From Octopus sinensis (Eukaryota), in NCBI RefSeq assembly GCF_006345805.1, contig NC_043004.1:103354001-103418000 (forward strand): a DNA stretch of 64,000 nucleotides. Direction: 5' to 3'. The translations under genes were made by a program, and so were the position numbers. Of this stretch, positions 1-64,000 are shown piece after piece; within the stretch, counting starts at the first letter, position 1; every line of letters begins with the position of its first letter. The notes under the pieces are model-generated. The model did not search any database. It saw only the letters and a list, made by a program, of their open reading frames with translations, and had not been told where the DNA came from.

Positions 1-58
1 GGAACTATGTGGGGTGCAAGCAAGCTACATACCACACAGCCACTCCTATGCCTTCAGT

Positions 59-59
59 G

Positions 60-120
<61 letters not shown>

Positions 121-169
121 ATGTATGTATGTATGTATGTATGCATGTATGTATAGAGTGTTAGGTGTG

Positions 170-220
<51 letters not shown>

Positions 221-226
221 TATATA
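59..226. repeat. Compound (TA)n/(TG)n/(TATG)n microsatellite
   Basis: Direct reading. Confidence 0.95.
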
Positions 227-429
227 AGTCACCATGAGAAGCCATCAGGCATTGACTATGAAGCTACGCATTTGTAACATTGAGGGTTTTGTGGTGTTTT
301 GCTCATACGTATGAAGGGCGTAGAACATCATTTTGCTTGACAAGTGTAACCAGTGAACCATTGTGTCACTGTGTTACTTAATGAGACTGTTAGACATTTA
401 TTTTGTCAATTGGAGGGTATTTTCAATGT

Positions 430-1010
430 CTTTCTTCACGAAACAAAACATGTCAGGTTTAAAATGGTTAGATTATGTTTGGATGATGCCAATGTTAACG
501 AATAATGAAGGGTGTAATCATTTGCACAAGTGTGATTAGAAGAAACACGAAGTAGGCTAATAACACATAACCGGAAGCATGTCGGAAACGTAACCGAAAC
601 CTGGATTGATACAATACTCCTCAGAAACAGCCCAAACAGTGCATGCTGCAATTTTGGCAGTCTATCAGGAAATCTTCGACTCGAAAGATAAAAAGGCCTA
701 AAAAGGCAATAAGCAAGCAGCTGAGCTAAGTGATCCACATGTCAAACACGATCAAATGCATTATTAGTGCTATGGTGAACATTTCTTCTGAAGGTTCTCA
801 GGGGCAAAAAGAAAAAAACCCTCAGGTGTATAACATAATTCTCGGTAAATCTGTATTTGCAGAAATCGTACAGGCAGTCACTAAAACGGGGCATAAAGAC
901 TCAAGATAAAGACGGGAATGCTTGCTTATGATTGTCGTTATCAATGCTGCAGCATGGTCGGGCTGTCGTTGAAATTGTTTCCCTCGGGAATGAAACATCA
1001 TTGTGTGCAT
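430..1010 (-). mobile_element. Ancient CR1/L2-like LINE RT fragment
   Basis: Degenerate FSDCLYDFCKYRFT (for LSDRQYGFR..RST), NAFDRV and CANDYTLHYS (for YADD.TLHYS). Confidence 0.55.
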
Positions 1011-1453
1011 CCATGAATTAAAATAGATCCCAATAGAGGGATAAACTAAAGAGTTTGGTGAGAATATCTGGGGTTAATATTTAAGGATCACTACTTCAGG
1101 GTCGAAAAAGATGTTTTTGCTGTTGCTATTTTTGTTGTTGTTGTTGTTGTTTTGTGAAGCAGAGCTACACTCAAAGATCAAAGATATTCAAGGTCGTATT
1201 TCAGTCAAAAATTGTGTACTCTCTGGCCTACTTTTCTCACTTATCTAATATATATATATATATTTTATGCAGTAAAGTATTTTTAAGGAGACTTGGCTGC
1301 TGGTTATTGCAGGTCTTATGACCACAGAAGAGGTTTCTTCATTGCCTCAGAATCAGAAAGTAATGTGCCTACATTCTTATATTTTCCTCCTACTGCTAAG
1401 ATTTTCTAACGCACGCGCGCATGCACACGCACATTCATTAATGACGAACAAAC

Positions 1454-1539
<86 letters not shown>

Positions 1540-1566
1540 GGAGGGAGGGACAGACAGACATCCCCT

Positions 1567-1606
<40 letters not shown>

Positions 1607-1620
1607 GGCAGACGGATAGA
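1454..1620. repeat. (GATA)n then (GACA)n microsatellite
   Basis: Direct reading. Confidence 0.95.
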
Positions 1621-1629
1621 GTTGGGAGC

Positions 1630-2009
1630 TTACTTACTTACTTTTTACTCTTCTACTTGTTTCAGTCATTTGACTGCGGCCATGCTGGAGCACCGCCTTT
1701 AGTCGAGCAAATCGACCCCGGGACTTATTCTTTGTAAGCTCAGTACTTCTTCTATCGGTCTCTTTTGCCGAACCGCTAAGTGACGGGGACGTAAACACAC
1801 CAGCATCGGTTGTCAAACAATGCTAGGGGGACAAACACAGACACACAAACACACACACATACATATATATATATACATATATACGACAGGTTTCTTTCAG
1901 TTTCCGCCTACCAAATCCACTCACAAGGCATTAGTCGGCCCGGGGCTATAGCAGAAGTCACTTGCCCAAGATGCCACGCAGTGGGACTGAACCCGGAACC
2001 ATGTGGTTG
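1630..2009 (-). mobile_element. tRNA-derived SINE family A
   Basis: Shared head, ccttgggcaag core, internal (TA)/(CA) spacer, aaaagagt tail. Confidence 0.85.
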
Positions 2010-2099
2010 CGCCTAGTAGCTTAAGTAGTTTCCTTCAAATAAATTTCACTCTCAAGGTTGTTGCAGAACATAGAGTTTCTCGGGGAGGCAGAGTTAGTA

Positions 2100-2510
2100 A
2101 TTAATAACACCAAAAACATTTCCAGGACCATTCGCCATTTTTCGAGAATTGCTGAAGCATACAAAATTATCGCTCAGAATCAGTCTTTTCACTCTGTTCC
2201 TGAAAATAGAGGAAAGCCAGCGAGTCTTATTTGCATTTAAAGATCTAAATATTCTTCTAAACCGTCTCTAAATCTTTCGCCCATCTCTTGGTCCAACTCA
2301 CATGATTTTCTGAGTAAGACAATTGCAGAGAAAAACAGAAACTCCTGTTGTTTGTCTTATACGATCTAGAAGAAGTTTTCGATAATGTACCAACAGATGT
2401 CATGCAGATGGCTCTTCCACGTTTTGATTGTCCAAATCACTTTAGCTCATTGTTTTAAGCACTACTCGACAATGTTATGCTATGTTCAGAACCAAATCTT
2501 TCAGATAAAG
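2100..2510 (+). mobile_element. Ancient RTE RT fragment
   Basis: YDLEEVFDNVP...LPRFDCP resembles VDL.KAFD.V...L.KFGCP. Confidence 0.5.
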
Positions 2511-2589
2511 AAAAAAAGAAATATGATAAAAATAATGTGTACACGATCCACATTTTCTAAACTATCGCCAAGAATAGCTTTATTGATTA

Positions 2590-2876
2590 CTAGCAGTATC
2601 GCCCGGCGTTGCTCGGGTTTGTAAGGGAAAAAACTATATAAGCATTTTTAGAGAGTTACTTCCCTTATATAATAGCAAAAAATTGCATTAAAAATGGGAA
2701 AAAATTATGGTAAATTTTTTTTAAATCGTAGACGCGCGCTAATACCCAGAAGGGCTCGATATGAATCACGACTATAAGATACCCGCTTTTGGTTACACTG
2801 CACCGCAAAATGTGGGAGTAGTTACGAATCTAAATCGTAGGAGACATACACACAACTTCACTTTTATATATAAAGA
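2590..2876 (-). mobile_element. Non-autonomous Helitron, copy 1
   Basis: 5' TC, 3' CTAG, CCCGAGCAACGCCGGG hairpin, A|T insertion, no TSD. Confidence 0.82.
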
Positions 2877-3118
2877 TGATGGTCAGAGCATTGCAAAAAA
2901 CCTCGAGTCTTTGACAAACTGACTCGCAAAGCATGCGAAAAGTGTTTATTTTCAGCAGGCCACGACGAAGAGGTTAACTACCGAAGAAACGCGAAGTAGA
3001 AAAAGTCGATGAAAGGTCAAATAGATAATGTACATATGTGGCTAGTAGTTGTGAAATAATACATGCAACATAATCAGTCTTTCAGTAAGTTGAACGAAAA
3101 GTATTGTCAATTTATGAA

Positions 3119-3159
3119 ACTACTACTACTACTACTACTACTACTACTGCTGCTGCTGA

Positions 3160-3191
<32 letters not shown>

Positions 3192-3192
3192 T
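3119..3192. repeat. (CTA)n/(CTG)n microsatellite
   Basis: Direct reading. Confidence 0.95.
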
Positions 3193-3559
3193 AGAAAGCT
3201 AAATCATTTTCAAGTGAATATGCTGAAAACTTCTCCAGTCTTATATGTTTTACATAATGAGTTCGTCAATCTGAGAAAGCGAATTACAGGGAAGTAACTC
3301 TTACCCACTTTAAAATGTTCTGTGGTGAATTTTTTAGTCACTGGAAAGTCACTTTGTACCCAAGTAGTTTACACATTTTTAGTTTTAAGTAAATTATTAT
3401 AAATAAGCCATCTAATTTCCCAACATATTTATAAAAAACAATTCCCTAATATAAAAGACCTAGAAATTTCAAAAATCTATTCATGAAAACAAGGGATAAT
3501 AAAAGGTATTTTGAAAGCTAACCATAACTTTTATTCACTGAATGAAAGTTTATCCAAGA

Positions 3560-3949
3560 CTAGCAGTATCGCCCGGCGTTGCTCGGATTTGTAAGGGAAA
3601 TAACTATATAAGCATTTTTAAAGAGTTATAGCCAAAAAATGCATTCAAAATGGAAAAAAATGATGGTAAATTTTTTTTTAAATCGTTGACTCATCGTAGA
3701 CATTTTTAGAGAGTTACTTCCCTTATATAATAGCGAAAAAATGCATTAAAATGGAAAAAAATTATGGCAAATTTTTTTTTAAAATCGTAGACTCATCGTA
3801 GACGCGCGCTAATACCCAGAAGGGCTCGATATGAATCACGACTATAAGATACCCGGTTTTGGTTAAACTGCACCGCAAAATGTGGGAGTAGTTAGGAATC
3901 TAAATCGTAGGAGACAGACAGCACTCAACCTCACTTTTATATATAAAGA
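3560..3949 (-). mobile_element. Non-autonomous Helitron, copy 2 (internal duplication)
   Basis: Same termini and body as copy 1. Confidence 0.82.
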
Positions 3950-4133
3950 TTACTTGAAAATGTTTACATTCAATTTCTCTTAAATCAACTCATTACAAGT
4001 GTAATGAAGTTTTGCTTCCAACTGGGGCTCGACTAGAAGTCGACTTGATGCATTTTTAGGTCTCTTAAAAACAACCCCTCAAACATATTTAATTTCAATT
4101 TTCTGAAATCTATTTTATCAGCATATTCCATAA

Positions 4134-4336
4134 TTACTCTTTTACTCTTTTACTTGTTTCAGTCATTTGACTGTGGCCATGCTGGAGCACCGCCTTTTAG
4201 TCGAGCAAATCGAATCCAGGACTTATTCTTTGTAAGTCTAGTACTTATCCTATCGGTCTCTTTTGCCGAGCCGCTAAGTTACGGGCACGTAAACACACCA
4301 GCATCGGTTGTCAAGTGATGTTGGGGGACAAACACA

Positions 4337-4372
<36 letters not shown>

Positions 4373-4386
4373 ACACACACACATAT

Positions 4387-4439
<53 letters not shown>

Positions 4440-4573
4440 GACGGATGTCTTTCAGTTTCCGTCTACCAAATCCACTCACAAGGCTTTGGTCGGCCCGAGG
4501 CTATATTAAAAGACACTAGCCCAAGGTGCTACGCAGTGGGACTGAACCCGGAACATGTGGTTTGTAAGCAAGT
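4134..4573 (-). mobile_element. SINE family A
   Basis: Same consensus. Confidence 0.85.
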
Positions 4574-5365
4574 ATAATTTTTTTTATAAATCTCTGAATT
4601 GCTCAAATCTGCTAGAAAACTAATCAGTTAGAACTTTTTAAGATTCCTACAGATAGTTTCTTTAAAATTTCTTTACTGTTGGGATATACTTGAAACGTTT
4701 ACTTCCCAGATAATGCTCAAAATACCGAGTTTGCTCTTATTTAAGCCCTTCGCTTCCTACAGAGCATGAGCCATCAGTGGCTTTTCTCCACAGTTCTCGA
4801 TTCTGAGACCCGGATTTTGTTGGTTTTGAATTGTCATCGATTCTTCTATAATTTTACATTCTCTAGGTCAGTGGTTCCCAACCTGTGGTACGCGAGGGCT
4901 TTCCGGGTGGTATGAGAGGGCTTTCTAGGTGGTACGCGAGCACTTTCGGGGTAATATGCGGTTTTTAATTTGTGCTTTTTTCCAGCATGTGATTGATGCT
5001 TTCCAAATCAATCAACCAGTAGTCAGTACTTTTCGATTACTGGCATACCATTGGTTACCTTTTATTCGCTCTCTGTACAGCGATCAGCACCGTCCAACCA
5101 ATGCGCGCGATCTTGAGTATGGTGTGACCTTGAGGTGCACGCGCGTATAAAATGCACCGTGAGCTCATTAATGAATGCAGTTGTTTCTTTGGTTTCTGGT
5201 GCGTGTCTTTGTTCTCTCTCTTGGCTAAGTAGAAGCTGACTGGGGCTAGCGAGGCAAGCATGCCGGTACAAGTTAATATTCTCTTCACAAAAATGTTTTC
5301 TGCCTTACACAAAGTAAACTGGCAACGATTTGCTACTTTCATACTCATAATTTTCTTATTGTGTA

Positions 5366-5755
5366 CTAGCAGTATCGCCCGGCGTTGCTCGGGTTTGTAA
5401 GGGAAATAACTATATAAGCATTTTTAGAGATGTAAAGTATAATAGCCATCTCAATATGGCTAACCACAAAGTGGGGTGTTACTGTAGCTTTTTACGTTCT
5501 GAGATTTAATAAATTTTTAGAGAGTTACTTCCTTTATATATGCCAAAAATGCATTAAAAATGGGAAAAATTGATGGTAATTTTTTTTTTAAATCGTAGAC
5601 TCATCGTAGACGCGCTAATACCCAGAAGGGCTTGATATGAATCACAACTATAAGATACCCGCTTTTGGTTAAACTGCACCGCAAAATGTGGGAGTAGTTA
5701 GGAATCTAAATCGTAGGAGACAGACAGCACACAACCTCTCTTTTATATATAAAGA
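5366..5755 (-). mobile_element. Non-autonomous Helitron, copy 3, nested in the hAT
   Basis: Same termini. Lies between the hAT TIR and the transposase. Confidence 0.82.
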
Positions 5756-5861
5756 TATTCTTATTAGTAGTATTAATATCAATTTGTATATTTTTTTATT
5801 TTTATATTTCTTTATTTCTTGATAGATTAATGTTTTTCACTTTTCCACAGGATTTGATAAC

Positions 5862-7555
5862 ATGCCAAAGCGAAACGATGACCCTGCGTACATAGAGTAT
5901 GGCTTCATTGCAATCGAACGCGGAGGAGAAGCTCTTCTGCAGTGTGTGGTCTGTATGAAGTCCTTTCCCAATGCGGCCATGAAACTCAGCCTGCTCAAAT
6001 GTCATCTTGAGACGAATCACGCGGACATGAAGGACCGAGATCCAAATTACTTCCAGCGACTTGGTAAGAAGTAAAGCGGCAGCGCGTAGACAAGACTGCT
6101 CAGATCTACAAGGAATTGTGAAAGCATCCTATGAAGTTGCTCTCCTGGCGGCCAAAAACATGAAGGCGCATACCATTGCAGAGTCTCTCGTCATGCCAGC
6201 GGCAAAGATCTTGGATAGGCACGTGATTGGAGAGGAGGCAGCGGCGAAGTTGGAGAGTGTTTCCGTCTCTAACAACACTGTACAGCGCCGTATCGAAGAG
6301 ATGTCGGTCATTATTGCCGACCAAGTGATTGAGGTGGGTGAGAGCCTCAAAGTATGGGTTTACCATTCAACTCGACGAATCGACGGACGTCACCAACTGC
6401 TGTCAACTACTTGCCTACGTCCGCTTCACGTAGAATCATGCTGTGAAGACTGAGCCACTGCTGAGCCAAGAGCTGTCTAGTACAACGAAAGGAAAGGATA
6501 TTTTCGACGTTTTGGACAATTTCTGCAAGCAGAATGAACTGGATTGGGGAAAGTTGGTCGGATGCACGACAGATGGGGCTCCATCTATGCTCGGTCGAAA
6601 GTCAGGTTTTCAAGCCCATGCGAAAGCTGTGTCACCGAACGCCACCGCTGTCCGTTGTTTCATACACAGATTCGCCCTTTGTGCTCAGGTGCTCCCTCCG
6701 AAGTTCTTATCATGCTCGAACCGAGTTATCAGAATCGTGAATTTCGTCAAAACGTCGGCTCTGAATACTCGGCTGTTCAAGCTGCTCTGTGAAAATTCCG
6801 GCTCCGACCACATCTGTCTCCTCTACCACATAGAGGTTCACTGACTTTCCCAGGGTGATGCGACGAGGCATCTCTTTGGACTGAGGGATGAACTTCTTGT
6901 TTCCTTCACTGAGAAGGAACACGGTTTTCAAAAAGATCTGGAGGACGAGGAGTTTATCTTAAGGTTAACCTACCTGTCGAACATTTTTGGAACCCTCAAC
7001 CACTTAAATCTGTCGTTTCAAGAACACAACTGCACTGTCACACAACTGCACTGCACGCTGGGAGGGTTTGTCCGGAAGTTGGATCTGTGGTTCAAGAACG
7101 TGGAGAACAAACGCTACGGAATGTTCGAACTCCTGACTACACTTGACAGCGAGCCCAGTGATGAATTTGCCCAAGAAATCGTCCGTCACCTCTCACTGCT
7201 CAAGATTGAGTTGATGCCTTACTTCTTGGACGAGACATATTGTGTCTACATCGCCAATCCATTCTCAGTTGATCCAGCTGAGTTGTCTGTCAGGACCGGG
7301 GAACAAGAGGAACTCATAGATATCCAAGCTGACGAGACAGCTCTCCTATAAACTTTTGGCTAAGCATGACCTTCTCATACCCGATGCTAGCCCGTTACGC
7401 TGTTCCCTAGCTACTTATTTTCCCCCTCTACGTAGGAGTGTGAGCAGGGGTTCTCAGCCTTACTGGCCACCCAGTCGAAGAGCCGTCTTGTTGCGCCCGG
7501 TCATGATCTCCGATGCGTTGTGAGTAAGGTTATGCCTCGCATTGACCAGCTAATT
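5862..7555 (+). pseudogene. hAT transposase pseudogene (ZBED5/ZBED8/FAM200-like family)
   Basis: BED-like C2H2, IQLDESTD, TDGAPSM, CFIHR and FPSTxECEQGFS motifs across several frameshifted ORFs. Confidence 0.88.
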
Positions 7556-7943
7556 GTTTTAGGTGTTTGTGTAAGCCTTGAGTAAACACCCCCACCTCAT
7601 CCACGCATCCTTGGCCCAGCTGGAGAGAGAGAGTGGGGGTTACACCTACACTCTGGCTGGAAACGTGAAGTGAAGTACCTTTCTGAAGGACATAATGCGT
7701 CGCATGGTCCAAGAAGAGAAACCACAACTTTATAATCGCGAGCCAAACACCCCACTATCTACTAGGACACGCGCCTTCACCTCATCTGATCTTTGGCCAG
7801 GATTAAAAAAAAACCAGTAACTTTCTTGTTGTAGTTGGTAATTGAACTGGAACACAAAGATGTGTCGTGCACTTAACATTGCCGTTGACATCTACTGTTA
7901 TGAATGCACAAATGATGTTCATTGTATGATATGGCATTTAAGT

Positions 7944-8331
7944 GTGGAGGCGCAATGGCCCAGTGGTTAGGGCAGCGGACTCGCGGTCGTAGGATCGTGG
8001 TTTCGATTCCCAGACCGGGCGTTGTGAGTGTTTATTGAGCGAAAACACCTAAAGCTCCACGAGGCTCCGGCAGGGGATGGTGGTGATCCCTGCTGTACTC
8101 TTTCACCACAACTTTCTCTCGCTCTTACTTCCTGTTTCTGTTGTACCTGTATTTCAAAGGGCCGGCCTTGTCACTCTCTGTGTCACGCTGAATATCCCCG
8201 AGAACTACGTTAAGGGTACACGTGTCTGTGGAGTGCTCAGCCACTTACACGTTAATTTCACGAGCAGGCTGTTCCGTTGATCGGATCAACCGGAACCCTC
8301 GTCGTCGTAACCGACGGAGTGCTTCCATTCC
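7944..8331 (+). mobile_element. tRNA-derived SINE family C
   Basis: A/B boxes. 13-bp TSD atggcattt(a/g)agt at 7931-7943 and 8332-8344. Confidence 0.85.
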
Positions 8332-8762
8332 ATGGCATTTGAGTTCAAATCCTGTCATGTCAACTTCACCTTGCATCCCTCTAAGTTCAATAAAGTGAAA
8401 TACCAGTCAAGGGTTAACAGTATCAACTAATCCTTCTTTTAGAATTGTTGGCCTTGTACCTATATTAAATGTGAGGGCATCGAGGTGACAGAATAGTTTG
8501 AGCGTCGGAAAAAATATTTTACAATATTTCTTCCTGCTCTTTACATTCCGAATTCAAGTCCCCCATATCCAACCTTAGGTCAACGGTAAAAATAAAGCAC
8601 CAGTCTAGTACTGCACTCAGTGGTATTTACCACACCCCTACCCTCAAAATTACTGGCTACGTACCTAAATCAGGAACCATGGTATAGTAAGGCGTTGTAG
8701 CACAATCTCGAGGTCCGTAAAGGAATTTCTTTAACTTCTTTGCCGAACATTGGTTGGATGTG

Positions 8763-9402
8763 TGTAGCGGGTTGGATGTGATGTGTCATATCAGGTCGAT
8801 AGGATGTAGCCCACTACTGAAAGTAGCGTATAGATGTAACGCTTCAAGGTTCTCGCGTCGGAGTAACCAGTAAACATTGAAGAATCAACACCAAGAAGGA
8901 AGAAATATTATTTACATATGTTTATTCGTTTACCTGACAGGTAGTTAAAGAGACAGTAGCAAGGTTGGCTCGCTGATTAGCAATTGATAGTGTAGAAAAA
9001 GGTTGTCTGTCAGTAGAGAGTGAAAGAGTAAGGAATGCACGGTGCTGACTAGAAAGGAAGAAAGGATAAAGGTGGCATCGTCTTGCAGCCGAAAGGAAAG
9101 TGCTGCTCTTGGTCATGGTTGACGCAAAAGAGTGTGTTGCTCCTTGGGCTGTCTGACGCAAGAGATAGGGTGTTGCTCCTTGGTCATAGCTGACACATAA
9201 GAGGAAGAGATAGGAAATTCTCTCTGTTATATAGACTATGGTCAGCAAAGGCCTAACTTTCCTTGACCAGCACAGGTCCTAGGGGGTCGAGTGTTTCCTC
9301 ATCAATCATCTGGTGTGGAGATGATTTCCTGCTCGTTTTGGCAAGCAACAAGCAGTTGGATTTAGTTTCAAATCTCAGGCAGGGTCAAGCTAGATCTCTA
9401 CA
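8763..9402 (-). mobile_element. Solo LTR (Gypsy-like)
   Basis: TGTAG...CTACA termini, 4-bp TSD TGTG, minus-strand TATATAA (9227-9233) and AATAAA (8921-8926), three approx. 35-bp internal repeats. Confidence 0.65.
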
Positions 9403-10659
9403 TGTGTTTCAATCCACAATATACATGGTATTCTGGGAGGTGAGAATGCAAAACGTTGTGATGAGTTAGTGTTTCTATATTTAATGCAACAAACATTTAA
9501 AAACTATTTGGAAATAATTGTGCAATGAGAAAACATCAAAACTATTTATTTGCAGATATTTTTTAATAATTATTGTATCAAGTGCAGAAGACAACTCCGG
9601 ACCTGTTTTAGTCTTATATGAATCTTAAGCGAAACATAGACTTCACTTACTTTGTTGAAATTGTGATGAAAGAATCTTTGAGATGATGTACAATATTGTA
9701 CACGAGCAAGTATAAGATTTACGTTTAGATAATGTGACTGCGTATGACTTTATACTGCATCCAGTCGAGGGACTCTGGTTCGGAGTTTAAGGGTTTTGAA
9801 GAGTGTGGAATCATCTATCAGCCATTATTATTCCCAGGTCTTCTCTGAGCCGGAAAAGTAGCACCTGTCAAGGTCCCAGTTACATGTTAAATAACATATA
9901 ACTTACCCGAGCCAGGGTACGTTGAAATCACAGGATGCGGCATGGTGGATGTGAACTATTTTGACAAATGAACTTATTGAAACAATGGCGAATATCTCTG
10001 TTCCGAGAAAGTCGACCGACCTAGATGGTAGATGATGGATGAGAGAATATATGACCGAAAGATCAGTTAGTTAACATCTTCAAGAGATCACTCATAAGCT
10101 TAATCTATCTTAAGATGTAATACAATTGCTTGCTGACTGGCGTTTTGGTACCCACAAGTAGGTGATCAGTTTCCACCAGAAAACGCAGTACCCATTCACG
10201 GCTATTTTGTAAACTGAAGCAGGTAGAATCGAATTTCCAGTTACACGCTGTATTTAATTTACAACGAATTAGAACCCAAGTGTCATGACTTTGTGACCCA
10301 TTATCGTATTTTCTGTGTCATACAATTACATACTCTGATCCCGAAATGCATAATACTAGCAACAAATTTTAATTGATGACCCGTAATTTAATAGTTCAAT
10401 ACCTTATTCACCACATTATACGACATACAAAATCATTATCCATAATTCCTAGTTGTGGATGCAGTCGTGAAACATTAATTTCTCAACAAACTTAATCAAA
10501 GATCCGGTTTCCATTCCCATGTGGAACTAATACTAGAAATGCTTGTAAAAAAAAAATTCCTTATTACAAAATCAAAGTCAACATATCAATATCCACAATC
10601 ATTATTAATCCCATTTTCGAAAACAACTAAATTTATTGCAGCTACCCGGAATAAAGTTC

Positions 10660-10752
10660 AATGTTTGACTTTTATTCTAGCACCGTTTGAAATGCGCGGG
10701 AGTCGAGAAAGTAAATGACGCAGTTTACAAGTTTTCAAGGATTTGAATAAAG
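10660..10752 (+). promoter_or_regulatory. Probable non-coding first exon / TSS region of MDC1 (start approximate)
   Basis: Strong AAG|GTAAGT donor at 10752/10753 in unique, locally CpG-bearing sequence upstream of the ATG exon. Confidence 0.45.
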
Positions 10753-11349
10753 GTAAGTTTATTGCCTCATCCTTCTTAAAACCTGTCTATTTAAAATATA
10801 TACACATATATATATATATACACACACACATATATATATACACACATATATATATATCTGTATGTGTGTACGTATATGTATATCTGTGTACAAACTTTCG
10901 TGTCTGGTCTTCGTTTATTTTTAAAATTAGCCTAAAACTAAAAATTCCTCTCATGTTTTATAAGATTCACAATAAATATTGATTTCTAAGGTGAGCACGA
11001 AGCCTCACAGTGTGAGTGATGGATGAGTATAATCGATTTAAATTGCCTCCAGTCTCTTAATAAATATCGATAATTGATCCATGTACCCAGTCCAATATGT
11101 ATAATTTTCTTATTTGAAATGATAGAAAGTGTTATAAAAACAATATATATGCGTGTGTGAATATAAATATATGTGTATGTTTGTAAGATAGACATTATGT
11201 AGTGTTTTACGTTCTTAACGATTTGGTGTTACATCATATCGACTGTAAATCTAAAGTGTAAAGAGAAGCTCGATACAAATATATAAATGACGCAATTTCA
11301 TGTTTCATGAATACAGTGTCCGTTATTTTCATAAATAGTTGTTGTTTAG

Positions 11350-11544
11350 GCCTCGGTCAGTTCTGATCGATGAAAGTGGTTGCTGCATATACCAAAAGCG
11401 AAAGAAATTCTCAGAAAAATAATCCCAATTATCTCTAAATGAGTTGCCAATCAAAAGAGGATGGAGAGAAACCATGAGCCACGTTTGTTTATTTTCCCGA
11501 ATCAAACATGATAAAATCCATCCAGACAAATTAGTACTATTCCT
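11350..11544 (+). other. Possible second 5'UTR exon
   Basis: ttgtttag acceptor and CCT|GTAAGT donor. All + frames contain stops. Confidence 0.3.
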
Positions 11545-11595
11545 GTAAGTAACGATTATTTGGGTATTTGTTTGGGTACAGAATGCAAAGCTGTC

Positions 11596-11812
11596 GAGCT
11601 GGCAAAATCGTTAGCACGCCGGACACAATACTTAGCGGCATTTCTTCTGTTCTTACTCTCTGAGTTCGAATTCCACCGAGGTTGATTTTCATTTCCTTTC
11701 GTCCTTTCGGGGCTGGTAAAATAATAACCAGTTGAGCGTTGGGGTCAGTGTAATCGATTTAACCACTTCCCCATAATTTCAGGCCTTGTGCCTATACCAG
11801 AAAGGATTATGA
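11596..11812 (+). mobile_element. SINE family B
   Basis: gagctggcag head, ctttcatcctttcggggtcgataaa core. Confidence 0.75.
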
Positions 11813-12737
11813 TAGTAAAACGTACTGCATCATTTTAAGTTCTGTTGCGATCATCCTGTTATCATTTGGCATGTCATTCTACAAACAAGGGACCTCTATT
11901 TGGTCGCCTGGTCTGCTAGAAATAACAGCCAAATTTCATCACCCCATACCTTGCATGCCTGCAAACAGTATCTGAGTCTGAATGTGCTAGGTTTCTGTAA
12001 GAAGCCTGCAAAACTTTAAGTCACATTGAGCCGCATCAAACTATCTTAAATTGTAATAATGTATGCATATATATCATCAAACGCTATATTACTGGTTATG
12101 GTATATAACTGGTCTGAATGTTACTCGCTCGACAGTATTGATGACTCTTCGGATGTGCTGGTCAGAAGTTCATAGTCTTTTTAATACTGGAGACACATAA
12201 ACTGTAATTTGGTTTTGTGATGACAAATATGAGTGTAACGAAATTTAGTAAAAAATATTTGCAGGGTTCAAAGGAAGATGAAAGACGGAATTATTCCCCT
12301 ATGGGTGAAGTTGTCTAGGCTATGTTTGTTTTGTTCTCTTATTCAAAAAGGAACATGACTAGTGTGGGGTTAGTGACAGGAATGGTGTCCAACCTTAAAA
12401 ATCTGCCTTATTGAAATGCATCTAATCCATACAAGCATGGAAAAATGGTCATTAAAATGAGAATGATGATGATACAGTCTGAGCAAGGATGTGAAACCCT
12501 TATTTCACTTTATCAACCCTGAAAGGATAAAAGCAAAGTTGACCTCTGAATTCAAATGCCATTGAGGTCGACTTTGCCTTTCATCCTTTTGGGGTTGATA
12601 AAATAAGTACCAGTTAAGTATTGGGGGTCAATGTAATCGACTTACCCTCTCCCCCAAAATTTGCCGGACTTATGCCAAAATTTAAAACCAGTATTTCATT
12701 AGAATTAGTTACCTTCTTGAATCATACTGATTTATAA

Positions 12738-13190
12738 GGGCTGGTTTCCCAATTTCATGGCCTATATATTCCCCACTTGAATCGGATGCCAGTCTGTAAC
12801 AGGATTACTCATTTTTGCCAACTGAGTGAGCTGTAGCAGCATGAAATGAAGTGTTTTGCTCAAGGTCACAATGCATTACCTGGTTCAAAAATCGAAACCA
12901 CAATCTTACGATCATGAGCCCTTGAGCTCATGAGGACAGACCTTCACCTAGTTTCCATGGTGTATAAGTGACTAAGATTACAACACTCCCCGCTGAATGG
13001 GACGCTGGTCCTTCATGGGGTTAACTTACTATCTTTTGCTGGAAATCATTTATGGCTAAGTGGACTGGAGCAACATGAAATGAAATGTTTTGTTTGAGAA
13101 CACAACACACCACCTGTTCCAGGAATTGAAAGTGTGACCTTACAATTGTGAGTGTAACGCTCTAACCACCAGACCACATACCTTCACACC
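12738..13190 (-). mobile_element. Two diverged SINE family D copies (others near 7560-7781, 20870-21150, 37370-37690, 42890-43160, 63967-64000)
   Basis: gaaatgaagtgttttgctcaag core next to a tRNA-like head. Confidence 0.65.
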
Positions 13191-13537
13191 TTCTTGAAAC
13201 ACTGACTCTATTCTTTAATATACTATGGATAAACTTTTGCAAATTAATAGGAAGTATCGAGGCTCGTTTTGGTATTTCTTACAGCCTTGGTTTCTCTTTC
13301 TGATTTTTCAGAAGACTTTAATATCATCATCATCAACGTCCGCTTTCCATGCTATCATGGGTTGGACGATTTGACTGAGGACTGGTGAACCAGATGGCTG
13401 CACCAGACTCCAAAGTTTTGTTATTTCGGAATGTACTTTTGGAGCAAGAATTTTGCTTTCTTTTAGTTATTCATTTGAGTGATTTGAGATATCTTTGTGC
13501 ATTAATTGTTTTTATTTTTCCAGAAAATAGCTTCAAA

Positions 13538-13609
13538 ATGGACCTGGACATTACACAAGCTATCACTTTCAGTGATGTAGAAGATGATGCTGAGAAAATT
13601 AAACTTCCG
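13538..13609 (+). CDS. MDC1: MDC1 coding exon 1 (MDLDITQAITFSDVEDDAEKIKLP)
   Basis: Acceptor tttttccag ends at 13523, ATG at 13538, donor gttagt, phase 0. Confidence 0.88.
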
Positions 13610-13703
13610 GTTAGTAATTGACAGTTTTCTCTTGAGACCTGTAGAATATTATGAGGAGTTAAATAAACTGAGTCCTTACAGTACAGTATTTGGCAAATAT
13701 TTA

Positions 13704-14118
13704 TTATTGATAAGAGTGAGATGTGGTGTCTGAGGGAGAAAGGGATGGCAATTTTGAGGACCAAGAGAGCAATGTGAGATGTGAAACTATTGGATAAAAG
13801 GAGGGCTGAAAACTTGGAGGTGCTGGAGTTAAAGGAATCAGTGGAACAGCTGGCAAGGGCGAATGGTGTGCAGTGGTATGGACATGTGTTGGGGAGGGAT
13901 GAGGATCATGTTCTGAGGAAAGTGCTTGAGTTTAGAGTGAATGAACCTTGAAAGAGAGGTTGGCCAAGGGGGACAGGTGGAGGAGGAGATTGGGAGGGTT
14001 GGCTTGAGGAGGGAGGATGCTCAGAACTGGGCAAGATGGTGTGAGAGCAGTTGCTGTAGGAGTGAAGTAGATCCAGCCACCCCAGTTAACGGGGACAAAC
14101 TCGGATTCAAAATATTGG
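13704..14118 (+). mobile_element. RTE LINE 3' fragment (second lineage)
   Basis: Decayed QLARANGVQWYGHVLGRDEDHVLRKVLEF C-terminus. Confidence 0.75.
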
Positions 14119-14364
14119 ACAAGAGAAAGAAAGGTCATTTTGTAACCTCATGTTTCAAGGTTCAATCCTACAGTGTTTTGCCTTGGGTATCCTCTGTCCT
14201 AACCTCAGGCTAACTAATGCCTTGTGTGTGAAATTCGGTAGAGAGAAACTGCATGTGTGTGTGTGAGTTATGTAAGATGTAAAACATCGTCAAGGGAATC
14301 AATAAACTACTTTCAAACAAAGATACTTTGTGGTATTAGTTCTGACCTTCTTGCACAGATGCTC

Positions 14365-14732
14365 CTTTACTCTTTTGCTTGTTTCAGTCATTTAACAGCG
14401 GCCATGCTGGAGCACCGCCTGTAGTCAAGCAAATCGACCCCAGGACTTATTCCTTGTAAGCCTAGTACTTATTCTATTGGTCTCTTTTGCCAAACCGCTA
14501 AGTTACGGGGATGTAGACACACCAGCATTCGTTGTCAAGCGATGGGTGGGGGGCAAACACATACATATATACGACAGGCTTCTTTCAGTTTCCGTCTACC
14601 AAATCCACTCAAGGCTTTGGTTGGCCCGAAGCTATAATAGAAGGCACTTGCCCAAGGTGCCACGCAGTGGGACTGAACCCGGAACCATGTGGTTCGTAAG
14701 CAAGCTACTTACCACACAGCCACTCCTACGCC
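14365..14732 (-). mobile_element. SINE family A
   Basis: Same consensus. Confidence 0.85.
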
Positions 14733-15066
14733 TTTGTGACCTTTATTGTCATAAATGCCATGAAACTGTGATTAATGATACTGTTGTTCAAAAAATGCAA
14801 CAGAAATTTAAATAACACCAATGATGACTTTTGGGAACCGGAGCCTGATTAGAAAAACTTCTTTTTTATGAAAAATGCATAAAGACTGTAATTCCATTCG
14901 GGAAATGCATTAAATGCTCCAAGATTGCGATAGAAAAGATGTATTTGCCTCAACAGGTAAATTTAAGGATTATCTAATACGTTCATTTACAGAATTTACT
15001 AATTTAGGTGGTAGTTCTTGTTTATATGACTATGTTCTTCATACACTTACCTTTGCCCTTTTTCAG

Positions 15067-15130
15067 GTGGCACATCTGACAATCCTGAATCATCAAACTT
15101 TGAAAAATAAAACGTTTCCTATTTTCAGAG
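15067..15130 (+). CDS. MDC1: MDC1 coding exon 2 (VAHLTILNHQTLKNKTFPIFR), FHA start
   Basis: tttcag / gtaaag, phase 0 to 1. Confidence 0.88.
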
Positions 15131-15624
15131 GTAAAGTTTCTCTAGATATTTGTTTTATTGTTTACCTTTTACTTCTTTTTTTTTTTTGTAAATTTTGTCC
15201 CTGCTGCTTCTTAGATATCATTATACATTCATCACACCTCATCCCAATCTTCAAAGTTCAGTCTTTTAGCTGTAAAATTAAATTTCTCAGGTTATTCCAG
15301 TAATGATATTAGATATCTAACCAAAAATAAATAGACGTGGTATTTTATGCAAGTCATGTTACCTCAATAAACTTGACATTTCTCAACAGAAAATAGTTTC
15401 AAACGTGACATTGTCATCACCTTCATGAGATTCAGATCTTATGGCCAACTTTCATCATGTTTTTTCCATATCTTCTTCAGTTTCCTTCCCTGCAGAATTG
15501 CTTCCCGCTACTTTACTCAACTGTCACTTTCTGTATGCATCACATATTCATACCACTCAGTTTTCTCTGTTGCACATAACTGCTGATTTCTTTTATACCA
15601 ATTTCACATAGCAGCCCCAGCCCA

Positions 15625-16003
15625 TCCAAAGAAACTTGGATCGCAGAACGGCCTGCTGTGCTTACCTTGGATCGTAGGGCGACCTACTGAGTCAAGTACA
15701 TCAACATCAAAATAAAAAATCAAATGGAAATTTTAGTTGTGATACCTGTACTGGTGGCACATAAAAAGCACCATCCAAACGTGGCCGATGCCAGCGCCGC
15801 CTTGACTGGCTTCCATGCCGGTGGCACGTAAAAAGCACCCACTGCACTCAAAGACTGGTTGGCGTTAGGAAGGGCATCCAGCTGTAGAAACACTGCTAGA
15901 TCAGATTGGAGCCTGGTGCAGCCTCCTGGCTTCCCAGACCCCTTTGAACCGTCCAACCCATGCTAGCATGGAAAACAGATGTTAAACGATGATGATGACG
16001 ACG
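15625..16003 (+). mobile_element. RTE 3'UTR/tail copy
   Basis: ttggcgttaggaagggcatccag...aacccatgctagcatgg...(gat)n. Confidence 0.8.
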
Positions 16004-16678
16004 ATCGTGCACACTAATATTACACATCGGTGGTGCATACTTGCTTCATTTCTTTGCTGCCTTCATACATCCTCTACATCCAGTGCTTAAGTTTTCTACC
16101 ATGTAACATTTCACTTTGACTACAGGCCTTGTACAGTCTGCTCCTCACTTGGACAGAGAAACTTTTGTTACTAACAAAGGTAATAGCTACCTGAACATTT
16201 TCCACCATGTTCTAACTCTGGTTACTAAGCTTTTTGAACACCTATCTACTGCAGTGGAGATTAAATCACTGAGGTAGCAGAAGCTGTTGATTACTTCTAA
16301 GGAACCTTCCAGACATTTGAAAGAATGCTCTTACTTCTGTACATCTACATTGAAGTTCTTTGTCAGTCTACCTGTGAGCCCACTACACCTGTTGTGCACT
16401 CATAGTTTACACTATATTCACAGATTTGAACTCCTAGGTCTCCTTTGCTGCATATCAAACAGGGCATCTTTACAGATGGTAGTATGGTTCTGTGCTCTGT
16501 GCTGCTAAATAAATATTTTTGTCTTTGTTCAGTTTACTTTTAGACATTTTGATTCTAAGTTTTGCTTCCATTTTATATCACTTTGGAATTCTGAACACTT
16601 TACACCTTTGAGCCTCTCGTAGCAGAACATTGATAAACTTCTTACTTTTGGTTTCTCCCCTCTATATATATTCCACTC

Positions 16679-16905
16679 GGCGAGCTGGCAGAAACGTTAG
16701 CACGCCGGGCGAAATTCGTAGCCGTATTTCGTCTGTCGTTGCGTTCCGAGTTCAAATTCCGCCGAGGTCGACTTTGCCTTTCATCCTTTCGGGGTCGATA
16801 AATTAAGTACCAGTCACGCACTGGGGTCGATGTAATCGACTTAATCCCTTTGTCTGTCCTTGTTTGTCCCCTCTGTGTTTAGCCCCTTGTGGGTAATAAA
16901 GAAAT
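16679..16905 (+). mobile_element. SINE family B, full length
   Basis: Same consensus. Confidence 0.85.
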
Positions 16906-17441
16906 ATATATATATTCCACTCTTTTCCTTTCTTTTTAGGATTGTCATGTACTCTATTTTCCAGCATACAAGTTGACATAGCATATAGTGTAAACATATA
17001 AAGTAAACATTCAAACATTGTCCCTATCTTTCCAAATCCTGCTGCATTTCACATGGAATCTTTGGTCCTCCAAAGTCATCTTAGTGTATAAGCCACCTTA
17101 CCTTTTTCTTTTAGCTATAAATTTTGGTCTGAAAAGTTTGACTTGTATGTTAGAAAATATGGTATATACATACATATGTGTGTATATATATATACATATG
17201 TGTCTGTGTGTATAAGTGGCATTCATGAAATTCACAACCTTTGAGTCAGTTTGTAACATAAGCCAATTAAGATAGTAATTGTAATAGTATTATTATACTG
17301 CTTGTGTATATATATATATTAGTTAAATAAAGTTACATGCTCTGGTTTTCATGTTTTTTTATTATTGTATTTGAAAAAAGAAATTTTTTCCAATGTTGAA
17401 GTGTGTTAAACATTAAAAAAATATTTTGTAATGTTCATAAA

Positions 17442-17488
17442 GTTCAATTAGCGCTTTCATACGTTTGTAGTAATCATCAGATTTCAAA
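17442..17488 (-). ncRNA. Minimal hammerhead-like motif
   Basis: Minus strand: AAT-CTGATGA-T-TAC(loop)GTA-T-GAA-AGCGCT-A-ATT. Palindromic stem III, short stem I. Confidence 0.5.
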
Positions 17489-17682
17489 ATTTATTAACTG
17501 ACAGCTGAGTTGATTGCTTGACAACTGTAGTTAAATGACTGACTTCTTCCTTTTTATACCTTTTTGAAGGCTCCGACAAGCTGAATTTTTTGAATAAGGT
17601 TTTAACCAATCTGCATGCAGCTTAAACATCACGGTTTGCCAGGCGCACTGATGTTACTGGCATATATATATATATATATATG

Positions 17683-18062
17683 GAAGCACTCCATCGGTTA
17701 CGACAACGAGGGTTCCGGTTGATCCGAATCAACGGAACAGCCTGCTCGTGAAATTAACGTGTAAGTGGCTGAGCACTCCACAGACACATGTACCCTTAAC
17801 GTAGTTCTCGGGGATATTCAGCGTGACACAGAGAGTGACAAGGCCAGCCCTTTTGAAATACTGGTACAACAGAAACAGGAAGTAAGAGTGAGAGAAAGTT
17901 GTGGTGAAAGAGTACAGCAGGGATCACCACCATCCCCTGCCGGAGCCTCGTGGAGCTTTAGGTGTTTTCGCTCAATAAACACTCACAACGCCCGGTCTGG
18001 GAATCGAAACCGCGATCCTATGACCACGAGTCCGCTGCCCTAACCACTGGGCCATTGCGCCT

Positions 18063-18063
<1 letters not shown>
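17683..18063 (-). mobile_element. tRNA-derived SINE family C
   Basis: Near-identical reverse complement of 7944-8331, inserted in (TA)n. Confidence 0.85.
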
Positions 18064-18103
<40 letters not shown>

Positions 18104-18487
18104 GTATGTATGTATAGTGCATGTGACGGTTAGCACAATACATACATGACAAATTCAGATAATTGAATCTATTGAGTAAACTCATTGATAGATGAGCCTC
18201 AGTATGGTGACTCAACCTACTAGAAACACCAGCCAGATTTCTCTCAAATTATTCCCTACTATGTTAGGAAAGAAATCCACATGAAGAAATATGGTTGTGG
18301 GTTCACTGTGCCTAGGATAAAGACAGGATGGTCACTGCTGGAATACCTTTGATCATACATCTGCTTAATCTGGGCTAACATGAGACTAAACAACAACTTT
18401 TACTACAAATTGTTTGTAGAGAATTCATTTTAATTAAAAAAATTTTTCTTTTACTAATTCTTTGTATTTGATTCTGGAAATTTCTAG

Positions 18488-18543
18488 GAAAGAACATTAT
18501 TGGCCGACATGAACATTCCTGTGAAGTCTGCATTCCAGTTAAG
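18488..18543 (+). CDS. MDC1: MDC1 coding exon 3 (GKNIIGRHEHSCEVCIPVK), FHA GR motif
   Basis: ttctag / gtaaaa, phase 1 to 0. Confidence 0.92.
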
Positions 18544-20359
18544 GTAAAACAGTTTTCATTTAAAGTATTATATCTCTACCTCGCTTGGCAACAGGTGGGG
18601 GTTGGCGTCAGGAAAGGCATTCGGCCGTAGAAAACTTGCCACACGCATAGCGCTGTGCATATATGCATACATTTCAATTGTCTTAATGGTTTGATTTGTC
18701 TTTTTTTTTTCTCTCTCACCTGTCTTGTTTCTTCATTGGAAATGTTTTCATTCACTGTAATAATACTCGGGGGGGGGGGGTGATGTAGAAATACAACATT
18801 CCAATATTTATCCATGTAACTTTTTCACGCTAAGAGTTGCTGAAGCATGGAACAAACTGCCGGCTTCAGTTGTTAGTTGTCGGATCACTGCATCCTTCAA
18901 AACTTCTATGCCTCCTGAGATTCGCCAACACTACACCTGATTTTCTCCCCTCCATACACACACAAGCATGTATCTGACTCATACACTGTTCACTTTCCAG
19001 ACATTTGTACATTATTGCATATACTTTATATGTACTTTCTGACAAGTTGTGGTGCACCTGAGCACTGTATACAATAGTTTCATTATTATTATTATATAGA
19101 ATCAAAATCAGCTTTTCAAAAGATGTTTATGGAATTTAGCTCATTAGAAGGTCAAAAGCATCTACAATGAGGCATAATTCCTGTGAATTTGAAGTGTTGA
19201 CTACCAACCATGTAGTCATGAGTTCAAATTTTCATACAGGTGTTGTGTTGGGCCTCTACACAAAGACTCATTTCTCTGCTTGTTTCACTTTGCCTGCATC
19301 TACCAAAATAGAATCCAGTGTGAGTAGTAAGAAGGATATTTGCTGTAATAAAAATCTTTTTTTTTGAGATAATCATTAATACAGACATTTAGCATCACAG
19401 TTGCTGATTCCAGAAGACGACCTGTCAAGCCAAATGAAATTGTGGTTTTGGCCAATGCCAGTGTTATGTCACTGGCACCCATGTTGGTGGCTCGTAAAAG
19501 CACCATTTGAACTTCGGACCTCACGGAGGCAGTGTCAAGTGACGAAGACCTTTGGCAATATACTGTGCTTGAGAAGAAGACCCATCAAGCTAAGTGAAAT
19601 TGTAGTCATGGCAGATGCTGGTGTTTCGTAGTGACATGTAAAAGACACCCACTACACTCTCGGAGTGGTTGGCATTAGGAAGGGCATCCAGCTGTAGAAA
19701 CCAGGAAACTGGAACCTGGTGCAGCTCCCCAGCTTATCAGTTTTCAGTCAAACCATCCAACCCATGCCAGTATGGCAAATTAATGTTAAATGATGATGAT
19801 GCTTGCCTTCTCTTCTTTCATATTATACAGTTTTCAGTTTCCTCATCACCCTTGTTTTAATTCCATTCAACATTATGACTTCTGACATGTTAATAACTGC
19901 ATTTCTCTTGTCTCCATTCCTCTTCATTTACCACCCTCCTTCACACTCCCATGAATTTACTTAACCACCCATACTATTTCTCTTACATTCACCTCCTTAT
20001 GATTTGAGGGTGTCATGACACATCTTCACCACCACCACCACCATCCTCTTCATTTTTTTTCCCCCAACTGAAGTAACAATATATCTCCCTACTGCAAGGC
20101 ATCTGTTCTTGTCCCTCTATCATACTTTTAGCCTCTTATCACCTGCCATAAAGCCTCCCTCAATATTATTCTCCCTCACTCAGTTGCGAGGATCTTGACA
20201 GTGCCATGTAAAAGCTCCCATACACTCTGTAAAGTGATTAGCATTAGGAAAGAGATCAAGTCATAGAACCATACCAAAGTATAGGTAAAAGTTTTGTGCA
20301 ATCCTCTGACTCACCAGCTCCTGTCAAACCATCCAACCTGCACAGGCAAGAACGATTTT

Positions 20360-20705
20360 GGCTTGATTTTTACAACAGCGCTTAAGGTGGTTCGGTCATG
20401 CAGCCCGGCGTCCAGAGGGTGAGCTGATTCACAATGTCCTTCTCCCACCTCCACTTCCCAACTGGCGCAAACGCACGGGCTGGCAGCTGAAGACCTGGGC
20501 AACGACGATAAAGGAAGACCTCTCCAAACTCTCAGGTCTGCAGGTGTTTGGTCTGCGCAGATGGAACCGCAAATGGCTCGCTATCTCCAGTGACCTCGCA
20601 CAGGACCGTCGAGTGTGGGCCGCCATGGTTCGTGATTCCGTCAGGACCAGAGAAGAAGCCGGCTCAACCCGCCCTGGGTGAACGCCGTCACAAGTACAAG
20701 TAAGG
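20360..20705 (+). mobile_element. RTE LINE 3' fragment, GC-rich (third lineage)
   Basis: QQRLRWFGHAARRPEG...DLAQDRRVWAAMVRD...STRPG-stop, caagta tail. Confidence 0.8.
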
Positions 20706-21349
20706 ATGCCCTTCCAAATGCCAGCCACTTTACAGTGTGGATGGGATGCTTTTTACGTGGAATGATCATAAAATCGTGAGTTCGATTCTTGTGGCATGTT
20801 GTCATTGCATTATGTTCCATTTCAATGCGCTATGATACCACACTTGCAGCATTCAGTTGCTACACTGACCACTGACCTGGCTCTCTGTTAGTAATGATGA
20901 CAAGTGTTCCAGTTGATATGGCCAACTCCACAGACAGGCATACCATTAATGTGGTTCTCAGGGAGATTCAGCATGATGTGCCAAATGTGACGAGGCTGGC
21001 TCACTGCACTACAAGTACAGCTCATTTTTACTAACTGAATAGACTGGAACAACATGAAACAAAATGTCTTGTTTGAGGACACAGATCTCCACTGGGAATC
21101 AAACTCACAACCTTATTATCATGAGCCAAATACATTAACCACTGTGTCATCACTTTCACAATCACAACATGACACTGTGCACCATATATCCATTGCTATG
21201 CACCATCACATGTCATTTAGTTCCTACACCAAACTTATTCCACTATCATTTCCTTCATTTAGTCATTTCTTTGATAACATACACAACTAGATTTCCCATA
21301 CTTGAAATAAATTATCAACTCTTTGCATAAAAAAAAATATTAAATAAAA

Positions 21350-24290
21350 CACCCCACAACATAGACTGGTAGTTAGTGACTTTAGGATCAGGACTAGGAG
21401 GACAACCAGAAGACGACAAATATGGAGAAGAAGGATCTGGAAGCTTAAAGATCCTGCAAATGGACAGAGATTTAGGGACATATTACTTGAAGCCTCTGAC
21501 GAAGTAGAAGGGGATAGAGCATCACAGGGGGTAGAAGACAGCTGGACGTTTCTAAGGGACAACCTGCTGAGAGCCACTGACCAGATCTGTGGCTGGTGCA
21601 AAGTCCCCTCTCGACCTAGAATAACGTGGTGGTGGAACAATATTGTAGACAGGGCTATTAGAGAAAAGAGACAGGCTTGGAAGGTCTGGAAAAATGGGGT
21701 AGCAGGGAATTGTATCAGACTGCCAAAAGAGAAGCTAGGAGACAGGTTTATTTAGCCAGAGGGGAAGCAGATAAGAAAAAATTTGCCAATGTTCTGCGCC
21801 GTGAGGACCAAAACTGGAGGTGTTTCGTGTTGCAAGACAGTGTGTGAGAGAGAATCGTGATGTGGTAGGAGAGAAGTGTGTTCGCATGGAAGATGGTTCA
21901 CTTGCGCTAAATGAGGATGCAAAGAGAGAGGTTTGGAGATGCCACTATGAAAGGTTGCTGAATGAAGAAAATGAATGGGATAAAGAGAGTCTGCTGCGAA
22001 TGTTGACCCACAGAGGGACCAGCTATCCGAGTTGATAGTTCTGTGGTAGCTAAGGCAATTAGAAGCATGAAGACAGGGAAAGCCCCAGGCCCATCAGGAA
22101 TCACTGCAGAGATGCTCAAAATGTCTGGTAGTGTCGGCTATAGCCTAGTCACCCATATAGTTAATCAGGTGATACACAAAGGGGTCATACCCAATGACTG
22201 GTGTAGCAGTATAATAGTCAACTGCTACAAAGGTAAAGGTGATGCCCTAGATACAATAACTACAGAGGTATCAAGCTGTTGGACCAGGTGATGAAGGTTA
22301 TGGAGAGGGTCATAGCCCAACTAATTAGAGAGAGAGTTAGTTTAGATGAGATGCAGTTTGGGTTTGTGCCAGGGAAAAGTACTACTGATGCTATATTCCT
22401 GGTAAGGCAGCTGCAGGAGAAATACCTAGCCAAAGATAAGCCCCTGTACCTGGCTTTTGTTGACATGGAGAAAGCCTTCGACAAGGTCCCCCGATCCCTT
22501 ATCTGGCGGGCAATGAGAAAACTAGGGATAGATGAATGGTTAGTAAGAGCTGTGCGGGCCATGTATAGGGACGCCGCTAGTAGGGTGAGGGTTGGAAATG
22601 AGTACAGTGAAGAATTCCGGGTAGAGGTAGGGGTCCACCAAGGCTCAGTACTCAGCCCCCTCCTATTTATCATAGTCCTCCAGGCAATAACGGAGGAATT
22701 CAAGACAGGATGCCCTTGGGAGCTCCTCTATGCTGATGACCTTGCTCTAATTGCTGAGTCGCTATCAGAACTGGAGGAGAAGTTTCAGGTGTGGAAACAA
22801 GGATTAGAATCGAAGGGCCTCAGAGTCAATCTAGCTAAAACCAAAGTCGTAATCAGTAGGAAGGTAGACAAATCACAAACACCTTCAGGTAGATGGCCCT
22901 GCTCGATCTGTAGAAAAGGTGTAGGTAGAAACTCTAAGATGCACCAAGTGTAAGCTATGGACACAAGAGATGCAGCAATGTCAAAGGAAGGCTAACTAGG
23001 AAGATGGTTTTTGTATGTGGCAGATGCTCAGGAACAATAAACACTGAAAATGCTCTGAGACCAACTTCCGTCACTTTCCAGGGAGAAAAACTAGAAATAG
23101 TTGATAGTTTCCGTTACCTAGGTGACCAAGTCAGCAGTGGGGGCGGGTGTGCTGAAAGTGTAACTGCTAGAGTAAGAATAGCTTGGGCAAAGTTCAGAGA
23201 GCTCTTACCTCTGCTGGTGACAAAAGGCCTCTCGCACAGAGTGAAAGGCAGACTGTATGATGCGTGTGTACGAACAGCCATGCTACATGGCAGTGAAACA
23301 TGAGCCGTGACTGCTGAGGATATGCGTAAGCTCGCTAGAAATGAAGCCAGTATGCTCCGATGGATGTGTAATGCCGGTACTCACACTCGGCAGAGTGTAA
23401 GTACCTTGAGAGAAAAGCTGGACCTAAGAAGCATCAGTTGTGGTGTGCAAGAGAGACGTTTGCGCTGGTATGGTCATGTGGCGAGAATGGATGAAGATAG
23501 TTGTGTGAAAAAGTGCCACACCCTAGCGGTTGAGGGAACCTGTGGAAGAGGCAGACCCAGGAAAACCTGGGACGAGGTGGTGAAGCACGACCTTCGAACT
23601 TTAGGTCTCACTGAGGAAATGACTAGAGACCGAGACCTCTGGAAGTGTGCTGTGCGTGAGAAGACCCGGCAGGACAAGTGAGTCCACAACCCGTGGCCTT
23701 CTACATGGGATGGAGCCAGCCTACGTATGCATACCTTCCCTTCTTGGGACACAAAACTCTACTTGTGAAGACGTGTTGAAGCAGCAGTGAGGATCAGAAT
23801 CGAAATCGATCAATGGAAATTGCGGATGTGCTACCAGTGCCGGTGGCATGTCGAAACTCTGCTTGTGAAGACCCATTGAGGCAAGTGAGGTTCAGAATCG
23901 AAATCGATCAATGGAAATCGATCAATGGAAATTGCAGATGTGTTACCAGTGCCGGTGGCATGTAAGAGAACTTTCCGTTTCACGACCGTTGCCAGCACCG
24001 CCCCGTTTCGTGTCCGTTGCCAGCCTCGCCTGGCCCTCGTGCCGGTGGCACATAAAAAGTACCATCCGTTCGTGGCCGTTTGCCAGCTCTGTCTGGCACC
24101 AGTGCGGATGGCACGTAAAAAGCACCCACTACACTCACGGAGTGGTTGGCGTTAGGAAGGGCATCCAGCCGTAGAAACACTGCCAGATTTGACTGGGCCT
24201 GATGAAGCCTTCTGGCTTCACAGACCCCAGTAGAACCGTCCAACCCATGCTAGCATGGAAAACGGACGCTAAATGATGATGATGATGATG
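21350..24290 (+). mobile_element. RTE-clade LINE, 5'-truncated and frameshifted, with 3'UTR and (GAT)n tail
   Basis: RT motifs QFGF, KAFD, QGSVLSP and YADD, C-terminal RLRWYGH, tail ending 24290. Confidence 0.93.
22279..22953 (+). pseudogene. RTE reverse transcriptase core fragment
   Basis: 224-aa ORF with YADD, flanked by frameshifts. Confidence 0.9.
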
Positions 24291-24336
24291 AATGTTGTCA
24301 GGTTTGTCTATATTTCCGCTATTAATTTTTTTCTAG

Positions 24337-24429
24337 TCACTGTCCAAGAAACACGCTTGTATAGAAGTCGCAGGCCGTTCCCACTTACTCTATGATATGA
24401 GCAGCCGCAATAAGTCTCGGAGAGGAACT
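24337..24429 (+). CDS. MDC1: MDC1 coding exon 4 (SLSKKHACIEVAGRSHLLYDMSSRNKSRRGT), FHA SxxH and N motifs
   Basis: ttctag / gtaagt, phase 0 to 0. Confidence 0.93.
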
Positions 24430-24674
24430 GTAAGTCATTTCGTATATTTTTTATTGGTTAACTCAATAGATTTCTGTATTGATGAGATTTTGTTGTTTAA
24501 AATATTGGTCAACTGTTTTCCTTTGTTATCTTCTTTAGCATCACCATTTTCATCATTATTCCCACCAGCCTTCTTCTGGGTGTGTTTAGAGGAACTTGAT
24601 ATTCATGATAATTTGTGGCATGGATACAGAAGTATGTGCACCTCCTTTATGTTGCCCCTATTTTATTATTTCAG

Positions 24675-24764
24675 CTTTTCCTAACCCCTGAGGTGCGATA
24701 TGAACTGAAACATAAAGATACGCTGATCTTTGCTGATGTTAGCTGTCAATACGCTATTGAAGAG
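24675..24764 (+). CDS. MDC1: MDC1 coding exon 5 (LFLTPEVRYELKHKDTLIFADVSCQYAIEE), FHA end
   Basis: tttcag / gtatga, phase 0 to 0. Confidence 0.92.
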
Positions 24765-24924
24765 GTATGAATTTATCATTTTATTTGTATGAAATTAGAT
24801 GTTGTTGTTATTGTTGTTGTCATTGATTGTAGTTTTGGCAATACTGACTGTAAGAGTGCAATTCATTTGATACCAAACCACCTGATACCACTTGTGGTTT
24901 CATGATACAAAACCACTTGCTTTA

Positions 24925-25391
24925 AAGTGTTGTTTGCACTCCTCACACAAAGACGTATGAGATGGCTTGGGCATGTTAGCCGTATGAAAGATGGCAGAAT
25001 CCCCAAGGACATACTCTACGGAGAACTTGCTAGGGGTACTAGGTCTGTGGGTAGACCGTTCTTACGTTACAAGGATGTTTGCAAAAGCGACATGAAGGCC
25101 TGCAACATCAATATTAGCGGTTGGGAGACAGTTGCCGGCAACCGTGGAGAATGGCGACGTACCGTAAAAGAGGGAATACAAAGGAGTGACAGAGAGAGAG
25201 GAGAAATGGAAAGAAAGGAAGAGACGTCAACAAGAGACTATGGCATTACAACCAGCCAGGAACAGTCTTCGCTACATTTGCGGTACCTGCCAGAGGAAGT
25301 GTTTGTCTAGGATAGGACTACACAGCCACAGCATGAAATGTAAAAGCCGGACTAGACTATTTTATGCGCAACTCCATTGTCTCCCGAGACA
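24925..25391 (+). mobile_element. RTE-BovB-like LINE 3' fragment with C-terminal C2H2 finger
   Basis: RWLGHVSRMKDGRIPKDILYGEL; C.TC.R.C.SRIGLHSH. Confidence 0.82.
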
Positions 25392-25774
25392 AAAAGGATG
25401 CCAACAACAAATTTAATTAAAACAGTCTGTCAGGATTTATGTTAAGTTTGTTACAGACACCACTATTTTCTTGTAGTCAAGTAGGCAACCAGTACCCATG
25501 GTCCTTTCCAGAGTTTCCTCTTCTAAAGGCTCTCTCGAGAGCCAGGTTTCTGAAGCCAGAAACCTGGCTCAGATGCTTGTATCTGAGTGGACCTCACTGA
25601 AGCCACCAAAACCAGAATGTAATGTTAAACTGGTCAATGAATAAAGTCTTTTGCTCAAGTAGGCTATTATGGGATTTGAACTCAGAACAGTGAGAGTCAG
25701 AAAAGAACCCACAAAGTATCCTCCAGTTCTGCTGAACTGATGTATATCAGTACATTTTTATTGACCCTCTGAAT

Positions 25775-26060
25775 CAAGGGTTCTCAACCATTTTTTATCT
25801 ATGGACCCTTTGATTATTATTTTATGATGGTGGACTCCCCTTTCAAAATTCCTATTTTTTTTCACACATTAACTTGTGTAGGTTGAACTGTGTAAAATGT
25901 TAGAGCAAGAAACTTAGCTGTTTCTTGCTATGCATACCAATACATTAATCTAAAACAAAAGTTTTTCTGGGACCTGTAAAATACTATTGCAGATCCCCAA
26001 TTTACTATCTCGTTGTATGGACCCGCCAAAATCTTATATGGACTCTGGTTGGGAATCTGA
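25775..26060. mobile_element. Decayed hAT-like MITE
   Basis: caagggttctcaacc...ggttgggaatc termini. No clear TSD. Confidence 0.4.
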
Positions 26061-26268
26061 TCTATATGAAAGAAAGCCAAAGTCAACCTTGAGTGTCAAA
26101 GAATCAGAAGACAACACTGCCTGAGAGTCTAACTGGTGTTACAACAATTTTCCTAATTCACTGAAACCACTATATCTTTCCTAATTTTTCTTATTACAAA
26201 AGTTTCTCCAAATTCTTGAACATTTCTAAAATCATTTGACACATAGCTGTGTGCTTAAAACATTTGCT

Positions 26269-26677
26269 GGATCTTTTCGGTTTGAGTGGCAGTTTTTTAA
26301 AATAATTTCCACGTAACTAAACACTTTTAAACTTTCTATGCTGGTAGAATGTTTATAAAACATCTTTTTCTCCTGGTTTTATTGAGAAAATTCTATAGTT
26401 TGTAAGATATTTGTTGTTTTTTTCCCTCAGTTTCTGCAATTTCAACCAATCAATGACGTCTATTGAGGTGAAAACATTCTGTGCTGTATGAATATGTCCC
26501 TCTTTTAAGAAACAGATTGGGTTTATTTACATTTCTGAAGAAAAAAAGATACCCTTACCCCTAATCCTAACTCTAAAACAGATTGAAATGCAATAGATTG
26601 ATACTAGGGTCATAATTATGGGTAACAATTTCATATGACACTGCTATAAAAAACTGCTGGTCAAACCGAAAAGATCC
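26269..26677. mobile_element. MITE with approx. 31-bp TIRs and 8-bp TSD CATTTGCT (superfamily uncertain)
   Basis: GGATCTTTTCGGTTTGA...TCAAACCGAAAAGATCC. Identical 8-mers at 26261-26268 and 26678-26685. Confidence 0.85.
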
Positions 26678-26831
26678 CATTTGCTTTATAACTGGTTTCA
26701 AGTTCAATCTGATTGTGTCGCATCTTGGGCAGTGAATGTTTGTTCCTTATTTTTGCTATGTATGTCTTCTCTGTTGCGCATTTTATTTAAAAAGTTTAAC
26801 GGTCTCTTTTGTTATTTTTTTTTTTTTCCAG

Positions 26832-26999
26832 ATTGCTCGTGCATCAGATTCTGGCTCTGACACTGAGTCAATGTCAGATTTGGAAGACAACTTGGACGAA
26901 ATCTCTACAAATACTCCTACAATGTTGAAATCTAATATTTCATTGCAACTGGAAGACTCTAATAGTAGTTCCAGCAGTGACATTCTCCTCCCAACACAG
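26832..26999 (+). CDS. MDC1: MDC1 coding exon 6 (IARASDSGSDTESMSDLED...ILLPTQ)
   Basis: Long T tract plus ccag / gtagtg, 56 codons, SDTE motif. Confidence 0.88.
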
Positions 27000-27777
27000 G
27001 TAGTGTAATGTACTTTAGTGTTACACAATACAGTATTATTGCACACCATTATATATACAAGATGGTTTGTTCTACAACATACAGGTCTACGAATTCCAAC
27101 CGCATATTTATATGGGTGTATATATATATGTGTGTGTGTGTATATATATGTGTATGTGTGTGTATATATATGTATGTGTATGTGTATACATATATGTATG
27201 TGCGTGTATATATATATTATACTTAACCCTTATGATTGGATTCAGTAGACAGAAACTGGCAGAAGCCCTTTGTGTGTGTGTGTGTATGTTTTTATGTATG
27301 TATGTATACGGGCATGTGGTAAGTAGCTTGCTTACTAACCACATGGTTCTGGATTCAGTCCCACTGCGTGGCACCTTAGGCAAGTGGCTTCTCCTATCGC
27401 CTTGGGCCAACCAAATCCTTGTGAGTGGATTTGGTAGACGGAAACTCTGTTTGTGCCCCCCCCCCCCCATCATATCTAGGACTACATTACCCTTCCATTT
27501 TTAAGACAATAAGGTATGATTTCAGTGAGATTTGGCAACTATTTCTAGAAGGTTTAACAAACACATTTGAGTTTCCTCTTCTTGGGCCTTGTATCACTAA
27601 TCGTATTCCTTTCGGTAAACCAAATCTTAGATGGTCAAAGACACTGTTGCAGAATATGTTTTGACAACCCACAATTTTAATGCTTTGTCTATTATACTGC
27701 GAGTAGCATTCAGCCATCAGCATCCACAGTGATATACCTTCGGTGTGTTTTATATTCTTTTGTTTTCATTGCTGCAG

Positions 27778-27844
27778 GATTTCCCAGTTCATGAGTTAAC
27801 CAAGCATTCAAGCCAGGTCTTGGCAGATATGTCTCCAGAGAAAG
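27778..27844 (+). CDS. MDC1: MDC1 coding exon 7 (DFPVHELTKHSSQVLADMSPEK)
   Basis: ctgcag / gtaagg, phase 0 to 1. Confidence 0.82.
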
Positions 27845-28405
27845 GTAAGGACTATGTATTCTTTGATTTCTGATTCCTGGAAGGTGTGATTGTGAAGATT
27901 AAAGTGTCTTACCTTAATGACAATGCAGAAAATATTTTTCTAGCATAACCACTACATACAACAAAGTACTGGCTATCTACATGAGCTGTGCTGATCAGGC
28001 AAAATGCTATGCAGTATCAAGTTATTGTTCTTTACATTCTGGGTTCAAATCCCTTTGAGATCAAATTTACTTTTCATACTTTAAGAGTCAATCAGATAAA
28101 ATGCTACTCATTTACTGGGATCAATGTAATTGAATATCTTCCCATCATCAAATTTCCTGACTTTGTGCCTAAATTAGAAATAATTCAGGTTAGGTATGTG
28201 TATGGTTGTGTGGTAAGTAGTTTGCTTCCCAACCACATGGTTTTGGGTTCAATCCCACTGTGTATCAACTTGGGCACATGCCTTCTGCTATGGCACCGGG
28301 TTGACCAAAGCCTCATGAGTGGATTTGGTTGACAGAAATTGTGTGGAAGCCTATCATACATGTGTGTGTTACTGTCTACTTGCCTTGACATCATGTGATA
28401 GTTGT

Positions 28406-28843
28406 GGAAATCTTAGTCACAGTCGAACCAATTCTACTATATGGCTCAGAAACCTGGACGTTATCAAAGAATTTTGAGAGGTGGTTGCATGGAACCTACA
28501 CCCGCCTCCTTATGAGAGCTCAAAATCTCTCGTGGAAGCGCCATCCAACCAAAATGAAAATATATGGGAAACTACCACTTGTGTCATCTCTTGTGAAAGG
28601 TAAGAGAGTCCAGTTTGCTGGACATTGTTGTAGAGCTGAAAACAAAGCAATTTCTACTCTTCTCCTCTGGAAGCCATCTACTCACGATACCAGAGGGCGC
28701 ACACTCTCCTACCCTGATGTAATCTCCAGGGATACAGGCATCCAGCAACAGGACCTCCGTAATGCCATGATGGACCGTGAAGTCTGGCGTAGCATGGTAA
28801 ATTCCATTGTCTCGACTACGGTCGAACAATGATGATGATGATG
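28406..28843 (+). mobile_element. RTE/RTEX-like LINE 3' fragment
   Basis: LLYGSETWTL...VQFAGHC...DREVWR, (GAT)n tail. Confidence 0.8.
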
Positions 28844-30168
28844 ACAGTTGTGCGTGAGTATCACCATCATTCAAGCTGTGTCCTTCATTTCCAATATTCT
28901 GTGATATTCTGGTTATGAGGAAACATTACCTTACTTGGAAACAGGTGAGGGCTGGTGACAGGAAGGGCATCCAACTGGAAAATCTGCCTCAACAACTTCC
29001 GTCCAACCCATGCAAACATGGGAAAGTCAATGTTAAAACAATGATTATGATGGAATGGTAGAATTGGCAGAGCATCATTCTTAGACTTATTAGAAACATG
29101 TATCCTTTGTGATATTCAACATATTATTGATTACTTTTCCTCTGTTTGATATCATTCTCCCCTAATGGAGGTTGTTAGATACCCATCTTAGGCATTACTC
29201 AGCTGTATAGCTGAGGTAGAGCCTGTTTTTTGCCTTTTCTTTTGTGGTTCAGTCAGACAAACTGGAGCAAGCAACTTTCTACTCAAAGACATGATATATT
29301 CGCTGTAGTAAGATTTTAACTTAAGACTATATCTTTTGTCCTTAACCTCACAGCTTTTGTATATTTACTGGTACTAACCCTATTTCCTGACCCTGTCTTC
29401 ATCCATCAGATAACTGGAGATTAAGCCAAATACAGCTACCTAAGGCAGCCACACTAAATATTGTTAAGCATCAGTCATTTCTACTGCCTCCACCATCCTT
29501 GAATATTTGGCTCTTTACCAATGTCATTATAAAGAGTTCTTACATTAATGTAGCGCTATGAGTTCATAAGAGAAGAAATCTAATCAGCAGTATGAACCCC
29601 AGAATATGACTGGTACTTATTTTATTAAACTCTGGAATGAAAGTCAAAATTAACTCCAGTGGGATTTGAACACCAGATGCACTGCAAAACGTTTATTGTT
29701 TCTGCCACTCCACACTCTAATAATAATAATAATAATAATGAGGTTAATTTCTAATATACATATATACACTAGGCCACACATTTGGAGGAAGCAGGAGGCG
29801 GGAGTGTCAATTGATTAAATTGATCCTAGTATTTTACTGGTACTATTGACCCTACAAAACGATGTAAAGCAAGTGGACCTCAGTGGTATCTGAACACAGA
29901 ATTTAAAGGAACATGACTATAGACTGCAGAACATTTTGTCCAGTCTCTTACAATTTTATGAATCCATTACATATTTGGTGGTGGTGGGGGGTAAAGTTAC
30001 TTAGTCTCTTAAGATTGAGCCCGTGTACTTGATTGGCATTTCATTTTATTGATCACTGAATGATTAAAAGGTTAAGCCAAACTGAACAGGATCTGAAATC
30101 AGAATGTAAAGAAAATAATATAAGCTTGACTGGCACTGTATTGACACAGGTGCCATCAGCCACCTTGC

Positions 30169-30573
30169 TTACTCTTTTACTCTTTTACTTGTTTCAGTCA
30201 TTTGACTGCGGCCATGCTGGAGCACTGCCTTTAGTCAAGCAAATCGACCCCGGGGCTTATTCTTTTGTAAGCCCAGTACTTATTCTATCGGTCTCTTTTG
30301 CCGAACTGCTAAGTGACAGGGACGTAAACACACCACCGTCGGTTGTCAAGCAATGCTAGGGGGACAAACACAGACACACAAACATATACACACACACATA
30401 TATATACATATATACGACAGGCTTCTTTCAGTTTCCGTCTACCAAATCCACTCACAAGGCATTGGTCGGCCCGGGGCTATAGCAGAAGACACTTGCCCAA
30501 GATGCCACGCAGTGGGACTGAACCCGGAACCATGTGGTTGGTAAGCAAGCTACTTAACACACAGCCACTCCTG
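30169..30573 (-). mobile_element. SINE family A
   Basis: Same consensus. Confidence 0.85.
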
Positions 30574-30910
30574 CTTGATAATATTGATTTAAAATTTTGG
30601 CACAAGGCCAGAAATTTTGGGGTATAATGTAAGTCGATTATATTGACCCCAATGCTCGACTGGTATTTATTTTATCAACCCCGAAAGGATGAAAAACAAA
30701 ATTGACCTCAGCAGGATTTGAACTCAGAATGGGAAGATGGAAGAAATGCCGCTAAGCATTTTGCCCAGCATGCTATCGATTCTGCCAGCTACCATCTTTT
30801 GCTTGCTAGTAATATCAAGAAGGACAATGAACTGTTCCATGCTCTCTTAGACTTTTTTTTATTACATTTCCTTACAATTCTGGTTCATGTTGCATTTCTT
30901 GTTATTTCAG

Positions 30911-30994
30911 CTGAAGTACTTGCTGTAGATTCCAGTCCAGAGATCCAAGGGGAATCATCTTATCTCAAAGATAGAATATTTTTCCAGAATAACG
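30911..30994 (+). CDS. MDC1: MDC1 coding exon 8 (AEVLAVDSSPEIQGESSYLKDRIFFQNN)
   Basis: tttcag / gtatat, phase 1 to 1. Confidence 0.75.
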
Positions 30995-32334
30995 GTATAT
31001 TCAATGTATTTTCTTTAAGTGTGTCATCATTGTCATAGCCAGAATCATTCATTACCATCAGTTTCCAACCACCTTCCCATTCCAACATCTCAGCATTTCA
31101 CCATTGTTGTGTTTCTTTGTCATCTAGCCTCCACAGGAACAAAGAACACCCACCGGTTTCTGTTAATGTGCATGTCTGTGCTGCCAGCCATCACTTCCTC
31201 TCCTCTGAGCCACTTTAATTGATAGCCATCATTGTCTCCTATTCATGTCGATCATCAACCACCCTCCACTTTTCTTCACCATTTACTACATTCATTTCTA
31301 CCTCTATTTCTAACCATCCATCTCACTCAGTCACCACATTTTTACAACCTTTACCCTCCTGCCTTTCCTGATCATCTATCCACCAGCTCTCTTCTATTCA
31401 ACTTCTAAAGATACAGTGTCACCATCATCTTTCCAGCTCCATTCCATTTACTCCTACCCAAGCTCATAAAATGGCTTAGCTTTACATTTCCTCTTTAATA
31501 ATTCTATTCCTGTTGCTCCTGTCACACTCCAGTCTCTCAACACCTCACATAAAGCCTCCTCCACTATATTCCTTTTTGGTCAAGTAGACTCTATGGTGAC
31601 ATCACTAATGCTGGTGCCATGAAAAAACACTTGGTACACACTGTAAAGTGGTTTCTGTCAGAAAAGGTATCCAGCTGTAGAAACCATGACAAAACTGAGC
31701 TGCTAGCATGAGACATGATTCTTCAACATGTTGAATTCTGTCAAACCATCCCAACCCATGCCAGCATCGAAAATGGACAGGAAATGACAATGACGGTGTT
31801 GATGATGATGGTCTTACAGCTGAATAGCATTTTTGTTGCCAATGATTTTAAAACATGAATTGCCTCATTAATGACAATAAAAAAAAAATATATATTTGTA
31901 AAAATTATAACAAATATGTAGAACATACAGGAAATAGCATTAATAGGCACCACACTTTCATTTATGTAGAGGATTCTCAATACAATATGAAATATTAACT
32001 AAAAGGAAAAAAAAATTGCTCATATCAAAAGGTGTTTGGTTATGCACTGAAAGCATGCAGTGAAATTTTTTTTTCTTTTTTGAGCCCTAAGACTCCTTGA
32101 AAGGGATGTCAATCCATTACAGGCTTTATGGTCAGCAATTCTGACGGGAGGAGACAAGCTGATTACTTTGAACCCTTGTACTTACTTGACTAATAGTTTA
32201 TTTTGTTGACCCTGAAAGGATGAAAGGCAAAGTTGTCCTTAGTGGAATTTGAGCTTAGGGTGCAAAGAACTAGAACAGCTGCTAAGTATCTTGTCTGACA
32301 CACTAATAGTTCTGCCAGATGAATTATAGGTGCA

Positions 32335-32660
32335 GGTGGGACTGCGTGGTAAGATGCTTGCTTCCCAACCACATGGTTCTGGGTTCAGTCCCACTGCACA
32401 GCACCTTAGGCAAGTGTCTTCTACTATAGCCTCGGGCTGACCAAAACGTTGTGAGTGGATTTAGTAGATGGAAACTGAAAGAAGCTCGTCATCACTGCTT
32501 GACAACCAGTATTGGTGTGTCTATGTTCCCATAGCTTGGTGGTTCAGCAAAAAGATTGATAGAATAAGTGCTGGGCTTTAAAAAGAAAATAAGTCCTTGG
32601 GTCAATTTGCTTGACTAAAACCCTTCGAGGCTGTGCTCCAGCATGGCTGCTGTCAAATGA
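32335..32660 (+). mobile_element. SINE family A, diverged
   Basis: Same consensus. Confidence 0.75.
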
Positions 32661-32890
32661 CTGAAACGAGTTAAAGAATAGTTGTTAATGTTAATATTAT
32701 TATCGGCTTTCTAAGTTTGGCATAAAGTTTCACATTTTAAAGGGGTTTATAGTCAGTTTGTTAACCCCAGTACTTGATAGCTTTTTATCTTATTGTAACG
32801 TGCACCACTAATTGATGGCAGTTAACTCTCAGAAAAATATATCTCAGATGTTGATTATTCTTTATTATTTAGTATCATAAATTATAGGTC

Positions 32891-33380
32891 AATATCCACT
32901 TGTGACTGTCATAGTCTGGTTGTCCATCATCCTCACAACACCCACTTGTGACTATAATGGTCTGGTAGCAACATCTTAATGACGTCCACTTGTGACTATC
33001 ATTGTCTGGTCGGCCAACATCCTAATGACGTCCACTTGTGACTATCATTGTCTGTTAGGCCAACATCCTAATGACGTCCACTTGTGACTATCATTGTCTG
33101 GTTGGCCAACATCCTAATGACGTCCACTTGTGACTATCATTGTCTGGTCGGCCAACATCCTAATGACGTCCACTTGTGACTATCATTGTCTGGTAGGCCA
33201 ACATCCTAATGACGTCCACTTGTGACTATCATTGTCTGGTCGGCCAACATCCTAATGATGTCCACTTGTGACTATCATTGTCTGGTAGGCCAACATCCTA
33301 ATGACGTCCAGTCTGTATGTCAACATCCTTATGACATCTAATTGTAACAATCATTGTCTGGAAGGTTGACATCCTAATAA
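32891..33380. repeat. 46-bp minisatellite, 7 near-identical core units (32981-33302) with degenerate edges
   Basis: Unit GACGTCCACTTGTGACTATCATTGTCTGGTNGGCCAACATCCTAAT starting at 32981, 33027, 33073, 33119, 33165, 33211 and 33257. Confidence 0.95.
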
Positions 33381-33700
33381 CATCTGTTTAAAACTAGTCA
33401 GATACGTCAATGTTTTTAATAAATAACGACAGTCGCTCGTGACTATCATAGTCTGATGTTTCACCTATGACTGTCATAACCTGGAGAAACAAAAAGCAAA
33501 ACTTAAGAAATGCTTTCAATAACCTGGATAATATATTTTCTCAGTAACTCCTGAATTATTTTAGATAACTCATGTTCTACTTTAAATAGCATATTTTTGG
33601 TAAAACATGTTCCAGATAATACAGTTCTATATTTAAGAGACGAGGAATTATGTACATTATTTACATTTGACAGATTTTTGCCCTCATCTTGTTTCTTGTT

Positions 33701-33746
33701 AACATGACGTTTCAGCTGATATACCCTCCAGCTTTCATCAGGTGTC
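33701..33746 (-). ncRNA. Minimal type I hammerhead motif
   Basis: GACAC-CTGATGA-A-AGCTGG(loop)TCAGCT-GAAACGTC-ATGTT. GUC site, one stem I mismatch. Confidence 0.62.
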
Positions 33747-33995
33747 CTGGGGAAATTCCTAAGCTATTTTTTGATATTATTATTATTCGAGTCACTGCCT
33801 GGAATTGAACTCGGAATCTTGGGGTTAGTAGCCCGTGCTCTTAACCACTACGCCCACGGGCATATGGTATAGTGGTTAAGAGTGCAGGCTACTAACCCCA
33901 AGATTCCGAGTCCAATTCCAGGCAGTGACCTGAATAATAATAATAACATTGAAAAGTACCTTAGGAATGAGAACCCAGGTTCGAAATTTCCCCAA

Positions 33996-34041
33996 GACAC
34001 CTGATGAAGGCTGGAGGGTATACCAGCTGAAATGTTGTTTT
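33996..34041 (+). ncRNA. Degenerate minimal hammerhead motif (partner arm)
   Basis: GACAC-CTGATGA-A-GGCTGG(loop)CCAGCT-GAAATGTT-GTTTT. ACGT palindrome changed to ATGT. Confidence 0.5.
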
Positions 34042-34181
34042 AACAACAAACAAGATGAGGACAAATATCCGTCAAACATATCATTCTTATTCTAGATGAT
34101 TTCTGATGTATTTTGATAAACTGCTAATATACTAATTTGTTTAGTAATAACATTTGTTGTGTTTTTAACTCTAATTTCCAG

Positions 34182-34265
34182 CTAACAAGGAAGTTAATAT
34201 TGATGCAGAAATACTTGCAGCTGCTACACAGGCTTATGTTGCTGATTCTGATGATGATGATGATG
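34182..34265 (+). CDS. MDC1: MDC1 coding exon 9 (ANKEVNIDAEILAAATQAYVADSDDDDD), ends at a GC donor
   Basis: ttccag acceptor, G|GCAAGT donor, phase 1 to 1 matching both neighbours, TQAY motif. Confidence 0.8.
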
Positions 34266-34387
34266 GCAAGTGTCCCTTCTGCATCATATATTGTGTGGCA
34301 TGCAGCTCTCTGTCTCTTTGTGAATTCATCAAAAAAATAAATTCTTCATTTAAAATTTTTAAAAAATGAAAACAAGCGATAATAGAC

Positions 34388-34745
34388 ACAGACGTGGCTG
34401 AGTGGTTAAGAAGCCTGCTATGTAACTACATGGTTTCAGGTTCAATCCCACTACATGGTACTCTGAGCAGATGTCTTCTGCTGTACTCCCTGGCCAACCT
34501 ATACCTTGTGAGTGAGTTTGGTAGAAACCCATCAGATATATATGTGTGTGTGTGTGTGTGTTTCCTACTTCTACTTAGCAACCATTGTCGGTTTGTTGGC
34601 ATTCCTCTCACACAGTGGTTCGACGAAAGAGACTGATAGAATAAGTACCAGATATAAAAAAAAATGTATTGAGGTCAATTAGACTAAATCTTTCAAGGTG
34701 GTGCTCCAGTATGGTCGCAGCCCAGTGACTGAAATACATAAAAGA
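34388..34745 (+). mobile_element. SINE family A, diverged
   Basis: Same consensus. Confidence 0.7.
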
Positions 34746-35570
34746 TAATAATTATAGTCATCCTCACTATTATATTTATGTATGTACTGACAAAAGAGCA
34801 ACATATGTATAGCAGCTAAATCACCCTCAAATCACACCCTACTATCTTAAAAAACAAAGAATAGGTTTGTAAAATGAAACACAGAATAGTCATAAGTCTG
34901 CTGGATCAGGGCTGACCTGGGGCTTAACAACAACTATTATATTTATATTGGTTTCAAATTTTGGGACTAAGCCAACAATTTCAGGTGAGCAGGTAAGTCA
35001 ATTACATTGACCCCAGTGCTCAACTGGTACTTATTTTATTGACCTTGAAAGGATGAAAGGCAAAGTAGGCCTTGGTGGAATTTGAACTCAAAGCGTAATG
35101 ATGGACGAAATGCCACTTAGCATTTTGTCCAGCGCTGTGATGATTCTGCCAGCTCGCTACCTTACCAATAATCTTTATGTTAAGTACTATTTTGTCACAA
35201 GTATGGCTGTGAAGTTTAGAAGTTCAGCATGTAACACCTTGAGCAATAGTCAGGTACTCTAGCCTCAGACTGATGAAAGCCTTGTGGATTTTGTAGGGAG
35301 AAACTGGGAAAATCTTGTCATATGTATGCATCTATATATTTGTGTGTGTATACCATTGTCTTGACATCGCATGCTGGTCATAAACTTGCATCACTGACAT
35401 GCGATGCTGTTCGTTTCCTGTCTTCCATGAAAAATATGTTTGGCTATAGGGAAATATTTCCTTGCTTAGAAATGGGTGAGTGTTGGTGACAGGAATTGGC
35501 ATCCTGTCATAGAAAATATGCCTCAACAAATTTCTTCTGACCCATGCAAGCCTGGAAAAGTGGACATTAA

Positions 35571-35792
35571 CCCTTTAGTGTTCGCATTATTCTACCAAAA
35601 TTAATGCTTTTTTATCCACATTGCCTTGAACTAATCAGGCATTATCTTGGTGCTATGAGGTTTTGATGAGGTAGCTGTTAATTTTTAAAACGACATTGTA
35701 GGGCTGGTGTGAGAGACCAGATCTGGCCAGTTTGACCATAAAACAGGGGAGAATACTTTTGGCCGGATATAGCTGGTTTAAATGCTAAAGGG
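35571..35792. mobile_element. piggyBac-type MITE
   Basis: TTAA|CCCTTT...AAAGGG|TTAA. Confidence 0.78.
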
Positions 35793-36338
35793 TTAAATAA
35801 TGATTTGTGTGTTATAGTGTTTCCTTGCTGCTGGAATTTTAGCTCCTTTAATCTCCTGTTGATGAGGGTTTCTTTTTTTATCACACTCCTTCAAGCTCTC
35901 TGGTTTTATTTACTGTTTGCTAATGGGTTTAAGGGTTTTTCACCACTTCTCTTGCTTTAAGTAATGAAATCTTCATTTGTTATTTTGTCGCGTATGAGTT
36001 TCAAAGAACTGTTTGAGAAGAATTGCTATTTGCTCTCTCCCATTGTTTGGTTAGCTTGGCTGGAGGAAGGTAATAAACATGAACTTCCTCTATATCACTG
36101 ACGCAAATACCATTACTACCACGACCACCACCATCAACAGCTTCACATGTCACAACTACCACCATCACAATCATTGTCAACAGTTTCATCCGTTATTGTT
36201 AATGTCTACAGTTTCATAAACTCATCATCATTATTGTTAGTGGAAGCTTTGTGTTGTTATGTCCAGTCATGATTCAACTACTGAATTCTCTTCTTATTAC
36301 CATTTTCTGTGGTATAATGCATGATTATTGGCTGGTAA

Positions 36339-36725
36339 TCTATATATATATAAAAGTGAGGTTGTGTGCTGTCTGTCTCCTACGATTTAGATTCCTAACT
36401 ACTCCCACATTTTGCAGTGCAGTTTAACCAAAACCGGGTATCTTATAGTCGTGATTCATATCGAGCCCTTGTGGGTATTAGCATGAGTCTACGATTTAAA
36501 AAAAAAATTACCATTAATTTTTCCCATTTTTAATGCATTTTTGGCATATATAAGGGAAGTAACTCTCTAAAAATGTATTATTAAATCTCAGAACGTAAAA
36601 AGCTACAGTTACCCCCCCCCTTTGTGGTTAACCATATTGAGATGGCTATTATACTTTACATCTCTAAAAATGCTTATATAGTTATTTCCCTTACAAACCC
36701 GAGCAACGCCGGGCAATACTGCTAG
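36339..36725 (+). mobile_element. Non-autonomous Helitron, copy 4
   Basis: a|TC...hairpin 36698-36713...CTAG|t. Confidence 0.82.
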
Positions 36726-36754
36726 TTCTCTTTAAGAACTTTGAAATACAGGTA

Positions 36755-37095
36755 CAGGTGTGACTGGTAAGAAGTTTGCTTCCCAACCACATGGTTCTGG
36801 GGTTGGTCTTCAGGCGAGTGTCTTCTACTGTAGCCATTGGCTGATCAAAGCCTTGTGTGTGGATTTGACAGATGAAAACAGAAACAAGCCTGTCGTGTGT
36901 GTGTGTGGCAGCCTTTGTGTCTTCCCCCACCATTTGACAACTAGCGTTGGTTTGTTTACATCCCTGTAAATTAGCACTTCAACAAAAGAGTCTAATATAA
37001 TAAATATCAGGTTTTATTAAAATAAGTACTGGGGTTGATACGTTCAACCACAAAAACCCTTCTGGATGGTGTCACAGCATGGCCACAGTCTAATG
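36755..37095 (+). mobile_element. SINE family A, diverged
   Basis: Same consensus. Confidence 0.7.
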
Positions 37096-38112
37096 TTTGT
37101 AACATATAAAAAGATTTTTAAAATATCCCATAGACAAAGCAGAGTGCTGTGGTGCTGAAGGTAAGCTCTCGGTAACCTGAGCCAACAGCTTTGTCTCAAT
37201 TGTTAGTAGCAGTTGTTCCATTTTACTGATGTTACCAATACTCTTTAGGCTAAGTTGCATGTCTTTTACACATGGAATTGAGTTTGGCACATTGCAAACT
37301 AACAAATTCTTTGTCATTTCCTCAAGTACTACAGCAATTATTTTAGCCATGAATGAATCCCTTTGGTCATGAATGACCATGGGATTGCACCTAGAAAGTT
37401 ACCCTCTGCATCACAAGTCCAGGCAAGGTTGTTTTATGGAAGACCAGCAGTTGGCCATGCATACCAGCCTCCCCTTTCTATGCCACCCATGTTTTCCAAG
37501 GGAAAAGCAAAGGCCAGTAAATCTTGGCACTAGTGACACCACAACTCATTTCTACAGATGAGTGAAGTGGAGCAATGTGAAATAAAGTGTTTTGCTCAAG
37601 AACAGAACACATAGCTTGGTTCGGGGATCAAACTCACTACCTCATGATTGAGAAACCGACACTCTACCCACTGAGCAATTTGCCTTCACAGGCTCAATAC
37701 AGTATCAATAATAGGATACCACAAGGTTGCTCCTTACTTAGCCTTCATGCTGGCAGACAGCTTACCATTCGGTTCATTCATTACTCACCCATCATGCTGG
37801 CTGTTAATGTTGGTTTCAATTTTTGGGGAGGGTATAAGTTGATTGCATCGACCCCATTGCTCAACTGGTACTTACTTTACCGATTCTGAAAGGATGAAAG
37901 GTAAAGTCTACCTCAGCTGAATTTTTGAACTCGGAATGTAAAGATGGGTGAAGTGATACTAAGCATTTTACCCAGCGTGCTAATGATTCTGCCAGCTCAC
38001 TGCCTTGTGCCAGCCAATAATCTTGATAGATTTAGCCTATATCACTATACTACCATCTTGCTCAGATGTTTGTTGTAAGTTTTTATGTATTTATTTATAT
38101 ATATAATTACAG

Positions 38113-38183
38113 AATCTAAATCCGAAGTGTATGATGCAGAAAACCCCATAGCCTTTGTTGCTGATACACAGTCACCCCTACAG
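38113..38183 (+). CDS. MDC1: MDC1 coding exon 10 (ESKSEVYDAENPIAFVADTQSPLQ)
   Basis: ttacag / gtgagt, phase 1 to 0. Confidence 0.83.
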
Positions 38184-38337
38184 GTGAGTCATTCAAATTT
38201 TGTTTGATTTAAAAAAAAAAATTCTTTTTAAAACATTTGTTTTACTATGCTGTTATAGTGGGTTGGTTACATCTGCAAATTTTAACTCACTCTTGCTACT
38301 TGGAATTGTATCATATTTAAGCTTCCTCATTGACTAT

Positions 38338-38706
38338 AGGCGCAGGAGTGGCTGTGTTGTAAGTAGCTTGCTTACCAACCACATGGTTCCAGGTTGAGTC
38401 CCACTGCATGGCACCTTGGGCAAGTGTCTTCTACTATAGCCTCTGGTCGACCAAAGCTTTGTGAGTGGATTTGGTAGATGGAAACTGAAAGAAGCCCGTC
38501 GTATATATGTATATATATATTTGTGTGTGTGTATGTTTGTCCCCCTAACATCGCTTATCAACTGATGCTGGTGTGTTTGCGTCCCCGTGACTTAGCGGTT
38601 TGGCAAAAGAGACTGATAGAATAAGTCCTGGGGTCGATTTGCTCGACTAAAGGCATTGCTCCAGTATGGCCGCAGTCACACGACTGAAACAAGTAAAAGA
38701 GAGTAA
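38338..38706 (+). mobile_element. SINE family A
   Basis: Same consensus. Confidence 0.85.
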
Positions 38707-39013
38707 AGGGAGAGACTCTTTTGTTGTGTAGCACTAGCTCCCCCCCTTGCATATGTACACATCATCATCCCTGATTAAAATGCCTATGACACTTAGGTGA
38801 TCTTTCAAAGGACTAACTGTGATTTGCAGATCCAGGGCACCAAATACGTTGAGCACCCATCAGAGCTCAACATAGTCACTTGACCCGCTAAAGATAACAG
38901 CCAATCCTCCATTAAATCATACTCTACAATCTTTGAAAGAAGGAACATATTCGATAGTGTACTCTTAGATACACAACTGGTGTTAAGCAAAAAGCACCCA
39001 ATACACTCTTTAA

Positions 39014-39234
39014 CCCTTTGGCATTTAAACCGGCCATATCCGGTCAAAATGTTCTCCCCTGTTTTATGTTCAAATTGGCCAGATCTGGCCTCTCACACCA
39101 GCCCTACTATATAATTCTAAAAAGGAATAGTTACTTCTTCAAAATCTCAAAGCCACAAGATAATGCAGGATTAATTTAAAACAAGGTGAATAGATAAGCA
39201 TTACTTTTGACCAAATAACGTGAATACTAAAGGG
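39014..39234. mobile_element. piggyBac-type MITE, same family, opposite orientation
   Basis: TTAA|CCCTTT...AAAGGG|TTAA. Confidence 0.78.
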
Positions 39235-39562
39235 TTAAAGTGGTTAGTGTTAGGAAGGGCATCCAGCCATAGAAACCCTAACCCGAACAGACAACGGAAC
39301 CTGGCATGGCTCCCAACCTTGCCAGCGCCTTTCAAGCAATCCAACCCATGCCAGCGTGGAAAATGGACATTAAATGATGATGATGTGGTCATGGCAGGAA
39401 TGCCTTTTATCATCGTAATGTTTGCTCAATCGGGGTTGAACTGGAGTTAAACAGCTAATGTGCAGAATGAGGTGAGCGTGACAGTGTGGGCATTTCCTTC
39501 ACTGTCCAAGCAATGCCTGTTGCTGGATGTGAACATGGCCAAGTAGTTAAAAAGTTTGCTTT

Positions 39563-39998
39563 CATCATCATCATCATCATCATCGTTTAACGTCCGTTTT
39601 CCGCGCTAGCGCGGTCTGGGAGGCCATGGGCTGCACCAGGCTCCAGTCTGATCTGGCATAGTTTCTACAGCTGGATACCCTTCCTAACGCCAACCACTCC
39701 GCAAGTGTAGTGGGTCCTTTTTACGTGCCACCTGCACAGGTGCCAGGGGGCTCCGGCATCGGCCACGATTGGTTGGAGCTTTTAACGTGCCACTGGTACG
39801 GAAGCCAGCCAAGGCGGCGCTGGCAACGGCCACTTTCGGATGGTGCTTTTTATGTGCCACCAGCACAGAAGCCAGTCAGGGCAGCGCTGGCATCAGCCAC
39901 ATTCGGATAGTGCTTTTTATGTGCTACTGGCACAGAAGCCAGTCGAGGCGGCGCTGGCAACGGCCACGTTCAGATGGTGCTTTTTATGTGCCACCGGC
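39563..39998 (-). mobile_element. RTE 3'UTR/tail copy with tandem subunits
   Basis: Same tail. Confidence 0.8.
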
Positions 39999-40216
39999 TT
40001 TACAGTCATGAATTCCCTGTTTCAATCTGACTGCATGTCATCTTGGACAAATGTATAAAACAGTCCTAAAACTAAACTAAAGTTGTTTACCAATCACTAG
40101 AGAAACTATACGTAAGACTAATAAATGTACATACAAACAAATGTATCTTGTGTTTTCTTTGATTATCTCACCTGATATCAGATAACTGATAGCTTTTCAA
40201 TATCTATATATTCTAG

Positions 40217-41501
40217 TCTCAGAAATCAAACCATATGCCTGAAGATTTGCCAAAGGAACCAAATAAACCCAAGCTAAACTCTTCCCGATCTTCTCCATCT
40301 CAAAGTGCTTGTGGCGATTCTGAGGGATTTAAACTGAAGTCTTCATCTGAAATACCTGTTAATACTAAACCAGAAGAGAAAGTAGATTATGATCTCTTTT
40401 TTATGTCCACCTATAAGAACGACATTGAAATATCTGATGAAGAATTGCCTCCTGCAAGTCAGTCACCCGTGAAAAAGCCAGTTACCAGCACAGCTCAAGG
40501 AACTCTTCCTGCAATATTACAGATGTCAGAGGCACCTGTAAACCAGGATGCAAATGAATCATTAAATTCTGCTAACAAATCACCTGAAAGCAAGCTATCA
40601 TCCACCATTAACAAGTCTACTGTATCTAGTCCTGTCATGGATACAGTTCCTGTGGGAAGTTTTCAAAAACTTGCATCGCCTGTAGATAAAACCGACAAGG
40701 CACCTTCTAACACAAGCACTCCTGTGAAAGAAACTGTGCCTCTGTCGAGCACGTTGATGGAGACTGTTGAAGTTGTGGAACATGTGGAATGTGTAAGTCC
40801 AAAAAAGCAACCACAAGTTGCTGAGCCATTGGAAACAGTAGCTATTGAAACATTCTCTAAAACATTGTGTGTTCAGGATGATGAAGCTGATACAAGTTCT
40901 CCAGCAAAAAATCACTCAACCATAACCAATCGAAATTTATCTTTGGTCAGCAGCCCCAAAGTTCATGCTTTGACTGAATGTAGTGAAAATTTCAGTTTAG
41001 ATGCAACACAGCCATATGCGTTAGACAGTAGCATTAGTTCACCAAATATTAAGAAGCTGTCAGCATCTACACCTAAAACTTCTGTTGGTGATAAAACACA
41101 GCCTTTACAGCAAAGCTGTGGTCTTGATATAGAGGTGGCAAATGACAGTGTTGGTGTTATGAAAGATAGTACTCCTGTGAAAACTAAACAATCTGAATCA
41201 CCTGTTGAAACTCCTAAAAGATCAAGAGCACATAGTATTTCCTCTGATGAAGAATCGGTAACTGATGAACCAAACATTAAAGACAAACCTATCTTGGAAG
41301 GTGATAGCAATGACCAACCAAAGGACCTTCAGGAAAACATCCCCAGTTCTGTTAATACATTGTCTGGGGACATTTTTGCCTCTAGTAAATCATCACAGAC
41401 TGCCTCATCTTCTACCCCTAATGTTACTGGGACAAAGTATTCTGGTGAATCAAACACAGCTTCATTAGAATCATTAGTTCCTGCTGTGGAAGAACAGACA
41501 G
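40217..41501 (+). CDS. MDC1: MDC1 coding exon 11, large S/T/P/E-rich disordered region
   Basis: In frame with ORF 40235-41584. ttctag / gtaagt, phase 0 to 1. Confidence 0.92.
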
Positions 41502-41525
41502 GTAAGTTTACATCAGTCGTAATTA

Positions 41526-42091
41526 TTGGGTTGTCTGAAAAGTTCGTGCCGATTTACAGTAGCTTACCTTTCGACTTATTTTAGAACGTGGTTGAGTCCA
41601 TAAAATAGGATTTGACTACACCTCCATTTAGAGCGCAGTTTAAGCTATCTTTTCGTGGAAGAAGGTTTATGTTCCTATAACCTGTGTTAATTCTGTAACC
41701 CTTTAAAATGGAAGATAAGAAAGTTCATTTTCAGCACTTGATGTTTTGGGAACCAGACAAAAATTGCTGCAGCTCGGCTGGGATGTGTTACCCCACCCTC
41801 CATATTCACCAGATATTGCTCCTTTGGATTTCCACTTATTCAGGTCTCTGCAGAATAATCTTAATGGTAAAAATTTCAATTCCTTGGATGACGTAAAAAG
41901 ATACCTTAATGAATTCTTTGCCATGAAACCACCTCAATTCTGAGAAGAGGGTATTTTCAAGTTAAAGGAAAGATGGAGACGCATTGTACAACAAAATGGT
42001 TCATATTTGGTTGATTAAAAATGTAATGGCAAGTATTTATTGACCTTTTTCTTTCCTTTAAAAATCAGCACGAACTTTCCCGACAACCCAA
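41526..42091 (+). mobile_element. Internally deleted mariner transposon
   Basis: Approx. 30-bp TIRs, TA flanks. N-terminus MEDKKVHF fused to C-terminus HPPYSPDIAP.DFHLF. Confidence 0.9.
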
Positions 42092-43856
42092 TAATTTACT
42101 ATTATGCAAGGACAGTAGTAGTAGTAGAAGTGGTGATAATCATGCCGTTCCTACTAAGAGTCAGAATTGGCACCTATTTTTTAAAGGGGTGCAGATGGAA
42201 TAAGTGGATGATGGCTTCATGGGGAGATAACTGGGGTACATTAGGCTGTCGCATTGAGCAAGTTGAACAACTGTGAAGAATCTCTTTGACTAACTTCTCT
42301 CCAACTGTACAGAACAAAAATGACTGGGTGTGAGGTCTGTCAGCAATATGGTTTCAGTCTTTGATCAAAACTATTTACATTATAACAAGCGCAAGTTTAG
42401 CTCCTGCTGGGTCATACTAATATATATATATATATATATCATCATCATCGTTTAACGTCCGCTTTCCATGCTAGCATGGGTTGGACGATTTTGACTGTAG
42501 GACTGTATCACAATCCTTGCTGGTGAAATTGTTATTCAAAAGGCCAGCTTTATCCTACACTGCATTACACTGATTCTTACCCAAAATTTTTAGTAAATGC
42601 ATTTGTGCCAAGATAAAGGCACATGGTTCCATTTGGTTAGTGGATTGCTCTCATGATTGTCATCATCATCATCATCATTTAACGTCCGTTTTCCATGCAT
42701 TGGACAGTTTGACTGGAGCTGGCCAGCTGAATTGCTGCTCAGGTTTTATGTCTGTTTTGAGCATGGTTTCTATGGCTAGGTGCCCTTCCTAATGCCAACC
42801 ACTTTGCAGAGTGTACTAGATGCTCTTACACAGCACTGGCATGGGTGCATTTAATTGGCACCAAAACAGGTGCTTTTTATGGTTGTAATTTTGATTCCCG
42901 GACCAGGTTCTTGAGCAAAACACTTCATTTCACATTGTTCCAGTCCAATCAGCTATAAGTGAGTTCCAGCAATAGCTGGAAAGTTCAAACTGTATTAGAT
43001 TTGTGCCTTGTTCAGTGAGGGACTGTTGTAATCTCAGTCACTTATATGACATGGAGACCGAGTTAAGCTCTGTCTTTGTTAGTCAAGGACGCATAAAAAA
43101 TTAACATGTTCCCATGGTATACTCAGCTGCTTTCTTTGCTGTATTCAGTTCAGTTGATCAAATAACTGGAATACATAACAAAAACCAGTAATGGATTCAT
43201 ACAAACTCAACTGAGCAAGATATAGTGTAAGAGAACAAATACGTAAAATATGAGGTTGATAAATCAAATAACTTAGTTGTTATGGTAACAGCATGTCAAA
43301 AATGTAACACTTCTATCATCATTGTTTAATGTTTTCCATATTAGCATGCATTGGATAGACATTAAATGATGATGGATAGTTTGGCAGGGGCTCATAAGCC
43401 AGCGGGCTGTGCCAACATCTGTCTGCTTTGGCATGATTTCTTTAGTCAGATGTCCTTCCTAATGCCAACTTTACGGTGTTCTGGGTGCTTTTTTATGTAG
43501 AATTGGTACAAATGAGGTCACCTAGTAATTTGCAAGACTGTGTGGGGTGTAGCATTGAGGGAGGTGGCTTTATACGAGGGAATGGGAGGTTGAAGTATGA
43601 TAAAAGGGTAGAAATGGGTATCTTGCTGTAGAGGAGATATATAGCTACCCCAGCTGGAAAAGGAGAGAAGAATCATGAAGAGGTGTCAGGATGTACTCTT
43701 AGATTGCAAGAATGGTCCTGAGGATTGGACAGGGTGCACAACTAAGGTCAAGAGAGTAGGAAAGGAGAGTGATGGATAGATAAGGATAGAGGTGAATGCT
43801 GTGGATGATGAATGTAAATTCTAAATACAAATAAGTTTACTATTTATTTATTGCAG

Positions 43857-43888
43857 ATTTAGAGACCAAGGCATCAGAAAAATCTAAT
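43857..43888 (+). CDS. MDC1: MDC1 coding exon 12, 32-nt microexon (DLETKASEKSN)
   Basis: ttgcag / gtaagt. Supplies the phase 1 to 0 change required between exons 11 and 13. Confidence 0.82.
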
Positions 43889-44217
43889 GTAAGTTACTTT
43901 GATTCTTCATTATTACATACATCATCATTATTGTATCTTTTATCTTTTACTTGCTGGGGCACTGTCTTGAAGAGTTTATTCAAAGAAATTGACAAATTGT
44001 CCCCTCAGTATATATTCTATCAGTCTCTTTTGCCAAACCACTAAGTTATGGGGATATAAAGAAACCAACATTGATTGTAAAGCAGTGGGTGAACACACAC
44101 ACACACACACGATGAGCTTCCACACAGCTTCTGTCCACTGAATTCAATGGTCATCCTGGGGCTAGAATTGAAGGCACTTGCCCAAAGTGTCCTATAATGG
44201 GACTGAATATGAAACAA

Positions 44218-44458
44218 CATTTTATTGTTTCTTATTTCTTTATTGCCCACAGGGGGTTAAACATAGAGGGACAAACAAGGACAGACAAAAGGATTAAGTC
44301 GATTAGATCGACCCCAGTGCGTAACTGGTACTTAATTTATCGACCCCGAAAGGATGAAAGGCAAAATCGACCTCGGTAGGATTTGAACTCAGAATGTAGC
44401 AACAGACGAAATATCGCTAAGCATTTTGCCCAGCGTGCTAACGTTTCTGCCAGCTCGC
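44218..44458 (-). mobile_element. SINE family B, full length
   Basis: Reverse complement of 16679-16905. Confidence 0.85.
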
Positions 44459-44719
44459 CTACTTACAACATTTTTTTTGTTTGGACATGAATAAGGCAAG
44501 TCTTCACCAACACAACAATCTTGTTGCTAACTTCTAGCAGATCAAGCAGTCATGTAAAGGAGGCCTTCCTCTGTTAAGTCTAAGTATTCTTGCTTGCTAT
44601 GTTGTCTTAGATATATTCTGCTCAAACAAGACTATGATGAAAAGCATTCCAGTTGTGACCATCCAGTTGTTTTGTGCCTCAGGAACTATGTATTAATATT
44701 TAAGATGGTAAATAAATAT

Positions 44720-45272
44720 TGATTTCAAATGTTGGCACATGGTCAACGATTTAAGGAGAGAGGGTAAGTCGATTACATTGACCCCAAAACACAACCAGTT
44801 CTTATTTTATTGACCCTGAAATGATGAACGGTAAAGTCAACCTCAGAGGAACTTGAACTCAGAGTATGAAAATGGACAAAATGTCACTAAGAATTTTGCC
44901 TGGTGTGCTAATGATTCTGCCAGCTTGCTGCCAAAGGTAATAAATATTAACAACATGGTTCCTGAAGTGCAAAAAAAAAAAAACCAACTGGATTGTCACA
45001 AGTGGATCACTTTTTTTTCTTTTTTTGCAACTTGGGAAATATGTCTGTCATTAATATTCAAGATGGTATAAGCAGTGAGCCAACAGAATTGTTAGCATGC
45101 CAGACAAAATGCTTGGCAGCGCTTCATCTGCCTTTACATTCTGAGTTCAAATGCTACTAGAGTCATCTTTGCCTTTCATCTTTTTGAGGTCAGTAAAGTA
45201 AGTACCAGCTGAACACTGGGGGCGATATAATTGACTTATCCCCTCCCTCAAAATTTCTAGCTTTGTGCCAAA
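44720..45272. mobile_element. Two diverged SINE-B copies in opposite orientation (44720-44932 -, 45062-45272 +)
   Basis: Core motif on both strands. Confidence 0.7.
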
Positions 45273-45540
45273 GTATTTAGGATGGTAGAGTGTAATTTGT
45301 CTGTTATTTTCAGAAAGCTGTGCAATTTTGTGAGATACTTCCTGAAGCTATTTGGTTGCCAATGACATGCACACACTCTCTCACTCTCTCTCTCTCTCCC
45401 TCTCACACTGCCTTTCACATACACACTCTCTCACTCTGCCTCTCTCTCTCTTCCTTCTGTTTAATGTGATTGAAGGAATATGTTTGTTCGTTACTTCAAT
45501 GAGATAGTTGCTGTTTGGAGCAGTTATTTTCAGTTAAACA

Positions 45541-45825
45541 TCATCATCATCATCAGCGTTTAACGTCCGTTCTCCATGCTAGCATGGGTTGGACGGTTCG
45601 ACCGGGAATCTGGGAAGCCAGAGGCTGCACCAGGCTCCAGTCTTATCTGGCAATGTTTCTACAGCTGGATGCCCTTCCTAACACCAACCACTCCGTGAGT
45701 GTAGTGGGTGCTTTTTACGTGCCACCTGCACAGGTGCCAGGCGAGGCTGGCAACGGCCACGGTCGGATTGGTGCATTTTACGTGCCACTGGCACAGAAGC
45801 CATTTTATGTGCCACCGGCACGGAA
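45541..45825 (-). mobile_element. RTE 3'UTR/tail copy
   Basis: Same tail. Confidence 0.82.
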
Positions 45826-46266
45826 ACATAAACATATGAAAACATTAAAAATCATTATTATTATTATTATTATTAAGCTGTGGATTGGCCAGATTATTAC
45901 AGCAATAGACAAAATGCATTGCAGTATTTGACTATGACCCGTTATGTTCACAGTTCAAATCCACTGAAGGTGGATTTATTTTTCCTCTTCCCAGGGTCAA
46001 TTACAATCAACTGCTTCTTCTCCCAGATTTCTGACCTTCTATCTTATGTTAGAAACTTTAATTTTTGTGCCATCAAAGACTGGGATTTGGAATTTGCTTG
46101 TGTCAAATTCCTGTAATATTCATTAATACTCTTCCAAGTCTTTCAGGTCTGAGACGTTTTGGCAGAGTTGTGTTGGCATTGCTGATTCAATGCCAACTTA
46201 CTCAATATTGAATGTTTTAATGTTTCTTTTGTTCTCTTTTTTTCTGTCTGTCTATGTCTCTCCACT

Positions 46267-46535
46267 CTATCTATCTATCTATCTATCTATCTACCTATCT
46301 ATCTACCTATCTATCTATCTGTATATCTATCTATCTATCTACCTATCTATCTATCTGTATATCTATCTATCTATCTACCTATCTATCTATCTGTATATCT
46401 ATCTATCTATCTACCTATCTATCTATCTATATCTATCTATCTATATCTATCTATCTATCTATCTATCTATATATCTATCTATCTACCTATCTATCTGTAT
46501 ATCTATCTATCTATCTATCTACCTATCTATCTGTC
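46267..46535. repeat. Long (CTAT)n microsatellite with periodic variants
   Basis: Direct reading. Confidence 0.95.
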
Positions 46536-46875
46536 TGTCCGTCGGTCTATGTGTGTATGTGTGCAAGCATCTAGTAATGTTTGTATCTATGTGTATAATG
46601 TCTCTCATTCTCTCTCTCCCTCTTGCTTGCTCTCTTTTTACATATTGTGTCTATTTCTGCATGCATGTGTGTGCGTTTGCCTCCAATGCCAAATCATACT
46701 TTTGCCCAAAAGTGATTGAATGTCCAGTCAGTCTCACCAGATCATCAGCATTGAAATAGATGCACCTAATTCTCTCATTCTGATGTCTTCCTTTAACTCC
46801 AGATACCTTTTTGGGGTAAAAAGCAGTGTTTTTTTCTTAATGTCAGAATATGAAGATGTTGCATGTGAGAGGTTT

Positions 46876-47200
46876 CATCATCATCATCATTTAGCATCCG
46901 TTTTCCATGCTAGCATGGGTTGGACGGTTCAACTGGGGTCTGTGAAGCCAGAAGGCTGCATCAGGCCCAGTCTGATCTGGCAGTGTTTCTATGGCTGGAT
47001 GCCCTTCCTAACGCCAACCACTCCGTGAGTGTAGTGGGTGCTTTTTACGTGCCACCCGCACAGGTGCCAGACGGAGCTGGCAAACGGCCACGGACGGATG
47101 GTGCTTTTTACGTGCCACCGGCATGGGCCAGGCGAGGCTGGCAACGGCCACGATCGGATGGTGCTTTTACATGCCACCGGCACAGGGGCCAGGCGAGGTT
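46876..47200 (-). mobile_element. RTE 3'UTR/tail copy
   Basis: Closely matches 23960-24290. Confidence 0.85.
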
Positions 47201-47332
47201 TATATTTTTTATTTCCCGTATGTAAATGGCTCATCATTATCATAATTAGGATATTGTGATTTTTAACAAGACTTGTCTCAAATATGACCTTCATCACTGA
47301 ATTGTCTTTGCATATCATTAATCTCTCTTCAG

Positions 47333-48925
47333 GAATCTCAGGTGACAGTTGTCAGTACGAGCAAAGCTGCTGAGGAGGAACTTGCTGTTGGATTAGAAGA
47401 TAATGAAACCATTTATGACATTGAGGAAGATATTATTAAGAGATCTAAAAGACTTAAAAAGGATGATACTCCCACTCCAGCCTCACAAGAGGGCAAAAGA
47501 CTTCCTAGAAATACTAGAAAAAGTACTAAATCTACCGATACACCCTCAGAACTTGTAGAAATTCCAGAAGTACAAAGTAGTGGAAAACGGTCACTGAGAA
47601 ATCATCCAGAAAGTATTGATTCCCATTCTAAGGATAAGAAATCAAAAGTCAGGAAATCTATCAGATTTGATCTTCCTGATGAGGAAGACAGTTCAGAGGA
47701 GGAGAATTATTCAGTCAGGAGCGTGAAACGGTCATCAAATAGATCTAAGAAAAGTTCTGCAGATATAAAAGATGTCAAAGCTAATAAAAAGTTGTCTAAA
47801 GGCTCGGATTCGAAATTGGCAGATGTAAAGAATGAAGAATGTTCTGAAGACAGCAAAATGGAAGTGAAATCAAAAACTGGGAGAGGAAGAAGAACGAAAA
47901 TGGTTAAAAGTGCGATTGAGAGTGAAATGGAGGCTGATGAGGATTTTGTAGAAAAGAAAAGTTTAAGAACTAAAGAAATAACTGTTGAAGAGACTGAGAA
48001 TATTTCTCTAGAGGTGAAAGAAGAGAATATTGGTGACATATCAGTGTTGTCTGAAAATGCAGATGATTCTAGAAAAAGTGGGAGAGGTTTGAGAGGAAAA
48101 TCTAAGCAGAATAAAGAGAAAACACAGGAAGAAATAAGTGATTCTTTAAATACAAGTAAAACAAATCAGCATGTCGATACCGTGAGTGAAGATTCTAAAG
48201 TCACTCGTAAAAGTGGGAGAGCATCACGGAGTAAATCCGTGAAAGAGGAGAAAGAACCACCAGATGGAAGTGCATTGGAGACGAGCAACAATAATACTCC
48301 GAGTAGCAGAGGGAGGAGTACTCGAGGTGCAAAGAAAGAAGTTGCTGAAGTGAAAAGTAAAAAGGGTGGAAGAGTATCTTCGAAGAAGTCTTTAGATTCA
48401 AATAAACAAATTGAGGAGGAACCTTGCCAGAAAAGTTCCAGTGAAGAAACCAAAAGTGTAAATCAGAAAGAAGACATGGAAGTAGATGAAGAGGATGACT
48501 CGAAGACCAAATCAAATATTGAAGAAGAAAACACAGAAGAAAAGAAAAATTCTCAAAGTCGGACTCCAAGAAACAAGAGAAAAAAATCTGAGGAAGATGG
48601 AGATAGTAAAACCTCTGGAAAGAACTCTAAGAAAAAGAAAATAGCTTCCAATGAAGAAACAGAATCGTCTCAAAATAGTTCCTGTTCTTTAAAACAAGAA
48701 AATGTTTCTGCTTCAAAAGATCATGCTGAGAATTTGAATCTGAGTTCAGATGTGTCAGCTGATACCACCACACCCTCGAAAACTACCCCAGCAAAGAGAA
48801 CTCTCTCTAAAAGACAGTTAAGTCATTTGCAGGATACGAAAGAGGAGACTTCTGAAATACAAGAAATGAAGACACCCGCTAAAAGGAGGGACAATGAAAG
48901 AACTGCTAGTCAATCAAATAATGAG
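47333..48925 (+). CDS. MDC1: MDC1 coding exon 13, large K/E/S/R-rich region
   Basis: In frame with ORF 47342-49033. cttcag / gtttgt, 531 codons. Confidence 0.92.
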
Positions 48926-49139
48926 GTTTGTGCTGATTTTTGTTTTTATATAATGTATTTGACTATATTAAAGACACGTAGGCTTGTTAAATGCAACACA
49001 TATTCAGGGGGAAAAAGTTTTTTAGTGCTTTAAAGCATAAGGGAAGCCCAACTAGGACCTAGAGTAATTGTTTTGAGATTCGGGGGGTCTTATATGTCAT
49101 AAAGTACAGTGCCTTGACTCTTTGTCTTTTTCAACACAG

Positions 49140-49187
49140 GATGATGATGATGATTCTCTTGAGTTAATGAAGCAGTTTCTTAGTGTG
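49140..49187 (+). CDS. MDC1: Candidate extra or cassette MDC1 exon (DDDDDSLELMKQFLSV)
   Basis: Strong pyrimidine tract plus acacag, GTG|GTAAAC donor, 48 nt, phase 0-0, open. Not required by the model. Confidence 0.45.
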
Positions 49188-50258
49188 GTAAACGCCACTT
49201 TTAAATTTCCTCTCAAATCACATCTTTTGATTACAGATAGCAGACGACATTAACGTACACTGTCTGTTACAAAAAGATGGTCTGGTCACAGCTAAAATGC
49301 CTTTGATCATAAGTATCCTGGAAATGGACTTACTTGGGGTTAAACAACAACAGCTATTGAGTATTCTGTGTCTATCACTTCGTCTAATGTAGCAAATTGT
49401 GTACCACTTATCTCATCTGTCACATGACTTCTTGTTATATAATACCAGGCTAATATTACAGACAACAGTTTAGTTTCCATTCATAGTCCATGACATTCAC
49501 ATCTTAAACAATTCAGACATATTTAAAGTTCTATGATTGGATAGAACTGTAAATAGAACACATCAAAGAAGGGAAATCACTACCCATAAACTTTCGGATC
49601 CTCAGTTTTCCTTAAAATGGAAACTCTGCTAGGAATGCTTACAACAGAGTGAACTCTACTAAAGACACCCAAGAACAGAAACGGTCCCTGCATCAGGCTT
49701 TCACTCTGCTACTTTCTATCAAGTGTGTGAGATAATAGTTTCAGTATTAATAGTGAAAATATCTGACATTACAATAGAGATGTTATTGTTTCGCTTTTGA
49801 TACATAATAATGAAATAATGGAAGGGATAAGAGATTGGTCTGGGCTTGCATTAGTCAAGAAGTTGAAAATTTTTTTGGCTCATGACACTATATGGACCCA
49901 AAGTAAAGCCTGTGTAAAATTTGAATGAAGTCAGTTGTATAGTTCTCTAGTTTTAGGGATTCACACACAGACAGATAGACATTCTCATCTTTATATATAT
50001 AGATGTTATAAAACATAAGGGAGAAGGATTGGCAGAATTGGTAGTGTGTCAGGCGCAATCCCTTGTGATATTCAGTTGCATCCCTTTATCTTCTGTGTTT
50101 GGTGAATCCTGCTGGGATTCATCAACCCTTTCATACTTCTAGGTTCAATAAATAAGTACCTGTAGAGAACTGGGATTAATATGATTGATCATAGCCCTCC
50201 CCTACCATTATTCGTGGGCTTTTGCTTGCACCAGATTCACTATTTTCTTTATTTTCAG

Positions 50259-50381
50259 AGTAGTAACATGGCCACTCCTAAGCATCTCAAGTCCAACCAG
50301 TTTATATCTCCCAGGAGAAGCAATGGACAATTAAAGCCCAATGTCATGTTTACTGGTTTGACAGATGATAAGGGTCAAAGG
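50259..50381 (+). CDS. MDC1: MDC1 coding exon 14, BRCT1 start (KPNVMFTGLTDDKGQR)
   Basis: tttcag / gtaagt, phase 0-0. Confidence 0.93.
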
Positions 50382-51837
50382 GTAAGTTACTGGGGTTTTT
50401 TCCCTTCTTGTATTTTGGTTTTCTTAAACTGTACAATCTGGGTATTGTACCAGGTTCAAGGTAAAAATCCGTTAAACTAAGCTTTTGACATTATTATTCA
50501 TGTAAATGCTACTCAGACTCAAAGGGTTTGTTTAAGGGCTAGTGTTTATCTCTGATTTTATGGGGCTAAGCAGATGTGGAATAACTCATCACTTTGATAG
50601 GGCACTAGTCCATTGACCAGTAACATTTCCAAAAGATTCAGCAAGAAAACGTAGGCTCTTATATCATCATTATCACTTTACATCTGCTTTCCATACTGGA
50701 ATGGCTTGGTTGGTTCAACAAGTTAGAGGACCATGGTTTGCTCCAGTGTCTCGGTTTGGGCTTCGTTTCTATGGCTGGATGCCTTTTCTAACATCAATCA
50801 CTTTACTTACATGTATCTATACACATATGGAATGGTTGGCGTTAGGAAGGGCATCCAGCTGTAGAAACCATGCCAAATGAGACTGAAACTTGGTGCAGCT
50901 CTCTGGCTTACCAGTTCCAGTCAATCCATCTAACCCATGCCAGCATGGAAAGCAGATGCTAAATGATGATGTTGTGTGTATGTATATAAAGAATTGATGG
51001 TATGGCTATGTGGTTAAGACATTTACTTCGTAACCACATGGTTTCAAGTTCAGTCCCACCATGCAGCCTCTTGGACAAGTGCCTTCTACCATCACACTGG
51101 CCAAACCAATGCCTTGTGATTGAATTTGGTGGACAGAAACAGTATTAAGCCCATCGTATGATTTATGTGTATGTGTGTTGTGAATGTGCAAAAATCTCAA
51201 TCAACACTTCACTTACCATCATGTGAGTATAGCGGTGCTGTTGCTGACAATCCTTGTCCGTATTATGACCAGTTTCCCTGCTCTTTCAAAGACCTGTAGG
51301 ATATAAATCTCTTACTTGACAAACGTGACAAGGGTTGGCAGCAGGAAGACCATTTAGCCAAAAAATACTGCCGCAAAATCAATTTCCTATCCAAGCCATA
51401 TTAAGATGGAAAACATGTTAAGTGAATGAATGAACAATTCGTAGTATTTACTTTTAATTCTCTTTTATATAATATTTGTGTTTGCTTCCATGTTTAATTT
51501 TTGAAATAAAACATAAACTTGTATTACTTACTTGATTCTAGATTAGTAGATTGGTCCTCAAAAAGAAGTCATGTGCACACATACACATGTATATATTACA
51601 CACACACACACACATATTCATATATGTATGTGTGTGTGTGATGATTGCGTCATCTTCACAGATGGATTGCCATCTCCTTACGCTTTTTTATTGTCTATAG
51701 CATTTCTAACTTAACCATCCTGTGACCTTTCAGATGACTACTGAGTCCCATTGCTGATCTGCATGGTTTGAAGCACAGGTGACTGACAAAGACAAAAGTT
51801 GTATGTTAGTGTGCACTTCCAACTGATTAGGTTTGCA

Positions 51838-51998
51838 CAGGAGTGGCTGTGTGGTAAGTAGCTTGCTTACCAACCACATGGTTCCGGGTTCAGTCCCACT
51901 ACGTGGCACCCTGGGCAAGTGTCTTCTACTATAGCCTCAGGCTGACCAAAGCCTTGTGAGTGGATTTGGTAGATGGAAACTGAAAGAAACCTGTTGTA

Positions 51999-52057
<59 letters not shown>

Positions 52058-52270
52058 GTATGTATGAGTGTGGGTGTGTATGTTTGTGTGTCTGTGTTTG
52101 TGCCCCAACGTCGCTTGACAACCGATGCTGGTGTGTTTACGTCCCCGTAACTTAGCGGTTCGTCAAAAGAGACCGATAGAATAAGTACTAGACTTACAAA
52201 GAATAAGTCCTGGAGTCGATTTTCTCGACTAAAGGCAGTGCTCCAGCATGGCCGCAGTCAAATGGCTGAA
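51838..52270 (+). mobile_element. SINE family A, full length
   Basis: Same consensus. Confidence 0.85.
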
Positions 52271-52644
52271 ACAAGTAAAAGAGAATAAAAAGTTACCATT
52301 GTTCTATTACCATTGGACTTTCAATAGATGAGGTCACCATAAAGGTACACCTGTGTGTCAGTGGATTATAATGATAGACACTTGTACAACATGGGTAGCA
52401 ATCTATGAGTCTCCACGATTAGTACTGTTGTCACAGCATCCATCTACAAAAGAGATACTCTAATATAAAAGATGCAGTTTCACGTGATTACTGGACATCT
52501 TGCTTTGGCATGTCTCTAGGTACTATATATTTACAGGTACGCAACTTAGTGCTGATGTTCTTCCACTTCAATCAAGATCAGTTGATAGATTTCATGTTTG
52601 CTATTTTTGTGTAAATATAATATCGTTTTGTGTTGTTTTGTCAG

Positions 52645-52713
52645 ATTGTTACAGAACTTGGCGGGATTGTTGGGACCAACTTTAATTACTGTACTCACCT
52701 CATCACTGACAAG
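52645..52713 (+). CDS. MDC1: MDC1 coding exon 15 (IVTELGGIVGTNFNYCTHLITDK)
   Basis: tgtcag / gtaata. BRCT LGG and THL motifs. Confidence 0.93.
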
Positions 52714-52848
52714 GTAATATTGATTTCTCTTTGGTTTTATTAATAATTTCTTTGTTAGTAAGATAATTTTTATTGGATTATTAAATTTCCTCCTTTTGAG
52801 ATGAACCATTTCCTTTAATATATACATGTATATATGTATATACATGTA

Positions 52849-52877
<29 letters not shown>

Positions 52878-52879
<2 letters not shown>

Positions 52880-53010
52880 TTATTTTATAGAAGGAGCTTC
52901 TACAGGACTAGAACTGTTTCATTCAAATGAAATCATCAGCAGAGCTTCCTGATGATTTCATTTGAATGAAACAGTACTAGTCCTGTAGAAGCTCCTTCTA
53001 TAAAATAAAT
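52878..53010. mobile_element. 62-bp near-perfect inverted repeat with two opposed hammerhead cores, probably Penelope-like element derived
   Basis: Arms 52878-52939 and 52949-53010, one mismatch, 9-nt spacer. Confidence 0.75.
52942..52994 (+). ncRNA. Type I hammerhead ribozyme motif, sense to the MDC1 pre-mRNA
   Basis: Stem I GAGCTTC/GAAGCTC, core CTGATGA, stem II T-TTC(ATTT)GAA-T, GAAA, stem III CAG/CTG, GTA cleavage triplet. Confidence 0.72.
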
Positions 53011-53099
53011 TAATTTACTCTGCAATGTATTGAGTACCTTATTTACTGTGGTTAACCCCAACTCAACCCGGGACCTACATATATATATATATACACACA

Positions 53100-53297
53100 C
53101 TCACGGAGTGGCCTACACTCACAGAGTACACTACACTCACGGAGTGGTTGGCGTTAGGAAGGGCATCCAGCTGTAGAAACACTGCCAGATCTGACTGGGC
53201 CTGGTGCGGCCTTCAGGCTTCCCAGACCCCAGTTGAACCGTCCAACCCATGCTAGCATGGAAAGCGGACGTTAAACGATGATGATGATGATGATGAT
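53100..53297 (+). mobile_element. RTE tail copy
   Basis: Same tail. Confidence 0.85.
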
Positions 53298-54149
53298 ATA
53301 TATATACACATCTACATCTATACAACATTTAAATCACTTTGCTCTCTGATGATCATGAGGTGTAATAGTGTTAGGTATGGATATCATATGGAGGACAAGG
53401 TTGATTTTAAACCACCTGAAGAGAAAAGGAGCATATCAGATGACAGGAAAGAAAGGCTTGACAAAATTAACCTCATCCTCCTCCAACATTACCATACAGT
53501 CAATGCCGTTGACTCTTCTATGCAAGAATTGGTCTACAGTCATCAGTGCTATCACCATAAAGAAAGTGTTCAGCAAAGAAAACTGTAAACCTCAGATATG
53601 AGATAAAGATGCCACCACCAACGGACTTCTTACCAAATTGGATTCAATCTAGGAACCTTTTGTGTTTTAATGACGAGGTATATTTTAACCACTAGTCACT
53701 GACATTATAACCTTTAATTTAGAAGTAATCCTTTCTACTAAGGCACAAGGTTTGAAATTTGGTGGGAGAGGGTTGCTTGATTGCATCAAGACATTTCTCC
53801 ACAGTGCCACTCTGTGGGATTGAACCCTGACCACATGGCTGCCAAGTGAGCTTCTTAACCACAGAGCCATGCATGCATTATGATATTCTCTGTGAAGTGA
53901 GTTTCTAGAAAGTTGAGTTGCATCTGGTATGTTGCGTGTAATTGGTGGTTGTCAGTGGAGTTGATTACTAGTCTTCCTGGCTGTAAAAAGATGACAAATT
54001 GCAAAGCGTTACTTTATCAGTAATACTAAAGACGATAATATAAAGCCTCCCTGCATTTGTGTTAGTAGCCTGGTTTCAATCTGGTCTTCTAGTCTAGTAC
54101 TGTGTATGCATTTAGTTATATATCGAAATCGGAATTGAAATTGAACCAA

Positions 54150-54510
54150 TCCTATGACTGGCACCCGGCAGATGCCAGGACCCCTGGACTGGTGGCACGT
54201 AAAAAGCACCATCCGAATCATGGCCGATGCCAGTGTCGCCTCGACTGGCTTCCGTGCCGGTGGCACGTAAAATGCACCAAGCCGACCGTGGCTGTTGCCA
54301 GCCTAGCCTGGCACCTTTGCAGGTGGCACGTAAAAAGCACCCACTACACTGAAGGAGTGGTTGGCGTTAGGAAGGGCATCCAGCTGTAGAAACATTGCCA
54401 GATAAGACTGGAGCCTGGTGCAGCCTTCTGGCTTCCCAGATCCCCGGTTGAACTGTCCAACCCATGCTAGCATGGAGAACGGACGTTAAACAATGATGAT
54501 GATGATGATG
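54150..54510 (+). mobile_element. RTE 3'UTR/tail copy
   Basis: Same tail. Confidence 0.82.
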
Positions 54511-54745
54511 ATACAAAAATGATCAGAAATCAAACTGATAGATGTAGTATTGATATATTTTTTTAAGATATTCATCTCTAAAGATGAAGTTAATAATCTG
54601 AACAGTTATAATCTAATAACAATAAACCCATGTCAAACGTTCAAGTATTTATTCCTCTTCCTGATGTTATTATACAATGGCCAACATAACCTCTAGCTCA
54701 AGAAAAGACACAAAATCTTCAGATCTGTCTACGATTCTTTTTCAG

Positions 54746-54845
54746 GTCCGCCGAACTGTGAAATTCTTGTGTTGCCTGGCACGTGGTATTCCAATCATCT
54801 CATTATCTTGGTTGATTAAATGCAAATCTGCCAAGACGTTCATTG
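54746..54845 (+). CDS. MDC1: MDC1 coding exon 16 (VRRTVKFLCCLARGIPIISLSWLIKCKSAKTFI)
   Basis: tttcag / gtaagt. Phosphopeptide-binding RRTVK motif. Confidence 0.95.
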
Positions 54846-55859
54846 GTAAGTCCCTGTCAAGTTTTTTTTTTCTTCCCTGAAGGTCACAGTCTCTTTCAGT
54901 ATCACAGACTAGCATTGAAGAAGATTGTCCAAAGTTAGTGAGGACTGTTGATGGAGTTACAAGAAATATTTTACAGCGAACTAAAAGCACTAGTGCTGGT
55001 GCCACATAAAAAGCACTGATGATGGTGCCACATAAAAAGTACTGGAGATGGTGCTCCGTAAAAAGCACTGCAGATGGTGCCCCGTAAAAAGCACCCAGTA
55101 TGCTTTAAAGTGGTTAGCATCAGGAAGGGCATCCAGCTGTAGAAACCATGTCAAAACTGACTATGGTACCTGGTGCAACTTTTGGCCTTGCCATCCATGT
55201 CAGCATAGACAAAGGATGTTAAATGGTGATAATGCTGACAACTAATTAAAGAGAGTTTTTTTTGTTTTTTTTCTCTAATGGATTCTTGACAAGGATTTCA
55301 CTCAGATCTTTTACTTCTTTAGTTGGTGCACACTTAAATAATTCTAGTATCAATGCCACAACAATGCCTTCCTTCAACCTTGATCAGTTAAGCATTCCAC
55401 CCACGACCATCTCATCTTTTTGTGTTATATTTATTTAATGTTTCCATATATTTTTAAGAAAGGAAAGTGTGATTAGAATTAGAAGGAAATAATTGAAAAA
55501 AATGATGTTAGTATGTTCGGTGCATCTGATTGGTGATCTGTGATTATAGATAGAGTATTTGATTTGCTGATGATGAACATTTAACCTGGTTCTAGGTAGT
55601 TTCACCCTCTGAACCAGCTGGATATGTGTGAGAGAACCCGGTAGAGTAGTAAATAATGGAGTGATCAAATGAACAGAAGAAGGGTTTCTTTCATTTTGTG
55701 TGGTCGAGGCTGTATTTTGGTAGCAATGCTGCAACACTGCCCACTGAATCAAAACATTGAAAGTTAGTTCTTGGCATTGCCCTGGCACATCACCATTTCT
55801 GGTGCCAGCCTCACGGCAGTGATGTAAGAGCTAGGTCCGGGTGTGAGAGTTTCGAGAAT

Positions 55860-56355
55860 AATACTAAGATATGCCTGATGACAGCAACGCCTGACTGGCA
55901 CCTGTGCCAGTGGAACGTTAAAAGCACCATCTAAGCATGATCGTTGCCAGGGCCGCTGACTGGCTCCCGTGCCAGTGGCACATAAAAAGCACCATTCGAG
56001 CGTGATTGTTACCAGCATCGCCTCACTGGCACTTGTGCTGGTGGCACGTGAAAAACAACATTTGAGTGAGGTCGTTGCCAGTGCTGCTGGACTGGCTCCT
56101 GTGCAGGTGGTACATAAAATCACCATTTGAGTGTAGCCATTGCCAGTACCGCCTGACTGGCCCTTGTGCTGGTGACACGTAAAAGCACCCACTACACTCA
56201 GAGTGGTCGGCGCTAGGAAGGGCATCCAGCTGTAGAAACTCTGCCAGATCAGACTGGAGCCTGGTGCAGCCATCTGGTTCGCCAGTCCTCAGTCAAACCG
56301 TCCAACCCATGCCAGCATGGAAAGCGGACGTTAAACGATGATGATGATGATGATG
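55860..56355 (+). mobile_element. RTE 3'UTR/tail copy with tandem subunits
   Basis: Same tail. Confidence 0.82.
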
Positions 56356-56652
56356 ATTAATGGTTCAAGAAAGCAGGTGTTCAACCAGCATAATTGGGGT
56401 GTCATTTTGTTAGACAGTGGAATAAATGTATGATAGAGAAATGAAATGGGCATGTCTTTTTTTGGAGTGGGGCGAGAGTGCTGAAATATTTTCCGTTAAC
56501 TAAACAGCCTTGCATGTGTTATGTAATTTACGAAATTATCACATCTTCCATTGTTTTACTCATGCTGTCAGAACTTTGTTAAAATTCTACAACAACACCT
56601 TGTTATGTATATATCAGTTATTGTATCTTACTTTGTAAAAATTGTATCACAG

Positions 56653-56808
56653 ATTACGCTCCATATATTTTATCGGATTCTGATGCTGAAAAACAATACA
56701 GTTTCTCCTTAAGCCAGTCTCTTGAACTTGCTCGAAGTTTGTCACCACTAAAGGGATACAAGATACATGTTACCAAATCTGTTAAACCTAGTGCTGAACA
56801 GATGAAAG
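56653..56808 (+). CDS. MDC1: MDC1 coding exon 17, BRCT linker and BRCT2 start (DYAPYILSD...HVTKSVKPSAEQMK)
   Basis: tcacag / gtaaat, phase 1-1. Confidence 0.93.
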
Positions 56809-57767
56809 GTAAATAATTTAACAACTTTATCTACCTAATGTAAGTCAAATAAATACAGTTAAACATCACATATTTATGATTTTTCCAACCTCTATCTTTT
56901 TTTATTCTAACTATATTAACCCCATCATTTATTCCAGTCTATGAGGAACAAGAAAGAAGAACCTTATAGACATAGTCACATTCCTTCATAAAAGCATAAA
57001 ACAATATGTATAATATGTAATTTATAAAATAATATAACAGCCATCTATGCATCTCTATGTGATATATAATTTATAAAATAACTTGACAGCCTCTGATAAA
57101 TAATTTGTTAATATGACAGCTATCCATATATCACTCTATAGTCTAATCTTTTACCAGTTTCACTCATTGGACTGTTTGTTGAACTAAGTTACAGAACAAA
57201 GAGACGGAGCGTGAACAAAAACACCAGATTTTAGCATTAAGAAGGGTATCCAGCCAGAGCTGACCCTGGAACTCAGCACAACCCTGTGGCTTGCCAGGTT
57301 TTATCAAACCGTCCAACACATGCCAGCAGAGAAAATGGATGTTAAATGATGATGATAATATATATATATAGTCATCATCTTTTTATTGTCTGTTTGCTAT
57401 GCTGGCATGGGTTGAATGGCTTGGCAGTAACTTACTAACCAGAGGCCTGTATTGGCCTCTTGTATCTGCTTTGCCAAGGTTTTTAAGCTAGATACCCTTC
57501 CTAATGCCAACTGAGTAGTTTTTATATGGCACCAGCATTAGACCCCCTTCTACTGAATTGGAGTAGGGTATTGAGAGAGGTAGTTAGAAAGGAAAGAGGG
57601 TGGTGGTGAAAATGTGTATAGTTTATGCTAGAACATAATATATCTATGAATGATAATGTGTTTTGTCCTTCACAAAACATTATGTGGTTCATGTAATGAC
57701 TTAATCATTATCTTATTGTAATATATTATTATAAAGCTTTTTTCTTTCCTTTTTTTTTTTACAACAG

Positions 57768-57793
57768 AAATTATTGAGAGTTGCAAAGCCAAG
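57768..57793 (+). CDS. MDC1: MDC1 coding exon 18, 26-nt microexon (EIIESCKAK)
   Basis: T tract plus caacag / gtaatt. Corresponds to the BRCT2 helix EII.CCGG position. Confidence 0.9.
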
Positions 57794-58687
57794 GTAATTT
57801 ATAAAATATTTCTATCTAAAATTGAAAGTAGATATTTTTATATATGAAAGGGATTCGTATTTTTCTCTGCTAATCATACCTGTTTTCTTTGCTCTTTCGA
57901 TTAAATCTTTGTCTTCATTCTACTTTATTCTCCAAATTAGCTTTGTAGTTATCTCCCCTTCACACAATGTCATTTACGTTGATTTATTTTAATGTGAATA
58001 TGAAAATCCGGGAATATTTCAATGTAAATTTGAGTGTATTTTTGTTTCGTGCATCAATTCATCGGTCACACACACTAAACAAGGAACACAGAAGACCTTT
58101 GTTGATATCAGTGCTTTGTGTAATGTACACATTTCATGAGATTGGCAATCTCATGAAATCTGTTGTCATCATCATCATCATCATCATTTAAGATTGTCTG
58201 AGATAGGAGTTGAGTATGAAACCAATCTATTGCACCGTTCTGCACATCTTTGGAATTGTATACACACACTCAGAACAAGCTGCCATCTACCAAATTCTTC
58301 TAAGTCTTTATTCAGCCAGTGTTATAACACAAGACACTTGTTTAAGATACCAAGCAATAGAATTGAACCTGGAACCACTTGGTTGTGAAGCAGACTTCTT
58401 AACCAACACAGCCATGTCTTAGCAAACTAGCACTACTGTGAAAAGTAACCTTCTTAACCAGTAAACTAAGTCATTTTATATATCTACTTCAACCATAGCT
58501 TAGGTACCCATGGAAACATTAAATATGCACAGACTCTAACCAACCACCCTTATAAACCTCCCACTCTCTCTCTCTCTTGTACAGACCTTCCCAAACTATT
58601 AAAAGTTGAATATGTAACTAAAGGTATAACTAGAACTATAGTGGTGATGATGATGATGATGTGAAATATTTCTGTCATATCTTGCAG

Positions 58688-58848
58688 TTTTTAGTAAAAC
58701 TTCCCACAGAGTTTAAAGAAGAAACCATTGTGATTTCCTGTGAAGATGACAAGTCTTCGTGTGAGAAAGCCATCCAAGCTGGCATCCCAATAGTGGAAGC
58801 TGAGTTCCTGTTGACTGGAATACTGCAACAAGATTTAACAATAGACAA
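58688..58848 (+). CDS. MDC1: MDC1 coding exon 19, BRCT2 end (FLVKLP...EFLLTGILQQDLTID)
   Basis: ttgcag acceptor. Ends at U12 donor ATATCCTTT, phase 2. Confidence 0.92.
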
Positions 58849-59189
58849 ATATCCTTTCTTGCAACATTTTATATGTATGTTTTTTGTTTGTTCAATTTTA
58901 TGTTGAATTTTTTTGCCTCTTGGCTTGGTCAGACAAGACTTGTTGGAACAGGTTATCTAAGACCAGATGTTCTTCCCGTCACCGACCCATATCTGTTTCC
59001 CAAGTAAATATGTATGGTTGGTGTTAGGAAGGGCATCCAGCCGTAAAACCCTTGCCAAAACAATCACAGAAGTCTGTTGCAGTCTTTGGCTTGGCCAGCT
59101 CTTGTGGAACCATCCCACCCATGCTAGCATGGAAGATGGATGTTAAACGATGATGATGATGTGTGGGTGGGTGTTAGAACCTGTATTGA

Positions 59190-59856
59190 CCCTTTAGTAT
59201 TCAGATTTCGGTCAAGTGTGATGCTTATTTATTTACATTCTTTTGAAGTAACACGCCAGGCGAAATGCTTAATGGTATTTTGTTTATCAGGGCGGCAAGC
59301 TGGCAGAAACGTTAGCGTGCCGGCGAAATGCTTCACGGTATTTTGGCTGCCGTTACATTGTGACTTCAAATTCCACCGAGGTCGACTTTGCCTTTCATCC
59401 TTTCGGGGTCGATAAATTAAGTACCAGTTACGCACTGGGGTCGATATAATCGACTTAATACCTATGTCTGTCCTTGTTTGTCCCCTCTATGTTTAGCCCC
59501 TTGTGGGTAATAAAGAAATAGGTATTTTGTTTATCTTTAAGTTCTGAGTTCAAATTCTGTCAAGGTCGACTTTGCCTGTCATCCTTTTGGGGTTGATGAA
59601 TTAAGTACCAGTTGCATACTGGGCTTGATCTCATCGACTGGCCCCTTCCCCCAAAATTTTAGGCATTGTACCAAGAGTAGAAAAGATTCTTTTGAATTAA
59701 TTCATGCATTATCTCGTAACTTCATGGTTTCAATGATGTGATTATTTATTTTTAGAATAACATTGTAGGATAAGTGAGAGAGGTCAAATCTGGCCAATTT
59801 GAACATAATCCAGGTAGAATATTTGAACCGAATACGGCTATTTTAAATTCAAAGGG
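59190..59856. mobile_element. piggyBac-type MITE interrupted by SINE-B copies
   Basis: CCCTTT start and AAAGGG end. Body resumes near 59690. Confidence 0.6.
59232..59682 (+). mobile_element. Tandem SINE-B copies
   Basis: Duplicated head, full copy 59291-59521, second partial copy. Confidence 0.8.
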
Positions 59857-61838
59857 TTTAGTGAGAGTGAGTGTGTGGTGTGTAAAGTCTTTGTGTCTTT
59901 TTTGGCTCACCATTCTGTAGAATTTAGCACATGAGAGAAGAATCTACTTGTAATTCGGACATCGGTTTATTACATGTAACATTAACTGGTGAATTTTGGA
60001 AAGCAAGTTGGAAAGTCCTGTCCAGCGAGAGAGAGAGCCAAAATATCTCACTGTTTTTATTAATGCCCTTAAGAAAGGTCTAAATGTCACTCAGCATCAT
60101 CATCATTTAACATCTGTCTCACATGCTGGGGTGATTTTGGGGGTTCAACAGGAGCTAGTAAGCCAGAGGACTGTGTCAGGATCCGTTGTCAACCTTGGCA
60201 TGGTTTCTACAGCTGGATGTCCTTCCTAATACTGACTACTTTGCAGAATACACTGGGTGCTTTTTACATGCTACCAGCACTGGTAGGTCACTAACTTGCA
60301 GGACAAAGACACCCTCAACTGAGAGGGGGAGTAGTAGTATTGAGGGTGGTGGCTTTGTGTCAAGTGACGGGAGGTTATTGACAGAAGCAGGTTTTTGCTG
60401 TCAAGCAGATACATGATTACCCCAGTTAAAGTGGGGGTAGGGAGAGAGAAAGAGAGATGGCTGTCATGTGCTAGGGCTTATCCTCAAGGTACATGGAGGT
60501 GAATGTAAATGAAGTGTTACTCTTGACAAAAGAAGCCTTAGTTTTATGTAAGTTAATGTTAAGATGCATATTGATCGTCAAATAGAATGCTTTGAGATAT
60601 TTGTTGCGGCTTTCTGTGCTCCAAGTTCAAGTCCTGTGGGTGTCAGTTTTGCTTTCTATTCCTTCAGGGTCAATAAGAAAAAAGGTATTCATTCTGGGCA
60701 GTAGATTGGCAGAATTTAGGGGATTATGTGCAGTCATGGCTGTAAAGATACACACATATAGATATAGACATATATGTATACTGTATTTTAATGTGTATAA
60801 GGAACCCCCTAATTTGGGGGGCTTAAAATTTGGAAAAAAGGTTTTGTAAGGGATTATGATACTATCCATGTATAAGAAACTCCCATATTTTTTTAATCTA
60901 ATTTTTGGCTAACAAGGATTCCTTATACACATTAAAATATGGTGTATGTATCTATATACAATGAGTTCCTTTCAGTGTCTGTCTACCAAATCCATTCACA
61001 AGGCTTTGATCAGCCCTGGGTTGTAATAGCAGACACTTGCCCAAGGTGTCACACAGTGTGACTGAACTCAGAACCATGTGGTTGGGAAACAAACTTCTTA
61101 ACACATAGCCACACTTGCACCTGTATTTATCTATCATACATAGCACAGGCTTCTTTCAGTTTCCATTGACCAAATCCACTTTCAAGGCTTTGGTTGACCT
61201 GTGACAGTAGTTGAAGACATTTGCCAAAGGTGCTACATAATGGACTTCACCTGAAATCACGTGGTTAGAAAGTGTGTGTGGCTGCCTGGCTAAGATGTTT
61301 GCTTCAAAATTACATTGCAATGGGCTGACCAATGCAGTGTAAGTGAATTGGTTGCTGGAAATTAGTGTGTTTGTGTCTTAACATTTGTACTAGGAAAACC
61401 AAGTTCAAAGGACTTGGGGAAATATTGATTTCAAATTTCGACACAAGGCCAGCAATTATGGGGAAGGGGTAAGTCGGTTGTATCGCCCCCCCCCCAGTAC
61501 TCACCTAGTACTTATTTTATTGACCCTGAAAGGATAAAAGGCAAAGTTGAGTACAGTGGAGTTGGGGAAATATTAATTGCTAGGAAACAGATGTGGTTTG
61601 ACAACAAGAAGATCTTCTGGCTATAAAATATTTAAAAGAAGATCTCTCTGAACAAGTTTCTTCTTAAAAATGATGCTGGTGATGTATATATATATATGTG
61701 TTTTTAGCCAAATGTTACAGTTTCTAAACAAAAAAGAAAGTAGTCAATGCATGTTGCAGTGTTTATTTAAGATTTTGGATTGCTGGTTCAGTTTCATTTT
61801 CTATTTTATGTTGTTTAGTTGCCTTAACAGAACAGTAC

Positions 61839-61935
61839 ATATCAGATCTTTCATACATCATCAACCAGTGAAAAATTCAAACAGCCTGCTCCTACAGAGA
61901 AGAAATCCAGAACCACAAGAAAAAGCAAGAAATGA
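61839..61935 (+). CDS. MDC1: MDC1 coding exon 20, terminal (KYQIFHTSSTSEKFKQPAPTEKKSRTTRKSKK-stop)
   Basis: Follows U12 branch GCCTTAAC (61821-61828) and AC acceptor (61837-61838). In frame to TGA at 61933-61935. Confidence 0.82.
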
Positions 61936-62602
61936 TGGGAAAAATCTGAATGAATCCTTAAAACAGAAAGCAAAAACTCCACACATATTTCATTTGGTCT
62001 TTTATTCCGTCTATATTCAGTTGTCTCTGAATTAATGTATCTTCTGGCAACTGAATTCATTTACTGACAGAACTATTCTAGAATTTGTAATGTCATTGTT
62101 AGTAATTAAAATTATCAGCTGACAGCTGATGGTTTCATAGACAGCATACTGAGATTGAGTTGACTGTACTTACAGGTACAATCATCTTAATATGAAGATG
62201 GTTCTATCAAATCTCTAATCTCACTTACCATTAAACACATACAAACACACACATATAATATATACACTATATTCCATAGTCTAGTGTCAAAATAATCATC
62301 ATTTTCTTTACATGGTTTTTTTATTGGGATATTTCCAAATCTATCCTAAATTTTATATCAGTTCCTATACTGTAATGAATTGCAATTGGCTGTGACCTCC
62401 AAAAGACAATGTTTTTATTTTGTTGCTTTTTATGACTTGCTGCTGTTGTTATTATCCATACTTGGGGTTAGGGTGAATCTGGGTTTGTTATCTTCAATTT
62501 CATTTGAACTTAAAGATATTCCAGAAGGAGTTTAAATTATTTTGAAGATTGTCATCATAGATATTGTTGTTGTTGATTAATCAATTATGGTGGTGTTGAT
62601 TA

Positions 62603-62608
62603 AATAAA
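62603..62608 (+). terminator. Candidate polyadenylation signal AATAAA
   Basis: Hexamer about 670 nt after the stop in non-repeat 3'UTR-like sequence. Confidence 0.3.
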
Positions 62609-63519
62609 CTACATGCTATCTTTAAATTTTACTGCCTTGTTAGGAACCATTATCATTATTTGTCTCATTAGCCAAATGGATAAGATTCTAGTGTTTTCTT
62701 TGCTTAGATGTTCCTGTCATGATCTTATTTGCTTGACCCTTGATTATTAGAGAAATTGATATTTATCATTGTGATATCATCACCTTTTAATGTCCACTTT
62801 TCCATGCTTGCATGGGTCAGACAGAGTTTATTGAGGCAGATTTTGTACAGTTGGATGCCCTTCCTGTCATCAACCCTCACTTGTTCCCAAGTAAGGTAAT
62901 ATTTCCCTATGGCCTGACATGTTTTCACAGAATATTGGGAACAAACAACTGTTTGTATGATGGTAACACTTAGTTACGACTATTACGTTATGCCAGGACA
63001 AAGAGGCACAAACACACACATGCACCTATATAAATATATATATACTTTGGGCTTCTTTTAGTTTCCATCCACTAAATCCAAAATCCACTCGCAAGGCTTT
63101 GGATGGTCTTGGGCTATAGTATGAGACATTTACCTAAGATACTACACAGTGGGACTGAACCTGAAACCATATGGTTGGAAAGCCAACTTCTTAACCATAC
63201 ATTTTCTGTCAGACCTTTTCATTGCATGGTGTATCGATGAGACTTTTGTTGGCTATTAGGGTGTACTCTTATAGTTGGTGTATGACACCCCACTGTACTC
63301 TTCCTTCTGTACTTCATTATCCTTTGACACTTTTAACATCAAAGTACTTGCAGATTAAAACTCTGCCATTTTCCCATAACCTGCTACAAACACTCATCTT
63401 ATTCACATGTAATTTGGACACTTCTCCCACTAAACATACAACTTCCTCCATGAACACTTAAGCTTGAAAACATCCTTGAATGGAGATATGGCTCTGGGGT
63501 AGTTAAAGAAACATTTGCC

Positions 63520-63935
63520 ACACAATATTTCGAGTGTGATCGTTACCAGTGTCGCCCTACTGGCACTTGTGCGCTGTGCAAGTGGGTTGCTAAGAGCACC
63601 ATCTGAACGTGATCGTTGCCAGAGCGGTTAACTGGCTTCTGTGCTGGTGGCACGTAAAAGGCACCATTTGAGTGTGATTGTTACCAGCGTCACCTTACTG
63701 GCACATGAAAAACATTCGAGCGTGGTCGTTGCCAGTACCGCCTGACTGGCCCCCGTGCCGGTGGCATGTAAAAGCACCCACTACACTCTCGGATTGGTTG
63801 GCGTTAGGAAGGGCATCCAGCTGTAGAAACTCTGACAAATCAGATTGGAGCCTGGTGCAGCCATCTGGTTCGCCAGTCCTCAGTCAAATCGTCCAACCCA
63901 TGCCAACATGGAAAGCGGACGTTAAACAATGATGA
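63520..63935 (+). mobile_element. RTE 3'UTR/tail copy
   Basis: Same tail. Confidence 0.82.
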
Positions 63936-64000
63936 TATATATATACATATATATATATTGTGGTACGTGAAGGTGCATGGCTTAGCGGTTAGGATATTTA

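What the first reader, a model, noticed from the sequence alone, without database searches (positions are those of the whole stretch)
58849..61838. Minor-spliceosome AT-AC intron defines the MDC1 C-terminus
Seen: ATATCCTTT donor, GCCTTAAC branch, AC acceptor 10 nt later, and an in-frame 31-codon last exon. The 2990-nt intron is filled with TEs. Known: these are the U12 consensus signals, AT-AC introns are rare, and U12 splicing can be rate-limiting. Gene predictors limited to GT-AG would read through to a false stop at 58906. Inference: minor-spliceosome control of a core DNA-damage gene.
Basis: partly seen in the sequence, partly recalled or inferred. Interest (0 to 1): 0.78.

Follow-up and report, generated by a model that had tools for sequence, protein, structure and literature searches.

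The report
U12 AT-AC last intron of MDC1
The last intron of this animal's MDC1-like DNA-damage gene is a genuine minor-spliceosome (U12-type, AT-AC) intron, and it lies at the same spot as a known U12 intron in the related gene PAXIP1, so this is a well-supported but ordinary example of a known kind of intron.

Summary
ATATCCTTT at 58849 is the only + strand copy of ATATCCTT in the 64 kb window. It begins exactly where homology to the second BRCT domain ends. GCCTTAAC lies at 61821-61828, with the branch A 11 nt from the AC at 61837-38, and there is no pyrimidine tract. Splicing 58848|61839 yields ...LTGILQQDLTIDK-YQIFHTSSTSEKFKQPAPTEKKSRTTRKSKK*.

Comparative evidence supports this junction:
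- Homologues from cDNA carry the same tail pattern: Y-x-[IL]-F followed by a basic end.
- 47 of 94 exon-level genomic ORFs read Y-P-[F/L] at this point, which is the translation of TATCCTT.
- Five other loci hold complete U12 introns at the same position and phase, two AT-AC and three GT-AG.
- In one other species a cDNA aligned to its genome shows the homologous 291-nt intron removed, and only AT-AC termini fit.

The tandem BRCT region matches human MDC1 best. Vertebrate MDC1 lacks the intron. Mammalian PAXIP1, a listed minor-intron gene, has an ATATCCTTT donor at the same position.

Not shown: junction reads in this organism, or any regulatory "control" by the minor spliceosome. This is a new member of a known kind, of modest interest.

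The parts
56653..56808 (+). Coding exon (end of BRCT1 linker and start of BRCT2: ...LKGYKIHVTKSVKPSAEQMK). Donor AAAG|GTAAAT, phase 1.
   Evidence: tblastn of homologues; splice sites; gap-free alignment to human MDC1.
57768..57793 (+). 26-nt micro-exon encoding (E)IIESCKAK, flanked by acag| and |gtaatt.
   Evidence: Frame and splice sites. An equivalent small exon is confirmed by cDNA against genome in another species (L011 2773-2800).
58688..58848 (+). Penultimate coding exon: FLVKLPTEFKEETIVISCEDDKSSCEKAIQAGIPIVEAEFLLTGILQQDLTID + AA (phase 2).
   Evidence: Pfam BRCT_2 at 9.7e-26 on the assembled protein.
58849..58857 (+). U12-type 5' splice site ATATCCTTT (9/9 match to RTATCCTTT).
   Evidence: Identical in the close relative L001. 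RTATCCTTT is at the same position in L002, L004-L009 and L011.
58849..61838 (+). 2990-nt AT-AC intron. About half is interspersed repeat copies.
58904..58906 (+). TGA reached if the intron is not removed (product ...DKYPFLQHFICMFFVCSILC*).
   Evidence: This stop is not conserved in the relative L001.
61821..61828 (+). U12 branch-site motif GCCTTAAC, with the presumed branch A at 61827.
   Evidence: The branch A is 11 nt from the 3' end. No pyrimidine tract: 45% Y against 55-85% at the five GT-AG acceptors.
61837..61838 (+). AC 3' terminal dinucleotide of the intron.
61839..61935 (+). Coding part of the last exon: (K)YQIFHTSSTSEKFKQPAPTEKKSRTTRKSKK plus TGA at 61933-61935.
   Evidence: The tail pattern is conserved in cDNA-type homologues P0002, P0003, P0098 and in fish.
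62105..62110 (+). ATTAAA, a candidate poly(A) signal about 170 nt after the stop.
   Evidence: This is a motif match only.

Best explanation
The interval 58849-61838 is a U12-type (minor-spliceosome) AT-AC intron in phase 2. It is the last intron of an MDC1 orthologue.

Mechanism, from established knowledge of the pathway: the U11/U12 di-snRNP pairs with the 5' site ATATCCTTT and the branch site CCTTAAC. The 3' site is chosen by its short distance from the branch A, and AC at 61838 is 11 nt away. The U4atac/U6atac.U5 tri-snRNP then completes catalysis.

The spliced mRNA encodes the end of BRCT2 (Y-Q-I-F) and a 31-residue tail ending in a basic cluster (KKSRTTRKSKK).

The intron is old. It is at the same codon position in many invertebrate MDC1-like genes, with both AT-AC and GT-AG termini, and in mammalian PAXIP1. 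It has been lost from vertebrate MDC1.

What is shown and what is inferred:
- Shown: the signals, the frame, conservation of the position and of the product, and transcript-level removal of the homologous intron in another species.
- Inferred: removal in this organism, dependence on the minor spliceosome, and any function of the tail.
For: Signals:
- The donor matches the consensus 9/9 and is the only + strand copy in the window.
- The branch motif has its A 11 nt from AC, and there is no pyrimidine tract.
- The five upstream introns are ordinary GT-AG.

Product:
- Splicing at AC keeps the spacing LTGxLxQ + 6 residues + Y-x-[IL]-F found in P0002, P0003 and fish MDC1.
- A signal-blind protein filter picks this single acceptor out of 563.

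Other taxa:
- Complete U12 introns at the same position and phase: L005 (AT-AC, 1597 nt), L008 (AT-AC, 1292 nt), L006 (GT-AG, 199 nt), L009 (GT-AG, 383 nt), L002 (GT-AG, 94 nt).
- Each has a branch motif 9-11 nt from its 3' end, and AT always pairs with AC and GT with AG.
- 47 of 94 homologous ORFs carry the Y-P-[FL] read-through signature.

Transcript evidence in another species:
- cDNA L010 aligns to genome L011 at 98-99% identity in 6 blocks.
- Four of the introns are GT-AG.
- The last intron (291 nt) fits only as GAAAA|ATATCCTTTT...TCTTCCTTAACTTATGTTAC|TTAT.

Paralogue:
- The mammalian PAXIP1 exon (P0038, 1.1e-45 to PDB 3SQD) ends GAGTC|ATATCCTTTTTG at the homologous codon.
- MIDB lists a minor intron at chr7:154944165-154946364, near what I recall (from memory) as the 3' end of the human gene, and another in the 5' part. 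MDC1 is not listed.
Against: - No RNA from this organism was available, so the 58848|61839 junction itself is unobserved.
- The first branch-motif position is G, not the consensus T.
- An AG at 61834-35 would also be in frame with the same donor.
- The taxa of the comparison loci are unknown, because they come from unlabelled Logan/ENA contigs.
- One locus with the AT donor (L004) showed no matching acceptor within 10 kb.
Confidence: 0.9

Rival explanations
1. Same U12 donor and branch site, but the 3' site used is the AG at 61834-61835 (an AT-AG intron). This gives ...TIDNTYQIF..., one residue longer.
For: It is in frame with the same tail (sequence). AT-AG U12 introns are known to exist (established knowledge).
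Against: - The AG is only 8 nt from the branch A, shorter than in any of the six homologous introns (9-11 nt).
- It breaks the conserved 6-residue spacing before Y.
- In every complete homologous intron examined here, AT pairs with AC.
Confidence: 0.05
2. The intron is mostly retained, or transcripts end inside it, so that the main protein ends ...DKYPFLQHFICMFFVCSILC* at 58906.
For: - The open frame runs 19 codons into the intron.
- AATAAA and ATTAAA occur inside the intron at 59509 and 60931.
- U12 introns are often retained at a measurable level (MIDB paper PMC6717393, Table S5).
Against: - The read-through peptide and its stop are not conserved even in a relative about 95% identical.
- Transcripts in other species carry the spliced basic tail.
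- The full set of U12 signals is conserved.
Confidence: 0.03
3. A major-spliceosome GT-AG intron from a cryptic donor (for example tat|GTTTTTTG after 58878) to AG 61835. This reaches the same tail frame with about 10 extra residues.
For: 16 GT-AG combinations end in the same basic tail.
Against: - Every combination either deletes invariant BRCT residues or inserts unconserved read-through residues.
- The donors are poor matches to GTRAGT.
- The acceptor lacks a pyrimidine tract.
Confidence: 0.02

Closest known systems
U12-type (minor-spliceosome) introns, AT-AC subtype
   Same: - 5' site ATATCCTTT.
- Branch motif CCTTAAC about 11 nt from the 3' end.
- No pyrimidine tract.
- AT-AC termini.
- Conserved position, with AT-AC and GT-AG forms in different lineages.
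   Different: Nothing structural differs. The first branch-motif base is G rather than T. Splicing and snRNA dependence were not observed in this organism.
The minor intron of vertebrate PAXIP1 (PTIP) that MIDB lists near the gene's 3' end (human chr7:154944165-154946364; mouse chr5:27742504-27744114)
   Same: - Same codon position and phase: 1 nt before the Tyr codon that follows LTGxLxQ + 6 residues in the last BRCT domain.
- Same ATATCCTTT donor in the mammalian contig L007.
   Different: - It is in a different gene. PAXIP1 matches the window protein at 6e-30 against 6.5e-47 for MDC1.
- The PAXIP1 last exon encodes only ...YKFN, with no basic tail.
- That the MIDB intron is the one seen in L007 is inferred from its place near the 3' end of the gene. 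I recall the gene's ends from memory.
Vertebrate MDC1
   Same: - FHA fragment, acidic S/T-rich stretch and C-terminal tandem BRCT.
- Gap-free 182-residue alignment of the BRCT pair.
- Fish MDC1 also ends in a basic cluster.
   Different: - Teleost-like and mammal-like genomic ORFs run from the BRCT exon straight to the stop, so there is no intron here.
- MDC1 is absent from the human and mouse minor-intron lists.

Membership tests
U12-type intron (AT-AC subtype) | 5' splice site matching /RTATCCTTT | tested here: met
   ATATCCTTT at 58849-58857, a 9/9 match and the only + strand copy in 64 kb.
U12-type intron (AT-AC subtype) | Branch-site motif TCCTTRAY a short, fixed distance (about 10-15 nt) from the 3' end | tested here: met
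   GCCTTAAC at 61821-28. The core CCTTAAC is exact and the first base is G instead of T. The branch A is 11 nt from the 3' end.
U12-type intron (AT-AC subtype) | No polypyrimidine tract before the 3' site | tested here: met
   45% pyrimidine in the 20 nt before AC, against 55-85% for the five GT-AG acceptors of the same gene.
U12-type intron (AT-AC subtype) | AT...AC termini that give an in-frame, conserved product | tested here: met
   This is the only one of 563 AC/AG sites that gives the conserved tail.
U12-type intron (AT-AC subtype) | Position conserved in orthologues, with U12 signals kept | tested here: met
   L002, L005, L006, L008, L009 and L011 hold complete introns. L001, L004 and L007 show the donor only.
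U12-type intron (AT-AC subtype) | The junction is observed in transcripts of this organism | not testable with these tools
   No transcript of this species was found. The homologous intron is removed in another species (L010 against L011).
U12-type intron (AT-AC subtype) | Splicing depends on U11, U12, U4atac and U6atac | not testable with these tools
   This needs a knock-down experiment. No minor snRNA gene lies in the window (Rfam: 0 hits), which says nothing either way.
MDC1 orthologue | C-terminal tandem BRCT closest to that of MDC1 | tested here: met
   PDB search: MDC1 at 6.5e-47 (163 bits) against PAXIP1 at 6e-30. Pfam BRCT_2, BRCT and RTT107_BRCT_5.
MDC1 orthologue | N-terminal FHA domain | tested here: inconclusive
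   Two exon fragments (24337-24431 and about 24690-24767) match the MDC1 FHA domain best, but only at E = 1.6e-3. Pfam finds nothing on the single short fragment. The first FHA exon was not located.
MDC1 orthologue | SDT-type acidic CK2 phospho-cluster | not tested
   An acidic S/T-rich exon at 26736-27005 was seen but not analysed.

The most novel reading that the evidence does not exclude
The U12 intron predates the split of MDC1 and PAXIP1. It has been kept in invertebrate MDC1 because it gates the only exon that encodes the basic C-terminal cluster, which may be a nuclear localisation signal. If so, the efficiency of minor-spliceosome splicing would set how much import-competent MDC1 is made, and intron retention would yield a tail-less protein.
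Probability: 0.1. Interest if true: 0.55.

Novelty: new member of a known kind. Interest (0 to 1): 0.33.

Why it matters
- For annotation: the true C-terminus of this MDC1 orthologue, and a 26-nt micro-exon upstream of it, will be missed by GT-AG-only or ORF-based callers. Public protein sets already hold such read-through products (P0001; NCBI VTJ92112.1 for PAXIP1).
- For intron evolution: this is a clean case of one U12 intron position shared by two old paralogues (MDC1-like and PAXIP1). It shows AT-AC and GT-AG forms in different lineages and has been lost from vertebrate MDC1.
- For DNA-damage biology: invertebrate MDC1, like vertebrate PAXIP1, depends on the minor spliceosome. Whether that dependence is regulatory is unknown.

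Tried and rejected
- Contig look-ups for P0004 (fish, NCBI) and P0012 returned nothing. I could therefore not read a labelled vertebrate MDC1 locus. I relied instead on exon-level ORFs that run to the stop.
- L004 has the AT donor, but no acceptor with a conserved tail was found within 10 kb.
- Pfam did not detect FHA on the short exon fragment. A PDB search of two joined fragments gave only a weak MDC1 FHA match.
- The Rfam scan of the window gave 0 hits.
- A literature search for the SRA run numbers, meant to name the organisms, gave 0 papers. The species of the window and of all comparison loci remain unnamed.
- The main texts of the held papers do not discuss MDC1 or PAXIP1 U12 introns. 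Only the MIDB tables do.
- The AG acceptor at 61835 and the GT-AG alternatives were considered and rejected on spacing, branch distance and conservation.
- GTATCCTT at 29100 (+) lies in repeat-like sequence and was not pursued as a second U12 site.

Full report
**1. What is in the sequence**

On the + strand a coding exon runs from 58688 to 58848. It encodes FLVKLPTEFKEETIVISCEDDKSSCEKAIQAGIPIVEAEFLLTGILQQDLTID and ends with AA, so the next intron is in phase 2.

- The next nine bases, 58849-58857, are ATATCCTTT.
- ATATCCTT occurs three times in the window on both strands, which is what chance predicts (2.84). Only this copy is on the + strand.
- GCCTTAAC lies at 61821-61828 and AC at 61837-61838.
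- Joining 58848 to 61839 gives AA|A = K, then YQIFHTSSTSEKFKQPAPTEKKSRTTRKSKK, and TGA at 61933-61935.
- Without splicing the frame reads DKYPFLQHFICMFFVCSILC and stops at 58904-58906.
- The intron is 2990 nt. 49% of it matches interspersed repeats that have up to 16 other copies in the window.

**2. The gene**

Homologue-guided mapping gives these exons: 50346-50381, 52645-52713, 54746-54845, 56653-56808, a 26-nt micro-exon at 57768-57793, 58688-58848 and 61839-61935.

- The five introns between these exons, other than the last, are GT-AG with GTAAGT-like donors and pyrimidine-rich acceptors.
- The last acceptor has only 45% pyrimidine in its final 20 nt.
- The assembled 214-residue protein matches Pfam BRCT_2, BRCT and RTT107_BRCT_5.
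- It aligns without gaps over 182 residues to human MDC1 (6.5e-47), ahead of PAXIP1 (6e-30).
- Upstream exon fragments match the MDC1 FHA domain best, though weakly (1.6e-3).

I accept the MDC1-orthologue label. The FHA evidence is weak.

**3. Is the AT-AC junction the real one?**

Protein evidence:
- Homologues that span several exons, and are therefore cDNA-like, end ...NIEAYGLFSAS...KRRKR (P0002)...AENYILFQDKKRS...KKRR (P0003) and ...AESYILFQDKKRS...KKRR (P0098). Fish MDC1-like proteins end ...LQTYRLSAP...RKKT.
- All of them have six residues between LTGxLxQ and the Tyr/His, then x-[IL]-[FS], then a basic end.
- The AC acceptor reproduces this spacing exactly. The AG at 61834-35 would add one residue and lies only 8 nt from the branch A.
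- I scanned all 563 AC/AG dinucleotides downstream of the donor with a filter that looks only at the encoded tail. One passed, 61838, and it is the one with the U12 branch motif 11 nt upstream.
- GT-AG pairs that reach the same tail frame do exist (16 of them). Each one either deletes invariant BRCT residues or inserts unconserved read-through residues from a poor donor.

**4. Other species**

A profile search returned 87 proteins, mostly exon-level ORFs called on genomic contigs.

- Across the 94 homologues from both searches, 47 read Y-P-[F/L] exactly at positions +7 to +9 after LTGxLxQ. That is the translation of TATCCTTT.
- I read the DNA of nine such loci. All nine have RTATCCTTT starting 1 nt before the Tyr codon, in phase 2.

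Five of the loci are long enough to hold the whole intron:

| Locus | Termini | Length (nt) | 3' end of intron |
|---|---|---|---|
| L005 | AT-AC | 1597 | ttccttaacaaagatac\| |
| L008 | AT-AC | 1292 | attccttaacacctatac\| |
| L006 | GT-AG | 199 | tttccttaatgtcaatctag\| |
| L009 | GT-AG | 383 | gaccttgaccagctcacag\| |
| L002 | GT-AG | 94 | cccttgactgtggtcag\| |

- In each case the acceptor was found by the tail-only filter and then turned out to have a branch motif 9-11 nt upstream.
- AT donors always pair with AC, and GT donors with AG.
- The tails are SYRLFASDKRK...KKRRR, SYRLFTNGDKRR...KKRKR, AYRIFGNTV...KKKGR, AYTLYNEEG...KRRKR and THNLFPESS...RKRRR.

**5. Transcript evidence, in another species**

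- The 990-nt contig L010 encodes P0003. It aligns to the 4158-nt genomic contig L011 at 98-99% identity in six blocks.
- Four of the gaps between blocks resolve as GT-AG introns.
- The last gap (291 nt) has a 4-nt placement ambiguity. Only one placement has known termini: GAAAA|ATATCCTTTTATG...TCTTCCTTAACTTATGTTAC|TTATATT, which is AT-AC.
- The genomic read-through gives AEK-YPF and the cDNA gives AEN-YILF. This is what a phase-2 intron at this point predicts.
- The small exon equivalent to window 57768-57793 is confirmed in the same alignment.

**6. Vertebrates and the paralogue**

- Teleost-like ORFs (P0017, P0032, P0035, P0042 and others) and a mammal-like MDC1 ORF (P0074...EAFVLSNLEMLST) run from the BRCT exon straight to the stop, so they have no intron at this point.
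- MDC1 is absent from the human and mouse minor-intron tables of MIDB (PMC6717393).
- PAXIP1 is in those tables, with two minor introns per species. The human one at chr7:154944165-154946364 and the mouse one at chr5:27742504-27744114 lie at the 3' end of the gene. I recall the gene's ends from memory.
- P0038 is a mammalian PAXIP1 exon. It matches PDB 3SQD at 1.1e-45, and its cluster members are named PAXIP1 of Camelus and a Marmota protein.
- Its DNA (L007) reads GAT TAT GAG TC|ATATCCTTTTTG. This is the same position and phase as in the window.
- The solved protein continues ...ESYKF where the genomic ORF reads ...ESYPF.

The simplest reading is that one U12 intron was inherited by both paralogues, kept in PAXIP1 and in invertebrate MDC1-like genes, and lost from vertebrate MDC1. 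This is an inference. The comparison contigs carry no taxon labels.

**7. How it most likely works**

- The U11/U12 di-snRNP recognises ATATCCTTT and CCTTAAC together.
- The 3' site is set by distance from the branch A.
- U4atac/U6atac.U5 then completes the reaction. This is established knowledge of the pathway and was not tested here.
- The terminal exon is probably defined together with the ATTAAA at 62105 (motif only).
- If the intron is not removed, the protein keeps the BRCT core but replaces Y-Q-I-F and the basic tail with 18 unconserved residues.
- The tail ends in a K/R cluster in every invertebrate and fish homologue seen. That suggests a nuclear localisation signal, but this is a guess.
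- Nothing here shows that the splicing step is slow or regulated.

**8. Verdict**

- The structural interpretation is supported at about 0.9 confidence. The regulatory inference is untested.
- U12 introns number in the hundreds in animals that keep the minor spliceosome, and this one is the positional homologue of a catalogued PAXIP1 intron. I therefore rate it a new member of a known kind.
- Its value lies in annotation and in tracing the intron's history. Interest is modest.

Noticed in passing
window 57768-57793 (+): A 26-nt micro-exon (acag|AAATTATTGAGAGTTGCAAAGCCAAG|gtaatt) encodes (E)IIESCKAK of BRCT2. It is easy for gene predictors to miss. An equivalent small exon is confirmed by cDNA against genome in another species (L011 2773-2800).
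   Followed up: yes
L007 (mammalian PAXIP1 contig), donor at 453; P0099 = NCBI VTJ92112.1: The PAXIP1 exon that encodes the end of the last BRCT domain stops at GAGTC|ATATCCTTTTTG, the same codon position and phase as the window's intron. A deposited Marmota monax protein ends ...LDYESYPF, so it reads into that U12 intron.
   Followed up: partly
P0017, P0032, P0035, P0042, P0045, P0054, P0066-P0071, P0073, P0074: Teleost-like and mammal-like MDC1 genomic ORFs run from the BRCT exon to the stop with no interruption. Vertebrate MDC1 therefore appears to have lost this intron. Arthropod PAXIP1-like ORFs (tick P0072, spider P0083) also lack it.
   Followed up: partly
window 21348-23678 (+), RVT_1 at 22243-22950: A reverse-transcriptase ORF fragment (Pfam RVT_1, 4.6e-34) from a retrotransposon sits just upstream of the FHA-coding exon fragment at 24337. 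Short SINE-like repeats recur throughout the window.
   Followed up: partly
window 26736-27005 (+): An open frame rich in acidic residues and Ser/Thr (…SDSGSDTESMSDLEDN…SSSSSD…) resembles the SDT/CK2 phospho-cluster region of MDC1.
   Followed up: no
L004 10150: This contig (61% identical exon) has the donor gttagtaa|ATATCCTTTGATTA, but no acceptor with a conserved tail within the 10 kb available. Either the intron is longer or the tail has diverged.
   Followed up: partly
window 29100 (+): GTATCCTT is the only other + strand match to RTATCCTT in the window. It lies in repeat-like sequence with no coding homology next to it, so it is probably chance.
   Followed up: no
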